Source of the DNA: Desulfomonilia bacterium
GTDB taxonomy: Bacteria; Desulfobacterota; Desulfomonilia; UBA1062
Length of the DNA stretch: 64,000 bases
NCBI GenBank assembly: GCA_963664325.2
Contig: CAXXDQ010000004.1
Coordinates: forward strand, 1-64,000
Direction of reading: 5' to 3'
Shown here: in pieces, positions 1 to 64,000 of the stretch
Position numbering within the stretch: position 1 is the first letter of the stretch
Layout: the number at the start of each line of letters is the position of its first letter
Notes under the pieces: generated by a model
Database searches by the model: none
Told to the model about the DNA's origin: nothing
What the model saw: only the letters and a program-made list of their open reading frames with translations
Made by a program: the position numbers and the translations under genes

Positions 1-643
1 TACATCCGATAATTCATCAACATTTTATGCCCAGGTAATGGACAGCCTTGGCCTGACCGGGAAATATGATGTGCTTGATATTAAATTGGGCAAAACTTCT
101 ACAACCTCCGGTGTATTATTGCCCAAATATATTAACCCTATGTTTACCGAAACATTAAAATTATATAAGGCGGTTTTCTGGTACACGGATAACGATCCGT
201 CACTTGACGTTGCCCAGTCTACTATCAGAAGCTACACGGATGCAGGAGGAAAAATCCTCTTCTCTATGTTGTTCCCGCAGATATTTGAAACCCGCGGTTT
301 GAATGACTTTTTGCCGATTGACGGTGTAAGCTCCGCGCCTATTTCTGTTATCCCAAACAATACATTAATTAATGCTACATCGGATGCTGTTGCTGCCGGA
401 TTTAAAAGTATGCAGAGAGATGCAACCGGTACTGTGGCAAGGGTATGGACTTATAATACAAATTTATTAACTACAACAAACCTATATACACTCGGAATGT
501 CGAATAATCCGGTTATCGGTTTCAAGCGTAATGATGGTAATATAGTGTTTATCGGCCTGCCGCTGCACAGGCTGAACGGAAACGGCAATGTAAAATCATT
601 TTTACAGAAAGTATTCTTCGGTGAATTTGGAGTGACAAAATGA
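1..643 (+). CDS. 5'-truncated hypothetical protein of the TonB/PorV cluster
   Basis: The frame is open from the window edge, and the stop overlaps the next ATG (ATGA coupling). Confidence 0.7.
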   Translation, partial: TSDNSSTFYAQVMDSLGLTGKYDVLDIKLGKTSTTSGVLLPKYINPMFTETLKLYKAVFWYTDNDPSLDVAQSTIRSYTDAGGKILFSMLFPQIFETRGLNDFLPIDGVSSAPISVIPNNTLINATSDAVAAGFKSMQRDATGTVARVWTYNTNLLTTTNLYTLGMSNNPVIGFKRNDGNIVFIGLPLHRLNGNGNVKSFLQKVFFGEFGVTK

Positions 644-3450
644 TGAAAAAGTTATTTATACTGATGGTTTTACTTTTAACACAGTTCATTTCCGCGCAGG
701 GGAAAGGCACCTTTTCGGGTACTGTTACCGACGCTAAGACGAATGAACCGTTGTTTGGTGTGAATGTTATTTTAAAAGGAACCTATTACGGCGCTTCAAC
801 AAATATTGACGGTAAATATAAAATAGATAATATTGCTGTCGGTTCATATACTGTTGAAGTTTCTTTAATCGGTTATAAGACTACCCAGTTTACCGGAATT
901 AAGATTGAAGACGGTAAGGCCAAAAAACTTGATATTAAATTAGTTGAATCGGTTTTAACAATTGGTCAGGATGTAGTAATTATCGGCGATAAACCGATGG
1001 TTGATGTTGAAGAAACCCAAAGCAAAAAGGCGTTGGGGCGCGAAGAAATAGACATGGCCAAGGTTGAAAATGTTAGCGATCTTGTAACACAGCAGGCAGG
1101 CATTATTAAGACCGATAACGAAATACATATCCGCGGCGGTCGCGCATACGAAAGCGCGTACCTGCTTGACGGTGTTTCTGTGCAGGATCCTCTTGCCGGT
1201 ACCGGTTTCGGTCTTGAATTGAGTGCAAATGCAATTGAAGAAGTAGAAGTAATTACAGGCGGTTTTAATGCCGAATACGGCCAGGCAACCTCCGGTGTTG
1301 TAAACGTAAAAACAAGAGACGGCGGTAACTCATACAGCGGTTCTCTTTCATACAAGACTGATAAGTTGGCAAGCCAAAGCTCTTCACATGTTTTTAATAC
1401 TGATGTGGCAGAGATGAGTTTTGGCGGTCCTGAACCATTAACATCTTATTTGTTACCTGCAATAGGGTTAAAAATTCCTGGTGATCTTACCTTCTTTTTA
1501 AGCGCCAGGGGCGGTTTTACGGACGGTATTACACAGGGATATTATAAGGGAACTGCAACACAGCTTCATTCTTCAATTTTCTATGATACACGCTTTGCTC
1601 CAAAATCAGAAAACAGCTGGTATGGCTCGGCAAAGGTTACATATAAAGTTTCACCAACTCTTAAATTCTCATATTCATTTAATGAGTCTGTAAATATCAA
1701 CCAGAATTCACAGTCGCTGCAGTCTAACCTTGAGTATGTAGAACCGAGTCCGGGTTACCAGTTCGCGTTCCAGAAGAATCTTGATAACGCGAATGTGTTT
1801 ACCCATATTTCAAAAATGAACAATTTTTCAATTTCTCATACTCTGAATCCAAAAACATTTTATGAATTGAAATTAAGCCATTTTTATACTCACATGCGCG
1901 CTGATGCAAACGGAAGATATTATACAGATTACAAAGAGCCGAAAGATTTTGCAAACTTCCCGCTTGAGTATTACAACCTGAACAGAGATACAATCGGAGT
2001 TATTCCAGGTGACGGTTTCTGGGATACGGGTAATCCTTCAACCTGGAGAGATCACTATACCGAAGAGGTTTCATTTAGAGGAGATATTACAAGCTTCTTT
2101 GATGAAAAGAATAAATTCAAAGCCGGTTTCAGTATGAGCTTCCAGGAAATGCAGGTTGTTGATATTAACAAGCCGTGGATAGGTGTTCTTGGTGCAAACA
2201 ATGACATCTATAACACACACCCGGCAAGCGGCGCATTATACGCCCAGGATAATATCAATTTCAGCGGTATGATATTAAATTTCGGGTTAAGACTTGACTA
2301 CTGGTTCCCCGGAAAGTTTATTGATGACGCAATTGACAACCCGGATGTAGTAACAATACCGGACGAAATAAGAAAAGCTTATAAAGATGAAAGCTTTAAA
2401 TGGTTTGGAAACAGGCATTATAAGGCCCGTTTAAGTCCGCGTCTTGGTATTTCACATCCTGTATCAAATAACCAGATATTGTTCTTCTCATACGGTCATT
2501 TCAGCAAATGGCCAAACCCAAAATTTGTATACGCAAAAATGAGCCCATATAACGCTCAGTCTTCATTCCAGTCTTTTGGTAATCCGAATCTTAACCCGGA
2601 GACCACTGTTGCGTATGAGCTCGGGTTAAAGACACAGTTTACAGATGATGATGTATTGACGGTTACCGCATATTATAAAGATATTTTTGATTATGTAAGT
2701 ACACGTACGGCAATAATTTCTTCAGCCCGTTTTGCCACACAAAAGTTTACAACCTATGTTAACCAGGATTACGCCCGTTCAAGAGGGGTTGAGCTTGAGT
2801 ACAAGAAGAGACTCGGAAAGTGGTTTAACGGCTCGTTTAACTTTACATACGCTATTGTTACCGGAAAAAGCTCATCGGCAGATGAAGGAGTGCTAATTGC
2901 CCGCGGAGATCTGGACGAATCAATTAAAGAAGAATATACACCGTGGGACAGGCCTCTTACTGCTTCGCTTACAACCAACTTCTTTGTTGATAAGGATCAG
3001 GCGCTCTTCGGTTTTGGAAACGGAATTCTTGATGATTACAATCTTTACATAAAGTTCTTCTTCGAGAGCGGCAAGCGCTATACTCCGGCTTACTTTACAG
3101 GTAACTACCTGGCAGACGGAAGACCGGAATATGTTTCATCCAGAACGGACAGATACGGTAAAATAGGTGAAGACTGGTTCTGGATTGATTTGAATTTTGA
3201 AAAGAATTTTAGTTTCAACAAATTAAAATTTGCACTTTTTGTTGAAGTGAATAATCTTCTTGACAGTAAGAATTCGCAGATTGTTAACCCGGCTACCGGT
3301 AAGGCATATGAATACGGCGATCCGCTGCCTACATCTTATAATGATCCAAGATATCCCGACTTGCAGGCGCCGCTCAATCCATATCCATTTGATCCGTCCC
3401 GTTATCTGACGGTTAGGAATGTAAAAGCCGGTGTAAGAGTTAAATTTTAA
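640..3450 (+). CDS. TonB-dependent receptor with N-terminal carboxypeptidase-regulatory-like domain
   Basis: Signal peptide, SGTVTDAKTNEPLFGVNV domain, plug motifs (IHIRGGR, GGFNAEYG), GNPNLNPE, C-terminal F. Confidence 0.92.
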   Translation: MMKKLFILMVLLLTQFISAQGKGTFSGTVTDAKTNEPLFGVNVILKGTYYGASTNIDGKYKIDNIAVGSYTVEVSLIGYKTTQFTGIKIEDGKAKKLDIKLVESVLTIGQDVVIIGDKPMVDVEETQSKKALGREEIDMAKVENVSDLVTQQAGIIKTDNEIHIRGGRAYESAYLLDGVSVQDPLAGTGFGLELSANAIEEVEVITGGFNAEYGQATSGVVNVKTRDGGNSYSGSLSYKTDKLASQSSSHVFNTDVAEMSFGGPEPLTSYLLPAIGLKIPGDLTFFLSARGGFTDGITQGYYKGTATQLHSSIFYDTRFAPKSENSWYGSAKVTYKVSPTLKFSYSFNESVNINQNSQSLQSNLEYVEPSPGYQFAFQKNLDNANVFTHISKMNNFSISHTLNPKTFYELKLSHFYTHMRADANGRYYTDYKEPKDFANFPLEYYNLNRDTIGVIPGDGFWDTGNPSTWRDHYTEEVSFRGDITSFFDEKNKFKAGFSMSFQEMQVVDINKPWIGVLGANNDIYNTHPASGALYAQDNINFSGMILNFGLRLDYWFPGKFIDDAIDNPDVVTIPDEIRKAYKDESFKWFGNRHYKARLSPRLGISHPVSNNQILFFSYGHFSKWPNPKFVYAKMSPYNAQSSFQSFGNPNLNPETTVAYELGLKTQFTDDDVLTVTAYYKDIFDYVSTRTAIISSARFATQKFTTYVNQDYARSRGVELEYKKRLGKWFNGSFNFTYAIVTGKSSSADEGVLIARGDLDESIKEEYTPWDRPLTASLTTNFFVDKDQALFGFGNGILDDYNLYIKFFFESGKRYTPAYFTGNYLADGRPEYVSSRTDRYGKIGEDWFWIDLNFEKNFSFNKLKFALFVEVNNLLDSKNSQIVNPATGKAYEYGDPLPTSYNDPRYPDLQAPLNPYPFDPSRYLTVRNVKAGVRVKF

Positions 3451-3485
3451 CGTAATATAAAAAAGAATTTGGTCTGAAAATATCT

Positions 3486-4463
3486 ATGAAAAAAATAATT
3501 TTATTAGTTTTATTATCCGTGTTGGCATTTGAAAGCAAAGCTCAGCTTTTCCCAACCCTCGGCGGTCAGCGGGCCGGTATATCAACGGCACAATTTCTTA
3601 AAATTGGTGTCGGAGGGCGTGCTTCTGCTATGGGAGATGCTTTTGTTGCTGTTGCCAATGATGCTTCGGCATTATACTGGAACCCTGCAGGGTTAACACT
3701 TTTCCCCGAAAACCAGCTCATAGTTGCTCACAACGAATGGGTTGTAAATATAAAACACGATTTTATTGGCGCAGTATATCATCTGGATGGTACAAATACA
3801 TTCGGTGTAGCGTTAACGTCTTTAAGAACCGACGATATGCCTGTTACTACTGAATTTGCTCCGTTTGGTACAGGCGAGTATTTCTCATATAGCGATATGG
3901 CTATTGCTGTCAGCTATTCAAGAAAAATGACCGAGCAGTTCAGCTTTGGCGGAAGTGTCCGTTACGTGGAGGAAACTCTGGACAAGTTAAAGATGAGAGC
4001 TGTGATGATTGATCTTGGTACTTTTTATTATACCGGTCTCGGCACATCCCGTTTCGCGGTAGCTGTAACCAACTTCGGAAACCAGATGGCTCCGGATGGA
4101 GAAGTAGTATTATGGGGAGATCGAAAAGTTACCGAATGGCAGTCATTTTCTCCACCGACAATGTTCAGAATCGGTTTTGCTTTTGAACCGTACCAGACAG
4201 ACGAACACATGGTTACAACATCAATTCAGCTGAATCATCCAAACGATAACAGCGAAAACGTATCTGTGGGAGCTGAATACAAATGGAAGAGCCTGCTGCA
4301 TTTACGCGGCGGTTACAAATTTAATGTTGATGAACAGAACTATACATTTGGAGCAGGGCTTAATATACCACTTAGTATAGCTAATTTTACACTTGATTAC
4401 GCGTATTCTAATTTTACAAAATTAGGCAGCGCGCACCGTTTTTCAATAATTCTGGGCTTATAA
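3486..4463 (+). CDS. PorV/PorQ family outer-membrane protein (T9SS-associated)
   Basis: FLKIGVGGRASAMGDAFVAVANDASALYWNPAGL signature, plus the LRGGY...DYAY...HRFSI C-terminus. Confidence 0.9.
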   Translation: MKKIILLVLLSVLAFESKAQLFPTLGGQRAGISTAQFLKIGVGGRASAMGDAFVAVANDASALYWNPAGLTLFPENQLIVAHNEWVVNIKHDFIGAVYHLDGTNTFGVALTSLRTDDMPVTTEFAPFGTGEYFSYSDMAIAVSYSRKMTEQFSFGGSVRYVEETLDKLKMRAVMIDLGTFYYTGLGTSRFAVAVTNFGNQMAPDGEVVLWGDRKVTEWQSFSPPTMFRIGFAFEPYQTDEHMVTTSIQLNHPNDNSENVSVGAEYKWKSLLHLRGGYKFNVDEQNYTFGAGLNIPLSIANFTLDYAYSNFTKLGSAHRFSIILGL

Positions 4464-4467
4464 TTAT

Positions 4468-5556
4468 ATGAAGAAGATTTTTATTTTATTTGGATTTTTA
4501 ATAGCGTTGTATTCGGCAGGCTGCTCTGATAAACTTGATATTAATCAGTTCAATAGCGCGAGCGGCGGCAATAACATTGGCGGAGATACAGTTTATATTC
4601 AAATTTCCCCTTCGTGGGAAGGGTTCAATCACCCAAGCGATATAATTGTAGGAAACGAGCCGTTTATTTATGTTGCCGATACTGATAACAACCGTATAGT
4701 GATGTTAAATATTGCCGGGCAGGTTTTAGGCACCCGTACAGTTAAGAAACCTGTAGCAATTGCCCAGGACTATAAACTTAACCTGATTGTCTGCGCACAG
4801 TTTGATACTACATTGTCAACCGGAGAAACAAAGACATTTAGCGCGGTTTATAAGTTTAATATGGTCGCTGCAGGGCACCATATTGAAAACGCCCCGGTTG
4901 CGCGTTTGCTTCCGGCTACAAAAGATCTTAACAGACCTGACAGAATCTACACCGGCGTTACTGTTTTTGATGATAACTCATTTTATGTATCGCGTACAGG
5001 CCCGTTAAATTCAAGTTTTATCGACCCGGATAACTCAATCCTTATCTTTTCAGCCAAATCTTTAATTACAGGAGCGGTTGGAGATACTCTTATCGGGCGT
5101 GTGCCAAATATTAGTCCTGAAGGAACAGGGCTTGTTTCTGCCTATAACATTACCTCAATTCGTTCTTTAAAGAAAAAAGGGAACAGAGACTTAATTATTA
5201 CACTTAATGGTGCCGGCAATAGTTTTAAGGCACAGTGGCTTACCTGGGTTGAAACTACTGAAAAATCGGAGTACTCAAGTAAATTACAGGCAAACGCTTC
5301 GGCGTTCATGACAATCAGGAAGTTTAAAAAACCGATGGGCTCTACTATAGATAATTTCGGTAATATTTATATTGCCGATGCCCAGACCGACAGCGTATAT
5401 AAATTCAATACATTCGGCGAGGAACTCCAGTCATTTGGCGGACCAAAAGTATTCAATTCTCCCAACTCGGTTGCCTGGTTCGATAAGACTTTATATGTAG
5501 CAGATAAAAACAATAACAGGATAGCAAGGTTTGTCCTTTCTACGGAGCTTAAATGA
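4468..5556 (+). CDS. NHL-repeat beta-propeller lipoprotein
   Basis: Lipobox SAGC and repeats YVADTDNNRI, YIADAQTDSV, YVADKNNNRI. Confidence 0.8.
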   Translation: MKKIFILFGFLIALYSAGCSDKLDINQFNSASGGNNIGGDTVYIQISPSWEGFNHPSDIIVGNEPFIYVADTDNNRIVMLNIAGQVLGTRTVKKPVAIAQDYKLNLIVCAQFDTTLSTGETKTFSAVYKFNMVAAGHHIENAPVARLLPATKDLNRPDRIYTGVTVFDDNSFYVSRTGPLNSSFIDPDNSILIFSAKSLITGAVGDTLIGRVPNISPEGTGLVSAYNITSIRSLKKKGNRDLIITLNGAGNSFKAQWLTWVETTEKSEYSSKLQANASAFMTIRKFKKPMGSTIDNFGNIYIADAQTDSVYKFNTFGEELQSFGGPKVFNSPNSVAWFDKTLYVADKNNNRIARFVLSTELK

Positions 5557-7880
5557 TAAGAAAGCTTTTTGTTCTTTTTTTTACCGCGTGTTCGCTTTTA
5601 GTATACAGCCAGACAGTTGTGCCTATTTCAACCTTGAAAGTAAACAATTCGGATGGTGTCCCGGTTGAAAACGGCAAAATTTTTACCGTCACCGGGATAG
5701 TTACTTCTTCAACACAACTTGGCAGCGCAGGTCCTGGAACCGTTCAGGACGCTACCGGGGCAATTGCCGTTTATGGAAGCTCTTTCTGCAGCCAGGTAAA
5801 AATAGGGGATTCGGTTACTGTTACCGCTACTCTTACTTTTTATAACGGCCTTGCCGAACTCGATTTTTCGAAAGCAGGTTCTTCTCTTGTTAAACATTCA
5901 TCCGGTAAAACGGTTGAACCCTTGATTGTTACAATCAATCAAATTAATAACCAGACCTGGAACGGAATTGAAGAATATGAGAGCGAACTAATAAGAATTA
6001 ATAATGTAACAATTACTGAAACCGGAACATTTGCCGGGAATAAAAACTACAATATTACTGATGCTACTGGTACCGGCAGCCAGATGCTTAGGATAGATAC
6101 CGATGTTTCAAGTCTTGTAGGTGCCGCAATACCTTCGGGAAAGGTTGATATTATAGGTATTCTTGGACAGTATAAAACAACTGCGCCGTATAACTCAGGC
6201 TACCAGCTTCAGCCCCGTTTTATTGCCGATATTATTGATGATGGCCGCCCGAATATATTGAATCCTGTTTTTGCCTCAAACATAACTCCAAATTCTTTTG
6301 TTGTTAACTACACAACTTCACGCAATGGAAATACAAAAGTAAAATACGGTCTCACCTCGGCTCTTGAACTTGATTCATTAATCATTAATGAAGACACAAC
6401 AATACATATTGTAAAGATTGCCGGTTTACAGCCGTTAAAAACATATTATTACAAAGTATATTCAACAAATTCAAAAGGCTCGGCCGAAAGCGCTGTTTAC
6501 AATGTTACAACCGCTTCAACCGATACATCCGCCGATAAAATAAATGTGTACTTTAATTACCCGGTTGATACCTCGGTAGCAATACCAGGGAACGCAGCAA
6601 AAGGGAATATCAATTTTGCCGTTAAGCTGGTTGAAAGAATAAACAACGCCTACTATTCGCTTGATCTTGCTCTCTATTCTTTCATTGGTCTCCCTGAAGT
6701 AGTAAACGCTATAATCGGCGCAAAAAACAGAGGGGTTAAAGTAAGAGTTGTATATGACAGCCGCACAACACAAAACAGCATGCAAAGCCTTATTGATGCC
6801 GGGATAAAAATAAGCAAACGCCCGCCTGACGCCGGCAGCTTCAGCGGAATTATGCATAATAAATTTATTATTGTTGACGCGCGCGATACTAATCCGGCAA
6901 ATGACTGGGTTTGGACCGGTTCCTGGAATATCAGCTCGACTGAGCTTACCTGGAAAAATAATGTAATTGAAATTAATGACGCTGCGCTTGCAGCCGCATA
7001 TACAAAAGAATTTGAAGAGATGTGGGGAAGCAGTACAGATGAACCTGATGCCTCAAAGGCAAAGTTCGGAATGTATAAGACGGACAACACTCCACATAAT
7101 TTTTCTGTAAGCGGCAAAGAAATAAATTTGTATTTCAGCCCTTCAGATAAGACAAATTCATATATCCTTAATGTACTCAATTCAGCAAATTATAGTATTT
7201 ATATGTCGCTTTTAGTATTTACCCGCGACGATTTATATAACTCAATTTTATACCGTAAAAACGCGGGAGTTACCGATATTCGGGGTATCGTTGAACAATA
7301 TAATACTATCGGCAGCGAATACACGAAACTAAGCGCAATAGCAGAAATGTTTACTACACCTACCGGACAGTCGATTCTTCATCATAAATACGGCATTATT
7401 GATGCATCGTATTCGGCAAGCAATCCTACTTTAATTACCGGTTCTCATAACTGGTCTACCGCGGCCGAAACGGATAACGATGAGAATACATTAATTATCA
7501 AAGATTTGAAGATTGCAAATCTATATCTGCAGGAATTTAAAAAGAGATATAACGACTACGGCGGAAAAGCTACATTCGTTGTGCCTGTTTCGGTTAATGA
7601 CGGTAAAATTGAAAAGTTCAATTATTCGTTATACCAAAATTACCCTAACCCGTTTAATCCTGTTACAACAATCCGTTTTGAAGTTCCATCAGATCAGAAA
7701 GTTACGCTTGAAGTATTTGATATGCTGGGAAGAAGAGTAAAAACCCTTTATGATAAAGAAACAAAACGGGGTATAGTAGCCGTAGATTTTAACGCGGCCG
7801 GGCTTTCAAGCGGTATTTATTTCTATACTATAAAAACTAACGAATTTACCGCTACCAAAAAATTGATGCTGATGAAATAG
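5553..7880 (+). CDS. Secreted phospholipase D/Nuc-superfamily protein with OB-fold-like and FN3 domains and a T9SS C-terminal sorting domain
   Basis: Two HKD motifs (HNKFIIVD, HHKYGIID) and a CTD LYQNYPNPFNP...SGIYFY...KKLMLMK. Confidence 0.88.
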   Translation: MIRKLFVLFFTACSLLVYSQTVVPISTLKVNNSDGVPVENGKIFTVTGIVTSSTQLGSAGPGTVQDATGAIAVYGSSFCSQVKIGDSVTVTATLTFYNGLAELDFSKAGSSLVKHSSGKTVEPLIVTINQINNQTWNGIEEYESELIRINNVTITETGTFAGNKNYNITDATGTGSQMLRIDTDVSSLVGAAIPSGKVDIIGILGQYKTTAPYNSGYQLQPRFIADIIDDGRPNILNPVFASNITPNSFVVNYTTSRNGNTKVKYGLTSALELDSLIINEDTTIHIVKIAGLQPLKTYYYKVYSTNSKGSAESAVYNVTTASTDTSADKINVYFNYPVDTSVAIPGNAAKGNINFAVKLVERINNAYYSLDLALYSFIGLPEVVNAIIGAKNRGVKVRVVYDSRTTQNSMQSLIDAGIKISKRPPDAGSFSGIMHNKFIIVDARDTNPANDWVWTGSWNISSTELTWKNNVIEINDAALAAAYTKEFEEMWGSSTDEPDASKAKFGMYKTDNTPHNFSVSGKEINLYFSPSDKTNSYILNVLNSANYSIYMSLLVFTRDDLYNSILYRKNAGVTDIRGIVEQYNTIGSEYTKLSAIAEMFTTPTGQSILHHKYGIIDASYSASNPTLITGSHNWSTAAETDNDENTLIIKDLKIANLYLQEFKKRYNDYGGKATFVVPVSVNDGKIEKFNYSLYQNYPNPFNPVTTIRFEVPSDQKVTLEVFDMLGRRVKTLYDKETKRGIVAVDFNAAGLSSGIYFYTIKTNEFTATKKLMLMK

Positions 7881-7936
7881 TAAAGGCAAACCTCGTATTC
7901 GGTGGCCAAATATTTCTTATAGAAAAAATAGAAAAG

Positions 7937-8012
7937 TTTCCCGCAGAAAGCGCAGATTAACGCAGATAAAAACAATTTCGTTTCTGCGGTTATCTGAGCT
8001 ATCTGCGGGAAA
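7937..8012. repeat. CGCAGA-unit palindromic intergenic element, copy 1
   Basis: tttcccgcagaaagcgcagattaacgcagat ... tctgcggttatctgagctatctgcgggaaa, with homologues at 20656 and 32069. Confidence 0.85.
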
Positions 8013-8094
8013 TTTTCGTTTATCTTTTTGCTTTAATTCTTTTACTGACGTAAATATGGATGTACTAAAGTAAGCATAATTTTATTTTACAAAT

Positions 8095-8140
8095 AAAACC
8101 TCCGGAGAATCTTAATTCTGAAATTTTCCGGAGGTTTTTT
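8095..8140 (+). terminator. Probable intrinsic terminator after the TonB/PorV cluster
   Basis: aaaacctccggagaat/attttccggaggtttt stem followed by a T run. Confidence 0.65.
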
Positions 8141-8261
8141 CTATTATACTTACTTGATTAATATTTCATCCTTGCTTATCTTAAAGGACAAATTAACAAA
8201 AATCTAAAAGTTTTTCACAGGTTGATTGAATCTTGTATTAGTATTTTTCAACGGATAATTA

Positions 8262-10896
8262 ATGAGTTTCAGGACTAAATACAGGGGGAAAATTTCGCTA
8301 TGGATTCCTATTTCATTGATAGCAATTCTGGGAATTATTTTTAGTATCTCCTTATCTTTACACCTGCGGAATATCAGCACCGAAGATCTTGTACAAAAAT
8401 TTCAAAGATCAGCCTCCGAAAGATCAAATTTGATAATTACGAATCTGAATAATTATCTGAATGACCTGGAAGCTGTGCAGCGCTTTTATGATGGATCACA
8501 ATTTGTAACCCGCCAGGAATTTAAAACATTCGTATCACCTATTATTCGCGATAAAGGCTTTCAGGCTATAGAATGGCTTCCAAGAATAAAAGCCGATCAA
8601 AGAGAAAATATAGAAAAAAGTGTAAGGAAAGAAGGTTATAAGGATTTTAGTTTTACCGAGCTGGATTCGGCTGGTAAAATAGTTACCGCAAAGAACAGAG
8701 AAGAGTATTTTCCGGTTTTGTATCTTGAACCGTTTTTAGGTAATGAAAACGCATTTGGTTACGCGCCTCCTTCTTCTAATCCGGCAAGAGGTAAAAGCCT
8801 TAATATGGCTTGCGATATGAATCAGCCGATGGCCAGCGAAAGAATAATTCTTGTTCAGGAAAAAGAAAGACACTTTGCTTTTTTGGTTGTATTGCCAATT
8901 TACCATGGCACCGGTTTTATTCCTGAAACAGTAGAGAAGAGAAGACAACTGCTTCAGGGATTTGTGCAGGGAGTATTAAGGCCGGTTGATATTCTTGACA
9001 AAGCGCTTGCACAGATTTCGAGAGCTGATATTGCAATCAGAATGATTGACATGACTGCGCAGGGGGATAAACAGCAATTATATTTCCTGAAGACCGAAGA
9101 GTTTTCATTAAATGATAATATAAATTCTAATTTATCATTCAGCCAGGTATTTGAATTTTGCGGAAGAAGCTATAAAATTGAGTGCTATCCCGAAAATAGT
9201 TTTATTTCGAACAATCTTGAAAAATCCTATATTACTGTCCCGTTGTTGAGCGGAACATTTTTCCTTTTTATTGTAGTTTATTTATCTACTCTTGTTTACC
9301 AGCGGCGAAAGATGGAGGACCTGGTTGAAATAAGAACAAGAGAACTGAAAGGGAGCGAAGAAAGATTCCGTACACTTATACAAAACTCAAATGATATTTT
9401 TTCTATAATTGACGGGGACGGGAATATACACCTTATCAGCCCCTCAGTAGAAAGAATTACCGGGCTTTTACCTGAAGAACTTCTTGGCAAAACTATTTTT
9501 GATTACATGTATAACGATGATATCGTAACGGTGAAAAAAGTTCTTCATGACATCTTTAATACCCCGTTTCAGCTTTTTACTGTTCAGTTCAGGTACCATA
9601 AAAAGGACGGGGGAATCTGTTATCTTGAAGCCGTCAGCCAAAACCTCTTTGAAGTTGAAGGAGTAAAAGGAATTGTTGTAAATGTCAGAGATATTACCGA
9701 AAGAAAGCAGTTTGAGGAAGAGTTAATTAGTTCAAAGATCAAAGCTGAAGAAATGAACCGGGTTAAATCAAGCTTCTTCGCAAATATGAGCCACGAGCTG
9801 AGAACTCCTATGCATGGAATTCTTGGTATCTCACAGATACTTGAAGAATCGATCGAAAACCCGAAGATGAAGCGCCTTGTTGAAATGCTTTCACAGTCAG
9901 GAAAGAGACTTTTAAACACGTTAAACATGATTCTGAATCTATCGAGGGTAGAGGCAAATAAACTTGATATTAATTTGGTTTATATCAACATATGTGATGT
10001 AATAAAAGAAAACATCAGGTTGTATGAGTTAGGCGCAAACCAGAAGGACTTAAAACTTATTTACAATTCGGAATATGAAAATCTTGTTATAAAGACCGAC
10101 ATGCAGATGTTGAATTCGGTATTAAATAACATGATTGATAACGCTATAAAATATACAAACGAAGGAAGTATTGCTGTAAGCGCCGGGATACAAAAAATTG
10201 ACGGAATGACCTGGGCTTTCATCAAAGTTAAGGATACAGGTATCGGAATTTCGGAAGAGAATCAAAAAATTATTTTTGATGAATTCCGACAGGCAAGCGA
10301 AGGCTACAGCCGCTCGTTTGAAGGGACAGGCCTTGGGCTTTCAATAATAAAAAAATACATTGAATTATTAAACGGCAAAATTTCGGTTGAAAGCAGACTG
10401 GGAGAAGGTTCCACTTTTTCTGTATATCTGCCTGCTGTAAATATTGAAGAATCAGAACAGCAGAAAATAGAAAAGACGGGAGATATAAAAACTGATGTTA
10501 CAGAAAAAAGATACCCGGGGTTGTTAAACATCTTGCTGGTTGATTGATGAAGAAATAACATTTAATATCGTTAATATATGGCTGAGAACAACCGGTAGTC
10601 TCGATTACGCAAGCGATGAGGAAACGGCTGTTGCCAAATTGAAAAATGACAGATATGATGTAGTGATAATGGATATCAATCTAAAAAAAAGGGGGAACGG
10701 AATTGAAGTATTGAAAAAATTGAGGAAAATATCCGGCTATGAGGATATCCCTGTTATTGCCTGTACGGCTTATGCTATGAAGGGAGATAAAGAAAATTTG
10801 CTTCTTGAAGGTTTTAATTATTATCTGGCAAAGCCTTTTCAAAAGGATGAGCTATTGCTGTTAATAAATGCTTTGTCAAATTTAAGAAATAATTGA
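8262..10896 (+). CDS. Hybrid sensor kinase CHASE-PAS-HisKA-HATPase-REC, with a frameshift at about 10543
   Basis: TM-CHASE-TM, PAS, MSHELRTPMHG and GTGLGL motifs. The receiver motif LLVD-DE is split by one extra T between ORFs 8262..10547 and 10540..10896. Confidence 0.85.
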
Positions 10897-10974
10897 ATTG
10901 TGGTTTCTTTCAATTTATTGAATCCTACGATTTTGTGAAGTGTATGAGGATTTTATGATTAATAGTTTTAACAG

Positions 10975-13455
10975 TTGATGAAATGGGGAATTGTGAGAAG
11001 AAAGATATGGAGTTTGTACAGGCAGAGAGGCTCAATGATATCTCTTTGTTTCATTATCCAAATATACCCTCAGTATATTTTAGATGAGAAAGGGGATATT
11101 ATCTTTATAAATAATTGCGCAATTGAGATTTATGGCCACACAAAAAAATTTTATATCGGGAAGAATTTTTTAACTCTTGCAGCGCCGCGCGCAGCGGATG
11201 TAAGCCAGATTGAAGCAAAAATAAAAAAGGCATTTGACGGGGAACCGCAGTCAGGTTGAGTTCGGGGGACTAATAAAGAATAATGCAAAACTGCCAAAGC
11301 GACTCATTCTTTTTTCCGTGCATCTACCTTAAAAATAAATCAATTCTATGTCTTGAATATAATATCGCTGAAAATATAATCTCTGAACATAACCTGAAAA
11401 TCTCCGAAAATAGGTACAGGATTATCGGTGAGATGATTTCTGATTTTGCATATTCTTGTGTACATAATGAAAATAAAGGCTTTCAGGTAGATTGGATTAC
11501 TGATTCATTTTATTCGGTGACCGGTTTTACTGAAGAGGTATTACTAAAACACAAGTGCTGGCTTTTTTGCGCACATCCGGATGAACGAAATCAAATCTTA
11601 AAAGAGTTTAATGCATTAGTTCCTGGGCAGGAGCTGGTGAAGGAATTTAGAATTATTGATTCGGATAATAATATACATTGGCTGAACAACTATGTCCGCT
11701 GTGTATTGGATGAAAATGATTCGACGGTCTTCAGGCTTTTTGGAGCCGCAAGAGATATAACCGAAAGAAAAACAGCAATTGAAAAGCTGAGAGAAAAAGA
11801 AGATATTATTTCTAAAATAAATGACTGCCTGTTATGCCTTTCATCAGATCATAACCAAAATATTGCTGATATTGTTGCCCTTTGCGGTAAATTACTTCAT
11901 GCAGACTGTGCACTTTACAACAGACTTGATGGAGAAATGCTTAATACAATTGGCTGTTGGAATGCTCCCCCCGATTTTAAAAAGAAGATTCTCCCCAGGG
12001 GCATCTTTGCTATGATGTAATAAACGGGAAGGCTGGAAATACACTTATCGTTACCGATTTGCCCAACTCAACTTATAATGAAACCGATCCGAATGTAAAA
12101 ACTTATGGCTTAAAAAGCTACATAGGCTACCCGGTTCGTTTTGCCGGTGTTAATATTGGTTCTTTATGCGTGGTTTATGTTAATGAATATATTCCAGGTG
12201 ATGAAGACCTAAAAATACTTGGTATTTTGTCTGTAGCTATTGCCCAGGAAGAAGAGAGACAACAGGTAGAGACTGAGTTGAGAACAGCCAAAGAAAAGGC
12301 CGAAGAAATGAGCCGCCTTAAATCTTCTTTCCTTGCAAATATGAGTCATGAATTGCGCACCCCGATGCATGGTATTCTTGGTATGGCCGAGATTTTGAAC
12401 AGCCAGTCTACAAATAATGAAACTAAAGAAATGACAGATATGATTTTAACATCCGGCAGAAGGCTGTTAAATACATTGAATATGATACTTACTTTAGCCA
12501 GAATAGAAGCGAACAAACAGGAGATCAGACTAAAAAGTATAAAACTATTTCAAACGGTGATGCATAGTGTCCGCCTATATACTCCTATGGCTCTCGAAAA
12601 AAACCTGAGTATAAAGTTCGTATCTATTTCTGACGATATTGAGTTTCTTACCGATCCTCAGCTGTTTGATTCCATTTTGAATAATTTAATTGATAACGCG
12701 ATAAAATACACCGAAACCGGGGGTATATCGGTTTACGCGGGGAAAGAAATAAGAAATGGGGAAGAGTCAGTTGTTATTAAGGTTGAAGATACGGGAATTG
12801 GCATTACTCCCGAAAATCAACAGCTCGTTTTTGATGAGTTCAGGCAGGTTAGCGAAGGATACGACAGAGCCTTTGAAGGAGCTGGTCTGGGGGCTTTCAA
12901 TAATCAGAAGGTATATAGATCTTTTGAATGGAAGTATAACTTTAACAAGTTTGGTTGACAGGGGTTCAACATTTACAGTTATTCTTCCTAATCATCCGAA
13001 ACAAAAGGAAGAAAAAATTGTTTCAGGGAAAAAGATTACGGAAGATATTTCAATCCCTGGGAAATTAGGAGAAAAAGTTAAAATAATTCTGGTTGATGAT
13101 GACCAGATTACTATTAATATTGTAAATATCTGGCTGCGGAATTTTTATGATTTCGATTATGCTAAAGATGTTGCCGCCGCAATTGAAAAAATTAATAATA
13201 ATGATTACAAGGCGATATTACTGGATATTAATTTAAGAAAAGGGGAGAGCGGAATAACACTATTGAAAGAGATCAGGAAAAAAAACCGCTTACAGAAATA
13301 CTCCTGTAATTGCGTGTACTGCCTATGCTATGCCGGGAGATGAAAATAAATTGATATTTGAAGGATTTGATCATTATATTTCAAAACCGTTTCAGAAAAA
13401 GGAAATATTTGAGCTTTTAGAATTTGCTTTAAAAAGTAAGATAAAAACAGTATAA
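10975..13455 (+). CDS. Hybrid sensor kinase PAS-PAS-GAF-HisKA-HATPase-REC, broken by several frameshifts (errors or pseudogene)
   Basis: ORFs 10975, 11283, 12059 and 12756 plus a tail to 13455 (IACTAYAMPGD...YISKPF) together form a paralogue of the upstream kinase. Confidence 0.7.
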
Positions 13456-14938
<1,483 letters not shown>

Positions 14939-14939
14939 T

Positions 14940-15353
14940 ATGCCTGCATTTAATTTAGAAATAATTACTCCGGCCAAACTGGCCTTATCAGCTTCTGTAA
15001 AATCTGTTACTATTCCCGGTACAATGGGGGAGTTTCAGGTTTTAATTAATCATGCGCCGCTGATTTCTATTTTTGAAATAGGAAGAATTAAGGTCGTGAA
15101 AGAGGATGATTCGGTTTTATATTACGCAACAGGCGGCGGTACTGCCGAAGTATTGAACAACAAAGTTCTGATACTTGCCGATAGTATTGAGCCTATTGAG
15201 GATATAGATCTCGGCAGGGCAAAAAACGCGCTTGAAAGGGCGCAGACAAGGCTTGCAAACCAAAGGGCAAGCATTGATATAGCCCGTGCCGAAGCCGCTC
15301 TTGCAAGAGCAATGAATAGAATACAGCTGGTTGAGAAGTACGCAAAGGTATAA
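14940..15353 (+). CDS. atpC: F0F1 ATP synthase subunit epsilon
   Basis: LEIITP, GEFQVLINHAPL, AEAALARAMNR; follows atpD. Confidence 0.95.
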   Translation: MPAFNLEIITPAKLALSASVKSVTIPGTMGEFQVLINHAPLISIFEIGRIKVVKEDDSVLYYATGGGTAEVLNNKVLILADSIEPIEDIDLGRAKNALERAQTRLANQRASIDIARAEAALARAMNRIQLVEKYAKV

Positions 15354-15405
15354 ATAAAAAATAAACTGCACCCCGTTTCTCCTGAGGGGGCGCTAAGTTT
15401 AATAT

Positions 15406-15440
15406 AGCCATAAGCGGCTTTGCCGCTTATGGCTTTTTAT
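15406..15440 (+). terminator. Intrinsic terminator of atpDC
   Basis: agccataagcggc-ttt-gccgcttatggct followed by tttt. Confidence 0.8.
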
Positions 15441-15604
15441 ATTTTAAAATTAATAATATGACATCAGGTGGAGGTTGTCTCAAATAGGTAAATGAATAAA
15501 TAATTTTGCATTTAACTAATGTAGAGGCGGGTCGGTGACCCGCCTAAGATGCTTAATTGTTTCTTTATATTATTATAACTTACTACTTAATACCGCCTTT
15601 AGTT

Positions 15605-15803
15605 GAGGCTGTCTTAAAAGTAGCATATGGTGAAATTTTATTCAAATAAATATTTAAGTTAAGTGAATCAAATAAGCTTGTTATGGTTCGACTTCGCTCA
15701 CCATGACATGTCATCCTGAGCGAAGTCGATGGATGAAGCCGCTAATTTGTCTCGCAAATTTTGTGAAAATTTATTAGTCTAAAATGACTTTTGAGACAGT
15801 CTC
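15605..15803. mobile_element. Non-autonomous MITE-like element (IS1182/IS5-like ends) with an internal REP-like hairpin
   Basis: Terminal inverted repeats gaggctgtcttaaaagt / acttttgagacagtctc, internal tcgacttcgctca...tgagcgaagtcga, and no transposase. Confidence 0.7.
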
Positions 15804-15887
15804 GTGTTTTTAATGTTTTTCAAAATGCACGGACAGACAGGGATGCCTGTCCCACCAAAATTAATTTTTTAAATTTCTTTAGCAGTA

Positions 15888-16818
15888 TTAGTGTCCTTCG
15901 CTATGCGCGTCGTCATGCAAATCATTTGGCTCAAGGTGCGTCACAATATTAACAGATGATTTAAGCGAATACTTAATTGCCATTTCTATTTCAGTAGCAA
16001 TCATATGCGCCTCTTCAAGCATCGTATTATGGGGGAAAAGGAGATGGAATTCTATCCAGGTGGTATCACCGCTTTCCCTGTATCTTAACTGGTGAAACCC
16101 AGATTTCTTTCTGTCGTCTCTTTTTCGATGATTTCTTTTATTGAATTACCAAGCACCGCGTTTCCTTCATCCATTAAACGGCAATTGACTGCCGAATTAA
16201 ATTACCCCCTGACCAAAGAATATTAAGCGCGGCAATAATAGCAATTAAAGGATCAAAAGGGAGCCAGCCTGTTAAAAGAGTTAATCCCAGTCCCGCCACA
16301 ACGCCGAAACTTGTCCATGAATCTGTAAGTACATGCTTGCCGTTTGCAACCAGAATAAGTGAATTTGTCTTTTTCCCTTTCCATACCAAAAACCAGCCGA
16401 GGAACAGGTTTATAACCGATGCTCCAAATGTGAAGTACGCACCTTTATCAAGATTTGTAAGTTCTATACCGGTTATCAAGCGCTGGATTGAAATAAATAT
16501 AATATAGGCCGCCGCCAAAATAATTAAGCCCCCTTCAAAACCCGCCGAAAAGTAGCTTATCTTACTATGTCCGTATGGGTGGCTCGCGTCAGCCGGCTGA
16601 AGTGTAAGCCAAAGACTGAAGACAGCAAAAGCCACCCCGATAATATGAACTATTGATTCCGCCGCGTCTGAAAGTATTGCGCTTGAGCCGGTTAGATGAT
16701 AGGCGTACCATTTCATTACAAGCATAAGCAAACCAAAAGCGAACGATACGCGTATTGCGAAAAATTTTCCCGCGCTGTCATTATTTTTCTTTATGTTTTC
16801 CATAATTAGCGAACTCAA
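15888..16818 (-). CDS. Cation diffusion facilitator (FieF/CzcD-like), frameshifted near 16175
   Basis: SAILSDAAES, HPYGHSK, HVLTDSWTS; the dimerisation domain (EAHMIATEIE...THLEP...HDDAHSEGH*) continues in another frame. Confidence 0.88.
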
Positions 16819-16833
16819 TTTTATTGATGAAAA

Positions 16834-17134
16834 TTAATCGAACAGGTTGCCGAATAACTCGGATAATCCGCCGCGTTTTTTATGACGATAATCATTTTTA
16901 TATCCATGATTCTTATAAAAATCATCATCATGATCATCATCATCGTGCCTGTAATGCTTATCATTATTATCATAATCTTTCCGGCTTGTGTCTTCTTCCT
17001 GCGAGCGGCTGATTATTTTTTCCAGCTCTCCCTTATCAAGCCATATGCCCATACATTTGGGGCATACATCAATTAGTACATCTATCTTTATAACTTCATT
17101 CATCACAACATCGCAATTAGGGACATTTTTTCAT
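16834..17134 (-). CDS. zf-TFIIB-type zinc-ribbon protein with a His/Asp-rich tail
   Basis: IDVCPKCMGIWLDKGELEKI motif. The first CxxC (MKKCPNC) is recovered from ATG 17134 if one C is removed at about 17120. SD GAGG is present. Confidence 0.8.
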
Positions 17135-17219
17135 AGAAAACCTCTTTGTTTAAAATTTAGTTTGAGCAGCGGAAAATTTCCCTGCTGTTTTGTTTTCGTG
17201 TTTTTTTAGAGCGGACTGA

Positions 17220-17480
17220 TTAGGATATTACCGGAGGTTTCCAGATCGGATATATTCTTTCAGGAATATTTATTTTGCTTTCGTTGAAGCTAATAAGAAT
17301 GAATTCGGGGATTAGTATATTTTCTTCTGTTGTGTTGATAAAATCTTCATCAAAGTGAATATGATTATACTCAATAGACGAAACCGGCCTTGAGTGGTCG
17401 CTCAATACCGGATGCTGCGGTTCCGTGATGTTCCAGAAACCGATGATAAAAAATAATATGACAGTGGTCTTTTTTAACAT
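17220..17480 (-). CDS. Small hydrophobic-N-terminus protein ending IWKPPVIS; putative leader/arrest peptide
   Basis: ATG 17480, hydrophobic VILFFIIGFW, four His residues, C-terminal W-x-P-P; it is the first gene before the Zn-ribbon and CDF genes. Confidence 0.6.
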   Translation of the reverse strand: MLKKTTVILFFIIGFWNITEPQHPVLSDHSRPVSSIEYNHIHFDEDFINTTEENILIPEFILISFNESKINIPERIYPIWKPPVIS

Positions 17481-17585
17481 GACGTAATATAATTGTTGAA
17501 AAGATAAAATTAAATCCATTTCGTACTGAAATGGAAAAATGATTCTCTGAAATGATGAATTTTATTTATGGTGAAAAATTATTCA

Positions 17586-17614
17586 TTGACAATAAAGTCT
17601 ATATGATTTATGTT
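17586..17614 (+). promoter_or_regulatory. Sigma70-type promoter, copy 1
   Basis: TTGACA-17 bp-TATGTT, also present at 20801-20829. Confidence 0.6.
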
Positions 17615-17718
17615 TGAATCCATATTTGTTCCTCATATTAATTTCGGAGGGGACAAACGATAGAGAGGGAGAGTTGTTTGACCGAAATATTTTAAGCGCG
17701 GGGTGAGAGCTGCGCTTG
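17607..17718 (+). ncRNA. Candidate structured 5' leader RNA, copy 1
   Basis: Identical to 20822-20933; two hairpins and a possible pseudoknot. Confidence 0.45.
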
Positions 17719-17793
17719 AATACATTCGCAGCATTTTTATCCAAGGGTGTGCTGTATTTAAATAACCATTTAGATTATTTTTACGGAGGTAAA

Positions 17794-19041
17794 ATGAGGA
17801 CCGGATTAACAATTCCGCTTGTGCTATTGTGCGCCTTTCTATCGTATGCGCAAAGAGACAATCTCTTCAGTACATATAAAATTCCTACTTATTCATTCTA
17901 TGAACTTCATGTGGCGGGGCAGGATTTCTTGACTTATTTCAGGAATAAAATAGATGAAGATCATAATGATGCTGAAACTGTGACAATAGATTTAGCCCTG
18001 GGAGGCCGTTATTTGAAACAGTCCCCCCTTTATAATGGTGATATTTCAGGTTATCTATCCTATTATTATGATAAGTCAAAGCGAAGTGAAATATCCTCTT
18101 ATTCCGGGATGACGCCTGTTTATGGTGACGTGATTAATGAAAGATCGGTTTCGGATGTTTACCTAAACTCATTTAACGATTTTTATTTGAGAGATGAAAA
18201 GGGGCTATTCCTTTTTGGGGATTTAAAGGGGGCTTATCATTTTTTTACTCCCAGCAAAACAGGATACTCGACTATTGAGTTTTCATCCGGTATCGGCTAT
18301 GGCCGAATTGTAAATTTAAAAAGTGTTGTTCAGGCTTATATCATAGGGCGTGAATCCGGCATTGATTTATCAGAGGAAGCAATTTCGAAACTGACCGAAA
18401 TTATTGAAAAGAGACGTGATGGTTATTATTCGAAAAACAGAGATAATGCGGATATTGAGTTCTACCGGGAGATAGATTCTGTAGTTAAAAAGCCGGAAAT
18501 GACAGCTAAAATTCAGCAGGTCTTTAATTCGGCCTTATATCAAACAGCTGAGAGAAGATCCGGTTTAAAATTTAAATTGGGTTCCCGCTACACCAACGAA
18601 GATGGTGAAAATTCTGATACAAAATATCAAAACCTTGTTGATATAGCTGCCAGTGTTGAATATGCCGCTCCTATCGGATTCGATAAACAATTCTATATAT
18701 CCGTTTCCTATTTAAATAATACAAATAGTCTTAAGGGGAAGGCGCCGATGTTATCAGTTTCCAGTTCTTTTTCAATAGATCACAGTTATACATGGTCTTC
18801 CTCAATAAATGCAAAACTGATCTCGGTATTTCCTGAAAATGAAGCGCAAAGATCAAATTATAGTATTTCTCTTACTTCAAATTATGTTTTGTTGAACGCC
18901 CTTTCGGTTTTTGGATCATTAGAGTATTCAAATACGATTTTTTACAATTGGGGCTCACTTAGTGAAATTGCTGCATATTCTTATCACCCCGAGTATTCAA
19001 AAACGCAGCTGCATCTCGGGGTAAAATATTATATCCTTTAA
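17794..19041 (+). CDS. Putative outer-membrane beta-barrel protein, paralogue A
   Basis: SD GGAGG before ATG 17794, signal peptide, amphipathic strands, GYGRI motif, C-terminal LHLGVKYYIL. Confidence 0.75.
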   Translation: MRTGLTIPLVLLCAFLSYAQRDNLFSTYKIPTYSFYELHVAGQDFLTYFRNKIDEDHNDAETVTIDLALGGRYLKQSPLYNGDISGYLSYYYDKSKRSEISSYSGMTPVYGDVINERSVSDVYLNSFNDFYLRDEKGLFLFGDLKGAYHFFTPSKTGYSTIEFSSGIGYGRIVNLKSVVQAYIIGRESGIDLSEEAISKLTEIIEKRRDGYYSKNRDNADIEFYREIDSVVKKPEMTAKIQQVFNSALYQTAERRSGLKFKLGSRYTNEDGENSDTKYQNLVDIAASVEYAAPIGFDKQFYISVSYLNNTNSLKGKAPMLSVSSSFSIDHSYTWSSSINAKLISVFPENEAQRSNYSISLTSNYVLLNALSVFGSLEYSNTIFYNWGSLSEIAAYSYHPEYSKTQLHLGVKYYIL

Positions 19042-19069
19042 TATTACTTAAATTAGGAATGGAGAATAT

Positions 19070-20320
19070 ATGAAAACGATTTTTTTATTGGCATTTATTA
19101 GCATAATTAATTTCCCTGTTTTTTCACAAAGCACTAAACTGTTTGATGATTATAAAATTCCGACATATTCATTTAATACATTACAATTAGCCAGTCAGGA
19201 TTTTCTGAAATATCTTAAGGTTAAAAGTGACGAAATCCATCAGGATGACGAAAGCATTAATGTTAATTTTAATTTGTACGATAGATTTGTACGCCAATCC
19301 CCATTTTATACCGGAATTTCAGAAGTTAAATTAAATTATTTTTATAATATGGAAAAAAGAAATGAATTTTACTCGAATTATCCAAAAGAATCTACTTATA
19401 AAGAAAGAAAAGATGAGCGGTCTCAGATGTTTTTTTATATTAATTCAATGAATGATTTTTATATAAATAATGAAAGGGGCATTTTCCTATCCGGAAATTT
19501 TTCCTGGAGTTATAATTACTATACACCAATGAAAAATTTTATAACCGAAACAGGAATTACTGTCGGAGGGGGATATGGAAGAATTGTTGGGCTTCGTTCG
19601 GTTGTACAAGCTTATATTATATCTAAAGAGACTGGTTCCAATTTATCAGACTCCGATATACAAAAGCTTTCTGAAATAATAGAAAAATGGAGCAACGGAT
19701 ATTATTCCAAATACAAAGATAATAGTGATATTGAGTTTTATAAGGATATTATTTCAATAACTCAAAAGCCGGAACAGATTACAAAAATCCAGCAAATATT
19801 AAACTCGCAGATTTATAAAACCGCCGAAAGAATGGACGGAATGAAGGTAAATGCAACATTGGGTTACGCAAATATCGGAGGAGATAATTTCTTCTTTTCA
19901 GAAGCAAGAGACCTTGTAAATATAAGTCTAAAAGCCGAGTATGCAAAACCAATCGGTTTCGATAAGCAGGCGTATGTTTCAGCCGAGTATTCAAAAAACC
20001 TTGATGATAAAGAGAATTCAGTCCCAAGATTAAAACTTTCAGGGCGCTTTTCAATTGATCACAACTTAACATGGTCTTCTTCTCTTAATGTTGAATACAC
20101 AACTGCTTATTTAAAAAACACTTCAAACAGGGCTAACTTTAAGGCCGGGTTTTCTACAAATTTCACTATAATTAACGCGTTAACAGCCTACGGTACAGTT
20201 TCATATGTGAAACAGCAATTCCATGATTCTCAAATTTATAATTCTGGTGGTGCCTTGACAATTTCTCCTGAATCCGAATGGACAGAATTACACCTGGGGC
20301 TGAGGTATTACATTTTATAA
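19070..20320 (+). CDS. Putative outer-membrane beta-barrel protein, paralogue B
   Basis: Homologous to A (YKIPTYSF, GYGRIV, LHLGLRYYIL). Confidence 0.78.
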   Translation: MKTIFLLAFISIINFPVFSQSTKLFDDYKIPTYSFNTLQLASQDFLKYLKVKSDEIHQDDESINVNFNLYDRFVRQSPFYTGISEVKLNYFYNMEKRNEFYSNYPKESTYKERKDERSQMFFYINSMNDFYINNERGIFLSGNFSWSYNYYTPMKNFITETGITVGGGYGRIVGLRSVVQAYIISKETGSNLSDSDIQKLSEIIEKWSNGYYSKYKDNSDIEFYKDIISITQKPEQITKIQQILNSQIYKTAERMDGMKVNATLGYANIGGDNFFFSEARDLVNISLKAEYAKPIGFDKQAYVSAEYSKNLDDKENSVPRLKLSGRFSIDHNLTWSSSLNVEYTTAYLKNTSNRANFKAGFSTNFTIINALTAYGTVSYVKQQFHDSQIYNSGGALTISPESEWTELHLGLRYYIL

Positions 20321-20337
20321 AGATGTAATTATAAAAA

Positions 20338-20396
20338 AAAAGGCTGTTAATAAAAATCTTTTTCAATAGAGTTTTATATACAGCCTTTATTTTTTT
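20338..20396 (+). terminator. Terminator-like hairpin, duplicated at 22279-22336
   Basis: aaaggctgt...acagccttt followed by a T run; near-identical copy after paralogue C. Confidence 0.6.
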
Positions 20397-20655
20397 ATAG
20401 TTTCTTATTGGAATTTAAGAAAGGCGAATTATATGGCTTGTAAGCTTTTATAATATACTTGGTGTTGTGCAACTAATTTTGTATCAATAAACTAGCTCCG
20501 TTAGGAGGGGTTTGTTGGTAGAAAAACTTTATCGTACCGCCAATATTTCGTCCCTCACGGAGAATGTCTTAAAAGTTATTTAGCATAAATAAAATTGCAA
20601 ATATTTGTATTTGAAAATAGTCATAAACACTTCCTAAGCATAATAAGCGCAAAGC

Positions 20656-20729
20656 TTCCCGCAGATAACGCAGATCTACGCAGAAGTTGAATTGTTTTAT
20701 CTGCGTTAATCTGCGCGATCTGCGGGAAA
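20656..20729. repeat. CGCAGA-unit palindromic element, copy 2 (inverted relative to copies 1 and 3)
   Basis: Its reverse complement aligns with 32069-32144, including the flanks. Confidence 0.85.
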
Positions 20730-20821
20730 CTATTCAATTTAGTTTAAGAAGAAATTGCGCTCTGAAATGATTAATTTTCTTTATAGTGAAAAGTTATTCA
20801 TTGACAATAAAATCTATAAGG

Positions 20822-20933
20822 TTTATGTTTGAATCCATATTTGTTCCTCATATTAATTTCGGAGGGGACAAACGATAGAGAGGGAGAGTTGTTTGACCGA
20901 AATATTTTAAGCGCGGGGTGAGAGCTGCGCTTG
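20822..20933 (+). ncRNA. Candidate structured 5' leader RNA, copy 2
   Basis: 112/112 identical to 17607-17718. Confidence 0.45.
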
Positions 20934-21004
20934 GATGACAACACAACATTTATTTATAAAAGGCTTTATTTATTTACACCACTGATTAATTTAAAGGAGC
21001 ATAT

Positions 21005-22261
21005 ATGAAGTACGGATTAATAATCCCTCTTGTAGTTTTTTGCGCTCTAAATTCTTTTGCACAAAGCACCAAATTGTTTTATGATTATAAAATTCCGACT
21101 TATTCATTTCATACTTTGCATTTATCCGGGCAGGATTTTCTGAACTATTTGAAAATTAAAAGCGGCGAACTCCACCAGGATGACGAAAATGTTAACATTA
21201 ATTTTGATTTGTATGATAGATTTGTTCACCAGTCCCCGCTTTATACCGGTGTTACAGAAACTAATTTAAGTTATTCATACAGAATGGAAAAAAGATACGA
21301 GATATTACTAAATGACCCAAGCGGATCATTTGGACAGGAAAAGAAAACCGAAATCTCTCAATCATATTTTGGTATAAACACAATGAATGATTTTTATCTC
21401 GGAGAGGAGAGGGGCTCTTTTATATCGGGCAATTTCGGGTGGAATTATAATTATATCACTCCGAGTAAAAACTTCTATACCGTTACCGGCATTTCGATTG
21501 GGGGCGGATACGGCAGAATTGTCAGGCTGAGAGCTGTAGTTCAGGCATATATTATTTCAAAAGAAACAGGCGCCGATTTATCTGATGGCGATATCCTGAA
21601 ATTAACTGAAATTATTGAAAAATGGAGCAGCGGTTATTATTCAAAATACAGAGATGATAGTGAAATTGAATTTTACAAAGCTATTATCTCAATAACCAAA
21701 AAGCCTGAACAGATTTCAAAAATTCAGCAAATATTAAATTCGCCGGTTTATAAAACCACAGAAAGATTAGACGGTATGAAGGTAAAAGCGCGGCTGTTGG
21801 TTACGCAAATATCGGGGGAGATAATTTTTATTTTTCAGAAGCTAAAGATATGACAAATATTAGTTTGAAGGCCGAATATGCTTTCCCAATAGGGTTTCGC
21901 TCCCAGATATACTTTTCTGCCGAGTATTCTAAAAACCTGAATGATAAAAATAATACTGCACCAAAATTGGCTTTATCTGGCCATTTTTCAATTGATCATA
22001 GCTTTACCTGGTCTTCTTCGCTGTTGAAGTTGCATATGCAGCAGCATATATTAAAAATTCAACGGAAAGATCGAATTTTAAGGCAAGCCTTTCTACAAAC
22101 TGTTCCATAATAAACTCTCTGACAGCATACGGAACTGTTACATATTTTAAACAGCAATTTTATGATTATTCTGTTCCTAATTCAGGTAACGCAATTATAA
22201 AACAACTCCTGATACCGAAAGAACGGAATTACACCTCGGGCTTAAGTATTATATTTTTTAA
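21005..22261 (+). CDS. Putative outer-membrane protein, paralogue C, with three frameshifts (errors or pseudogene)
   Basis: Colinear with B across shifts at about 21790, 22020 and 22200, ending LHLGLKYYIF*. Confidence 0.7.
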
Positions 22262-22425
22262 CATTATAATTATTTAAATAAAGGCTGTAATAAAAATCTC
22301 TTTCAATAGAATTTTATATACAGCCTTTATTTTTTTATAGTTTCTTATTGAAATTTATGATATGTCAGTAATATGGCGGCTAAGCTTTAAGCAAGATACA
22401 AAGTGAAAAATCGGTTAAGTCAGCA

Positions 22426-23050
22426 TTAATTTATATAACCGTCCCCCATAATAATATTTTGAATCACAGCATTATCTTCAATCTGCATAAAGAGGCTGTT
22501 AAAATATTTAATAAGATATTCAGCCCTCTTATTTTCGTTATCCATTACAAGCAGTTCCTGCTGCTGCGCTAGGGTAAGCCCCGATTTTTCGGCTAATTTA
22601 AAAGACTTATAACTTACTATTTCAAGTTTTTTCCAGAAAGATTCATCCAGTTTGAAATTTACGTCTTGTAATTATTTTTTCAAACGAAAAGATCATCTCT
22701 TCAATCAGCTCGTTATCTGTGCTTGTGTACTGGTCTTCGTAGGCTTCTACTTCGGCGGTGTAATAGCTGTGGGGATTTTTTTGCAGATCAATAATTTTAA
22801 AACGGTCCACACCTGTTACAATAATATCCATTTCACCGTTATCAAAAGTCTTTAGCAGGTGGGATATTTTAACAAGCGAGCCCACCTTTGCAAACTCGTC
22901 ATCAATTAAAGCCACTATCCCGAACTCGCTGTTTGTATGAAGGCATTGGTTGATCATTTTCTTGTACCGCTCTTCAAAGATATGAAGTGGGTAGCTTGAA
23001 TTTGGGAAGACAACCAGACCTAAAGGGAATATCGGGATAATATTTTTCAT
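22426..23050 (-). CDS. Lon N-terminal substrate-binding-domain protein, frameshift at about 22645
   Basis: IPIFPLGLVVFP...PLHIFEERYKKMI; continues as SFKLAEKSGL...QQQELL...GDGYIN*. Confidence 0.85.
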
Positions 23051-23072
23051 TACAATAGCGCTTTAAAAATAA

Positions 23073-23103
23073 ATACAGGCCAAAGAAACTCTATGGCCTG
23101 TAT
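23073..23103 (-). terminator. Probable terminator after sod
   Basis: atacaggcca/tggcctgtat stem flanked by A/T runs. Confidence 0.55.
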
Positions 23104-23134
23104 ATTTTATAAAAATAAAATCAAAAAAACAAGA

Positions 23135-23860
23135 CTATTTTGCTTTTGCGTAAAGCTCTGCAACCTTTTTCCAGTTTACCACGTGCCACCAGTTTTCAAT
23201 GTATTCTGGTCTGCGGTTCTGATATTTTAAGTAGTATGAGTGCTCCCATACGTCAAGCGTAAGAATAGGCGAGCCTTTTACTTCGGCAATGTCCATAAGC
23301 GGGTTATCCTGGTTAGGCGTTGATGTAACAACAAGCTTGCCGCCTGAAACTACAAGCCAAGCCCAGCCGGAGCCGAAGCGTGTAGCGCCCGCGTTGCTGA
23401 ATAATTTTTTGAATTCATCAAAGCTGCCGAATGTTTTATCAATTGCTTCTGCAAGTTCGCCTTCCGGTTTGCCGCCCGCGTTTGGCCCCATTACCGACCA
23501 GAAAAGGTTGTGGTTCCATACTCCGCCCCCGTTGTTTCTTACAGCCGGAGCGTATTTTGAAACTACCGAGAAAATTTCTTCGAATGATTTTCCTTCAAGG
23601 TCGGTGCCTGCAAGGGCGTTGTTAAAGTTGTTAACATAAGCCTGGTGATGTTTTGAGTGATGAATTTCCATTGTCATTTTATCAACATATGGTTCAAGCG
23701 CGTCATACGCGTAAGGTAGCTGTACTAATTCAAATTTCGACATGATATTATTTCTCCTGGTTAATTTATTATTTAAAAGTTCAATCTTTTTTGCGTAGCC
23801 GTTTACCGCTCCCGCAGCAGTAAAGGCGCCAAGCGACAATAAGAATTTTTTTCTATCCAT
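23135..23860 (-). CDS. sodA: Mn/Fe superoxide dismutase (Mn-type residues) with a Tat-like N-terminal extension
   Basis: [37 protein letters not shown]. Confidence 0.93.
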
Positions 23861-24171
23861 TTTAATTTAATGCTTTTTTATTGCAGATACTTATTAAACA
23901 TTCATGCTTAAAAAAAAGTTGCAACATTTAAAAATATTTTATGGAAAAAATAATTATTTCCGTATTTGTTGTTTTTATTTATTATTTTTGTTCTTGTTAA
24001 CTACAATAAACTTTTTAAAGTAAAACGATATTTCTTTCAGGGGAAAGGGAAAAGCCTCTTCGGTATCAGGAATATAATTGTAATAAATCCATTCGTTAGT
24101 TTTAGACTCGTTTTCAGAATAGGGCAGTATATACGGCTTTACCGAAAGCTCTGATTCGTGTAAATATTTGT

Positions 24172-24303
24172 ATGGCTCCGCACTTCAGAGCGGAGATTAA
24201 GCGGGCTCAGTATGAGGACTTTAGTCCTTTTGTGCAAAGCAATTGTTGGGCTGAAGCCCATCCCTTTTTTGAGGCGTGTCTCCGCCATAAATGGCGGAGT
24301 TAG
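24172..24303. repeat. Cluster of short REP-like hairpins
   Basis: ctccgcacttcagagcggag, aggactttagtcct, tgggctgaagccca, ctccgccataaatggcggag; the last recurs at about 25731. Confidence 0.7.
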
Positions 24304-24336
24304 TTATGTTTTTATAATTATCTATTTGGAAATTTT

Positions 24337-25411
24337 ATGCGTGGTTTTTGCAAGAAATTTGTAACAATTATTACATTGTCAATTATTTTATTTTCGTTTA
24401 ATTCCTGCAAGTCGTCATCCCCCTCTCCGGAAGAGGAAAAACCGGCAGCCCCGGGGAGAAGGGATTATAACTGGACGATTGATACAATAATTCATCCTTC
24501 TTCTTACCTTACAAGATTTTGGGGCACATCCTCAACTGACCTTTGGGCATCCGGCTCCGGGCCATTTATAAAATATAACCTTTGGCATTTTAATGGGAAA
24601 ACCTGGGAACAGGGGAATATACTTTTTACAGGAAGAATTAATATTAATTCTATTTTTGGCTTTTCAAACAATAATATTTGGATTGGAGGAGATGTAGGGA
24701 AAATCCTTCATTGGAATGGAATTGAGTGGAGTGAAAGCCTCCAATTTTCTTCTACCGGTTACAGAATAATAGATTTTAAACGGGATATGGGGGGATTCGC
24801 CTGATAATATTTATGCTGTAGGAGCATACGACAGCCTTATAAATAACCGGGATCACAGCAATGGACTAATATTTCATTATGATGGAAGTAAATGGGATAG
24901 GGTAAACATAAAGAAAAATGATTTCCAGTTTCATAAAATATTTAAAGAAAAAAATGGTAACGGATTGTACTATCTGCTCGGATGTTGTTCTGATTATATA
25001 ACTTTAAGGGATACGTTGAAATTTTTTGAGTTTAACGGAAAAAGTATAAGGGAGATATACTCACAACTTTACACAGACTATACATCGCTATCCATGACTT
25101 ATATTGACGGAAAAATATACTATGTTATAAATAATGACATTTGCAGGTATGTAAATGGTAAATTCGAAATAAAGAAAACAATAAACGGGATAAACAGAGG
25201 TTATATACTTTCCGGCAGAAGTGAAAACGATTTGTTCTTTGCTATGCCGGATGGAATTGTTCACTATAATGGGACAGATTTGCAGTACATATATAAAAAA
25301 CCGGAATCGTCACTAATCTGGGACGCGTTTGTTTTTGAAAATGAAGTGTTTTTTTTAATTGATAGCAATAAGGATAAAAGCTATATCGTAAAAGGAATTT
25401 TAAAACAATGA
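24337..25411 (+). CDS. Hypothetical beta-propeller lipoprotein, frameshift at about 24780
   Basis: Lipobox FNSC and repeated WG.S..D.WA.G / HWNG..W units continuing into ORF 24965..25411. Confidence 0.7.
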
Positions 25412-25431
25412 GGTGACAGCCCCTGAAATAA

Positions 25432-25757
25432 AAGACAGATAGCGTTGCACCGCTATCTGCCTTTAAACGAACTGCCTTACCAGACTAGCTATCTGAAAGA
25501 TTTCAATTCAAAGAATTCATCAGGGCATTTCAACCTCTGCCAGCGAAGGAACACTCCTTCGCGATGCCGAAATTGTAATGTTCCTTAAAGGAAAGGTCTT
25601 TCGCTGGCGGGGTTAAAAGACCTCACCCTGCCTTCTCCTTCGCAAGGAGAGGGTTTTTGTAGGGGACGGGCATGCCCGTCCGCACCTTTTTTGTAGGGCA
25701 CAGGCATGCCTGTGCCCTACAAAATACAGGGCCTCCGCCTTAAATGGCGGAGGTGTA
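25432..25757. repeat. Mosaic of several REP-like palindrome families between convergent genes
   Basis: Includes gtagggcacaggcatgcctgtgccctac, gtaggggacgggcatgcccgtcc, ctccttcgcaaggag, gcgaaggaacactccttcgc and cctccgccttaaatggcggagg. Confidence 0.8.
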
Positions 25758-25807
25758 AAATTAAAATAATTATTCTGTGGAGGCTTGCTGAAGAGGCTTG
25801 AAAATAG

Positions 25808-26158
25808 TTACACCCCAAACGAATTTCCGCAGCCGCACGTCTTAGCTGCGTTCGGGTTGCTGAATGAGAATCCTTTTCCGTTCAGGCCGCCGCTGTAGTC
25901 AAGTACTGTACCAGAAAGGTAAAAAAGACTTTTACCGTCAACAAAAAGCTTTACATCATCAATCTCAATAACGGTATCACCATCTTTCGCGTTTTCATCA
26001 AAACCCATAGTATAGGTCAACCCTGAGCATCCGCCCCCTTTTACCCCCAGCCTTAAACCGCAAGTATCGGGTATCTCATTTTCAGTCATAATTTTTTTTA
26101 TTTCTTTCACCGCTTTTTCGGTCACGCTGATATCATTTATCTGAGCTTCGCTGTTCAT
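25808..26158 (-). CDS. iscA: A-type Fe-S carrier (HesB/IscA/ErpA family)
   Basis: GGGCSGLTY and NPNAAKTCGCGNSF. Confidence 0.92.
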   Translation of the reverse strand: MNSEAQINDISVTEKAVKEIKKIMTENEIPDTCGLRLGVKGGGCSGLTYTMGFDENAKDGDTVIEIDDVKLFVDGKSLFYLSGTVLDYSGGLNGKGFSFSNPNAAKTCGCGNSFGV

Positions 26159-26286
26159 TTTTGTCTCTGTTTGTTTATTAATTCATATTCTTATTACAAC
26201 AGAAAAAAAAGCAGTTAATCTATATAAACCTCAAACAAGGTATAACTTCGGTATGGAATAAACCTGGCTTACATACCTCATCAATT

Positions 26287-26598
26287 TTAACTTTCTTTAG
26301 GAAAAGGTATCGCGGATGAAAATTCAGGTAAATTAAGCTTCCAGCCAATTGAGTTCACTTTTTTAATTATGTTCTCCTTTTCAAGGTGACTTATAAATTC
26401 AACGGCAAGTTTTTCGGCCTGCTGATAGGTTACCTTAATTTCCTTTTTTTCGAAATATTTCTGTATGCCGTACTGAACATCCCTGAAAAAAATATTTGAG
26501 TTGTGGAATACAGGATATTTGGCTTTTAAAAACTCTAAAAAGCTCTGCCTGTTTCCGGTTAATATAGATAATAATTCCTGGTTGTTTTTGCTGTTCAT
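26287..26598 (-). CDS. Hypothetical protein
   Basis: 103-aa ORF with SD AAGGA, same strand as iscA. Confidence 0.65.
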   Translation of the reverse strand: MNSKNNQELLSILTGNRQSFLEFLKAKYPVFHNSNIFFRDVQYGIQKYFEKKEIKVTYQQAEKLAVEFISHLEKENIIKKVNSIGWKLNLPEFSSAIPFPKES

Positions 26599-26740
26599 AA
26601 TTTATCCTTAATTATTACCGGTAGTTAAACCGGCTTGTTAAACTAACACTTCAATCTATTAAAAAATTCCATTAATATTTATTTAATAAAAAGAAAATTC
26701 GTTATTTTTGCAAATCTTTTATTTTAAGCATTTTATTATA

Positions 26741-27642
26741 ATGATCAAAGAAAAATGCCCTGTATGCAGTTCAGATGAAAACCGATACACGGGTAAACCT
26801 GTTATAAACAATACAGCCCGTTCAATCATAAAGTTTGATTATTCTGTTGTGCAGTGCCTTAACTGTACCGCCTATTATGTTTCCACCGCAGATAAATTTT
26901 ACAAAAGATGAATGGAAACTTTTATATAAACCAGGAATACTTTGCGGTACAGACAGAATGGCTTGTTAAAACCAGGCGAAAAGAATTGAAAAACAGAATA
27001 GACCGCCTGGAAAAAGCGGTTAGCAAAAAAAATATCAATTTCCTTGATGTAGGCTGCGGAGAGGGGAATGCCTCGTTGATGGCAATGGAAAGAGGATGGC
27101 ATGTAACTGCAATTGATATTACCGATAACAGGGGAGAAACCGCAAAAAAAAGTGAAATGAATTTTTATGAAGGGGAACTGACATCATTAAAACTGCAGGA
27201 AGGCGGTTTTGATGTTGTGTATATGGATTCGGTTTTGGAACATGTAATAAATCCTGTTGACTACTTAAATGAAATATTCAGACTTCTTAAAAAAGAGGGC
27301 GTTTTATATATCGGCGTACCAAATGAAGACGCGCTGCAGAATGATGTGAAAAAAATAATTTATAACTTAACCGGCAAAAAGGGAATTGCGCCGCAGCTAA
27401 AACCGTTTGATACACCTTATCATATTGTCGGGTTTAATAAAAAATCGATCAAATATATAATAAATAAATGCGGTTTTAATATATTAGAACTGCGCAACTT
27501 TGGAAGAAAATGTGAGTTCCTCGGCTCACCTGTAGGGAGCAAAGGATTTTATTTCAACCTGTTGATGCTTCCATTTGAAGTACTTGGCTACGCACTTCAG
27601 CGTGATGTTTACTACGAAGCTATTCTTATAAAAACTAATTAA
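26741..27642 (+). CDS. Class I SAM-dependent methyltransferase with an N-terminal Zn ribbon, frameshift at about 26885
   Basis: CPVC...CLNC, then FLDVGCGEG and VLEHVINP. Confidence 0.85.
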
Positions 27643-27713
27643 AATGATTGTTTGTTTGAATCAGAACTATTATTAAATAAAGAATTAGTTCTTAATTTCC
27701 CCCTTTAATAAAG

Positions 27714-27938
27714 CTACTCATTACCCACATCTAAGAATACTTTGTAGGCTTCAGTAATTTGGGCATTTTTTCACTATTATGACATGCATTTGTTGAGTTT
27801 TTATTTCCAAGTTTTAGGTTTTACGTTATAATTGCCTCTAAATACCCCATTTTTAACCCCACTTTTCTTTGCTACTTACTAATTTTTAGCCCTTTATATT
27901 ATTCCATTTAGCCTTTTTGAGATGTGGGTAATGAGTAG
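27714..27938. mobile_element. 225-bp MITE with 19-bp perfect TIRs and a 10-bp target-site duplication
   Basis: TIR ctactcattacccacatct / agatgtgggtaatgagtag; tttaataaag repeated at 27704-27713 and 27939-27948. Confidence 0.9.
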
Positions 27939-27971
27939 TTTAATAAAGGGGGGCAGGGGGGATTTCTACTG

Positions 27972-28273
27972 CCCAAGTGTAATCAAAACTAATACTTATC
28001 TAAATTTAATTTTTCTTTTTGCATTTGGCTTTGCTTTTGAGGCATACAAATCCCCCTTAATCCCCCTTTATTAAAGGGGGAAAAACTGATATGCAGTAGA
28101 GGCCTCGCGAAGGAATGTTCCTTCGCTGGCAGGGCATTAATTTTAAGGCATTGAGCAAGATGGATTCTTACTCCCCAAGTGTAATCAAAACTAATACTTT
28201 TTTCTATTTGTATTTGGCTTTGCTTTTAAGGCATACAAATCCCCCTTAATCCCCCTTTATTAAAGGGGGAAAA
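27972..28273. repeat. Two roughly 105-bp direct repeats, each ending in the ccccctttattaaaggggg palindrome
   Basis: 27972-28084 aligns with 28174-28273. Confidence 0.85.
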
Positions 28274-28429
28274 ATGACTTGTTTTCTTCTCAGTGTCCTT
28301 AGTGCTCTTAGTGGTTACAAAATATATTCCTGCCACTCATATAAGGGCTTTGAGGTTTTATATAATTTTATTACTTTTATCATTTAATTTCCGGCGCGAA
28401 AACCTTAATTTTTCTTAAATAAAACATAA

Positions 28430-30529
28430 ATGCGATACTTATATATTTTAATATTATTTACTATTTTTTTTGGCGGTTGTAAAGATAATAATCCCGTAGA
28501 TTCAGTTGACTCAAAAGGGGGAAAGCCTTTAGTATCATTAATAAGCCCTGCAAATAACTATAATGCGGTTGACAGCGTAATGATTGAGGCTGACGCGGCT
28601 GACGATAAAGGGGTTGTTAAGGTTGAAATTTATATAGATAATGCTGCCGGCGATTTCAGAACATTCTATTCTAAACCATATAAATATACATGGAATACCA
28701 GTCTTGCCGCAGACGGCTCGGCTCATACAGTTTTTGCAAAGGCGTATGATGCTGACGGGAACAGTACAACTTCGGATGTGATTAATATTTCAGTTTACAG
28801 GCTTCAGCCTTCTAACCTTTCGGCAACTTTGATTTCAGATTCCCTTGCGCTTATCAAATGGCACGATAACAGTACAATTGAAACCGGCTTTGAAATTGAA
28901 CAGAGATCGCGCAATACACAATTTGCAGTTGTAAAAACCGCAAAGACAAACGATACTTCCGCATATCTTACAGGCCCTTTTCTTGCCGATTCTGTTTATT
29001 ACTTCCGTATTGCGGCCAAAACGAACACACAAAAAAGCGGTTATTCAAATATTGATTCATTGGAATTCACTATCGATTCACCGACCAACGTTAAAGCGAC
29101 TGTAATTTCAGATACATTGATTGCCCTGACCTGGCAGGATAACAGCAATAACGAAACCGGTTTTACCGTCGAACAGAGCAGCGACGGAATAGCATATTCA
29201 CCATATAAAACATTTGCAGCTAATTCTGTAAGCGGAAATGTTACTGGAATATATAACACTACATCATCTTATTATTTCAGGGTAAAGGCGATATCCAAAT
29301 ACAGCTCAAGCACATTTGCCGTCTCGGCGCCTGTAAAAATAAAAATAAATCCTCCATCCGATCTTAAAATGACATCAGTCAATTCTTCTTCAGTAAAACT
29401 TGAATGGAAGGACAACTGCACTTTTGATAAGTGGGCTGAAGTTGAAAGAAAAATAAATACCGGAAGTTTTGAGGTTATTGCAAAACCTGCAGCAGGAATA
29501 AATTATTTCACTGATACGGCGCTTGATAAGGCAAATACATATTATTACAGGGTAAAAGCCTATACTTATCATAATTCCTCCGACTATATTGATTTATTGA
29601 AGATTAGCGCAACATTAAAAGGGTATCAGACCACAAGGATTTTTGGCGCGGATGAAAATGTCAACTCTATTTCAGTCAGCCCTGATGGCAAATATATTGC
29701 TTCCGGCGGCAGCGGGAATATAGTAAAAATAAGAAATACAAAAGATGGAAAGGTAGAAAAGTCTTTTACCGGTTTTACAGCTCCTGTTAATTATGTAGCC
29801 TTCAGCCCAGATGGTCTACAGGTTGCGGCATGCAGCCAGGATAAAACAATAAAGATTTGGCGTGTTTCAGACGGTCAGCTTATGAAAGATTTTACATCGC
29901 ACACCGCGTCTGTAAGCTCAATTTGCTACAGCAAAGACGGTCAGCTTCTTTTAAGCGGGGGATATGACAGGAAAGTTAACTTATGGCGAGTCACCGACGG
30001 GGTGCTTCTTAAAACGCTTCAGGGGCACTCAGCCTCGGTTACAGCGGTTACATTAAGCCCTGACGGAGACCTTGCGGCAAGCGGATCAACTTCAGAAGAG
30101 AATAAAATAAAAACCTGGCGGATGATTGATACGTCATTTGTCAGGGACTTGCCGGATAGTTCCTCGCCGGTATATGCCCTTTGTTTCAGCCCAAGCAGCC
30201 AGTATCTTGTCTCCGGTTACGCAAACGGCAACATAATACTCTGGTATGCCTCGTCGGGTAAGTATACCAATAACCTGCCGGGACATCTTTCGGCAATAAG
30301 CAGCGTCTCGTTTAACGGTGACGGTACAAAGCTTATCAGCGCCAGTTATGATAAGACAATTAAAGTATGGCGTATAAGTGATGGACAACTTCAGTTTACA
30401 CTTGACGGGCATACGGATATAGTAAAACAGGCTGTCTTTTTCCCTGATAATCAGGTAATTGCAAGCTGCGGTTTTGATAAGAGCATCCGCATTTGGGAGG
30501 TAGTTTACCAGTGGGGAACAGGGCAGTAA
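28430..30529 (+). CDS. Lipoprotein with Ig-like, FN3 and WD40 domains
   Basis: Lipobox FGGC, ADAADDKGVVKVE Ig domain, three W.DNS..E FN3 units, seven GH..V...FSPDG...DKTIKIW repeats. Confidence 0.88.
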   Translation: MRYLYILILFTIFFGGCKDNNPVDSVDSKGGKPLVSLISPANNYNAVDSVMIEADAADDKGVVKVEIYIDNAAGDFRTFYSKPYKYTWNTSLAADGSAHTVFAKAYDADGNSTTSDVINISVYRLQPSNLSATLISDSLALIKWHDNSTIETGFEIEQRSRNTQFAVVKTAKTNDTSAYLTGPFLADSVYYFRIAAKTNTQKSGYSNIDSLEFTIDSPTNVKATVISDTLIALTWQDNSNNETGFTVEQSSDGIAYSPYKTFAANSVSGNVTGIYNTTSSYYFRVKAISKYSSSTFAVSAPVKIKINPPSDLKMTSVNSSSVKLEWKDNCTFDKWAEVERKINTGSFEVIAKPAAGINYFTDTALDKANTYYYRVKAYTYHNSSDYIDLLKISATLKGYQTTRIFGADENVNSISVSPDGKYIASGGSGNIVKIRNTKDGKVEKSFTGFTAPVNYVAFSPDGLQVAACSQDKTIKIWRVSDGQLMKDFTSHTASVSSICYSKDGQLLLSGGYDRKVNLWRVTDGVLLKTLQGHSASVTAVTLSPDGDLAASGSTSEENKIKTWRMIDTSFVRDLPDSSSPVYALCFSPSSQYLVSGYANGNIILWYASSGKYTNNLPGHLSAISSVSFNGDGTKLISASYDKTIKVWRISDGQLQFTLDGHTDIVKQAVFFPDNQVIASCGFDKSIRIWEVVYQWGTGQ

Positions 30530-30701
30530 AAATTACCGGTAAAAAAAATTAATCTTCAGTAAGAAAATTTTATTTTAGGCTCAAATCTTTAATAAAAAAC
30601 CCCATTTGTTGCGCAAATTTAAGCATAACTTTTGGCATTAATTTTGAGTAATAATAGTTTCTCATCCTGGGCAAAAATCGTGTAACTATTAATTTAAGAT
30701 A

Positions 30702-31922
30702 ATGAAAGAAAGTGAAAGAATTTCTGCAGTGTGTAATGAAATAACAAAAATGCCAAAAACCGAAATTGAATTTAGTTCTCGCGGGGCAACTATTTTATCT
30801 AATTTTTTCCCGGTTAGCTGCATATCAGCGTTGGAAAATGCAAATGACTTAATTTTGCTGGTTAATATAAACTCAACCATTGAGTATTCAAGCCGGTTTG
30901 TCTTTGAACTTGCCGGATTTACATCAAATGAAATAATCGGCAGATCATTCTATAGTTTTTTCCCCTTTCAGGAAGCTGTAAGGCTGCATGCAATTTTTAA
31001 GGAAATACTGCTTGAAAAAAGGAAGTTTTCGCTCCTTAGAGTAACACTCTTCTCCAAATCCGGCGAAAAGATAGTGGCGGAAGTAAACGGCGTGCCGATT
31101 TTTAAAGACGGCAATGACCTTACAGGATATTTTTGTATAATTAGAAATATTACCGAAAGAGAAAAAGCAGAAGAGCAGCTTGCAGAGCTTGTAAACGAAT
31201 TAAAGGATAGTATTTCGGTAAAAGACAAGTTTTTCTCAATTGTGGCTCACGATCTGAAGACCCCATTCCACGGGCTTCTCGGGCTTTCCGGTATTTTATT
31301 AAGCGAATTTGACAGCCTGAAACCGGAAGAGATAAAAAAATATCTGTCGCACCTGAATACAAGCGCCAAGTCAGTATATAATCTTGTAAACGACCTTCTG
31401 AACTGGGCAAGAATGCAGACCAACCGATATGATTTCCAGCCGGAGAAGGTTTCTTTATTCACTGAAGTATTTAAAGTTGAGCAGTTATTGCACGAAAATA
31501 CATTTGCAAAGGGGATAAAAATAATTAATAATATTAACAGAAATGTGTTTTTATGGGCCGATATGACCATGCTCCAGTCTATTCTTTTAGGGCTGTTGTC
31601 AAATGCCGTTAAATTCTCATATCCGGGGAATGAAGTAATCGTCGAATCGAATCCGCTTGATGACATGGAGTTAGTCAGAGTGGTTGATAATGGAATAGGC
31701 ATTCCTCAGGATGAACTGTCTAAATTATTCAAACCGGATACCCACTACACAACTCCCGGTACCCAGAAGGAGATAGGAACAGGCTTGGGCCTGCTTATCT
31801 GCAAGGAGCAGGTTGAGAAAAATGGCGGCCGTATCTGGGTTGAAAGTATTGAAAATAAAGGCTCTACTTTCTTCTTTACACTGCCGAGAATAAATGCTTC
31901 CTATATAGGCGGAATAGATTAA
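30702..31922 (+). CDS. PAS-domain sensor histidine kinase
   Basis: KDKFFSIVAHDLKTPF, NAVKFS, GTGLGL. Confidence 0.9.
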   Translation: MKESERISAVCNEITKMPKTEIEFSSRGATILSNFFPVSCISALENANDLILLVNINSTIEYSSRFVFELAGFTSNEIIGRSFYSFFPFQEAVRLHAIFKEILLEKRKFSLLRVTLFSKSGEKIVAEVNGVPIFKDGNDLTGYFCIIRNITEREKAEEQLAELVNELKDSISVKDKFFSIVAHDLKTPFHGLLGLSGILLSEFDSLKPEEIKKYLSHLNTSAKSVYNLVNDLLNWARMQTNRYDFQPEKVSLFTEVFKVEQLLHENTFAKGIKIINNINRNVFLWADMTMLQSILLGLLSNAVKFSYPGNEVIVESNPLDDMELVRVVDNGIGIPQDELSKLFKPDTHYTTPGTQKEIGTGLGLLICKEQVEKNGGRIWVESIENKGSTFFFTLPRINASYIGGID

Positions 31923-32068
31923 TTAACAGCTAAATGCGCTGTAAATTGATTTATATACCCAAATTGTAAAAATTCAATTTTAAATTATTATCCTTGATAA
32001 ATCAAGAAAAAGTCTGATACATTCATATTTTCGGTGGCAAATATTGCTTCTTAAAATAAATAGAATTG

Positions 32069-32144
32069 TTCCCCGCAGATCGCGCAGATTAACGCAGATG
32101 AAAACATTTTAATTTCTGCGTAAATCTGCGAAATCAGCGGGAAA
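32069..32144. repeat. CGCAGA-unit palindromic element, copy 3
   Basis: cccgcagatcgcgcagattaacgcagat ... tctgcgtaaatctgcgaaatcagcggg. Confidence 0.85.
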
Positions 32145-32368
32145 TTATGCGTTTGTTATTCAATGGCAAGTTTTTCTTGTAATTGATTCATTCAATTTTA
32201 TGCTTTATTTCTTTTGCCGCTGATTATGTGGATGTACCAAAAGTTTTTTGATTGTTCTTTGGTCTTTAAATTTTACTTGTTTTTTTGTTTTATATATTTA
32301 TTTTATAACAAGGCTATGCGATTTTTTTTGCCGGGAGCTGGTATGAATATTTTTTATGAGATTATGTT

Positions 32369-33268
32369 ATGGAATACGAGACTATAAGTATATTAGCTGA
32401 AAAAGGTGAGACGGGTACTATTATAAGTACAGTGAAGGGAATACAGTTCAAGAATCCCGACCTCAGTATTGGCTCTCCAAGATACGGACAGTTAAGTAAC
32501 CGTATGATTATAAGCTACAGAGTTCCCAAAAACCAGCACAAACAGATTGTCTCTCTTTTTACCATGCGCGATTTGAAAATTATTACCCGTGATGAGGATG
32601 TGCTAAATATTATCAGCAATACCCGTAAAACAATAATTGCCGAAAATATTTCATCTGGTCAAACACAGCCCCTCTCTGAAAATGACAGTAAAATAAAAAA
32701 GCCAACCATGGGTATTGTGGAACTTGAGGATTTTGCGAAACGGGGAAACTACCAGGAAATAATTAAAATATCAAAGGATATTATCAATTACGGTACAGAC
32801 ATGGTAGATAGAGCCAAAAATGTTCTATCTGAAGCTGTTAAAGTTTCTATCACAAATGCCTATAACAGCGGTATGATGTATCCGTCAAAGGTTGATGAAT
32901 CGGTTGACCTGCTGCTGAAAATCGCTTCGGATGTGAATCTTAAATCGATGAACAAGATGGATATTTTAAGGCAGGCCGGCATGCTCTCAATTGATATATG
33001 TGTAAAACATATAAAGTATATCGATAAGCTGATCTCTATCTGTAATTTTAACTCAATTCCTCATATTATTAATCTGAAAGCGGCAGTAAAATTTTCGGAG
33101 GTGGTTTTCGAAAATAAGGAGCAGTTTAAGGATGATCTTGATATAGCTGTAAGAGACCTGAATAATAAATGGATAGCAATCTGCAATGATGTTGCCGGCA
33201 GGGAGTTATCTGCCGAAGAAGTAACCGCTCTCAATAAACTTCTTGATTATGTTCAGCTGAAAAGATAA
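32369..33268 (+). CDS. Hypothetical protein
   Basis: 299-aa ORF with no recognised motif. Confidence 0.7.
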   Translation: MEYETISILAEKGETGTIISTVKGIQFKNPDLSIGSPRYGQLSNRMIISYRVPKNQHKQIVSLFTMRDLKIITRDEDVLNIISNTRKTIIAENISSGQTQPLSENDSKIKKPTMGIVELEDFAKRGNYQEIIKISKDIINYGTDMVDRAKNVLSEAVKVSITNAYNSGMMYPSKVDESVDLLLKIASDVNLKSMNKMDILRQAGMLSIDICVKHIKYIDKLISICNFNSIPHIINLKAAVKFSEVVFENKEQFKDDLDIAVRDLNNKWIAICNDVAGRELSAEEVTALNKLLDYVQLKR

Positions 33269-33281
33269 TTGGAACCTGGTA

Positions 33282-33540
33282 GATGCTGTCTCAAAAGCTA
33301 AAAAGTACGAATACATATTCAATAAAAAATTAGTCCAATTCCCTTTCGCCGGCGAAGGGGTGCCCAAAGGGCGGGGTAGTGGCTCTGATAAAGGAGTTCG
33401 ACACCCCGCCCTTCGGGTACCCCTCTACAAGAGTAATGGCACTAAGATAAAACAAAAATTGTCATTGCGAGTCAACAAAAAAGGCGGTGCCTTTATTCAA
33501 AAATAAAATGACATCCGGTGGCATAGGCATCCCTGCCTAT
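33282..33540. repeat. REP/MITE mosaic ending at the apparent junction
   Basis: gatgctgtctcaaaag end, aagggcgggg...ccccgccctt, ataggcatccctgcctat. Confidence 0.65.
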
Positions 33541-33679
33541 CGGAAAGCTGCTTACAAACGACGAGCTGTATCAGGCACTGCTGGAGGCTATCAAAAATAC
33601 AAACAGGGCGGCTCAGGGCATATCTGAGCAGACGCCGATTACTGTTATGGGTTCCTTGTTAGCTCCGATGATAAGGTAG
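33539..33679 (+). CDS. 3' fragment of a probable MlaD/MCE family protein
   Basis: IGKLLTNDELYQALLEAIKNTNRAAQGISEQTPITVMGSLL*, which resembles MlaD C-terminal helices; no 5' part is present. Confidence 0.55.
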   Translation: MGKLLTNDELYQALLEAIKNTNRAAQGISEQTPITVMGSLLAPMIR

Positions 33680-33680
33680 G

Positions 33681-34997
33681 ATGAAAAAAGTACGGATTCC
33701 GGCACTGGTATCAGCCTTCATACTTGTCCCTGCCATTGTTCTGGCCCTTGAAATAAACATTGCACCGGTATTCTATTACCGGAGCACTGATGAAGGGACA
33801 ACATTTAATGCGCTCGGGCCTGTTTTTGAAAAAACCGATGAAGCAACAGCAGTAAGGCCTCTGTTCTTTAAGGACAAGGATGAAACGGATTTTCTTTACC
33901 CGCTGGGCAGGTCTCATGAAGGTATCACACGTTTTATCCCATTATACCATTCGGACTCCAACGAACCCAACTCTCATACTACTTTATTCCCTGTGTTCTG
34001 GGGGAAATATATGGGAAAATCCTACGGAGGAGTGTTTCCCATATATGGAAACATGTTACACCGTTTCGGCAAGGATGAAGCTGAATTCTGTCTGTGGCCG
34101 ATTTACATGAAAACAAAAGTTGGGGGGAAGAACACGTATACCATTCTTTGGCCGATATTCACTGTCAGCAAAGGAACCAGCTATAAAGTCTTTCCTCTGT
34201 ATGGTTGGGAGAAACATCTAAATGGAGAAACACAGTATCTTTTCTGGCCGTTTCTGTTCAGGGAAAGGGGCAAAAAAAACATGGACGCATTTCTGCCCTT
34301 TTTCCAGTATACTACCTGGAAGAATGCCTGGTCGGTGTCAATACTATGGCCCTTTTTCACTTTCGGCAGGGATAACGACCGAAACCAGACCGGCATAGAT
34401 GCACCGTGGCCTTTGATCAAATATGCCCGGGGGGAATATAACCAGACAATGGTTTTTCCTTTGTATTATGAATATGATAGGGACAATACATACAAAACGA
34501 CTATGTATTTATGGCCAATATGGTATCAGTCTGAAATAATAGATGTAACTAACAATTACTACAAAAAGAACGGCCGTTTCTGCATCCTTACTTCTTGGAG
34601 AAAAGCCAACAGCCAGGGAAAAAATAGCGTGCAGTTTAACCTTTGGCCACTTTATTACATATCGAAAGACGAGGACCTGACATTCTGGCATTTTCCAAGT
34701 GTATTTCCATTCGATTATCCCGGGGTTGAGAATAACTGGGCTCCGATTTTTACACTTGTCAGTTACGAAAAGAAGCTGGACAAGTCTCATTTTGATATAT
34801 TGTGGAAAACCTTTTATCTCGAACACGATGCAGAGCTCATGAGATGGGCGCTCTCATTCCTCGTGTCATTTGAAAACAGCCCCCAATACTGGCAGATTGG
34901 CTTGCTCTCTGATTTGATAAAGTTCAAAACAAAAAAACCGGACAAGGCTGAATCCGACATTTCTTTTGACAGTAATGCTGCCGGTGAAGTAGATTAA
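33681..34997 (+). CDS. Exported protein with about 18 aromatic-Pro repeats (LWPIF-like)
   Basis: Signal peptide and a recurring (L/F/V)(W/F/Y)P(L/I/F)(F/Y) motif. Confidence 0.75.
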   Translation: MKKVRIPALVSAFILVPAIVLALEINIAPVFYYRSTDEGTTFNALGPVFEKTDEATAVRPLFFKDKDETDFLYPLGRSHEGITRFIPLYHSDSNEPNSHTTLFPVFWGKYMGKSYGGVFPIYGNMLHRFGKDEAEFCLWPIYMKTKVGGKNTYTILWPIFTVSKGTSYKVFPLYGWEKHLNGETQYLFWPFLFRERGKKNMDAFLPFFQYTTWKNAWSVSILWPFFTFGRDNDRNQTGIDAPWPLIKYARGEYNQTMVFPLYYEYDRDNTYKTTMYLWPIWYQSEIIDVTNNYYKKNGRFCILTSWRKANSQGKNSVQFNLWPLYYISKDEDLTFWHFPSVFPFDYPGVENNWAPIFTLVSYEKKLDKSHFDILWKTFYLEHDAELMRWALSFLVSFENSPQYWQIGLLSDLIKFKTKKPDKAESDISFDSNAAGEVD

Positions 34998-35161
34998 AGG
35001 AATGACCCTGAACGTAATAGGCGGTTTTGGGTCTATGGGGGAAGACTCACAAGCCCGTTATGCCCAGGGTCTGATTAATATGTTAATGCCGCAGATATTA
35101 GAGTCAAGGGCATACAATATATTTAAAAAAAATTCACCCGTTAGCGTATCAGGATAGCCCG

Positions 35162-36988
35162 ATGGAGAATTTCGATGTCATTGTTGTCGGCGGCGGCCAC
35201 GCCGGTGCTGAAGCTGCCTATGCATCTTCTAAACTGGGGGTGAAAACCGCACTCCTTACCATCAACATGGATACAGTGGGCCGCATGCCATGCAGCCCGT
35301 CAATCGGCGGGCTTGCTAAAAGCCATCTTGTCAAGGAGATCGACGCCCTCGGCGGCATTATGGCAGAGGCCGCTGATGAAACGGCAATCCAGTACCGCCT
35401 CCTTAATACGAAGAAAGGCCCTGCAGTCAGGGCAACCAGGACGCAGAATGACAGAAAAAGATATGAATCTGCAATAAAAGCCAGGCTGGAAAAATCCCAG
35501 GTTATACTCAGGCAGGCCAAGGTCGAAGATATTTTAGTCAAGGACGGAAAGATTACTGGAATAAAAGACCGGACAGGTATTTCATACGGCACAACGGCAC
35601 TGGTGATTGCAGCCGGTACGTTTCTTTCAGGCCTCATCCATATAGGCAATATAAGCTTTGCATCCGGCAGGGCCGGTGAGGAAGGATCAAACTCTCTTGC
35701 AAAAAACATTAAAGGCCTCGGATTAGCTACAGGCAGATTCAAGACAGGGACACCGCCGAGGCTTAATATAAACAGCATTGACCTGTCGAAGTTCATCTGC
35801 CAGGAGCCTCAGAGCGGAATCATGCCGCTTGCATTTGAATCTACCGGCTCAAGACTCGAACAGCTTGCCTGTTATATCGGGCGGACATCTGAGAAGACAC
35901 ACAGGATTATACGGGAAAATATCCTTAAAAGCCCTTTATATTCAGGTGCCATTACAGGGACGCCAGCACGTTATTGCCCGTCCCTTGAAGACAAAGTGAT
36001 GCGCTTCGGAGACAGGACCGGGCATCAGGTTATAATAGAGCCCGAGGGTCTGGACACGCTCGAAGTGTATGCATCAGGGCTTGGAAATTCCATGCCCCCC
36101 GATATTCAGCAGGAGATAGTAGGTTCGATTCCGGGACTTGAAAATGCTCAAATTATCAGACCTTCGTATGCTATTGAATATGATTACATACTTCCAACAC
36201 AACTTAAAAGAACCCTTGAAACAAAACTGGTGGCAGGATTGTTCCTTGCAGGACAGGTCAACGGTACTTCAGGGTATGAGGAAGCGGCGGCTCAGGGAAT
36301 GATCGCCGGAATAAATGCTGCACTCATGGTAAAAGGTGAGGAGCCGTTTATACTGGACAGACCTGAGGCCTATACGGCAGTCATGATCGATGACCTTGTA
36401 ACCAGAGGCACAAGCGAACCGTACAGGTTGTTTACTGCACGTGCCGAATACAGGCTGATGCTCAGGGAGACAAACGCCCTGTTCAGATTATCGGACAAGG
36501 CTTACGCGCTTGGCCTGATAAGCCATGAAAGGATGGAAAAAGTCCGTTCTGTTATGGCTGAAATTGACGGGCTTACCAGCTTTTTAAAAAAGACATCGAT
36601 TGCCATTCCAACAGATAAAGATTCGGGGCCAGATAATTCCGGACAGACAAGCCTCGAAAAATACCTGAAAAGACCCGAGGTGAGCCTCGAAAAGCTGATC
36701 AGTGACGGATATGTAAAGGCTGTTCCCGAGCTTGTAAGACTGGAAACCGAGACCTCGATAAAATACGAAGGATATATCGAAAGGCAGAAAAAAGAGGTTG
36801 AGTGGTTTATAAACCTTGAAAGGATTAAAATACCGGAGACGTTCGATTACCAGACATTGAAGAGTCTGTCTAACGAACTGAAATCCCGTCTGTCCGAAAT
36901 AAGGCCTTCTACCCTGGCTCAGGCAGCCCTTGTTGAAGGTATGACACCTGCGGGACTGCAGGCAATCAGGATCGGCCTGGGGAAATAA
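35162..36988 (+). CDS. mnmG: tRNA uridine-5-carboxymethylaminomethyl modification enzyme
   Basis: [54 protein letters not shown]. Confidence 0.97.
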
Positions 36989-36990
36989 AT

Positions 36991-37764
36991 TTACTGTGTC
37001 CCGCCTATTTCAGTAAGTTTATCGTTTGCCCGGATGGCAAACCCACCCGTCTTGTCAAGACGTATAATTTCCACAAGGTGCTTTTTGGCCTCTTCCGTAT
37101 CTCCAGTATCGATATAGACCTGGGCTATATCCCAGTGCGCCTCGATATAATCCGGGAACAGATTCAATGCCTTTTTAAATGCCTCAATTGCCGAAACATT
37201 ATCTCCTGTTTTTGAGTATACTACCCCAAGAGCATCCCAGGCCGGCGCATAATCAGGTCTTATATCAACCGCCTTGGTCAGGTTGCTTTTCGCCTCTGTA
37301 TATTTGCCCATTGCAATATAGACAAGGGACATATTGTAAAGCGTATATTCCGGAGTCTTGTACAGGTCGTCCTCAAGGGCTTTCTTGAAGCATTTCAAGG
37401 CTTCATCGTTTTTCTTCAGCGTTACCAGGAGATCGCCTTTGAGGTTGTATGCCTCGCTTCTCATGCCGGGATGATCAAGTTCGAGGTTACCGGCATATTC
37501 AATTGCCTTGTCAACGTAAGGGAGGGCTTCTTCAGGTTTGTTCCACTGCCTGTAGGTAAGGGCAAAGCCATAATAAACTTCAGGGTCAACAGGGTTTACC
37601 TTCTGTGCTTTTTTGAGTTCAACCAGGGCGCTCTGCATATCGTTCTGACCCAGTTTTTCCATTGCTATCTGGCAGGAAGGACCAGATATCTTCCTGTTTT
37701 TCGCGAAGCTTCCCGCGCATCCGGCAAGTGCCAGAATGATAAACATTATAAATATTTTCTTCAT
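36991..37764 (-). CDS. TPR lipoprotein, PilW/PilF-like
   Basis: SD GGAGG before ATG 37764, lipobox LAGC, TPR repeats, DDLYKTPE motif; lies downstream of rlmN. Confidence 0.75.
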   Translation of the reverse strand: MKKIFIMFIILALAGCAGSFAKNRKISGPSCQIAMEKLGQNDMQSALVELKKAQKVNPVDPEVYYGFALTYRQWNKPEEALPYVDKAIEYAGNLELDHPGMRSEAYNLKGDLLVTLKKNDEALKCFKKALEDDLYKTPEYTLYNMSLVYIAMGKYTEAKSNLTKAVDIRPDYAPAWDALGVVYSKTGDNVSAIEAFKKALNLFPDYIEAHWDIAQVYIDTGDTEEAKKHLVEIIRLDKTGGFAIRANDKLTEIGGTQ

Positions 37765-37799
37765 TCTTACCTCCGTATTAAATCGAATTGGAGAAGAAA

Positions 37800-38402
37800 T
37801 CATACCTCTATTCGCTCAATTACCTTCCATTCGTCTTCCGAATCAGAGGCCGTATCAACGATAAGATGGATGATCTTCAGATTCGGGTGCAGACCTTTAA
37901 GGTCGGCAAGGTCAACCGGTTCAAACTTGTTTCTGTTATTCAGATATGCCTGCTCGGTAATGGCATTTGATTCATAGTTTTCCCTGGTTCTCTTGGAAAT
38001 CCTGTTTAATGAGATATCCTGAGGACATACGGTCTGCTGAATAACAAAGGTTTTATTGTTCAGTGCAGCCACTTCGGCGGCCCTTCGCCGCAACTTCTGC
38101 GTAATGAACGTGGCGTCAAGGACGACTCCCCTATCTTCTGCCGCAAGTTTGGATGCCCTATTGAACATCTCATCATAGACAAGGTTTCTTTTATCCATGC
38201 TGGATGCAACCTTTTCATCAAATATATCTTCGCCTTTGAGGACTTCAAGGCGGATAAGATCGGTTCTCAGGATAGTATAGTCTTTCAGTCGGGCAATTAC
38301 TTCAGTGGTCTCTGTCTTGTATGATGCCGGCAGACCGCAAGCGATCAGGACCATATCGGCTCCCAGCTCTTTCGTCATATATTCCTTAAATGGTTCCCTC
38401 AT
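37800..38402 (-). CDS. AAA_33-type P-loop kinase
   Basis: CGLPASYKT (variant Walker A), LRTDLIR, VVLDATF, RISKR. Confidence 0.8.
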   Translation of the reverse strand: MREPFKEYMTKELGADMVLIACGLPASYKTETTEVIARLKDYTILRTDLIRLEVLKGEDIFDEKVASSMDKRNLVYDEMFNRASKLAAEDRGVVLDATFITQKLRRRAAEVAALNNKTFVIQQTVCPQDISLNRISKRTRENYESNAITEQAYLNNRNKFEPVDLADLKGLHPNLKIIHLIVDTASDSEDEWKVIERIEV

Positions 38403-38424
38403 GAATCCATCTCCAATCCCGTTT

Positions 38425-39306
38425 TCAGAAAGAGTTTATACCGAACTCTTCGGCAACGAAAGAAGGTATTTCAAGACTGCCCATAATCACGGGTTGCTGA
38501 TGACAGTCAGACCCGCCGCTCAGAAGCAGATTGTGTCTCCCGGCAAAAGCGATGTATGAATCGGTTGCTTCCCGAGTATGCCTTGAATGCCAGCATTCGA
38601 TGCCGTCTATATAATCAAGCATCGATAATTCTATTATCTGCTGCTGCCTAGATAGATCGTTTGAAGCCGCCCTGAGCGATGTCCCGTTGGGGTCATCCGG
38701 GTGTGCAAGAAACAACCGCCCGCCGGCACCCCTGATAAGGCGTGAGGCATCATCAATGGATAAAGGCATCTTCGGGACATTCAACCTCACAAGGTACTTA
38801 TCAAAGGCCTCCTGCCTGCTGCCAACAATTCCCTTATCAATCAGCCAGGCGGCAATGTGAGGCCTGCCTATTGCACTTTCAACCCCCTCCTGAATTCTTG
38901 CGATATCATTTTCGCTCAGCAGGGGTTTGGCCTCTTTTGAAAGCTCTCCGTTAAGTTTATCAAGAATCATCAGTGCCCTCTTTTCCCGGTATGTACGAAG
39001 TTCCGAGAGTTTAGACACCAGCGTTTCGCTGTCCGGGTCAAAACCATAGCCAAGAAAATCCAGCGATATGTCTTTACCCTTTGTAAACTCAGGGTGGCTG
39101 AATGTGACATTAAGCTCAATGCCTGTTACATAGGATATCCTGTATCTTTCAGCCAGCAAGATGGCCTCTCTCTGGGATGAAACCGAATCGTGATCTGTAA
39201 TCGAAATGAGGTTTATGCCTCTGAGAGCCGCCTCTTTGAATATGTCCTTGAGGTGCCATCTGCCGTCGGAGCCGTTCCTTGAGTGTATATGCAGGTCAAT
39301 TTTCAT
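38425..39306 (-). CDS. PHP-domain phosphoesterase (TrpH/YciV-like)
   Basis: DLHIHS..SDG, ITDHD, GRPHIA, LAHP, GGSDCH. Confidence 0.9.
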   Translation of the reverse strand: MKIDLHIHSRNGSDGRWHLKDIFKEAALRGINLISITDHDSVSSQREAILLAERYRISYVTGIELNVTFSHPEFTKGKDISLDFLGYGFDPDSETLVSKLSELRTYREKRALMILDKLNGELSKEAKPLLSENDIARIQEGVESAIGRPHIAAWLIDKGIVGSRQEAFDKYLVRLNVPKMPLSIDDASRLIRGAGGRLFLAHPDDPNGTSLRAASNDLSRQQQIIELSMLDYIDGIECWHSRHTREATDSYIAFAGRHNLLLSGGSDCHQQPVIMGSLEIPSFVAEEFGINSF

Positions 39307-40310
39307 TATTTGTTTTTTCTGACATAGCCTGCCGCGAGTCTGTAATATTCGGAGGCCCTTTCAAAAGCTGCTTTTCTGCCTGTATCGTCCATCCCGGGAT
39401 CGCCAGACATGAAGGAATTGACCTTTGCCCTGACATAGGCGCGGTATATCTTATAAAAGGAAAGTACTTCCCGCATGCTGTCGTCTCCTGATGCACTTAT
39501 GTATGAGCCTACAAATTCACGGGCAAGGACATCATAGCCGTTATAATCAAGATCCATGGCCAGGAAGGCGATATCCTGTGCCGCATCGCCGTAACGGAAA
39601 CGTTCATTGAAATCTATACAGTCGAGGATTGTGATGCTGTCCCCGAACATGAATATGTGCTGAAGGTGAAGGTCGCCGTGACCCTCCTTTATGAAACCGC
39701 CATCAAGCCTTGCCTTGAACAGTTTTATATTATCTTCCATAAATCCAAGGCTCCATGTTTCGATCAAGGCAAAATCATCCGCTGAGACAGGTCCCCCGAT
39801 ATAGCCTCTTGTCTGGTCGAAATTTTCAATGATGTTAAAGCTTATCGTATTGAGCCCCCCGAAAGGTCTGGCCTTGTCGTCGGACGGTATCGCAGCATAT
39901 ATCTCTGCAAGGCGGCTTCCGAGCCTATTTATTTCGTCTGTCCCGACCTGCCCTTTTTTAAGAAGGTTAAGCAGCATGCAGTTTTCATCAATGCGCTTCA
40001 TTCTGAGAGCCGTCTCGGCTATATCGGAATCATCGCCTATGGAAAAGCCGTTCCCCTTTTTCGAAATGGGCACCACATCGAGATAGACATCCGGCGAAAA
40101 ACGCTTGTTAAGCCTTAATTCCTCTCCCACGTAAAAGCGCCTTTTTTCAGGTGTGGTGAAGTCAAGAAAACCCAGGTTGACGGGCTTCTTCAGCTTGTAG
40201 ACAAACTCGTCACAGATGAACACCCATGAATGGTGGGTTTGAACGAATGTAACTTTAGATGTCCTTTCCGGATATACGGCCGGATCGTTCATAAAAGAAA
40301 TCAGTTCCAT
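39306..40310 (-). CDS. Aminoglycoside-phosphotransferase-like protein (COG2187 type)
   Basis: QTHHSWVF, YKLKKPVNLGFLDF, EGHGDLHL, DCIDFNERFR. Confidence 0.88.
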   Translation of the reverse strand: MELISFMNDPAVYPERTSKVTFVQTHHSWVFICDEFVYKLKKPVNLGFLDFTTPEKRRFYVGEELRLNKRFSPDVYLDVVPISKKGNGFSIGDDSDIAETALRMKRIDENCMLLNLLKKGQVGTDEINRLGSRLAEIYAAIPSDDKARPFGGLNTISFNIIENFDQTRGYIGGPVSADDFALIETWSLGFMEDNIKLFKARLDGGFIKEGHGDLHLQHIFMFGDSITILDCIDFNERFRYGDAAQDIAFLAMDLDYNGYDVLAREFVGSYISASGDDSMREVLSFYKIYRAYVRAKVNSFMSGDPGMDDTGRKAAFERASEYYRLAAGYVRKNK

Positions 40311-40311
40311 C

Positions 40312-41334
40312 TCAGTCTTTTCCTCCTGCCAGCTGGCCGCATGCGGCCATTATATCTTTTCCCCGTTCCTTTCTGATCACGACGGTAAAGTGCTTCGACT
40401 TCAGATATTCCTGGAAAGCGAATATCGTATTGTCCGACGGCGCGTCATACTTCGCCCCCGGCCACGGGTTGAAGGGTATCAGATTGATTTTCGCCCTTAT
40501 CCCATGAAGAAAACTGACAAGCGCCTTGGCGTCGGAAAGCGTGTCGTTAAAACCTCCTAGCATGACATATTCTATTGTTATGGTGCGCCTGGGCGGCAGC
40601 TCAATGGCCATGAGCGTCTTCTTGAGTTCGGCCAGCGGATATTTTCTGTTTACCGGCATGATGGCTGAGCGCTTCTCGTCGGTTGCGGCATTGAGCGATA
40701 CGGCGATGCCTATTCCCATATCAGGCCAGATATTGGGCAGTATGGGGATAATGCCGCAGGTTGATATCGTGATCCTTCGTGTCGAAAAGCCGGGGCCATT
40801 CTGATCCAGCAGTATCCTCACAGCCTTCAGCACGTTTTCATAATTGAGCAGGGGTTCTCCCATGCCCATAAGCACTATATTTCTGAAAAGTTTTTCGGGA
40901 TAAAGCCTGGTAGGTATGAGCACCTGGGCAAGAATCTCGGAAGGCAGGAGGTTTCTTTTAAATCCCAGGGTGGCCGTACAGCAGAAATTACAGCCCATGG
41001 CGCATCCTGCCTGCGATGACACGCAGATGGTGAAATAATCTTCATCGGGAATCAGCACGCTTTCGATTACTTCACCGTCATCAAGTGTGTATGCAAATTT
41101 TTCAGTCCCGTCGGAACTCACCTGATGTGCCCTTATTTCGGGATATCCGATATACCCCGCTTCATTAATTTTTTGTCTCAGCGGCAGCGATATATTGGTC
41201 ATTTCATCAATCTGCCGGGCACACTTCTGATAAAGCCACTGGAAGGCTTGCGCTCCCCTGAATGGTTTATCATTGATAAGGTCTGCAAGCTCAGCCCTGT
41301 CAAGGCCGAAAAGGTTTGTCTTGGTGCTACTCAA
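40312..41334 (-). CDS. rlmN: 23S rRNA A2503/tRNA A37 C2-methyltransferase (radical SAM)
   Basis: CVSSQAGCAMGCNFC, MGMGEPL, INLIPFNP, DIMAACGQL. Confidence 0.96.
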   Translation of the reverse strand: MSSTKTNLFGLDRAELADLINDKPFRGAQAFQWLYQKCARQIDEMTNISLPLRQKINEAGYIGYPEIRAHQVSSDGTEKFAYTLDDGEVIESVLIPDEDYFTICVSSQAGCAMGCNFCCTATLGFKRNLLPSEILAQVLIPTRLYPEKLFRNIVLMGMGEPLLNYENVLKAVRILLDQNGPGFSTRRITISTCGIIPILPNIWPDMGIGIAVSLNAATDEKRSAIMPVNRKYPLAELKKTLMAIELPPRRTITIEYVMLGGFNDTLSDAKALVSFLHGIRAKINLIPFNPWPGAKYDAPSDNTIFAFQEYLKSKHFTVVIRKERGKDIMAACGQLAGGKD

Positions 41335-41490
41335 TCATTGCTTCCTTTCAGTTTTGATGATTTCCGATTTATATCATAATTCATTTAATCCATGACAAAG
41401 GAATTTCTAAAATGATATAATTATTATCGATTTGAAGATGTGTTTTTTCAAGTCAGGTTTTTCTTTTCATCACGACAAAGGAGATTCGGT

Positions 41491-43863
41491 ATGCAGGCAC
41501 AAACGTTAAAAAAAGATATGGAAGATACAATAGCCTGTCCGCGCTTTGAACAAATCAGGGAGACTCTTCTTTCCACTCCTGTGAACCTGTGCCCGGAGCG
41601 GGCTCTGCTCGTCACTGAATATTTCAAGAAGCATGACGATAAGAGTGAATCCGTTGTCGTGCGCAGGGCCAGGGTGCTTAAGCATCTGGTCGAAAACAAG
41701 AAGATAATCATACATCCCAAAGAGCTGATAGCAGGCAATATGGGCACCAGCAGGATATCCGCGATCATGCAGCCTGAACTTGCAACCGTATTCATGAGCG
41801 AGGAACTCCTGTGGATAGACAGACGGAAGACAAATCCGTTCAAGATACCGTTTGCAGAGCGCCTTAAAATTTTTTTCAAGGTGAACCCCTACTGGCTGAT
41901 GAGGAATATGGCGTTCAGGGCGTTTTTCCCGAACCTTATTGATATGGCGCGCTATGTGAAGGAGCAGCTCAACGCCACTTACTACCTGATAAACGAAGCA
42001 GGCGGCATTGGGCATTTTCTGCCGAATTACGAAAAGGCCCTGAAACTGGGGCTCAGGGGTTATCTTGAAAGTATGGAAGGAAAGAATGCCGATTTCCACA
42101 AGGCGGCAAGGATAGCATGCGAAGGCCTGTTAATATATGCAGGCAGGGTGGCGGATGAGGCGTCAAGACTTGCGGGTGTTGAACACGATGCCGGGCGGGC
42201 CGCGGAATTGAAAGAGATCGCCCGCATTTGCCGCAAAGTTCCCATGGACCCGCCCGAGACCCTGCACGAGGCGCTGCAGTCCCTGTGGCTCATGCATATG
42301 GCTGTCAATCTTGAAGGACTCAACTCTGCGATATCGTTCGGCCGGATCGACAGATATCTTTACCCGTTCTACAAGACCGATCTCGATGCCGGCAAAATAA
42401 CCCCCGAAAAGGCGAGGGAACTGCTGCTGCTCTTTTCCGCAAAGGCCGTAGAACATGTGATGCTCATATCCGGAAGGACGAGCGAATACCACGGCGGGTA
42501 TCTCGTGGTCCAGGCTGCAATAGTGGGTGGTATGGATGAAGAAGGAAATGATGCGACCAACGAACTCACATATATATTCCTGGACGTCATGGAACAACTT
42601 GGACTCAGGGACCCGAACTATCAGGCCAGGGTTCACAAGGACTGCCCGGAGGCATACCTGAAGCGTGTTGCCGACGTCGCCAGAAAAGGCGGCGGTAACC
42701 CTGCTGTCTTCGGTGACGAGGCGGCCATAGAGGCACTGACATCACACGGCTATCCCCTGAGCGAGGCCAGAAACTATGCTGTTGTCGGCTGCGTGGAACT
42801 GGCGCTGCCGGGAAAAAGCTTCTTTTCGACCGACGCCGGCCTTCTGAACCTGCCTTTATGCCTCGAGCTTGCCCTTAACAGGGGCATAAGGTTCGGGAAG
42901 AAAACCAGGCTGGGCGTTGATACCCCGGACCCGTTGGCAATGACAAGCATGGATCAGGTTTTTGATGCATACCACAGGCAGGTCGATTTTATGGCTGAAA
43001 GGATGGTTAAGGATCTCAGGATAATGGAAAAGGGCAACCGAGACTATCACCCTACGCCTTTCTCGTCCCTGCTCGTTGACGGCTGCATTGAAAAGGGTCT
43101 GGATGTTACTGCGGGCGGCGCTTTCTACAATTCAAGCGGCGTACAGGGTGTGGGGCTTGCCGATGTTGCAGATTCGCTGGCCGCCATCGACGAGGTTGTG
43201 TTCAACCAGAAGAAATATTCGCTGTCTGAGGTCGTTGCTTCAATCAAAGACAATTTCAGGGATGCAGCAGTACTGCGTTCGGAACTTTTGAAGGTTCCCA
43301 AGTTCGGAAACGACAATCCCCTGCCGGACGGCTATGCCGGAAGGGTTGCCCGTATATTCCACGACGCCCTCAACAGGCATGAGAATACTCGCGGAGGCCG
43401 CTACGTTTCCGGGTTTTACTCGGTCACCTGCAACGTCGCATTCGGCAAAAGGACACCGGCTCTGCCCAGCGGGAGGCTTGCCGGCGAGCCGTTCGCTTCA
43501 AGCCTGGGGCCGTCCAACGGCAAAGACCGTCTCGGCCCTACGGCCGTTATGAATTCGGTGGCTAAAGTCGACCCGAAGTTCGCCATGAACGGATATGCCC
43601 TGAATATGAGATTCGACCCGGAAACCCTGTCGGGAGAGAAGGGTGTGAACATCCTTTCATCGCTCGTCAAAGGATTCTTCTCCCAGGGCGGCCTGGAAAT
43701 CCAGCTCAATGTGCTTGATGCGGAAAAGCTCGAAGACGCGAGGCTTAATCCCGGTAAATATCCGGGGCTGGTGGTCAGGGTGGCGGGCTACTGCGCCTAT
43801 TTCGACGACCTGCCCGAAGACAGCAAGCTGGAGATCATCTCCCGTACACGGATGAGAATATAA
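41491..43863 (+). CDS. Glycyl radical enzyme (non-PFL, substrate unknown)
   Basis: SD AAGGAG before ATG 41491, SFGRIDRYLYPFY, single-Cys loop GCVE, C-terminal RVAGY. Confidence 0.92.
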   Translation: MQAQTLKKDMEDTIACPRFEQIRETLLSTPVNLCPERALLVTEYFKKHDDKSESVVVRRARVLKHLVENKKIIIHPKELIAGNMGTSRISAIMQPELATVFMSEELLWIDRRKTNPFKIPFAERLKIFFKVNPYWLMRNMAFRAFFPNLIDMARYVKEQLNATYYLINEAGGIGHFLPNYEKALKLGLRGYLESMEGKNADFHKAARIACEGLLIYAGRVADEASRLAGVEHDAGRAAELKEIARICRKVPMDPPETLHEALQSLWLMHMAVNLEGLNSAISFGRIDRYLYPFYKTDLDAGKITPEKARELLLLFSAKAVEHVMLISGRTSEYHGGYLVVQAAIVGGMDEEGNDATNELTYIFLDVMEQLGLRDPNYQARVHKDCPEAYLKRVADVARKGGGNPAVFGDEAAIEALTSHGYPLSEARNYAVVGCVELALPGKSFFSTDAGLLNLPLCLELALNRGIRFGKKTRLGVDTPDPLAMTSMDQVFDAYHRQVDFMAERMVKDLRIMEKGNRDYHPTPFSSLLVDGCIEKGLDVTAGGAFYNSSGVQGVGLADVADSLAAIDEVVFNQKKYSLSEVVASIKDNFRDAAVLRSELLKVPKFGNDNPLPDGYAGRVARIFHDALNRHENTRGGRYVSGFYSVTCNVAFGKRTPALPSGRLAGEPFASSLGPSNGKDRLGPTAVMNSVAKVDPKFAMNGYALNMRFDPETLSGEKGVNILSSLVKGFFSQGGLEIQLNVLDAEKLEDARLNPGKYPGLVVRVAGYCAYFDDLPEDSKLEIISRTRMRI

Positions 43864-44157
43864 AAACCGGCAATCAAAGATTGAACCTGCAACGATTTGT
43901 GCGCTCGGGCCGGGGAAGCTACTGTTGTTTCGATATTCCTTTTTATCATATAAGGATCGTTACTTAGTAATTTCCAAGCCCTTTGATTTTTAGGAATGTT
44001 TGGGGAATTCTGCTTCAATATTTTCTTTAACCCATCAATTGGCAGGCTAAATAAAACTTATGCATGATCCCCACTAAGGGCTGTGAGTAAAGTAATTCTC
44101 AATAATTGGAGCTTTCTTCTGGAAAAATTGTCTTATGATTGAATCAGGATGGATAGC

Positions 44158-44817
44158 TCATGCGTCAAGATGTATATATTTGAGCGCGTATTCCTTTTCG
44201 CCCTGCGTATAGGTCCGAATGGCCTGGACTACTCTTTCTCCATCACCCGACAAGGCATATTTATATCCTTGGCGAAATAGCTTCGCGTTCTGAACAAGGT
44301 CATTACACCTTAGCCCTGTTATATAATATTCGACACGTCGCTTTGAGGGCCATAGGTCTGTAATCATCCGCTCAAGCAGGGGTATATTGACAAGCCTTAA
44401 CGCTACGGCACCTAAGTCGAAAAGAGCGTTGTAATACCCCTCAACGTTATGTTCCTTGGCACATTGTTCCAATTTTTTTATAGCCTCATCATTCTGACGT
44501 ACAATATCATCATTGATGCATTCGAAAAGCCTGCGCGCCAGCAAAGCATAAAGTTCGGTAAGGATATCGTAAATGCACGCCACATGGTCACGATTTATGG
44601 TGGTAACCCGTACACCGTGTCTGGGCATCAATTCCACAAGGCCTTCCTTTTCGAGCATGCGCAACGCCTCTCGGAGCGGGCTGCGACTAACTCCAAGCTC
44701 ACGCGCCAGCTTGTCTTCAATTATACGCTCACCAGGTTTAAACTCGGTGCGAATGATCTTTTCACTGAGATGCTTGGCAATCTGGTCAGCCAAATTATCG
44801 GATGGTGTAAACGACAT
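44158..44817 (-). CDS. GntR/FCD family transcriptional regulator
   Basis: KPGERI.E..LARELGVSRSPLREALRMLEKEGLV. Confidence 0.92.
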   Translation of the reverse strand: MSFTPSDNLADQIAKHLSEKIIRTEFKPGERIIEDKLARELGVSRSPLREALRMLEKEGLVELMPRHGVRVTTINRDHVACIYDILTELYALLARRLFECINDDIVRQNDEAIKKLEQCAKEHNVEGYYNALFDLGAVALRLVNIPLLERMITDLWPSKRRVEYYITGLRCNDLVQNAKLFRQGYKYALSGDGERVVQAIRTYTQGEKEYALKYIHLDA

Positions 44818-44945
44818 ACCTTTCCTTTTTCAGAGTATGATTACCCTTTTTCTTGTGCACTAATCTGCAGGAAAACACAAGAGGCAGGAAGATACAGCCA
44901 TGAAATGAAAGCAGTTTCACCATATAAAAATATTTTTATTATGTA

Positions 44946-44990
44946 TTGACAAGCATAATTAATTACCTTACTGTTCGATTGTCGACAATC
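44946..44990 (+). promoter_or_regulatory. Promoter with a palindromic GntR-type operator upstream of the ALDH gene
   Basis: TTGACA-17 bp-TACTGT, then GATTGTCGACAATC at 44977-44990. Confidence 0.7.
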
Positions 44991-45025
44991 TACATTTTGA
45001 CAAATATTACCATGGGAGGTTCATT

Positions 45026-46636
45026 ATGCAAATTGAGAATGAATCCATGCAATCGGATATTCGTTCCAGCAGGCCTGTAACGGAATCTGCCGTATCCCAA
45101 AAGAACTTAAAGGTCACCAATCCGGCAACCGGAGCCACTATCGGACAGGTTCCTTCCTTGAGTGTCATCGAGGCTCAGGGTGCCCTTGTCCGGGTCCATG
45201 ACGCTCAGAAAACCTGGAAAGACCGTTCGATAAAAGAACGTTCCGCTGTCATCAGCCGCTTTGCTGAAGTCCTCTATCGCCGGGTGGATGAAGTCGCCGC
45301 CCTTCTCAGCGCAGAAACCGGCAAACCCCTTTATGAAGCCATGCTTTGCGAGGTCCTGCCGATCATGCACCTTGCCGGCTATTATGCGCGAAATGCCGAA
45401 TTGCAGCTCAAAAAGAAACAAATCTCCATCTCATATTTTAAAAACCGCGCCAGTTATATTCACTACAAGCCACGCGGTGTGGTCTTCATCATCTCACCCT
45501 GGAATTTCCCTTTCACCATACCCTGCGGGGCAGTCATCTGCTCTCTCCTGGCTGGCAACGGGGTACTTCTCAAGCCTGCCTCTCTCACGCCTCTGATCGC
45601 CTTTAAAATGCGTGAACTTCTTCTGGAAGCAGGCCTTGACGAGCATATATTCGAAGTAATATCAGGTCCGGGACGCATGGCTTCCGAATTGATTGAAACA
45701 GGTTCGGATCTAATCGACTATGTCAATTTCACAGGATCTACCGAGGTTGGCAGGACTGTTGCACAACTCTGCGGCACGCACCTCATTCCGTGCTCCATGG
45801 AACTGGGCGGAAAAGATCCTGCTATAGTCTGTGCAGATGCCAACCTTGATCTAGCGGCACGCTCTATCACCTTCGGAGCCTTCTGCAATTCCGGACAGAT
45901 TTGCGCTTCGGTGGAGCGCGTCTATGTCCACAGAGACGTATATGATCCCTTTGTACGCAAATTAAAGGAACGCATAAAAGCCCTGCGCCAGGGCGATCCG
46001 GGTCTGGGCGGTTTTTCGATTGACATGGGGTGCATGACTAGCGCCGAACAGATTCAGATACTGGAGCGGCAGGTGGCGGACGCCCGTGCCAAGGGTGCTC
46101 ATATCATCACAGGCGGCAAGCGCTTTAAACCGAATAGCATGTTCTTCGAGCCGACGCTGATTCTTGACGCAAATGAAACCATGGAAGCCGTTTTTGAAGA
46201 AAGCTTCGGACCATTGCTTCCTGTAATGCCTGTTGATGACGACAATGAGGCTATCAGACGTTCCAACGCCAGTATTTACGGCCTGAGCGCCTATGTCTTC
46301 TCCAGGGACAAAGCCAGGGCGCGTCGGATTGCCGAGCAGTTGCAGGCCGGTACGGTTATGATCAATGATACCATCATCACCCATGCCCTGCCCGAGACAC
46401 CGTGGCAGGGGGTCAAACAAAGCGGTATCGGACGCGTCCATACAGAAGAGGCCCTCAGAGATTTATCCATTGCCTACCATGTGAACTATGACACAATACC
46501 GCTTCCCAAACTCTTTTGGCCGATGTGGACCTGGCCGCCGTATTCAAGTTTCAAGGTCAGGCTTTTCAAGCTTCTCTTCGGCTTTATGGGTCTGAACTCA
46601 GGGATCAGGAGAAAAACAAGTCTGTTGTTGCATTAA
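45026..46636 (+). CDS. NAD(P)-dependent aldehyde dehydrogenase
   Basis: ISPWNFP, FTGSTEVG, ELGGKDP, GQICAS, EESFGP. Confidence 0.95.
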   Translation: MQIENESMQSDIRSSRPVTESAVSQKNLKVTNPATGATIGQVPSLSVIEAQGALVRVHDAQKTWKDRSIKERSAVISRFAEVLYRRVDEVAALLSAETGKPLYEAMLCEVLPIMHLAGYYARNAELQLKKKQISISYFKNRASYIHYKPRGVVFIISPWNFPFTIPCGAVICSLLAGNGVLLKPASLTPLIAFKMRELLLEAGLDEHIFEVISGPGRMASELIETGSDLIDYVNFTGSTEVGRTVAQLCGTHLIPCSMELGGKDPAIVCADANLDLAARSITFGAFCNSGQICASVERVYVHRDVYDPFVRKLKERIKALRQGDPGLGGFSIDMGCMTSAEQIQILERQVADARAKGAHIITGGKRFKPNSMFFEPTLILDANETMEAVFEESFGPLLPVMPVDDDNEAIRRSNASIYGLSAYVFSRDKARARRIAEQLQAGTVMINDTIITHALPETPWQGVKQSGIGRVHTEEALRDLSIAYHVNYDTIPLPKLFWPMWTWPPYSSFKVRLFKLLFGFMGLNSGIRRKTSLLLH

Positions 46637-46749
46637 AAAAGCTCATAGCCGACCCTCCGCTGAATCATCATGGGATCGAGTGCAAAGATTGGACTTATCA
46701 TATTTTCTCGATAATTACTGTGCAGGCCTTGTACCAATTCGCCAGGGTA

Positions 46750-46998
46750 ATGGGATTGAAGGCTGAATTTGTGAGACACCCTGGCAGTGCACATCTTCCA
46801 TGGAGCCTTCATCAGTCACGTCAACTCCCTCGGTTACAGCTTAATATAATTTATGCGGAAAAGCTCGAAGACACGAGACTTAATCCCGGGAAATATCCGG
46901 GATTGGCGGTTAGGACTACCGGCTTCAATGTGTATTTCAACGACCTGCCCGAAGACAGTAAGCTGGAGATCATCTCCCGCACACGGTTGAGAGTATAA
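46750..46998 (+). other. Short ORF carrying a duplicate of the GRE glycyl-radical domain (spare part or remnant)
   Basis: 46837-46998 aligns without gaps to 43702-43863; in-frame ATG at 46750. Confidence 0.6.
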
Positions 46999-47294
46999 TT
47001 AAAACTGGGTTGAACTTTTTATTTTTTACACAAAGTTATAATTTCAATTGATTGTCTGAGAGCAATAATCTCCAGTATTTTCAAGTTTTACAAGAAACTC
47101 TTTCGATATAAATCTATTGGGGAGAAATTCCTTCTCGGTAATCAGATTTATCAAAAGCCCCAACGCTCAACAAGCGGCGTATGCCCTTCTGTATTGTGAT
47201 TAAGGAGCAACACGCCTATACAAGTTTATCATGGTTATGTTATATCATGAATATCTAATATATTAATGAATCTGGAATTACAGGGAGGCTTGCA

Positions 47295-48989
47295 ATGGAT
47301 GATATATATTCTGGGAAGCCGTGGCTGAAATTCTATGATCAGGGGATTCCTCACGAAATCGAGTATCCCTGCATTTCCTATGCGGAATTTATCCGGGATG
47401 CCTTTGATAAATTTCCGGACAGGGTAGCGCTGTATTACATGGGAAAAGGCATAAAATACCGGGAGCTGGATATTCTCTCCAATCAATTCGCCCGTTTTCT
47501 TCTGCAGAACGCCTGTCATTCAGGAGATGTGATAGGCGTTCATCTGCCCAATATTCCAGCCTGCTATATATCCTGCCTGGGGATTCAGAAAGCGGGTTGC
47601 GTATATTCGGGCGTCAGCGCTCTTCTCACCCCGGATGAACTTATTCACCAGCTGAATGATTCAGGAGCAAAGATTGTCGTGACACTCGATCTTCTTTTCG
47701 AAACCCTTGCCAAAGCGATAGGCTATACAGGTGTACATACTGTCGTTGTCGCCTCTGTCGCCGATTTTCTTCCGCCAATTAAAAAAATTGTGGGCAAACT
47801 GCTCAAGAAGATCCCTTCAAAAGATACAGAAGATCTGGCAGGTGTCAGGGTGGTTCGATTCAAGGACGGGTTGAAAGACATGAACAAAGATATTCCGGAG
47901 GTGAAGATAGAACCGGACAAACCGAGTTTCATAATGTATACCGGTGGCACGACAGGGCGTCCCAAGGGAGCGGTGTTGACGCACAATAATTTCGTCCGTC
48001 ATCTTGTCCAGATCAATACATGGCTGGGCCTGAGCATGGGGCAGCACACGACCCTATGTCCTTATCCCCTGTTTCATGTTGCGGGCTGTTTCATAGCCAT
48101 GGGCTGCATCGCCCTTGGAAATTCTTTGATTCTAATACCGAACCCGAGAGACCTCATGTTCATGGTATCCGCCATAAAGAAACACAGGCCCACTTCCGTA
48201 CTGGCAGTGCCTACACTCTATCTCGCATTGATGAAACTGCCGGGATTCCGGGCGCTTGATTTTTCGGGCATCCAGTATTTCCTCAGTGGATCAGCCCCTT
48301 TTCCTCAGGAAAACCTCAGGGAATTTGAGGAACTCGTCAAAGGGAGGCTCATAGAAACCTACGGGCTGACAGAGTCGGTCAGCGTCGTGGCGGCGCCCCC
48401 ATATAATGGCGTCAAGAAAACGGGTTCCGTGGGGATACCCATTATGGATACCGAGGTCAAGATTGTCGATCCCGAGACGGGAGATCCGGTTCCGGCGGGA
48501 GAGCCGGGAGAGATTATTGTAAAGGGTCCGCAGGTTTTCGCGGGGTACTACAACCAGCCCGAGGAGACGGCGTATGCAGTCAGGAATGGATGGCTCCATA
48601 CAGGGGACATTGCGAGAATGGATGATGACGGATACTTTTATATAGTGGACAGGCTCAAGGACATGGTAAATGTTTCCGGATTCAAGGTGTTCACGCGTGT
48701 GGTCGACGAGGTACTGGTCGAACATCCCGATGTGGAGATGGGGGCTACAATAGGCTTGCCTGACCCGAACAGGCCGGGTTCGGAAATCGTCGCTGCCGCG
48801 GTCGTACTCAAAACCGGCCGGCAGAAGAATGAAGATATGAAAAGGGAGATCACGGCGCACATGGAGAAGAAACTTTCGGCATACAAGATTCCCAAGCTGA
48901 TTGAGTTTATGGACCAGCTTCCATTGAGTCCGGTGGGCAAGGTCCTGAAGCGCGATCTGCGGAAGATCATGGAAAGCAGACCGGACTGA
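47295..48989 (+). CDS. Long-chain-fatty-acid/acyl-CoA ligase (FadD-like)
   Basis: YTGGTTGRPKG, YGLTE, WLHTGDI, DRLKDM, VGKVLK. Confidence 0.93.
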   Translation: MDDIYSGKPWLKFYDQGIPHEIEYPCISYAEFIRDAFDKFPDRVALYYMGKGIKYRELDILSNQFARFLLQNACHSGDVIGVHLPNIPACYISCLGIQKAGCVYSGVSALLTPDELIHQLNDSGAKIVVTLDLLFETLAKAIGYTGVHTVVVASVADFLPPIKKIVGKLLKKIPSKDTEDLAGVRVVRFKDGLKDMNKDIPEVKIEPDKPSFIMYTGGTTGRPKGAVLTHNNFVRHLVQINTWLGLSMGQHTTLCPYPLFHVAGCFIAMGCIALGNSLILIPNPRDLMFMVSAIKKHRPTSVLAVPTLYLALMKLPGFRALDFSGIQYFLSGSAPFPQENLREFEELVKGRLIETYGLTESVSVVAAPPYNGVKKTGSVGIPIMDTEVKIVDPETGDPVPAGEPGEIIVKGPQVFAGYYNQPEETAYAVRNGWLHTGDIARMDDDGYFYIVDRLKDMVNVSGFKVFTRVVDEVLVEHPDVEMGATIGLPDPNRPGSEIVAAAVVLKTGRQKNEDMKREITAHMEKKLSAYKIPKLIEFMDQLPLSPVGKVLKRDLRKIMESRPD

Positions 48990-49037
48990 ACCGGACCATA
49001 TTAACTCAGCAAATAAGAAACCGATTAAACTGTACGG

Positions 49038-50153
49038 ATGGACTGTATGGATATGAGTTTTGGAGAACTGGCCGAACGGCGCGTCGAAATCGTCAGGGAA
49101 GAAAAGATGAAGAGCGGCCGTATTGTTATGGGGACATTCTGCTCTTACGTTCCGGTTGAGATCCTGCATTCATTCGACATCCTGCCGATGCGGATATGGG
49201 GCCAGGCCAGTGACGTAACCTTGGCTGACGGCCTGCTTCAGACCTATATCTGTCCTCCGGTGCGTCATCTGATGGCATTGGGCGTAGAAGGCCGATATGA
49301 TTTCCTTGGCGGCATCGTTCATTGCTATACCTGCGACGCTACTTGCGGGCTTTACAATATATGGGTCAGAAATTTCAAACCCGGATTCTCGCACCTTATA
49401 AGCCTTCCATATCTGGCGATCCCGGAGTCGGGGGAATTCGCGGCCGCCGAGTTCATGAACCTTATCGGTAAGATCGAAGGTTTTACTGGAAAAAGATTTT
49501 CTCCCGAAAAAATGGGGCAATCCGTTTTGCTGTATGATGAGGCACGCTCGTGTATCAGGGAGGCATACCATCTGAAGGCGAACGGTGCCCCCATCAGCTA
49601 TACTGATATATATTCCATGAATCTCTGCTTCCAGACACTCCCTGTTGAGATGCTGGCCGCATATCTCAAAGAGTATCTGAAAAAAGCGGCAGGCATGGAA
49701 AAGGATAAAAAGAAAAGGCGCAGGGTCCTGCTCTCGGGGAGCGTCATTTCGGATATGGAACTGATGACATTCATAGAAGATTCCGGCGCCGAAATCGTTA
49801 TGGATGACACCTGCCTCGGGTACCGGCTGGTAAAAGATGCTTATCCCGGCGGCAGAGATGTCATGGGAGATTTTATCGGCTATTATCTCGGACGGACGCC
49901 CTGCTCCTCCCGGTCGGATTTCCCTTCCCGGAAGAGTTATATCCTGGATACGGTCGAGCGGTTCGACATCGATGCGGCGGTCTTCATACACCAGAAATTC
50001 TGCGATCCGCATCTTTCGGATTTCCCTTTCCTCAAAGGAATTCTTGATGAGAAAGATATTCCAAGCATGCAGCTGGAAGTGGAGGGAGAGCGCTTCAATT
50101 CCCGGATGCGGACACGGATCGAAATATTTTTCGAAATGCTGGAGAGCAGGTGA
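49038..50153 (+). CDS. 2-hydroxyacyl-CoA dehydratase / class I benzoyl-CoA reductase family subunit (HgdB/BcrC-like)
   Basis: CSYVPVEI, TCD, DDTCLGYR, QKFCDPH, TRIEIFFEML. Confidence 0.85.
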   Translation: MDCMDMSFGELAERRVEIVREEKMKSGRIVMGTFCSYVPVEILHSFDILPMRIWGQASDVTLADGLLQTYICPPVRHLMALGVEGRYDFLGGIVHCYTCDATCGLYNIWVRNFKPGFSHLISLPYLAIPESGEFAAAEFMNLIGKIEGFTGKRFSPEKMGQSVLLYDEARSCIREAYHLKANGAPISYTDIYSMNLCFQTLPVEMLAAYLKEYLKKAAGMEKDKKKRRRVLLSGSVISDMELMTFIEDSGAEIVMDDTCLGYRLVKDAYPGGRDVMGDFIGYYLGRTPCSSRSDFPSRKSYILDTVERFDIDAAVFIHQKFCDPHLSDFPFLKGILDEKDIPSMQLEVEGERFNSRMRTRIEIFFEMLESR

Positions 50154-51382
50154 TGGAAGAGAAAAAGATATCAAAAAGACTCAAGGCAAATGCGAATCTG
50201 CGCCAGATCATAGCTGACTTTTATGCCGACGGGCACAAGGCTAAGGCCGAGGGCCGTCCGGTGGGATGGATTCCACCGATGAACGGCCTGATCGAACTCT
50301 TCTATGCGATGGACATTCATCCGGTTTTTCCCGAGAACTGGGCCCCATTATGCGCCGCAATAGGTTCCAACATGACAAACTTCGAGCGTGCAGCGAAGAG
50401 GGGTTATTCGAGCGATCTCTGCGGCTATTTCAGGAATAATATAGGTTATGCCCTTGACGGGATAGATGAGCCGAACCAGCCGCTCGGCGGTCTTCCCAAG
50501 CCGGATTTCCTGATTTCGTTCGGTGCGGGCTGCATCCCTACAATGAAGACGTTCCAGATACTGTGCGATCATTATAACGTGCCGACATTCAGGGCCGATC
50601 TGCCGCAGGTGGCTATTGAAGATATAAGGGAACATCACATCAAGTACGGCGTGGCGCAGATAAAACGTCTTATAAAGTTTCTGGAAGATCTGACCGGGCA
50701 AAATCTTGATTTGGACCGCCTCAGCTATGCAGTCGCTTTGACTGATCAGGCATGCAGGATATGGGATGAGATTATGGACATGCGCAGGGAGGTTCCCGCA
50801 CCGTTTTCCGCGGCTGAAATCGGCATCATGTTTGTCATGGTAACCCGCCACGGGACGCAGATTGCAGTCGATTTCCTCCAAGATGTTCTGGAAGAGGTCA
50901 GACAAAAGGTCGCAAGACGCGAAGGCGTTATCCCCAACGAACGCATCAGGCTTTTCTGGGACAACATTCCTCTCTGGTACAACATGAAGCTGTTTAATTA
51001 CTTCGAGAAATGGGATGCGGTCGTTGTTGCAGAAACTTACACCTCGGCATGGACACTGCGCATGGATCCGAGCAGGCCGCTTGAGAGCATTGCATACAAG
51101 ACGCTTGTGTCCTATCCGCTCGTGTCTTGCGTTTCATTGAACAAACGGCTAGAACTCATAAAGAAGGCTGTGAGGGATTACAGTATAGATGGCGCCATCC
51201 TGCATTCGAACAGGAGCTGCAAACCCATATCAATGGGTCAGATGAATATCCAGAAGATTCTCTCTGAAGAACTTTCGGTGCCAAGCATTATGTTCGACGG
51301 CGATCATATGGACGGAGGTAATTTTTCCATGGCCCAGTTTCAGACGCGCATTGATGCATTCATGGAGATGCTTATAAAATAA
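50150..51382 (+). CDS. 2-hydroxyacyl-CoA dehydratase family subunit (HgdA/FldB-like)
   Basis: FPEN, GYSSDLCGY, LPKPDF, HSNRSCK, FDGDHMD, TRIDAFMEML. Confidence 0.87.
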   Translation: MMEEKKISKRLKANANLRQIIADFYADGHKAKAEGRPVGWIPPMNGLIELFYAMDIHPVFPENWAPLCAAIGSNMTNFERAAKRGYSSDLCGYFRNNIGYALDGIDEPNQPLGGLPKPDFLISFGAGCIPTMKTFQILCDHYNVPTFRADLPQVAIEDIREHHIKYGVAQIKRLIKFLEDLTGQNLDLDRLSYAVALTDQACRIWDEIMDMRREVPAPFSAAEIGIMFVMVTRHGTQIAVDFLQDVLEEVRQKVARREGVIPNERIRLFWDNIPLWYNMKLFNYFEKWDAVVVAETYTSAWTLRMDPSRPLESIAYKTLVSYPLVSCVSLNKRLELIKKAVRDYSIDGAILHSNRSCKPISMGQMNIQKILSEELSVPSIMFDGDHMDGGNFSMAQFQTRIDAFMEMLIK

Positions 51383-51810
51383 AGACTCATGCACACCTTC
51401 CTGATTTGATTAATATGAGAGGAATCTTGAAGCCTCGAAAAAATCCCCAAAAAACGAGAAAGTTTTTATGAAATCATTTATACCTATACTACTCGATTGA
51501 TGTAGTGATTGATCAACTAATCCGGTAGCGACTCAAATAGAAACTCAATATTTAGACAATAGAGACGTTTATTATATAATGAATTATTCCAATATATCTA
51601 CGATATATGAAAGCTTTTTAGATTCTTTAAAAGTACATATCCTGAGTTGATATCTATATTGCATCGAAGCATTTACAAAGTATAGATAATGGTGCGCAAT
51701 TTCAACTTTCTGTCAACATATATTAGACCACAATCAGCCAGTTTCCTGGTGCAGGTTCTTAATTTGTAAGGTTGAATAACAGCAAATATATATTCAGGAA
51801 CCTTCTCCCT

Positions 51811-53521
51811 CTAAAACCAGATGGTCTTCTTTATATAATCATTGTAATTTTCAATCTCGGATATTTTCTTTGCATCATCCCAGCCGTAATAACGGGCCAT
51901 TATTTCCGCCACTTTTCCGGCAAGTTCAGCCTGAAGGTAGTGCCATATAGTCCATTGCGATTCGGTCCTGCGGCAAAGGATATCAATGAGCCTCGGGCAA
52001 TTCTCGTATTCAAGGATGAATTCAATTTCGGCACGGCAGACCGGATAGTCTTTCAGTACAGGCTTTCCCGATTCCGGGTCGGATTTAATCTTTTCAAGTA
52101 TATCTATAGCCTGCCTGCCATACTGCAGGTACAGGTATTCGAGCTGGTCAGGCCATGAAAATTTTGCCAGGGCTTTGTTCTTTACTATCTTATCGAAATC
52201 GGCCCGGGTTATGCCGACGACAAAGGGCACCTTAGAAAAACCTGGGTTTGAATATTCCATTTTTGCGAAAGAACCCACATAGCCTCTGTCATGGAGTTTG
52301 AACATAAGTTCTTCGGCCATCAGCCTGTATGTGGTCAGCTTGCCCCCGGCCATGGCAACAACCCCGTCCTTGGTCTCGAATGTCTCGTGTTCCCTGGATA
52401 CGGCCGATTCGCTGGCAGCACCGTCCTGCCTGATCAGAGGCCTGATGCCCGCATATGTCCCGATTATATCCTTATATGTAAGCCCGGCCTTGGGAAACAT
52501 CCTGTTGACAGTTCCGAAAAGGTAATCACAATCTTCTTTGGTACACCAGGGTTCGTCAAGGTTCTTTGACTCCCTGAAATAGTCTGTATCAGTTGTGCCG
52601 ATTACGGACACCTTTCCCCTCCTGAGAACAAAGAAAAACCGGTCGTCGTCAAATGAGCGCAGGCCGAAACCGTTTCTGTTGCCTATCCTTTCATTGGGGA
52701 CAACGACATGCACACCTTTTGTAGGGTATATCTTGGGTATACCGAAATCGGCATTTTTAAGGACTTCATCTGTCCAGATACCGCCGCAGGCAATGACGAC
52801 CTTTCCCTTTACATCATACTCGGAGCCATCAAATGCGTCCTTGACCCTGACGCCGCAGACTTTACCAGTCCCGTTTTTTAGAAAACCTATCACTTCTGAA
52901 TAGTTCAGTGCGCAGGAATTCCCTTTTGAATAATTCAGGCTCTCTTTGATCGTCTCTATCGTAAGTCTGGCATCGTCAATATTCGTATCGTAATAAAAAC
53001 CAGAAATTACGAGTTTCCCAAACGGCTCTATTTCCTGGACATAGTTCGGTTCAATTTTTCTTATGAATTTTGCAAGATATATTTTTGGCCATTTGTAATT
53101 TTTAAACCGTGATTTATAGTCTGATAAAAGGCTGTAGACAATCATCGACAGGATAACCTGCACCGGCCTGTCCTTCCCTTTGGCGAATGCGTTGTAAAAA
53201 AAAACCTATCGGTCTTACCATATTTGGAAAATGATTCCTGAGCCAGTTCCTTTCTGTAGTGGATTCACGTACGAGGTTGTACTCCTTGTTCGACAAGTAG
53301 CGAAGACCACCATGTGCAAGCTTGGATGAACGCGAAGAAGTTCCAAAAGCAAAATCGTTTTTATCAAGCATGCAGAATGTCATGCCCCTCAGTGCAAATT
53401 CCCTGGCAACACCGGCCCCGTTGATTCCCCCTCCGATAATAACGGCGTCGAAATTACCTGAAGCGGCCTGCCTTCTATGCTCTGCCCTGTCTTTTGCACT
53501 CCAGCCCTTGAGTATTGCCAT
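51811..53521 (-). CDS. glpD: FAD-dependent glycerol-3-phosphate dehydrogenase/oxidase, frameshift in a T9 run at 53196-53204
   Basis: IIGGGINGAG, DFAFGTSSRSSKLAHGGLRYL, DDARL, KGVHV, IGTTD, AGIRPL, GGKLTTYR, spread over two ORFs. Confidence 0.88.
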
Positions 53522-54033
53522 TTTAACCTCCGGAAAAATTAAGTTTGTATTAGTCCTGTACTATGTTCAGGGCAGTAATGAAGCCCTTATAATACCAGGA
53601 GTTTACCTAAATGTCCGTATCTGTACCCCTGACAGGATATAATTGCCAGCCGAATCTATTGAATTGAAGACCCATATCATAACTGGCAATAACAAACCAC
53701 TTTCCGGTTTTTGAATCCCTGTCTGTACTGATTACAACATGATCTGTAGTCTCTTCTTTGCCGCTGCTGACATATATCAAATCTCCAATTTCAAGCTTGC
53801 CTGTCATATTATCGAAATCGGGTTTGAACATTCGGCTTGTTATTATCTTAACTTTATTGCTGCATTCTTAATATCCATCCCGATGGCAACAGGTTGATAA
53901 GAGATTATGCAGACAGAGCTCCTTTCAATATCGCTGCAAATCAGATTGGCCGCCATCATGATGAAAATGAAGCCCAGCCCAGGCATATTTTCATTAAGGC
54001 GTATCCTCACGCTGCAAGCTCTTTTGCAGAAAA

Positions 54034-55368
54034 TCAATGCCTCATATCTTCGGCCTTTTCATCCATCAGCCTCTTAAGGGTCTGTTCGTCTTTAGGGAAT
54101 GTAAAAACCATAAGGACCTGCAGCAGGCCGCAGAGTATCCAGAATGAATTGGCAATATTGAATGCCATAATTCTTCCGAATGCGACGATAAACAGACTTA
54201 TTATGTAAGGACCGAACCCCTGCCCGAGAGAGTCTGTTAGATTTGACAAAGATAGTATCGATCCCCTGGTCTCGGGTGAATTAACATCAAGGGTAATGGC
54301 TTTCATGTTAGGAGCGGGAAGTATGACAGTAAAACCTGTTATTACTGCCAGGATAAGCGGCACAACCATGCTCGGATTATGAACACCGACCTGTGAGGGA
54401 TAATTTAGAAGTAACGCCATGGGTATGACCCCTGTCAGGCATGAGAATCCCACGAACAAGGGCAGGTATCTGGGATTTTTATTATAAATCTTGTTTCCGA
54501 TAAGGCCTCCGACAAATGAACCGGCAAGTGTCGCCGCTCCTCCTGCCATAACGATAAGCGTTGCGGTTTCAACGGAGAAACCCTTGTCCTGGGCGTAGAA
54601 ATCATTGAGATAAATAAAAAAGACACCCCAAGGAACGCAACCCGGGATACCCTGAATAAGCACAAGGATATTTGTCTTTATTTTAAAGATGTTTTTATAA
54701 AGTGCCAGGTTGATTTTCCCGGTATATACGGATCCGCTTTCTATAAGTTCCTTGAGGCTTTCTTCGGCTATGCCCCTTGGCGGTTCCTTTACAAATATCC
54801 AGAATATGAAGACGAGAATGAAATTGGGTGCGGCAACAAGAATAAAAGGCAGGCGCCAGCCGTATTCAGAACCGATGAAACCAGCAAGAAGCTGTCCTAC
54901 CGCCACACCCATGCCCTGCACAAGCGTGATCCAGGCTGCAGCCGTTGCCCTGTTGCGATGGGAAAAATAATCGCCGATAAGGGAAAAAGTTATAGGTATT
55001 GCCCCGCCAATACCTATGCCCGTGAGGGCTCTCAGCCAGAAAAGCTGTTCATAGTTCCTTGCAAATCCTGTCAGAATGCATGGAATTTCTCCAACGGCTA
55101 CAACACCTATGAACAGCAGCTTGCGGGACACCCTGTCAGTAAAATATCCGATTATCAAGGTGATGAAAGCTCCGAGCACCCAGAAAACAAGGGATATATC
55201 GCCTCCCAGCTTTACATCCCGCTCGACCGCGTTGAAACCGAAATCATGGGCTATCTGGGTAAGGTTCGGTGCCATGAGGTTCTGGTCTGCGAATATGAAC
55301 AGGTTGATAACCGCCAGAAGAATAATGGCAAAAAGCTCATTTTTCTTAAAAGATGATTCAGCAGGCAT
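54034..55368 (-). CDS. MFS transporter (Spinster-like)
   Basis: About 12 TM segments, FADQNLMAP, GYFTDRVSRK, LIGDYF, WRLPF. Confidence 0.9.
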   Translation of the reverse strand: MPAESSFKKNELFAIILLAVINLFIFADQNLMAPNLTQIAHDFGFNAVERDVKLGGDISLVFWVLGAFITLIIGYFTDRVSRKLLFIGVVAVGEIPCILTGFARNYEQLFWLRALTGIGIGGAIPITFSLIGDYFSHRNRATAAAWITLVQGMGVAVGQLLAGFIGSEYGWRLPFILVAAPNFILVFIFWIFVKEPPRGIAEESLKELIESGSVYTGKINLALYKNIFKIKTNILVLIQGIPGCVPWGVFFIYLNDFYAQDKGFSVETATLIVMAGGAATLAGSFVGGLIGNKIYNKNPRYLPLFVGFSCLTGVIPMALLLNYPSQVGVHNPSMVVPLILAVITGFTVILPAPNMKAITLDVNSPETRGSILSLSNLTDSLGQGFGPYIISLFIVAFGRIMAFNIANSFWILCGLLQVLMVFTFPKDEQTLKRLMDEKAEDMRH

Positions 55369-55417
55369 AATATTTCCTCCTGATTATTGCATTTGAAAAT
55401 GCTACAAAAGCAATAAC

Positions 55418-56407
55418 CTAATTTTCATATAATGCAACAGACAGAGATGCATAATCCCCAATTTCATCACCCAATGCAGAAGGCAGGACCTCACAGGCAT
55501 CACGTGAGATGTCGAGTGCTTCAGACATTATTGCTTTTTTCGCTTCCGGCCACAGCAGACCGTAGCTGCGTGCAAAGATGCTGCCTATTACTATTTTATC
55601 CGGATTCAGTATATCTATCAACAGGGCCAGCCCCATACCCAGATAATGGCCGCTTATTGTATATATCTCTATTGCAACAGGATCACCTTTAAATGCGGCC
55701 TCGGCAACCATTTTTGCATCAAGGGATTTCGCCATCTCAGGAGTAGGACAAAAATCTACTTTTACCCCGTTCTTCAGCCTCTCCAGCACCTTTGTTTCTG
55801 CAAGCCTGGCAATACCCCCGCCGCTGCAAAAACCTTCGAGGGACCCCTGTTTCCCATAACCCAGGGGGCCGGTTTTTTCTATTCTTATATGCCCAACCTC
55901 TCCGGCCATTCCACTTGCGCCAGAGTATAGCCTGCCGTCAAAGATAAGGCCTGCGCCGAAGCCTGTCCCGAATGTCAGAAAGACCATGTTTCTGCAACCC
56001 TTGCCTGCACCGTAACGCCATTCCGCAAGCGCACAGGCATTTGCATCGTTCTGTAGAACAATTTTCACACCAAGCCTCTTCTGAAAATATTTGACTATAG
56101 GTACTTTATCCCACCCCGGTAGATTCGGCGGTGTCAGGATAAGCCCTTTTTCGATATCAAGGGGCCCCCCGCAGCTTATTCCGGCTGCACTCAGCCCGCA
56201 ATTGCTATTTTCATCACGTAATTCCTCTATATAAAAAGTTATCCTGTTGAGGGTCTCCTTCCAGGATTTGCACGAATCAGTTGAAAAAGATCTCTTTCCT
56301 ATTATTTTAATACCGCTGTTTTCTTCATAACCCAGGACTACCGAGCACTTTGTTCCCCCAATGTCAATCCCGGCAACAACTTCTCCTGTCAAGCTCAGAC
56401 CGGCCAA
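55418..56407 (-). CDS. ROK family sugar kinase
   Basis: GIDIGGTK, NDANACALAE, GTGFGAG, GEVGH; likely TTG start at 56407 after SD AGGAG. Confidence 0.9.
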   Translation of the reverse strand: MAGLSLTGEVVAGIDIGGTKCSVVLGYEENSGIKIIGKRSFSTDSCKSWKETLNRITFYIEELRDENSNCGLSAAGISCGGPLDIEKGLILTPPNLPGWDKVPIVKYFQKRLGVKIVLQNDANACALAEWRYGAGKGCRNMVFLTFGTGFGAGLIFDGRLYSGASGMAGEVGHIRIEKTGPLGYGKQGSLEGFCSGGGIARLAETKVLERLKNGVKVDFCPTPEMAKSLDAKMVAEAAFKGDPVAIEIYTISGHYLGMGLALLIDILNPDKIVIGSIFARSYGLLWPEAKKAIMSEALDISRDACEVLPSALGDEIGDYASLSVALYEN

Positions 56408-56411
56408 GGCT

Positions 56412-58919
56412 TTACTCCTGAAGTTCAATAAGATTTGTTTCAGATACATCAATATCTGGGTTATCAGGTATAAAGAATGTCTTGATCTCGCATGGACTGA
56501 ACCCTGCCTGCCATTGACGGCTGCAAAGACCAAATTTAATAGTCGCGACAACAGCTTTTCCATGAGTCTCGTAGCATCGGAGTATATAACCGCCGCCGTC
56601 TTCGGCCCTCTTGAATACGGTTGCAATGACATTGCCTGCCGAAACGGATATGCCCTCCATTTTTAGGCCTAAACCGCCTTCATGATATGTTTCAATAATC
56701 TGAACGACCGGCATGTTGAGCTCATATGCTTTTTTTACTGTTCCTGCTTCCTGCCAGGTTTCTCCATGAGAAAGAATAATATAATTGAACTCCTGCACGC
56801 CCTGATCCATGAATTCGCAGAATGAGTCACGCTCAGCATAGCCGTAATGATCTGCATATATAGGGCTCCTAACCGCACTTATACTGATTGTATTTTCCTT
56901 TGCACTGAAGCTGTATTTTGAATCAGTGAGCAGTGACAATCCGCAATGAATATTATTTTCAGGATGAGTCCCCGAGAGATCAACCCACTGCTGGGCAGGC
57001 TCTTCAAGACCGTTTGCCGGCCTTTCAATAAATCCATACGGGATTTCATAGACCGCATGGGGATCGGTTATATTAACCGGAAAGACTATTTTGAGCATCT
57101 TATGCTTTTCCCGCCAGTCGAGCTTCACGTTAACCTGAATCTCAGGTCTGTCATGGTAAATCATGTATTCCTGCTGCAGGAACGAGCCTTCATACCGGTT
57201 TGTCACCCTCAGCCTCGCCCTTACAGGGCCGGCTTCGAGAATATTTATCTCCGCGTTGCCAAACCGGCCTTCCTCCTTGTTGAATTCGAAGATGAAATGT
57301 GCCCAGGTATCGGAATCCTTTTCATCGATTACAATAGGGACAGCACCATATCCTGAAAGGATCTCTGCTCCAATGCGCTTATCGTAAAGACTGCTTATAA
57401 AACCTGTGCAGGGATCGATTTCAAGCTTTATAAAATCATTTTCAACCCGAGTTTCTGAAATGATCAATCTGCCGGCTGGTGCAACAGGTTCAAGTTCAAG
57501 GTTTTTACATATTCTGAAAACACTGTAGCCCATTGCCGGGATTTTTCCCATGAACAGGGTGTCCCATTTGTCGTCGAGGTTCATCTGAGGTGCGCGCACA
57601 TGCTGGATCATCATGGAGCGGCCCGCATCGTCGGTGACGGCCTTCACCTGCCTGTGTACCTGTATCGGGGCCTCGATCTCCCATGAGAGCGTATTGAAAA
57701 CCACAAGCGGGATTCCCCTGTTCTCATGCTCCCATAGTATCCAGTCAGTATCTTTGCACAAAGGGACGTCTTCGCCGCATGAGGTGTCTATGGCCCATGA
57801 TATTTTCTGCGCGGCGAAGTTCGCTTCATCTGATGCGATGTTCAACGCCTCGCCGTAGCCGCTGAAGACATCGTCGTACGCCTCTTTGATGCAGCAGCCT
57901 GTAATTGCGTCGTGGAACTGGTTGAACAGCACCTGCTGCCAGGCCTTTTCGAAGCGGGTGTTCGGAAAGGCCGAACCGGTAAGCAGCATGGCCGAGGCTG
58001 ATATCTTTTCCGCGGCAATGAGCCTGTTCTCGGCAAGCCTGTTCAACTTCTTTACGGCGGAGTGTGCGCAGTAGACGCCGCTTGCATGGTGCTGAAGGTC
58101 GTCTCTGACAACGGGGATATCCATGTTTTTGAGCTTCATGTCGCTGAAGTAGGCATCGGGAGAACTCATCACCAGGGAGTCTTTTCCCCATTCCTTTTTA
58201 AGGGCCTCGATCATTTTGAGGTTCGATATGGTTGGGCCGCCTCCGTGATTTCCCACGCCGAAAAAGCCCATAAGTTCGTATCCGAGCTGCGAGGACAATG
58301 ACTTTGTCGCAATAAGTTTCTGCTTCTCGGTCGGATCGGGACTGTTGGGATCTCCCCATTCCTGGTTGTAGCAGAACGGTATCCTGAATGCGAGAACACG
58401 GCTGCCGTCAGTGCTCTCCCACCAGAACAAAGGCCCCGGCAGGTCCTTTTCGTCATGGGAAGGCCTCATGAAGACATAGTTCTTCATCCCGCTTTTGGAT
58501 AAGATCTGCGGCAGCATGCCGCTGTGTCCGAACGAGTCGACATTATAGCCGGTCTTTGCAGTAAGACCGAACCTGCTTATGAAATAACGTTGCGAATAGA
58601 GGCCGTGACGAACGAACGATTCGCCGCAGGGAAGGTTGCAGTCGGGTTGTATCCACCAGCCGCCCACAATGTTCCATCTTCCTTCCATGACCCTTTGCCT
58701 TATCTCCTCGAACATGACGGGGGCGTTTTCTTCCACCCATTTGTAATAGAACGCGCTGCTGCAGGTAAAGGTAAAGTCCGGGAACTCTTTCATGCGCATG
58801 AGGACGGACAAAAAGGTCGCCTTCACCTCGGCGAGGCCCTGAGCCTTTTTCCAGAGCCAGACCGGGTCCAGATGGGCATTTCCTATAAGATGAATCTTAT
58901 AAGCAGTCCCGGTTTTCAT
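56412..58919 (-). CDS. Glycoside hydrolase family 38 alpha-mannosidase
   Basis: GNAHLDPVWLW, VGGWWIQPDCN, DSFGH, GNHGGGP, NQFHD. Confidence 0.93.
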   Translation of the reverse strand: MKTGTAYKIHLIGNAHLDPVWLWKKAQGLAEVKATFLSVLMRMKEFPDFTFTCSSAFYYKWVEENAPVMFEEIRQRVMEGRWNIVGGWWIQPDCNLPCGESFVRHGLYSQRYFISRFGLTAKTGYNVDSFGHSGMLPQILSKSGMKNYVFMRPSHDEKDLPGPLFWWESTDGSRVLAFRIPFCYNQEWGDPNSPDPTEKQKLIATKSLSSQLGYELMGFFGVGNHGGGPTISNLKMIEALKKEWGKDSLVMSSPDAYFSDMKLKNMDIPVVRDDLQHHASGVYCAHSAVKKLNRLAENRLIAAEKISASAMLLTGSAFPNTRFEKAWQQVLFNQFHDAITGCCIKEAYDDVFSGYGEALNIASDEANFAAQKISWAIDTSCGEDVPLCKDTDWILWEHENRGIPLVVFNTLSWEIEAPIQVHRQVKAVTDDAGRSMMIQHVRAPQMNLDDKWDTLFMGKIPAMGYSVFRICKNLELEPVAPAGRLIISETRVENDFIKLEIDPCTGFISSLYDKRIGAEILSGYGAVPIVIDEKDSDTWAHFIFEFNKEEGRFGNAEINILEAGPVRARLRVTNRYEGSFLQQEYMIYHDRPEIQVNVKLDWREKHKMLKIVFPVNITDPHAVYEIPYGFIERPANGLEEPAQQWVDLSGTHPENNIHCGLSLLTDSKYSFSAKENTISISAVRSPIYADHYGYAERDSFCEFMDQGVQEFNYIILSHGETWQEAGTVKKAYELNMPVVQIIETYHEGGLGLKMEGISVSAGNVIATVFKRAEDGGGYILRCYETHGKAVVATIKFGLCSRQWQAGFSPCEIKTFFIPDNPDIDVSETNLIELQE

Positions 58920-59051
58920 TTGAACTGACTTTCAGACTTTTTTCGGTTACATGCATTTGGGAGGATATAACACTTTTGAAAAAAACTTGAAATTGACAAA
59001 ACAGGGCGACTGTGGCCGCCCTTGATTCCTGATTTTATCAGGCTGCTGTTA

Positions 59052-59252
59052 TCAGGCTTTTAAAACGTTTGACGCCTGCGGGCCCTTGGGGCCGTTTGTT
59101 ACGTCAAATGTTACTCTTTCGCCTTCCTCAAGGGTTCTGAACCCGTCACTTTTAATTGCTGAAAAATGAACAAATACATCAGTTCCGCCTTCTTCCGTAA
59201 TGAAACCAAATCCTTTTTTCTCGTTAAACCACTTTACTGTTCCTTTTGCCAT
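59052..59252 (-). CDS. cspA: Cold-shock protein
   Basis: [18 protein letters not shown]...DVFVHFSAI...GPQASNV; SD GAGG before ATG 59252. Confidence 0.95.
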
Positions 59253-59565
59253 GTTGAATACCTCTTCTTCCAGTGCCCAGCCCAGGCAATTGAGATGGTA
59301 CTGATTTTTATTATTTCTGAAACACGATTCTTTCGGCAAACACTTCAAGGTAAATTAGGATTTCCTTTAAGGTTTATTATTCCGGTTTATATGTATCGTA
59401 CGTCAGATGGTTGCATGGCTTATGCGATGTTTATAATATTGTCAACAAAATAGTATTACAGCAGTTTACTATTTTATAAATGTTTTGACATCTTGTTTTA
59501 TTTCTTGACAAGAAAGAATCGTATATGCAAATAGTATCCCCCTAATTTTAGAATTGAGGTGAGCA

Positions 59566-59700
59566 ATGAAGAGAACTTATCAGCCACACAACACGAGGCG
59601 GAAACGCACTCACGGATTTCTCGTTCGTATGCGCACTAGTGGCGGAAGACTGGTTATTAATAGAAGGAGGGCCAAGGGACGCAAGCGTTTGGCTGTTTGA
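59566..59700 (+). CDS. rpmH: 50S ribosomal protein L34 (missing from the ORF track)
   Basis: [44 protein letters not shown]. Confidence 0.98.
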
Positions 59701-60035
59701 TGTCAGACGAAAGATTCCCCAAGGAGTTAAGGCTTACTAAAAGGCGTGAGTTCAAGAAGGTTGACGAATACAAAGTTGAGCGTCTGATTACGAAAAATCT
59801 CATTATCCTGGTTGCACCTAATTCATTGAATCTTGCACGCATCGGTATCACAGTGAGCAGAAAAACTGGTAACGCAGTCAAGAGGAACCGGATCAAACGG
59901 CTGTTGCGTGAAGCCTTCCGCCTGAACAAACCTTGGTTTGAAACTGGTAAAGACTATGTTCTTATTGCAAGGTCTGGCAGAATTGACAGTTTAACCGGGA
60001 TTTCTCATGAGATCGAAAAAGTCCTGAAGAAGTGA
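59700..60035 (+). CDS. rnpA: Ribonuclease P protein component
   Basis: [32 protein letters not shown]. Confidence 0.96.
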
Positions 60036-60244
60036 TGCTGAAAAAAATCATATTCAATTTCATTAAGTTCTACCAATCGGCAATCTCTCCTTTTATCCCC
60101 TCAAGCTGCAGATTCCATCCAACATGTTCACAATATGCAATTGACGCCATTGACAAATATGGAATAGCCAAAGGAATGCTGAAAGCAGGCCTGAGAATAT
60201 TAAAATGCCATCCGTTTCACCCCGGCGGGTTTGATCCTGCTTAA
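60032..60244 (+). CDS. yidD: Membrane protein insertion efficiency factor
   Basis: [25 protein letters not shown]. Confidence 0.96.
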
Positions 60245-60267
60245 CTAAACTATGGAGATTTGAAATT

Positions 60268-61926
60268 ATGGACAAAAAGACAATAATTGCCATTGCATTA
60301 TCTATTGCAATACTTTTTGCCTGGGATCATTTTGTGCTCAAACCCCAGAGGTTAAAAAACGTAAAGCCGCAAACAACACAGGAATTGCCTGTTAAAAGCA
60401 GTCCATCGCCTTCTCTCCCCAATGAAATGCCTGCTGCTCCAGTTACTACTGCCACAAACATTTCAGCTCCAGAAGAGTTTATCATCACCAATACCCCTTT
60501 AATTGAAGCAAAATGGAGCACGAAAGGAGCAAGTCTGGTTTCTCTTAAACTTAAAAAATACAATGAATATGCCCAGAAACCGAATCCTACCATTACGGAG
60601 CTTATTAAGAGGATGTTCAGTGAAGGTGCCCATCGTGTTAAATCCCCTGAACTTGTTCAGGCAATAAACACCCCTATGCCAGGAGTTTTCTTCACGGGCG
60701 GTGCAAGTGATGAAAATCTTATATTTACTGCAAATAAAACAGGTGTTGTGAACATTGACAAGGAGGCCTTTACACTGACATTTGAGACACCGGTTTCCGA
60801 CGGCATTGCCTTAAGAAAGACTTTTACAGTAGATCCCAAAACATATTTTATCGGATATAAAAATATTATTACAAACTCAACAAGCCAGACCAAGCCATTG
60901 GGGCTTAATGTAATACAAAAAGCATCATACCCTGTAGATGGTCAGTTATCTAAAACCACATTCAACGGACCGGCACTGTTGAACGGGAAACACCTTGAGG
61001 AATTCAAACTTTCAAAGATTAAAGAACCCGGTCAGTTTAGGCCTTTTCCAGGTAACATAAAATGGTTCGGTTATGAAGATACGTACTTTTTGAATGTAAT
61101 AGTTCCAATAAATTCACCTGTTGCTTCACTAAATATTTCAAGGCTGGACGATTTGATCATTGCCAGCTCATATTCACAGCAGTATGTGATTCCGCCCGGC
61201 AAAACTGTTGAACAGGACTTGGGTATGTATATCGGCCCCAAGGAGTACAATTCATTAAAACTTTATTCACAATACGGACTTAACACTGCACTGAGTTTCG
61301 GATTCTTCGACATTGTTGCAAAACCGCTATTGATAAGTATGAACTGGATAAATAAATACGTGGGCAGCTATGGATGGTCGATTATTATTCTGACTTTCAT
61401 TATCAAAATTATCCTTTATCCTCTTTCTTTAAAGAGTTTCAAATCCATGAAAGGGCTCCAGAAGATACAGCCATTGATGAAGGAACTCCAGGAAAAATAC
61501 AAGGACGACAGGCAGCGCCAGAACCAGGAACTAATGAAACTCTATAAAGACCATAAGATTAATCCGATGGGAGGCTGTCTTCCCCTGGTGCTTCAGATTC
61601 CTATACTGTTTGCCCTTTATAGGGTATTTCAGTCTGCAATCGAATTGCGTCAGACCCCTTTTCATATATTTGGAACATGGCTCCCAGACCTTTCTGCACC
61701 AGATCCTTATCTGATTACCCCTCTTCTTATGGGTGCAAGCTGGTTTATTCAGCAGAAAATGACCCCAACACCCGGTGATGCGATGCAGCAGAAAATAATG
61801 ATGATGATGCCGCTGATATTTACATTCATGTTCCTTACTTTCCCTTCAGGACTTGTTATTTACTGGCTTATCAGCAATATCCTATCTATAATCCAGCAGG
61901 TATATATTAATCGTGTACATGCATAA
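60268..61926 (+). CDS. yidC: Membrane protein insertase
   Basis: NPMGGCLPLVLQIPI, PSGLVIYWLISNILSIIQQ; operon position. Confidence 0.97.
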   Translation: MDKKTIIAIALSIAILFAWDHFVLKPQRLKNVKPQTTQELPVKSSPSPSLPNEMPAAPVTTATNISAPEEFIITNTPLIEAKWSTKGASLVSLKLKKYNEYAQKPNPTITELIKRMFSEGAHRVKSPELVQAINTPMPGVFFTGGASDENLIFTANKTGVVNIDKEAFTLTFETPVSDGIALRKTFTVDPKTYFIGYKNIITNSTSQTKPLGLNVIQKASYPVDGQLSKTTFNGPALLNGKHLEEFKLSKIKEPGQFRPFPGNIKWFGYEDTYFLNVIVPINSPVASLNISRLDDLIIASSYSQQYVIPPGKTVEQDLGMYIGPKEYNSLKLYSQYGLNTALSFGFFDIVAKPLLISMNWINKYVGSYGWSIIILTFIIKIILYPLSLKSFKSMKGLQKIQPLMKELQEKYKDDRQRQNQELMKLYKDHKINPMGGCLPLVLQIPILFALYRVFQSAIELRQTPFHIFGTWLPDLSAPDPYLITPLLMGASWFIQQKMTPTPGDAMQQKIMMMMPLIFTFMFLTFPSGLVIYWLISNILSIIQQVYINRVHA

Positions 61927-61943
61927 AGGAGGAAACTGCCATA

Positions 61944-62669
61944 ATGGAATACAGGGAATTTGAGGGCAGATCGGTTGATGAAGCAATAGTTCAGGCCATG
62001 AGGGCTTTTCGTGTAAGTTTTGAGGATCTTGATATACAGGTCATCGTTGAGGCTTCAAAGGGGTTCCTAGGAATGGGGGGAAAGAATGCCAAGATCAAGG
62101 CACGGCTGGCAACAATAGACAATGATGATTCATCGGTAGATATGGATGACACTATTCTTGAAATATCGGAATCTCTTTCTGCTGAAGATCTAGCTTCATC
62201 CAAAGAGGTCCCGGAGCAGGTCCTGAATGAAATGAAAGGCGTTCTTACTGAGATTATAGAAAAAATGCACATGGACTATAAGGTTAAGCTCAGGAACGAC
62301 GGCGTACTGGAAATAGAGGGTGACGGTACCGGGCTTCTTATTGGGAAGCATGGACAAACACTCGATGCACTGCAATTCATTATCAACCGTATCGCCAATA
62401 AAAACAGAGAAGATATGGTTCACATAACACTTGATACCGAGCAATACAGAGAGCGTCACATCGAACGCCTTAAATCCATGGCCATAAAAATGGGACAAAA
62501 AGCAAGAAAAACAGGTAAATCGGTATCACTTGAAATGATGAATCCGTATGATCGCAGAATAATCCACCTAACTTTAAAAGGCGAACCTGACCTGAGCACA
62601 AGAAGCATTGGGGAAGGGGTTTTTAAAAAGGTGGTTATCCAGCCCAAAGCGAGGAAACAGCCACGGTAA
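61944..62669 (+). CDS. jag: Jag/EloR (KhpB) RNA-binding protein
   Basis: Jag_N, KH motif LLIGKHGQTLDALQ, R3H motif DRRIIH. Confidence 0.95.
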   Translation: MEYREFEGRSVDEAIVQAMRAFRVSFEDLDIQVIVEASKGFLGMGGKNAKIKARLATIDNDDSSVDMDDTILEISESLSAEDLASSKEVPEQVLNEMKGVLTEIIEKMHMDYKVKLRNDGVLEIEGDGTGLLIGKHGQTLDALQFIINRIANKNREDMVHITLDTEQYRERHIERLKSMAIKMGQKARKTGKSVSLEMMNPYDRRIIHLTLKGEPDLSTRSIGEGVFKKVVIQPKARKQPR

Positions 62670-63979
62670 AACCTTCAACCGTTTTTGCCGAATCATCACC
62701 AAGAGGGACAGGTGCTATAAGTATTATAAGGATAACCGGCCCTGAAACTATTGAAATATTGCGTTCAATAACCGGCATGCATGAATGGACTCCACACTTT
62801 CAGAAAATGACCGGAATAAAAAGCCCTGAAGGAAAACATGTCGATACTGTAATGGCTGTATTTCACCCCGGTCCGTCATCTTATACAGGGGAGGATACGG
62901 CTGAGATCAGCTGCCATGGAAATCCTCTTTTGGTTAAGGCAATTACCGATATCATAATCTCCACAGGTCTTGCAGTACCGGCAGAAAGGGGAGAATTTAC
63001 CTTAAGGGCATTCCAGAACGGAAAAATGGATATTGCCAAGGCTGAAGCGATTTGTGCACTGATAGGTGCAAAAAGTTACAGCGGGATTGAAATGGCTAAA
63101 AGCCTTATGAGCGGTGAATTATTTAAAGACATAACGTCAATTAAAGATGACCTTGAAAAAACATATGCGGATTTTGAGGCTTCATTCATACTCGATGAAA
63201 TTGAACCTGATATCAACAACCTTCTTAAGAAAACAGAACGGGCAAGAGCAAGGCTCACGGAATACAAAACCTCCCATAACAATAACTGCTACGCCTATTC
63301 CGGTATTCGCACGGCAATTGCCGGATTGCCGAATGCAGGCAAGTCCTCTCTGTTTAACGCAATACTCGGATATGAACGCGCAATAGTTCACGAAGAAGAA
63401 GGGACTACCCGTGATGTAATAAAAGAACATCTTGAATTTGATGGCCTGGATTTCATATTTCTTGATACGGCCGGATTAAGGGAGGCCGGGAAAGGTCCTG
63501 AAGCGACCGGAATTGAAATGACCAAGCACGCTATAGAAAATGCGGACTTGGTACTTTACGTTATAGACTCCGTAAAAGGCGCCACCGACAAGGACATGCA
63601 ATGGCTTTCCAAAAGGAACCATACGATAGCCGTTCTTAATAAAACAGACCTTATCAGTAAACCGGCCGATTTGCCTGATGATATCATCTCGGTAAGTGTA
63701 TCAGCAAAATATAAAATCGGCATTGATAGGCTTTTAAACACGATGAGGGATCAGTTTCCCAAAGGACTTCCCGATCTTTTTATTGAGAGGCATGGTGTAC
63801 TGATCAATAGAGCCCTTGAATCACTCGATGCCTTTAGTGAACGGGCATTTGCAGTAACGCCCGATGCCTTAATAATGGACTTGAAGGATGCTATCAGAAC
63901 CTTAAAATCCATGCTCGGTGAAGAAATGAGCCAGGACATGCTTGATGATATTTTTTCCAGATTTTGTGTGGGCAAGTGA
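62663..63979 (+). CDS. mnmE: tRNA modification GTPase (start inferred upstream of the ORF call)
   Basis: SYTGED..EISCHG, GEFTLRAF, GLPNAGKSS, DTAG, NKTD, FCVGK; the conserved N-terminal GAISIIRITG lies upstream of 62759. Confidence 0.95.
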   Translation, partial: TVKPSTVFAESSPRGTGAISIIRITGPETIEILRSITGMHEWTPHFQKMTGIKSPEGKHVDTVMAVFHPGPSSYTGEDTAEISCHGNPLLVKAITDIIISTGLAVPAERGEFTLRAFQNGKMDIAKAEAICALIGAKSYSGIEMAKSLMSGELFKDITSIKDDLEKTYADFEASFILDEIEPDINNLLKKTERARARLTEYKTSHNNNCYAYSGIRTAIAGLPNAGKSSLFNAILGYERAIVHEEEGTTRDVIKEHLEFDGLDFIFLDTAGLREAGKGPEATGIEMTKHAIENADLVLYVIDSVKGATDKDMQWLSKRNHTIAVLNKTDLISKPADLPDDIISVSVSAKYKIGIDRLLNTMRDQFPKGLPDLFIERHGVLINRALESLDAFSERAFAVTPDALIMDLKDAIRTLKSMLGEEMSQDMLDDIFSRFCVGK

Positions 63980-64000
63980 TGTACAGCCTCTTGAATATCT

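Follow-up and report, generated by a model that had tools for sequence, protein, structure and literature searches.

The small ORF and the genes that follow it

We analysed a stretch of 64,000 nt (the window), in which a small ORF on the minus strand is followed, after a spacer of 85 nt, by the ATG of a gene for a TFIIB-type Zn-ribbon protein and then by a gene for a cation diffusion facilitator (CDF) metal exporter (Table 1). The ORF runs from the ATG at 17480 to the TAA at 17222-17220, and the encoded peptide of 86 residues begins MLKKTTVILFFIIGFWN, contains four His (residues 23, 29, 40 and 42) and ends IWKPPVIS, with the Pro-Pro pair at residues 82-83. A first-pass annotation, made from the sequence alone, had described an 86-aa ORF with a hydrophobic N-terminus, four His and an IWKPPVIS tail; all of these are present at 17480-17220, and the coordinates it gave for the ORF, the pairing arms and the hairpin were correct throughout. 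The ORF listing also holds a longer form of 99 aa that starts from an upstream ATG at 17519. The start at 17480 is supported because six of the seven aligned sequences of the family begin MLKK or MKK.

Table 1. Features of the locus on the minus strand, in window coordinates and in the order of transcription
Feature	Position	Strand	Residues	Basis and remarks
Small ORF, 86 aa, candidate exported stalling leader of the IWKPPVI family	17220..17480 (including stop)	minus		ORF listing, homologues
Lys-Lys followed by 12-residue hydrophobic run MLKKTTVILFFIIGFW, candidate export signal or membrane anchor	17415..17480	minus	1-22	sequence; inferred
HIHFDEDF, conserved H-x3-D-x2-F motif, candidate metal ligand site	17340..17363	minus	40-47	alignment
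IWKPPVI, conserved C-terminal motif, proposed arrest site	17226..17246	minus	79-85	11/11 complete C-termini
Anti-SD arm GGAAACCUC inside the W-K-P-P codons	17234..17242	minus		sequence, folding, duplex
Local hairpin AGCAGGGAA/UUCCGCUGCU, 9 pairs, 1 bulge, -10.0 kcal/mol	17165..17186	minus		folding; in the 85-nt spacer
SD arm GAGGUUUUC	17136..17144	minus		GAGG 6 nt before the ATG at 17134-17132
Zn-ribbon gene (PF13453) with His/Asp-rich tail	16834..17134	minus		domain search, frames; broken by one extra base
CDF metal exporter gene (Cation_efflux + ZT_dimer)	15888..16803	minus		domain search; broken twice

Within the alignment of seven sequences, K3, K4 and I8 near the N-terminus are invariant, as are H40, D44 and F47, and H40 is the only one of the four His that never varies. 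The AlphaFold2 model of the peptide contains a single predicted helix at residues 3-18, with a mean pLDDT of 57.7 and a pTM of 0.22 from the shallow alignment of seven sequences, and is thus weak evidence that the chain beyond the N-terminal helix may be disordered.

Both genes downstream are interrupted as assembled. The Zn-ribbon gene, which is led by the SD, carries an extra base in the CCC run at 17122-17120, and frame 0 reads MKKCP-stop (17134-17117), a frame of five codons, before the Zn-ribbon frame resumes in +1 as NCDVVMNEV... An intact Zn-ribbon homologue, beginning MKCPQC..., is found at one of the related CDF loci described below (L020). The CDF gene shows two 1-nt gaps in comparison with the CDF loci L001 and L002, near 16181/16180 and 16101/16100, and a hybrid histidine-kinase gene at 12059-13455 is likewise split by single-base indels. 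Five or more single-base frameshifts thus fall within 6 kb, a pattern that suggests an assembly prone to indels, with gene decay the less likely cause. A programmed +1 frameshift at the CCC-UAA of the Zn-ribbon gene was judged unlikely, given the unbroken homologue at L020 and the indels that also break the nearby CDF and histidine-kinase genes. We also dropped readings of the small ORF as a RiPP precursor or as carrying a sorting signal, there being no processing genes nearby.

A rare family with three conserved patches

With the ORF alone, a word-index homologue search returned only the self-match, and an exhaustive search returned two relatives, P0003 (86 aa, 49% identical), which is the closest homologue and shares the IWKPPVIS tail, and P0004 (79 aa, 42%). 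Six long proteins (P0005-P0010, 251-3455 aa), which gave short multiple matches to the hydrophobic N-terminal half, were left out of the family. A scan of species-representative genomes with the CDF protein yielded 79 CDF loci, nearly all from MAGs of Ignavibacteria and Bacteroidota, and a tblastn search of the ORF against these gave one weak match, located directly upstream of the CDF gene of an uncultured Melioribacter MAG (L002). The matching ORF encodes 84 aa and ends KIWKPPVIV. A contig profile scan with patterns fitted to the close members found no relative and missed L002 although this locus was in the collection. A profile that included the L002 peptide recovered P0012, P0013 and P0014, and the cluster of P0014 added five further sequences.

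The family thus assembled comprises 12 sequences from about five lineages and is real but rare; peptides with the IWKPPVI tail in front of a metal-efflux gene occur in a few Ignavibacteria. Once over-long start calls are set aside, its members are 84-90 aa long, and outside the conserved patches they are as little as 25-28% identical to the window peptide. In searches of Pfam and NCBIfam, no family matched any of the seven aligned members, even at E-values up to 10. A protein-atlas feature search with two diverged members placed CzcI/DUF2946, DUF6769, DUF6660 and SecM_small as the nearest named clusters, at scores of 0.87-0.90, which are below the level that would count as more than leads.

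The C-terminal motif is exactly IWKPPVI in 10 of the 12 sequences and IWKPPVL in one more. The twelfth sequence, P0004, comes from a contig of 1,475 bp and ends just short of the motif, and IWKPPV[I/L] is therefore present in all 11 complete C-termini. The H-x3-D-x2-F motif is found in all 12 sequences, and exactly 41 residues intervene between its His and the first Pro of the C-terminal motif wherever this could be measured (10/10). The Lys-Lys pair and the hydrophobic run at the N-terminus are likewise kept across the family. The residues past the Pro-Pro pair differ both in sequence and in number (VIS, VIV, VINSSFNC and VINSPFKG); the motif is thus not recognised from the end of the chain, as would be expected of an arrest site. 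In the alignment, conservation sits where a regulatory leader would need it, namely in IWKPPV[I/L], in H-x3-D-x2-F and at the N-terminus.

At the DNA level, the IWKPPVI codons of the window and of L002 differ synonymously at three of the seven positions (ATC/ATT, CCG/CCT and ATA/ATT), and the eighth codon carries a sense change (Ser/Val). Since the codons differ synonymously and the intergenic DNA of the two loci is unrelated, these two DNA copies argue for selection on the peptide rather than on an RNA arm.

Conservation of the gene order

In both loci whose DNA could be read, the window and L002 (n = 2), a CDF exporter gene lies downstream of the ORF on the same strand. In L002, 150 nt separate the ORF from the ATG of the CDF gene, which is the next gene, and this spacer contains no terminator-like site. 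Among the related Ignavibacteria and Bacteroidota, the other 77 of the 79 CDF loci have no ORF of the family; the exporter therefore does not need the ORF, which is a lineage-specific add-on. Inspection of the ORFs upstream of each of the 79 CDF genes revealed nothing comparable to a CutF-like leader beyond those of the window and L002. The first-pass annotation had suggested collecting small ORFs that end in W-x-P-P upstream of metal transporters. A six-frame regular-expression search of the 79 CDF loci gave 21 matches, of which only the ORFs of the window and L002 belong to the family. A Zn-ribbon gene stands beside the CDF gene in only one of the 79 other loci, L020, and the Zn-ribbon gene of the window therefore looks inserted between leader and exporter.

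The arrangement could also be one of coincidental neighbours, in which the ORF forms a separate small gene whose transcript ends at the hairpin at 17186-17165, and the Zn-ribbon and CDF genes have a promoter of their own. There could be room for a promoter in either spacer (85 and 150 nt), a hairpin of -10.0 kcal/mol does follow the ORF in the window, and the exporter occurs without the ORF in the 77 loci just mentioned. However, we rejected the hairpin as a terminator, as it has no U-run, is followed by CAAACUAAAUUUUAAAC and was not called in the terminator scan, and L002 also has no terminator-like site. Moreover, two lineages whose peptides are only 25% identical both keep the ORF in front of the same exporter family. 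We consider coincidence unlikely.

A predicted helix between the W-K-P-P codons and the downstream SD

The W-K-P-P codons of the window read UGGAAACCUCCG, and the stretch GGAAACCUC within them spans bases 2-3 of the Trp codon, the Lys codon, the first Pro codon and the first base of the second. It can form nine contiguous pairs, one of them G-U, with GAGGUUUUC. Both the 9-bp pairing of the W-K-P-P codons with the SD of the next gene and the nested hairpin between the two arms had been proposed in the first-pass annotation, and both were recovered, the hairpin at 17186-17165. The 9-bp helix appears in the minimum-free-energy structure as well as in the centroid structure, with pair probabilities of 0.59-0.91 in a context of 201 nt. 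The SD core has a predicted unpaired probability of 0.03, below that of each of the 13 SD-bearing comparison genes of the window (0.09-0.61). According to these folding models, the anti-SD/SD helix would dominate the ensemble in the window.

The evidence that this helix exceeds chance is mixed. The 141-nt region does not fold better than shuffled sequences (z = -1.18), its stability being equalled or exceeded in 25 of the 200 shuffles. Among 29 other gene starts, three have an upstream contiguous helix of at least 9 bp, and three have a duplex energy equal to or better than the -12.7 kcal/mol seen here. Taken as a whole, the initiation region has an unpaired probability of 0.43, which is typical of the genes in the window (0.15-0.69). 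About four to five of the nine pairs come free with a Pro-Pro pair coded CCU CCN, because CCUCC is itself an anti-SD sequence. No known RNA family reached the gathering score anywhere in the window, and the sole hit of a permissive scan over 16700-17900, snoU43 at E = 0.1, was taken as a chance match.

We also masked 31 nt round Pro82 in the folding, mimicking a stalled ribosome. The unpaired probability of the SD rose from 0.03 to 0.33, and the SD remained mostly paired elsewhere. It is freed only to this extent because GGGAAAUUUU, a GU-rich stretch at 17182-17173, can pair with it in place of the W-K-P-P arm.

The L002 locus keeps UGGAAACCUCC. We found no arm complementary to its W-K-P-P codons in the 150-nt spacer or near the CDF start, and no SD at that start. 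The L002 fold is unremarkable (z = +0.86). The proposal that the W-K-P-P codons act as the anti-SD of the downstream operon thus did not hold up as a conserved feature, with both the partner and the SD absent from L002, and the pairing in the window could be a lineage-specific read-out.

These results bear on the exact model put forward in the first-pass annotation, in which the W-K-P-P codons serve as anti-SD and a ribosome stalled there uncovers the SD of the Zn-ribbon/CDF operon, at least in the lineage of the window; it would be a special case of a stalling leader. Besides the position of the helix in both predicted structures and the low accessibility of the SD core, the model gains from the placement of the partner, which a ribosome holding Pro82 in its P site would exactly cover, from the nested hairpin, which shortens the loop, and from the precedent of CutF, which works by SD occlusion according to PMC9973294. 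Against it stand the shuffles and the comparable helices at other gene starts, the complementarity of CCUCC to any SD by definition, and the alternative partner that holds the SD after masking. Furthermore, L002 has an unrelated spacer and lacks both the pairing and the SD, the SD in the window leads a frame of only five codons as assembled, and an SD-like core is present in only 13 of 29 window genes. On balance, we regard this exact model as plausible for the lineage of the window only, and as rather unlikely even there.

The absence of the helix from L002 is also what one would expect if the ORF encoded an ordinary small secreted or membrane-anchored protein, for instance a periplasmic metal-binding partner or chaperone of the CDF exporter, in which IWKPPV[I/L] were a contact or turn motif and no regulatory arrest took place. 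The export-type N-terminus, the invariant His, Asp and Phe and the CDF neighbour at both loci would suit such a protein. KPP is not known as an established strong arrest motif in the EF-P literature, and no stalling test of WKPP is known to us. However, the conserved residues are limited to three short patches, outside which identity is 25%, no fold is predicted past the N-terminal helix from the shallow alignment, and the tail past the motif varies in length and sequence. The exact spacing of 41 residues fits a chain threaded through the tunnel and has no obvious meaning in a disordered mature protein. We regard such a protein without a regulatory role as the main rival explanation, somewhat less probable than a stalling leader.

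Comparison with known nascent-chain leaders

The closest parallels to the ORF are found among leaders of copper-related genes. According to PMC9973294 (Ozturk et al., mBio 2023), CutF of Rhodobacter capsulatus combines a Sec signal with a CxxxC motif and, 45 residues further on, a Pro-rich motif at the C-terminus; the SD of cutO is shielded by a stem-loop that opens when the ribosome stalls. The same paper defines CutF-like proteins by a length below 150 aa, a Pro-Pro pair among the final 15 residues, a signal peptide at the N-terminus and a same-strand neighbour within 1000 nt, and its survey lists many Bacteroidota, clusters with His only and neighbours in metal homeostasis; the class also appears in bioRxiv 10.1101/2025.02.05.636593. 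The 86-aa ORF conforms to three of these four rules, namely those on length, Pro-Pro position and same-strand gene, and for the fourth, residues 1-22 likely form the N-terminal signal peptide, judging from their sequence.

CutF and the window peptide have in common the small size, the export-type N-terminus, a putative metal motif whose distance to a C-terminal Pro-Pro pair is fixed at about 40-45 residues, the position of this pair a few residues before the stop, and a metal-homeostasis gene on the same strand within 150 nt. The resemblance extends in the window to a predicted structure that shields the next SD and would open under a ribosome at the Pro codons, although this shielding structure is not kept in L002. 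The two differ in that the window family has no DUF2946 match, in their presumed ligands, for which the window family has no conserved Cys and offers one His and one Asp as candidates, and in the C-terminal motif, which is IWKPPV[I/L] here and a Pro-rich or PPP motif flanked by positive residues in CutF as described there. The downstream gene of the window is a CDF exporter, a neighbour class not named in the text of PMC9973294 at hand, and the term 'Cation_efflux' was not found in the two small files of its supplementary text.

CruR (Bp2923) of Bordetella pertussis, a DUF2946 protein, is the second parallel. According to PMC9426467 (Roy et al., mBio 2022), its CXXC and RAPP motifs are 45 residues apart, this spacing is conserved and functionally important, and RAPP lies three residues before the end; the first-pass annotation had rightly cited CruR as a copper-responsive uORF with a RAPP motif. 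The same source ascribes its read-out not to SD occlusion but to Rho, which terminates transcription at an unstructured, C-rich region. The target is a TonB-dependent importer, metal relieves the arrest, and arrest has been shown in vitro (PMC12992588). CruR as described in these sources shares with the window family an upstream ORF whose product is predicted to be exported and poorly structured, a Pro-Pro pair three residues from the C-terminus and a strict motif spacing, which is 41 residues in the window family as opposed to 45 in CruR and CutF. It also resembles L002 in its long intergenic region (162 nt for CruR, 150 nt for L002). The excess of C over G in the spacers that we analysed is slight (18 vs 12 and 23 vs 19). 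Whereas CruR, in these accounts, has CXXC and RAPP, a Rho read-out and an importer as target, the window family has IWKPPV[I/L] and an exporter.

Membership in DUF2946 itself fails for the window family, because none of the seven members matched the profile at E-values up to 10, and they have no conserved Cys, no CXXC or CxxxC and no RAPP. The window peptide may thus work like the CutF and CruR leaders while having no detectable sequence homology to their family.

The window peptide also invites comparison with the leaders that monitor protein localisation. In SecM, a Trp lies a few residues before the arrest point, as the Trp of IWKPP does before the proposed arrest site. SecM, MifM, VemP and the RAPP-type monitoring substrates combine an N-terminal export or insertion signal with a conserved C-terminal arrest motif, and the stalled ribosome opens a stem that occludes the SD, as described in PMC7897499 and PMC10987492; the window would share both properties. 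According to these papers, SecM, MifM and VemP respond to pulling force and control components of the Sec or YidC machinery, whereas the putative target in the window is a metal exporter. The ORF consequently falls outside the Sec/YidC monitoring class (SecM, MifM, VemP, Apd/Apc), since its downstream genes encode the Zn-ribbon protein and the CDF exporter and no localisation component. The Bacteroidota clusters listed in PMC10987492 end in NSP-stop or NAP-stop, and the strings 'WPP', 'WKPP' and 'KPP' do not occur in its main text. Literature searches for 'WKPP/IWKPP/WKPPV', and for a cation diffusion facilitator linked with a stalling leader, gave nothing relevant among the matches listed (judged by title in the former case), which does not amount to proof of absence from print.

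A possible metal-responsive leader of a CDF exporter

The core idea of the first-pass annotation, an exported peptide with a C-terminal xPP stall that controls metal-efflux genes, gains from the invariance of the tail in 11/11 complete C-termini, from the fixed spacing and from the synteny at 2/2 loci, while its SD-occlusion part is not conserved. In the light of its sequence features, the peptide is likely a stalling leader that belongs to a known kind but carries a new motif and has a new class of target, and the SD-occlusion switch is a proposal for the window. More specifically, and by analogy with CutF and CruR, we propose that the 86-aa ORF may be a cis-acting, co-translationally exported and metal-responsive leader that pauses the ribosome at IWKPPV[I/L] and regulates the downstream CDF gene, which we take to be the most likely reading and to which we assign a probability of roughly 0.45. 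We count against it that the exporter needs no such ORF in 77 of the 79 loci, that the helix is absent from L002 and that the downstream genes are frameshifted as assembled.

From the ORF and its family, the motif and its spacing, the synteny and the predicted helix, we infer export, metal binding, arrest and a downstream effect in the following way. The N-terminal Lys-Lys pair and the hydrophobic segment would target the nascent chain to the membrane. The arrest geometry, by analogy with CruR, would place Pro82 in the P site and Pro83 in the A site, and with the ribosome halted at these residues the H-x3-D-x2-F motif, 41 residues upstream, would just have left the exit tunnel. At this short distance from the Pro, the candidate His/Asp motif would be near the tunnel exit or the SecY channel and not clearly in the periplasm. 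Binding of a metal at H-x3-D-x2-F, for which Zn, Co, Cd, Fe or Mn, the usual substrates of CDF exporters, are candidates, could alter the duration of the arrest, and the stalled ribosome would change downstream expression. In the lineage of the window, the likeliest read-out would be occupation of GGAAACCUC by the stalled ribosome, which would leave the SD downstream free. L002 must use a different read-out, which might, for example, consist of protection from Rho or RNases across the 150-nt spacer.

Combining the leader with the details of the family, we arrive at a broader reading, which we hold tentatively and at less than even odds. IWKPPV[I/L] would be an undescribed arrest motif at the end of a Cys-free nascent chain that senses metal through His and Asp, and this would be the first described case of uORF control over a CDF exporter, with Ignavibacteria providing their first leader of this sort. 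With 41 residues as a ruler, the metal site would come to lie at the exit of the tunnel or at the translocon while the ribosome sits on the Pro-Pro pair, and the stall codons of the window would double as the anti-SD.

Metal-sensing nascent chains such as CutF and CruR are a recent discovery and have so far been tied to copper, Cys motifs and DUF2946. If the ORF encodes only a small accessory protein, it is a rare lineage-specific gene beside a transporter. If the leader reading is true, a sequence-unrelated family that has the same three-part layout but uses His/Asp ligands, a new Pro motif and a downstream CDF exporter would suggest a convergent or very old reuse of this arrangement for other metals. 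The arrest-peptide field would then gain a new tunnel-interacting motif, and the family would provide a simple sequence signature for finding more leaders.

Predicted pairing partners of the SD and sequences flanking the small ORF

A segment within the local hairpin of the spacer can pair over 10 bp, with many G-U contacts, with the SD region of the Zn-ribbon (PF13453) gene. Because this segment would pair with the same SD region as the W-K-P-P codons of the small ORF, the 86-aa candidate stalling leader, the SD would have two upstream partners, which would be mutually exclusive. A terminator-like hairpin lies immediately 5' of the small ORF start on the same strand, and no obvious upstream gene was found for it to terminate.

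The small ORF is also bordered on its 5' side by a direct repeat of 192 nt, whose two copies share 92% identity. Each copy is located 5' of a different member of a paralogous pair of outer-membrane-like genes. These begin at about 17790 and at 21005, and their coding sequences are far less similar than the repeat copies. The repeat contains a promoter-like site (TTGACA-17-TATGTT) and a GC-rich hairpin, and its plus strand folded with z = -2.69, two of 200 shuffled sequences folding equally well. It had no match in Rfam. The repeat may represent a shared promoter with a structured leader.

Features of the window (coordinates and strands are those of the window unless stated)
Feature	Position	Strand	Detail
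Hybrid histidine kinase	12059-13455	plus	broken gene
CDF exporter gene	15888-16803	minus	broken gene
Zn-ribbon (PF13453) protein	16834-17118; L020 1630-1944	minus	His/Asp-rich, Lys-rich tail, end ...LSELFGNLFD
Zn-ribbon gene start	17117-17134	minus	ATG AAA AAA TGT CCC TAA
Alternative SD partner	17173-17182	minus	GGGAAAUUUU
Terminator-like hairpin	17515-17535	minus	TCCATTTCAGTACGAAATGGA, then T-rich run
192-nt direct repeat	17545-17736; 20760-20951

Broken genes and the Zn-ribbon protein

Compared with two related loci (L001 and L002), the CDF gene is interrupted by a single-base gap at two places, and both the HATPase_c and receiver domains of the hybrid histidine kinase are divided between frames. 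As many broken genes fall within a short stretch, their clustering suggests either that the assembly was built from long reads and carries indel errors, or that the genes are decaying. The base composition also changes along the window: a G+C of about 0.34-0.41 gives way at about 34000 to a higher one, about 0.45-0.54, across the second half, where SD-like cores are commoner as well. This shift could reflect an island of different composition or a join made in the assembly.

The Zn-ribbon gene runs into a stop codon shortly after its start, and its coding sequence resumes in frame +1. The CCC run holds one extra base, which splits the zinc ribbon's first CxxC. Its homologue in L020 is unbroken, and an assembly indel is the more likely cause than programmed frameshifting. 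Apart from the window, L020 is the only one of 79 related loci with a Zn-ribbon gene ahead of the CDF exporter. The Zn-ribbon protein may serve as a cytoplasmic metal-binding partner.

Follow-up and report, generated by a model that had tools for sequence, protein, structure and literature searches.

The 162-nt segment at positions 46837-46998 (plus strand) of the window, i.e., the whole 64,000-nt stretch of Desulfomonilia DNA analyzed here, is very probably (rough probability 0.88) a decaying relic of the 3' end of a glycyl radical enzyme (GRE) gene, left by the insertion of a relocated block that carries a gntR gene and an aldehyde dehydrogenase (ALDH) gene. The preliminary description of the region had put forward, as its headline, a GrcA-like spare-part protein for a non-PFL GRE, encoded by an 82-codon ORF that includes this segment (46750-46998, plus strand), and had named as its alternative an old 3' end displaced by integration of the gntR-ALDH block. 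It is the alternative that is supported, by empty sites in relatives, by the occurrence of the block elsewhere and by the relic of a neighbor gene at its edge.

The GRE gene is intact and is located at 41491-43863 on the plus strand. Its product matches the Pfam PFL-like (E = 8.9e-175) and Gly_radical domains, scores 642 bits against TIGR01774 (below the cut-off of 678) and has 2f3o as its closest PDB match. By sequence, the enzyme is a GRE of the PFL2/glycerol-dehydratase type and not PFL proper. The reading frame is open from 41440, and the likely start is ATG 41491. No ribosome-binding site precedes the listed GTG start at 41440 (-1.0 kcal/mol, as compared with -8.7 kcal/mol at ATG 41491), and ATG 41491 fits the ortholog alignments, giving a GRE of 790 aa. 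About eight GRE-like loci are present in this genome (G000). Activase genes adjoin four of the other loci, and none adjoins the GRE of the window. The GRE stop is followed by a left junction spacer of 294 nt that extends to the stop of gntR (43864-44157) and has no match in the relatives or elsewhere in the genome. Next are the gene of a GntR/FCD-family regulator (44158-44817, minus strand; Pfam GntR and FCD; 81% identity to the copies in G001 and G002) and an intact gene for an ALDH of 536 aa (45026-46636, plus strand; Pfam Aldedh), both part of the translocated block. Downstream of the orphan segment, an acyl-CoA ligase gene (47295-48989, plus strand) is the first of a cluster that continues with two HGD-D subunits; this cluster is not found behind the GRE in the congeners.

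In pairwise comparison, the orphan copies the last 53 codons and the stop of the GRE gene (43702-43863, plus strand) as an ungapped direct repeat of 162 nt with 28 mismatches (82.7% identity). Eight codon changes between the two tails are synonymous and 13 are non-synonymous. The TAA stop is at the same position and the radical-Gly codon GGC is kept in both copies; eleven of the mismatches fall in the codons around this Gly, changing RVAGYCAYF to RTTGFNVYF. The recount of these features agreed with the preliminary description throughout: the ungapped match with its mismatches and synonymous changes, the place of the stop, the retained Gly codon and the cluster of changes around it. No similarity was detected beyond either end of the repeat, where blocks of 30 nt up- and downstream contain 4-13 matches. 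A blastn search of the orphan against the whole 4.3-Mb genome gave E = 2.8e-42 to the GRE tail and no second match of that size, and the repeat search ranked the pair as the top direct repeat (family D1). The match is far beyond chance. The DNA between the two copies measures 2973 nt and carries gntR and ALDH. The orphan frame contains neither a stop nor an indel within the 162 nt, and the whole of the enzyme before the QLNV strand is missing.

The ALDH gene and gntR are found as a divergent pair at a locus unrelated to this GRE in G001, G002, G014 and G008. The ALDH orthologs are full-length (1-536), with identities of 80% in G001, 81% in G002 and 75% in G014, so the C-terminus of the ALDH in the window is genuine. 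In the same three genomes ALDH is convergent with a formate-dehydrogenase-like (molybdopterin-oxidoreductase) gene. Nucleotide homology to the G014 locus extends about 100 nt past the ALDH stop, to 46733. On the minus strand, tblastn placed the decayed remains of the final 34 codons of the molybdopterin-oxidoreductase gene at 46701-46802. Identity to G014 is 53% over 34 aa (E = 9.5e-8), and over 25 aa it is 64% to G001 and 56% to G002; the stop coincides with that of the neighbor gene in the relatives. With this relic as its right edge, the inserted block is read as gntR and ALDH together with a truncated piece of the neighbor gene's 3' end. The gap from the relic to the orphan GRE tail is at most 35 nt. 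Two truncated gene ends that abut in this manner have the appearance of an illegitimate junction. A search of the left spacer for remains of the genes found past gntR in G001 and G002 gave nothing credible.

A total of 61 genomes, including G000, were searched for relatives. The three congeners G001, G002 and G003 contain an orthologous GRE of 79-81% identity behind PHP, APH-like and RlmN genes. The genes for GntR, ALDH, acyl-CoA ligase and HGD are absent downstream of the orthologous GRE in all three, and the GRE is followed there by asnS, pgpA, cinA, ligT, recA, pilT and alaS. In G000, the asnS-to-alaS run is located on another contig (C3:42311-51212). G001 and G003 have the same upstream synteny and one GRE end only. 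The preliminary description had asked whether relatives lacking gntR-ALDH have a single tail, and had stated that an empty site with a single GRE end would speak against its spare-part headline; G001 and G003 have just such a site, with a single tail. The first 50 nt past the GRE stops of these two genomes are homologous to each other (z = 8.8, 0/500 shuffles). The same type of comparison gave z = 1.96 (29/500 shuffles) for the flank of the G000 orphan against G001, and z = 1.97 (31/500) for the flank of the G000 GRE against G003. A first reading of the alignment, by which the G000 orphan keeps the ancestral downstream flank, was dropped on the shuffle result of z = 1.96 and 29/500.

The two copies of the tail have evolved in different ways. 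With the GRE tails of G001, G002, G003, G022 and G014 as outgroups, 23 of the 28 differences were assigned to the orphan branch, two to the GRE branch and three remained ambiguous (binomial p = 1.9e-5). The changes on the orphan branch are distributed 9:5:9 over the codon positions, for which uniformity is not rejected (p = 0.50), as compared with 20:6:104 in six pooled pairs of functional orthologous tails (chi-square p = 1.1e-4 vs the orphan). The orphan has a maximum likelihood (ML) branch length of 0.215 and the GRE copy one of 0.018, i.e., about a 12-fold rate. Nei-Gojobori dN/dS is 0.32 between GRE tail and orphan and 0.04-0.08 among orthologous tails, with values of 0.05-0.06 for the functional copy against the orthologous tails. 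This comparison, suggested in the preliminary description, points to relaxed constraint on the orphan. Constraint on the orphan of the kind seen in orthologs is rejected (p about 1e-5 to 1e-6). Six of the 13 replacements were never seen at their position in 28 other GRE tails (eight from G000 and 20 from relatives). Two of these six are next to the radical Gly: in V27T, V is present in 27/28 tails and T in 0/28, and in A32V, A is present in 28/28 and V in 0/28. Strict neutrality is only marginally disfavored: non-synonymous changes make up 13-14 of the 23 on the orphan branch, slightly below the neutral expectation of 77% (one-sided p = 0.03-0.07), a point in favor of a translated product.

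The divergence of the orphan is patchy. Codons 1-5 and 21-34 contain 19 differences in 57 nt, as compared with 9 in 102 nt elsewhere; around the Gly codon 11 of 15 nt are changed (P = 2.8e-6 under uniform decay). Divergence at third positions is 4/34 in the quiet stretches and 8/19 in the diverged stretches (Fisher p = 0.017, with the partition chosen post hoc). Given that post hoc partition, the pattern is possibly better explained by partial conversion from the functional copy than by selection at the protein level. Conversion of the Gly-loop patch from another GRE paralog of G000 was considered and is not supported: the paralogs match the patch at 21-28 of 45 nt, and the adjacent GRE matches it at 29 of 45.

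The spare-part reading of the preliminary description can be spelled out more widely: the orphan would be translated, for example from ATG 46750 or by read-through behind ALDH, into a small protein with beta-strand, Gly loop and C-terminal helix. Once given its radical by an activase, the protein would stand in for the O2-cleaved end of the GRE in the manner of GrcA/YfiD, or it would serve as a decoy or regulator of the enzyme. That this is so is considered very unlikely, and equally slight is the prospect that the orphan would represent the first spare-part or decoy glycyl-radical module of a non-PFL (PFL2/dehydratase-type) GRE, with an altered Gly loop. Several features are in line with the proposal. 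Frame and stop are intact and the radical-Gly codon is kept; homology starts exactly at the QLNV strand, so that a minimal strand-loop-helix unit is present; and the stretches AEKLEDxRLNPGKYPGL and DLPEDSKLEIISRTR are almost unaltered. Short forms of 78-80 aa exist among the NCBIfam families GrcA2 (NF008341) and GrcA3 (NF038360). Furthermore, according to the accessible text of a 2026 review, spare-part proteins are known for formate lyases (PFL) only, and their existence for other GREs is yet to be determined (PMC13450708).

The translation signals speak against it. ATG 46750 does open an 82-codon ORF, as had been described, within a stop-to-stop frame of 46492-46998. Codons 1-18 are antisense to the dehydrogenase relic, in which the ATG itself is located, codons 19-29 are junction DNA and only codons 30-82 are orphan tail. 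The frame upstream of the tail is open on the plus strand because it runs antisense through the relic, and the ORF is judged to be a chimeric accident. The duplex with the anti-SD sequence at ATG 46750 is -3.9 kcal/mol, in agreement with the earlier remark that a strong SD is missing; random 20-mers of the window have a mean of -2.4 and a 10th percentile of -5.9 kcal/mol. Candidate starts in the orphan frame range from +1.9 to -4.6 kcal/mol, as compared with -8.7 to -11.1 kcal/mol for ALDH, acyl-CoA ligase and ATG 41491 of the GRE. Thus, no ribosome-binding site beyond random background was detected at the starts of the orphan ORF. A scan of 43700-47400 for promoters and terminators gave counts at or below the expectation from shuffled sequence.

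The protein families give a similar picture. The 82-aa ORF scores 22.7 bits against Pfam Gly_radical (PF01228; gathering threshold 22.2) and covers only positions 70-106 of 106, whereas the intact GRE scores 95.5 bits over positions 2-105. Against the GrcA models TIGR04365, NF008341 and NF038360 the ORF reaches 36.7, 33.6 and 34.8 bits, about a fifth of the cut-offs of 170, 145 and 158, and is outscored by the GRE's own tail (39.6, 40.6 and 50.1 bits). The strongest changes are in the Gly loop, which would have to match the active site and activase of the GRE, and they include residues unseen in the 28 tails; the GRE has no activase next to it. A search of 5.8 billion proteins for matches of near length returned three, all of them canonical GRE ends with an RVAGYCAYF-type loop on contigs of 1.5-2.9 kb, i.e., GRE ends at contig edges; the 82-codon ORF itself was not among the called proteins of that collection. 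A metagenome scan with the 82-aa ORF gave two loci: a contig edge carrying a normal GRE end, and a spurious match. As an ORF, it is absent from G001-G003, from 80 ortholog loci and from the metagenome scan. The preliminary description had called for a search for short Gly_radical-only ORFs near this GRE clade. No related ORF was found in these searches; 2/80 loci contain orphans (G002 and L061, see below), which are shorter and startless. With no ribosome-binding site, an antisense N-terminus, an altered Gly loop, low GrcA scores and no counterpart in the congeners, the spare-part headline is not supported.

The orphan ORF resembles GrcA/YfiD in that it is short, ends with strand, Gly-loop and helix, keeps the Gly, and shares homology with the C-terminus of a GRE from its own genome. 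Residues 61-127 of YfiD share the fold of PFL residues 693-759, and the disordered residues 1-60 are conserved and needed for binding and activation, as far as the available text of the study states (PMC8683613). The orphan differs in its scores of 34-37 bits against cut-offs of 145-170, in a Gly loop that is not matched to the partner enzyme, in the absence of translation signals and in the lack of conservation in relatives; where YfiD has its conserved disordered region, the orphan ORF has an N-terminus antisense to a gene relic. By sequence comparison, the likeness to the structured part of GrcA appears to be due only to descent from a GRE tail.

A family of stand-alone Gly_radical proteins of about 150-180 aa, suggested by an ORF in G013, was also considered and rejected. 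The search gave 75 short matches, mostly on contigs of 0.5-3 kb; ten that were aligned have heterogeneous N-termini, and the matches look mostly like fragments. The ORF in question, at 7715-8254 of L042 (G013 contig C44), has 179 aa and a complete Gly_radical domain (Pfam 1-106 of 106, 93.6 bits), with no GRE body nearby and 49% identity to residues 636-805 of the window GRE. A 149-aa protein on another contig is 82% identical to it and has the same called start. The L042 ORF may be a GRE cut short or, alternatively, a more promising spare-part candidate than the 82-codon ORF.

It is also improbable, to the same high degree as translation of the orphan, that the tail is the remnant of a second full-length tandem copy of the GRE gene, deleted down to its last 53 codons. 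Genomes of the family contain 7-8 GRE paralogs, several of them paired about 4.4 kb apart, broken GREs are common (a copy on contig C3 of G000, frameshifted orthologs in G031 and G012), and the origin of the DNA at the left and right junctions is traced only in part, all of which would suit such a remnant. Against this, the orphan protein is 75% identical to the adjacent GRE and at most 49% identical to every other paralog in G000. In the ML tree each orphan is placed beside the GRE of its own genome, with weak bootstraps of 66 (G000) and 56, within a genus clade supported at 95. A second copy of this GRE is not found downstream in any congener. In addition, the homology begins within about 35 nt of the end of another truncated gene, as would be expected for one junction, and the comparable cases in G002 and L061 are simple direct repeats that enclose small inserts.

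An artefact of assembly or binning that joined the DNA of two related strains is next to impossible: the genome is in nine contigs and all close relatives are metagenome-assembled, but the copies, with only 83% identity between them, are 3.1 kb from each other in a single 928-kb contig, comparable orphans occur in two other assemblies, and an independently built contig set, whose run may be the source data, carries the 4-kb stretch whole and identical. In one DNA run from another sample, of which about 4% was scanned, no read mapped to the stretch.

Orphan gene ends of this type were found at other places. In G002, an orphan GRE tail of 105-117 nt is located behind a 1.3-kb insert with an OmpA-family gene, with a 105-nt repeat at 90% identity. 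Its homology begins only at NPGKYPGL; an in-frame TAA is present 22 codons upstream, and no ATG, GTG or TTG is found between this stop and the motif. The downstream flank of the G002 orphan is ancestral (z = 6.9-7.6 vs G001 and G003, 0/500 shuffles). In a survey of orthologs in a collection of species-representative genomes, the tail was present in 80/80 loci (at least 1.5 kb of downstream DNA in 67, at least 3.5 kb in 51) and two tails were present in 4/80. Two of these four have second full-length paralogs, and two have orphans, namely the G002 contig and L061, a locus of a MAG labelled Smithella. The repeat in L061 (7360-7544 and 8765-8949; 185 nt, 94% identity) consists of about 100 nt of GRE end and about 85 nt of flank, and brackets a gene with a BsuPI domain (289 aa); the orphan tail is shorter than that of G000 and has no start codon. 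The GRE-tail orphans of G000, G002 and L061 differ in cut points and cargo and are regarded as independent.

Two further genes in G000 show the same arrangement, across inserts of 2-4 kb. On contig C7, a 423-nt direct repeat of 95.7% identity (870107-870529 and 874156-874578; L129) comprises the 3' end of a sulfatase-HEAT gene and its flank, repeated across a 3.6-kb block that encodes a permease and a Cache-domain protein; the orphan copy remains open as a HEAT ORF of 128 aa, with 4/103 residues changed. On contig C3, a 156-nt direct repeat of 81% identity (579307-579462 and 581390-581545; L130) duplicates the 3' end of a 621-aa gene on the far side of the gene that follows it (572 aa), and the orphan has an in-frame stop. 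Because of these parallels, at the GRE and at two other genes of G000, orphan gene ends are regarded as a recurrent and unselective by-product in these genomes. Insertion may repeatedly target the 3' end of the GRE, and those of other genes, in these Smithella-like genomes, with repeats of 100-420 nt, small cargo and no recognizable recombinase. This reading is weaker in novelty but likelier than that of a translated spare part.

Islands that integrate into gene ends leave partial duplications of the 3' end similar to attL/attR, and homology-facilitated illegitimate recombination is also known. The GRE tails resemble these systems in the direct repeat on both sides of relocated DNA, with the proximal gene whole and the distal copy an orphan, in the empty sites of relatives, and in that the same gene is affected in other species with different cargo. 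They differ in that neither integrase or transposase domains nor convincing terminal inverted repeats were found in or beside the inserts of G000, G002 and L061. The GRE-tail repeats are also long (105-185 nt), with a different starting point in each of the three, and the G000 cargo is a piece of an ordinary chromosomal locus, bordered by a truncated gene.

For the decaying relic in G000, the following course is proposed. A block comprising gntR, ALDH and the last 34 or so codons of the convergent formate-dehydrogenase-like gene would have been cut from a locus like that of the relatives and joined into the last 162 nt of the GRE gene, we infer by illegitimate or homology-assisted recombination. 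The GRE would have survived because those 162 nt came to lie on both sides of the insert. The copy joined to the body of the GRE would have stayed under strong purifying selection, and the orphan on the far side would drift, perhaps with some stretches converted by the functional copy, which lies 3 kb away. The 82-codon ORF would then be an accidentally open frame, presumably not translated, that crosses the dehydrogenase relic in antisense before entering the orphan tail.

Further observations were made on GREs and repeats in these genomes. In G000, an ORF of 1113 aa (C7:866088-869429; L129 589-3930) fuses an N-terminal radical-SAM activase module to a complete GRE, with the domains Radical_SAM and Fer4_12 (matching TIGR02494) followed by PFL-like and Gly_radical; frames of 1117-1139 aa with the same tail are present in several relatives. 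A frameshifted GRE copy is located at C3:415711-416065 of G000, orthologs of the window GRE are split by a frameshift in G031 (L045) and G012 (L046), and a multiply frameshifted GRE is present in G031 (L041). The broken GREs indicate either common GRE decay in the family or assembly errors. Within the window, an intergenic direct repeat of 181 nt and 95% identity (17545-17724 and 20760-20940), with a promoter-like start of TTGACA type and a G-rich leader, lies just 5' of two gene groups on the plus strand (17716-20320 and 21005-22110). The proteins of these groups have no Pfam match and the repeat has no Rfam match; the repeat may be a shared regulatory leader. In G002, a 34-nt inverted repeat of CACGAAG-like units was found at 7999-8158 of L031, and an ORF-like stretch beside it matches dozens of sites in G000. 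This element is probably a small dispersed repeat near the rearranged region.

A spare part for a non-PFL GRE would, if true, answer a question that the field calls open, as the review is worded in its accessible text (PMC13450708). The locus at 46750-46998 is not to be annotated or pursued as a GrcA-like gene. Where a short Gly_radical match is found beside a GRE, relatives should be checked for an empty site before a gene is called. Orphan 3' ends around small inserts recur in this group of genomes, affecting this GRE in three species and two other genes in G000.
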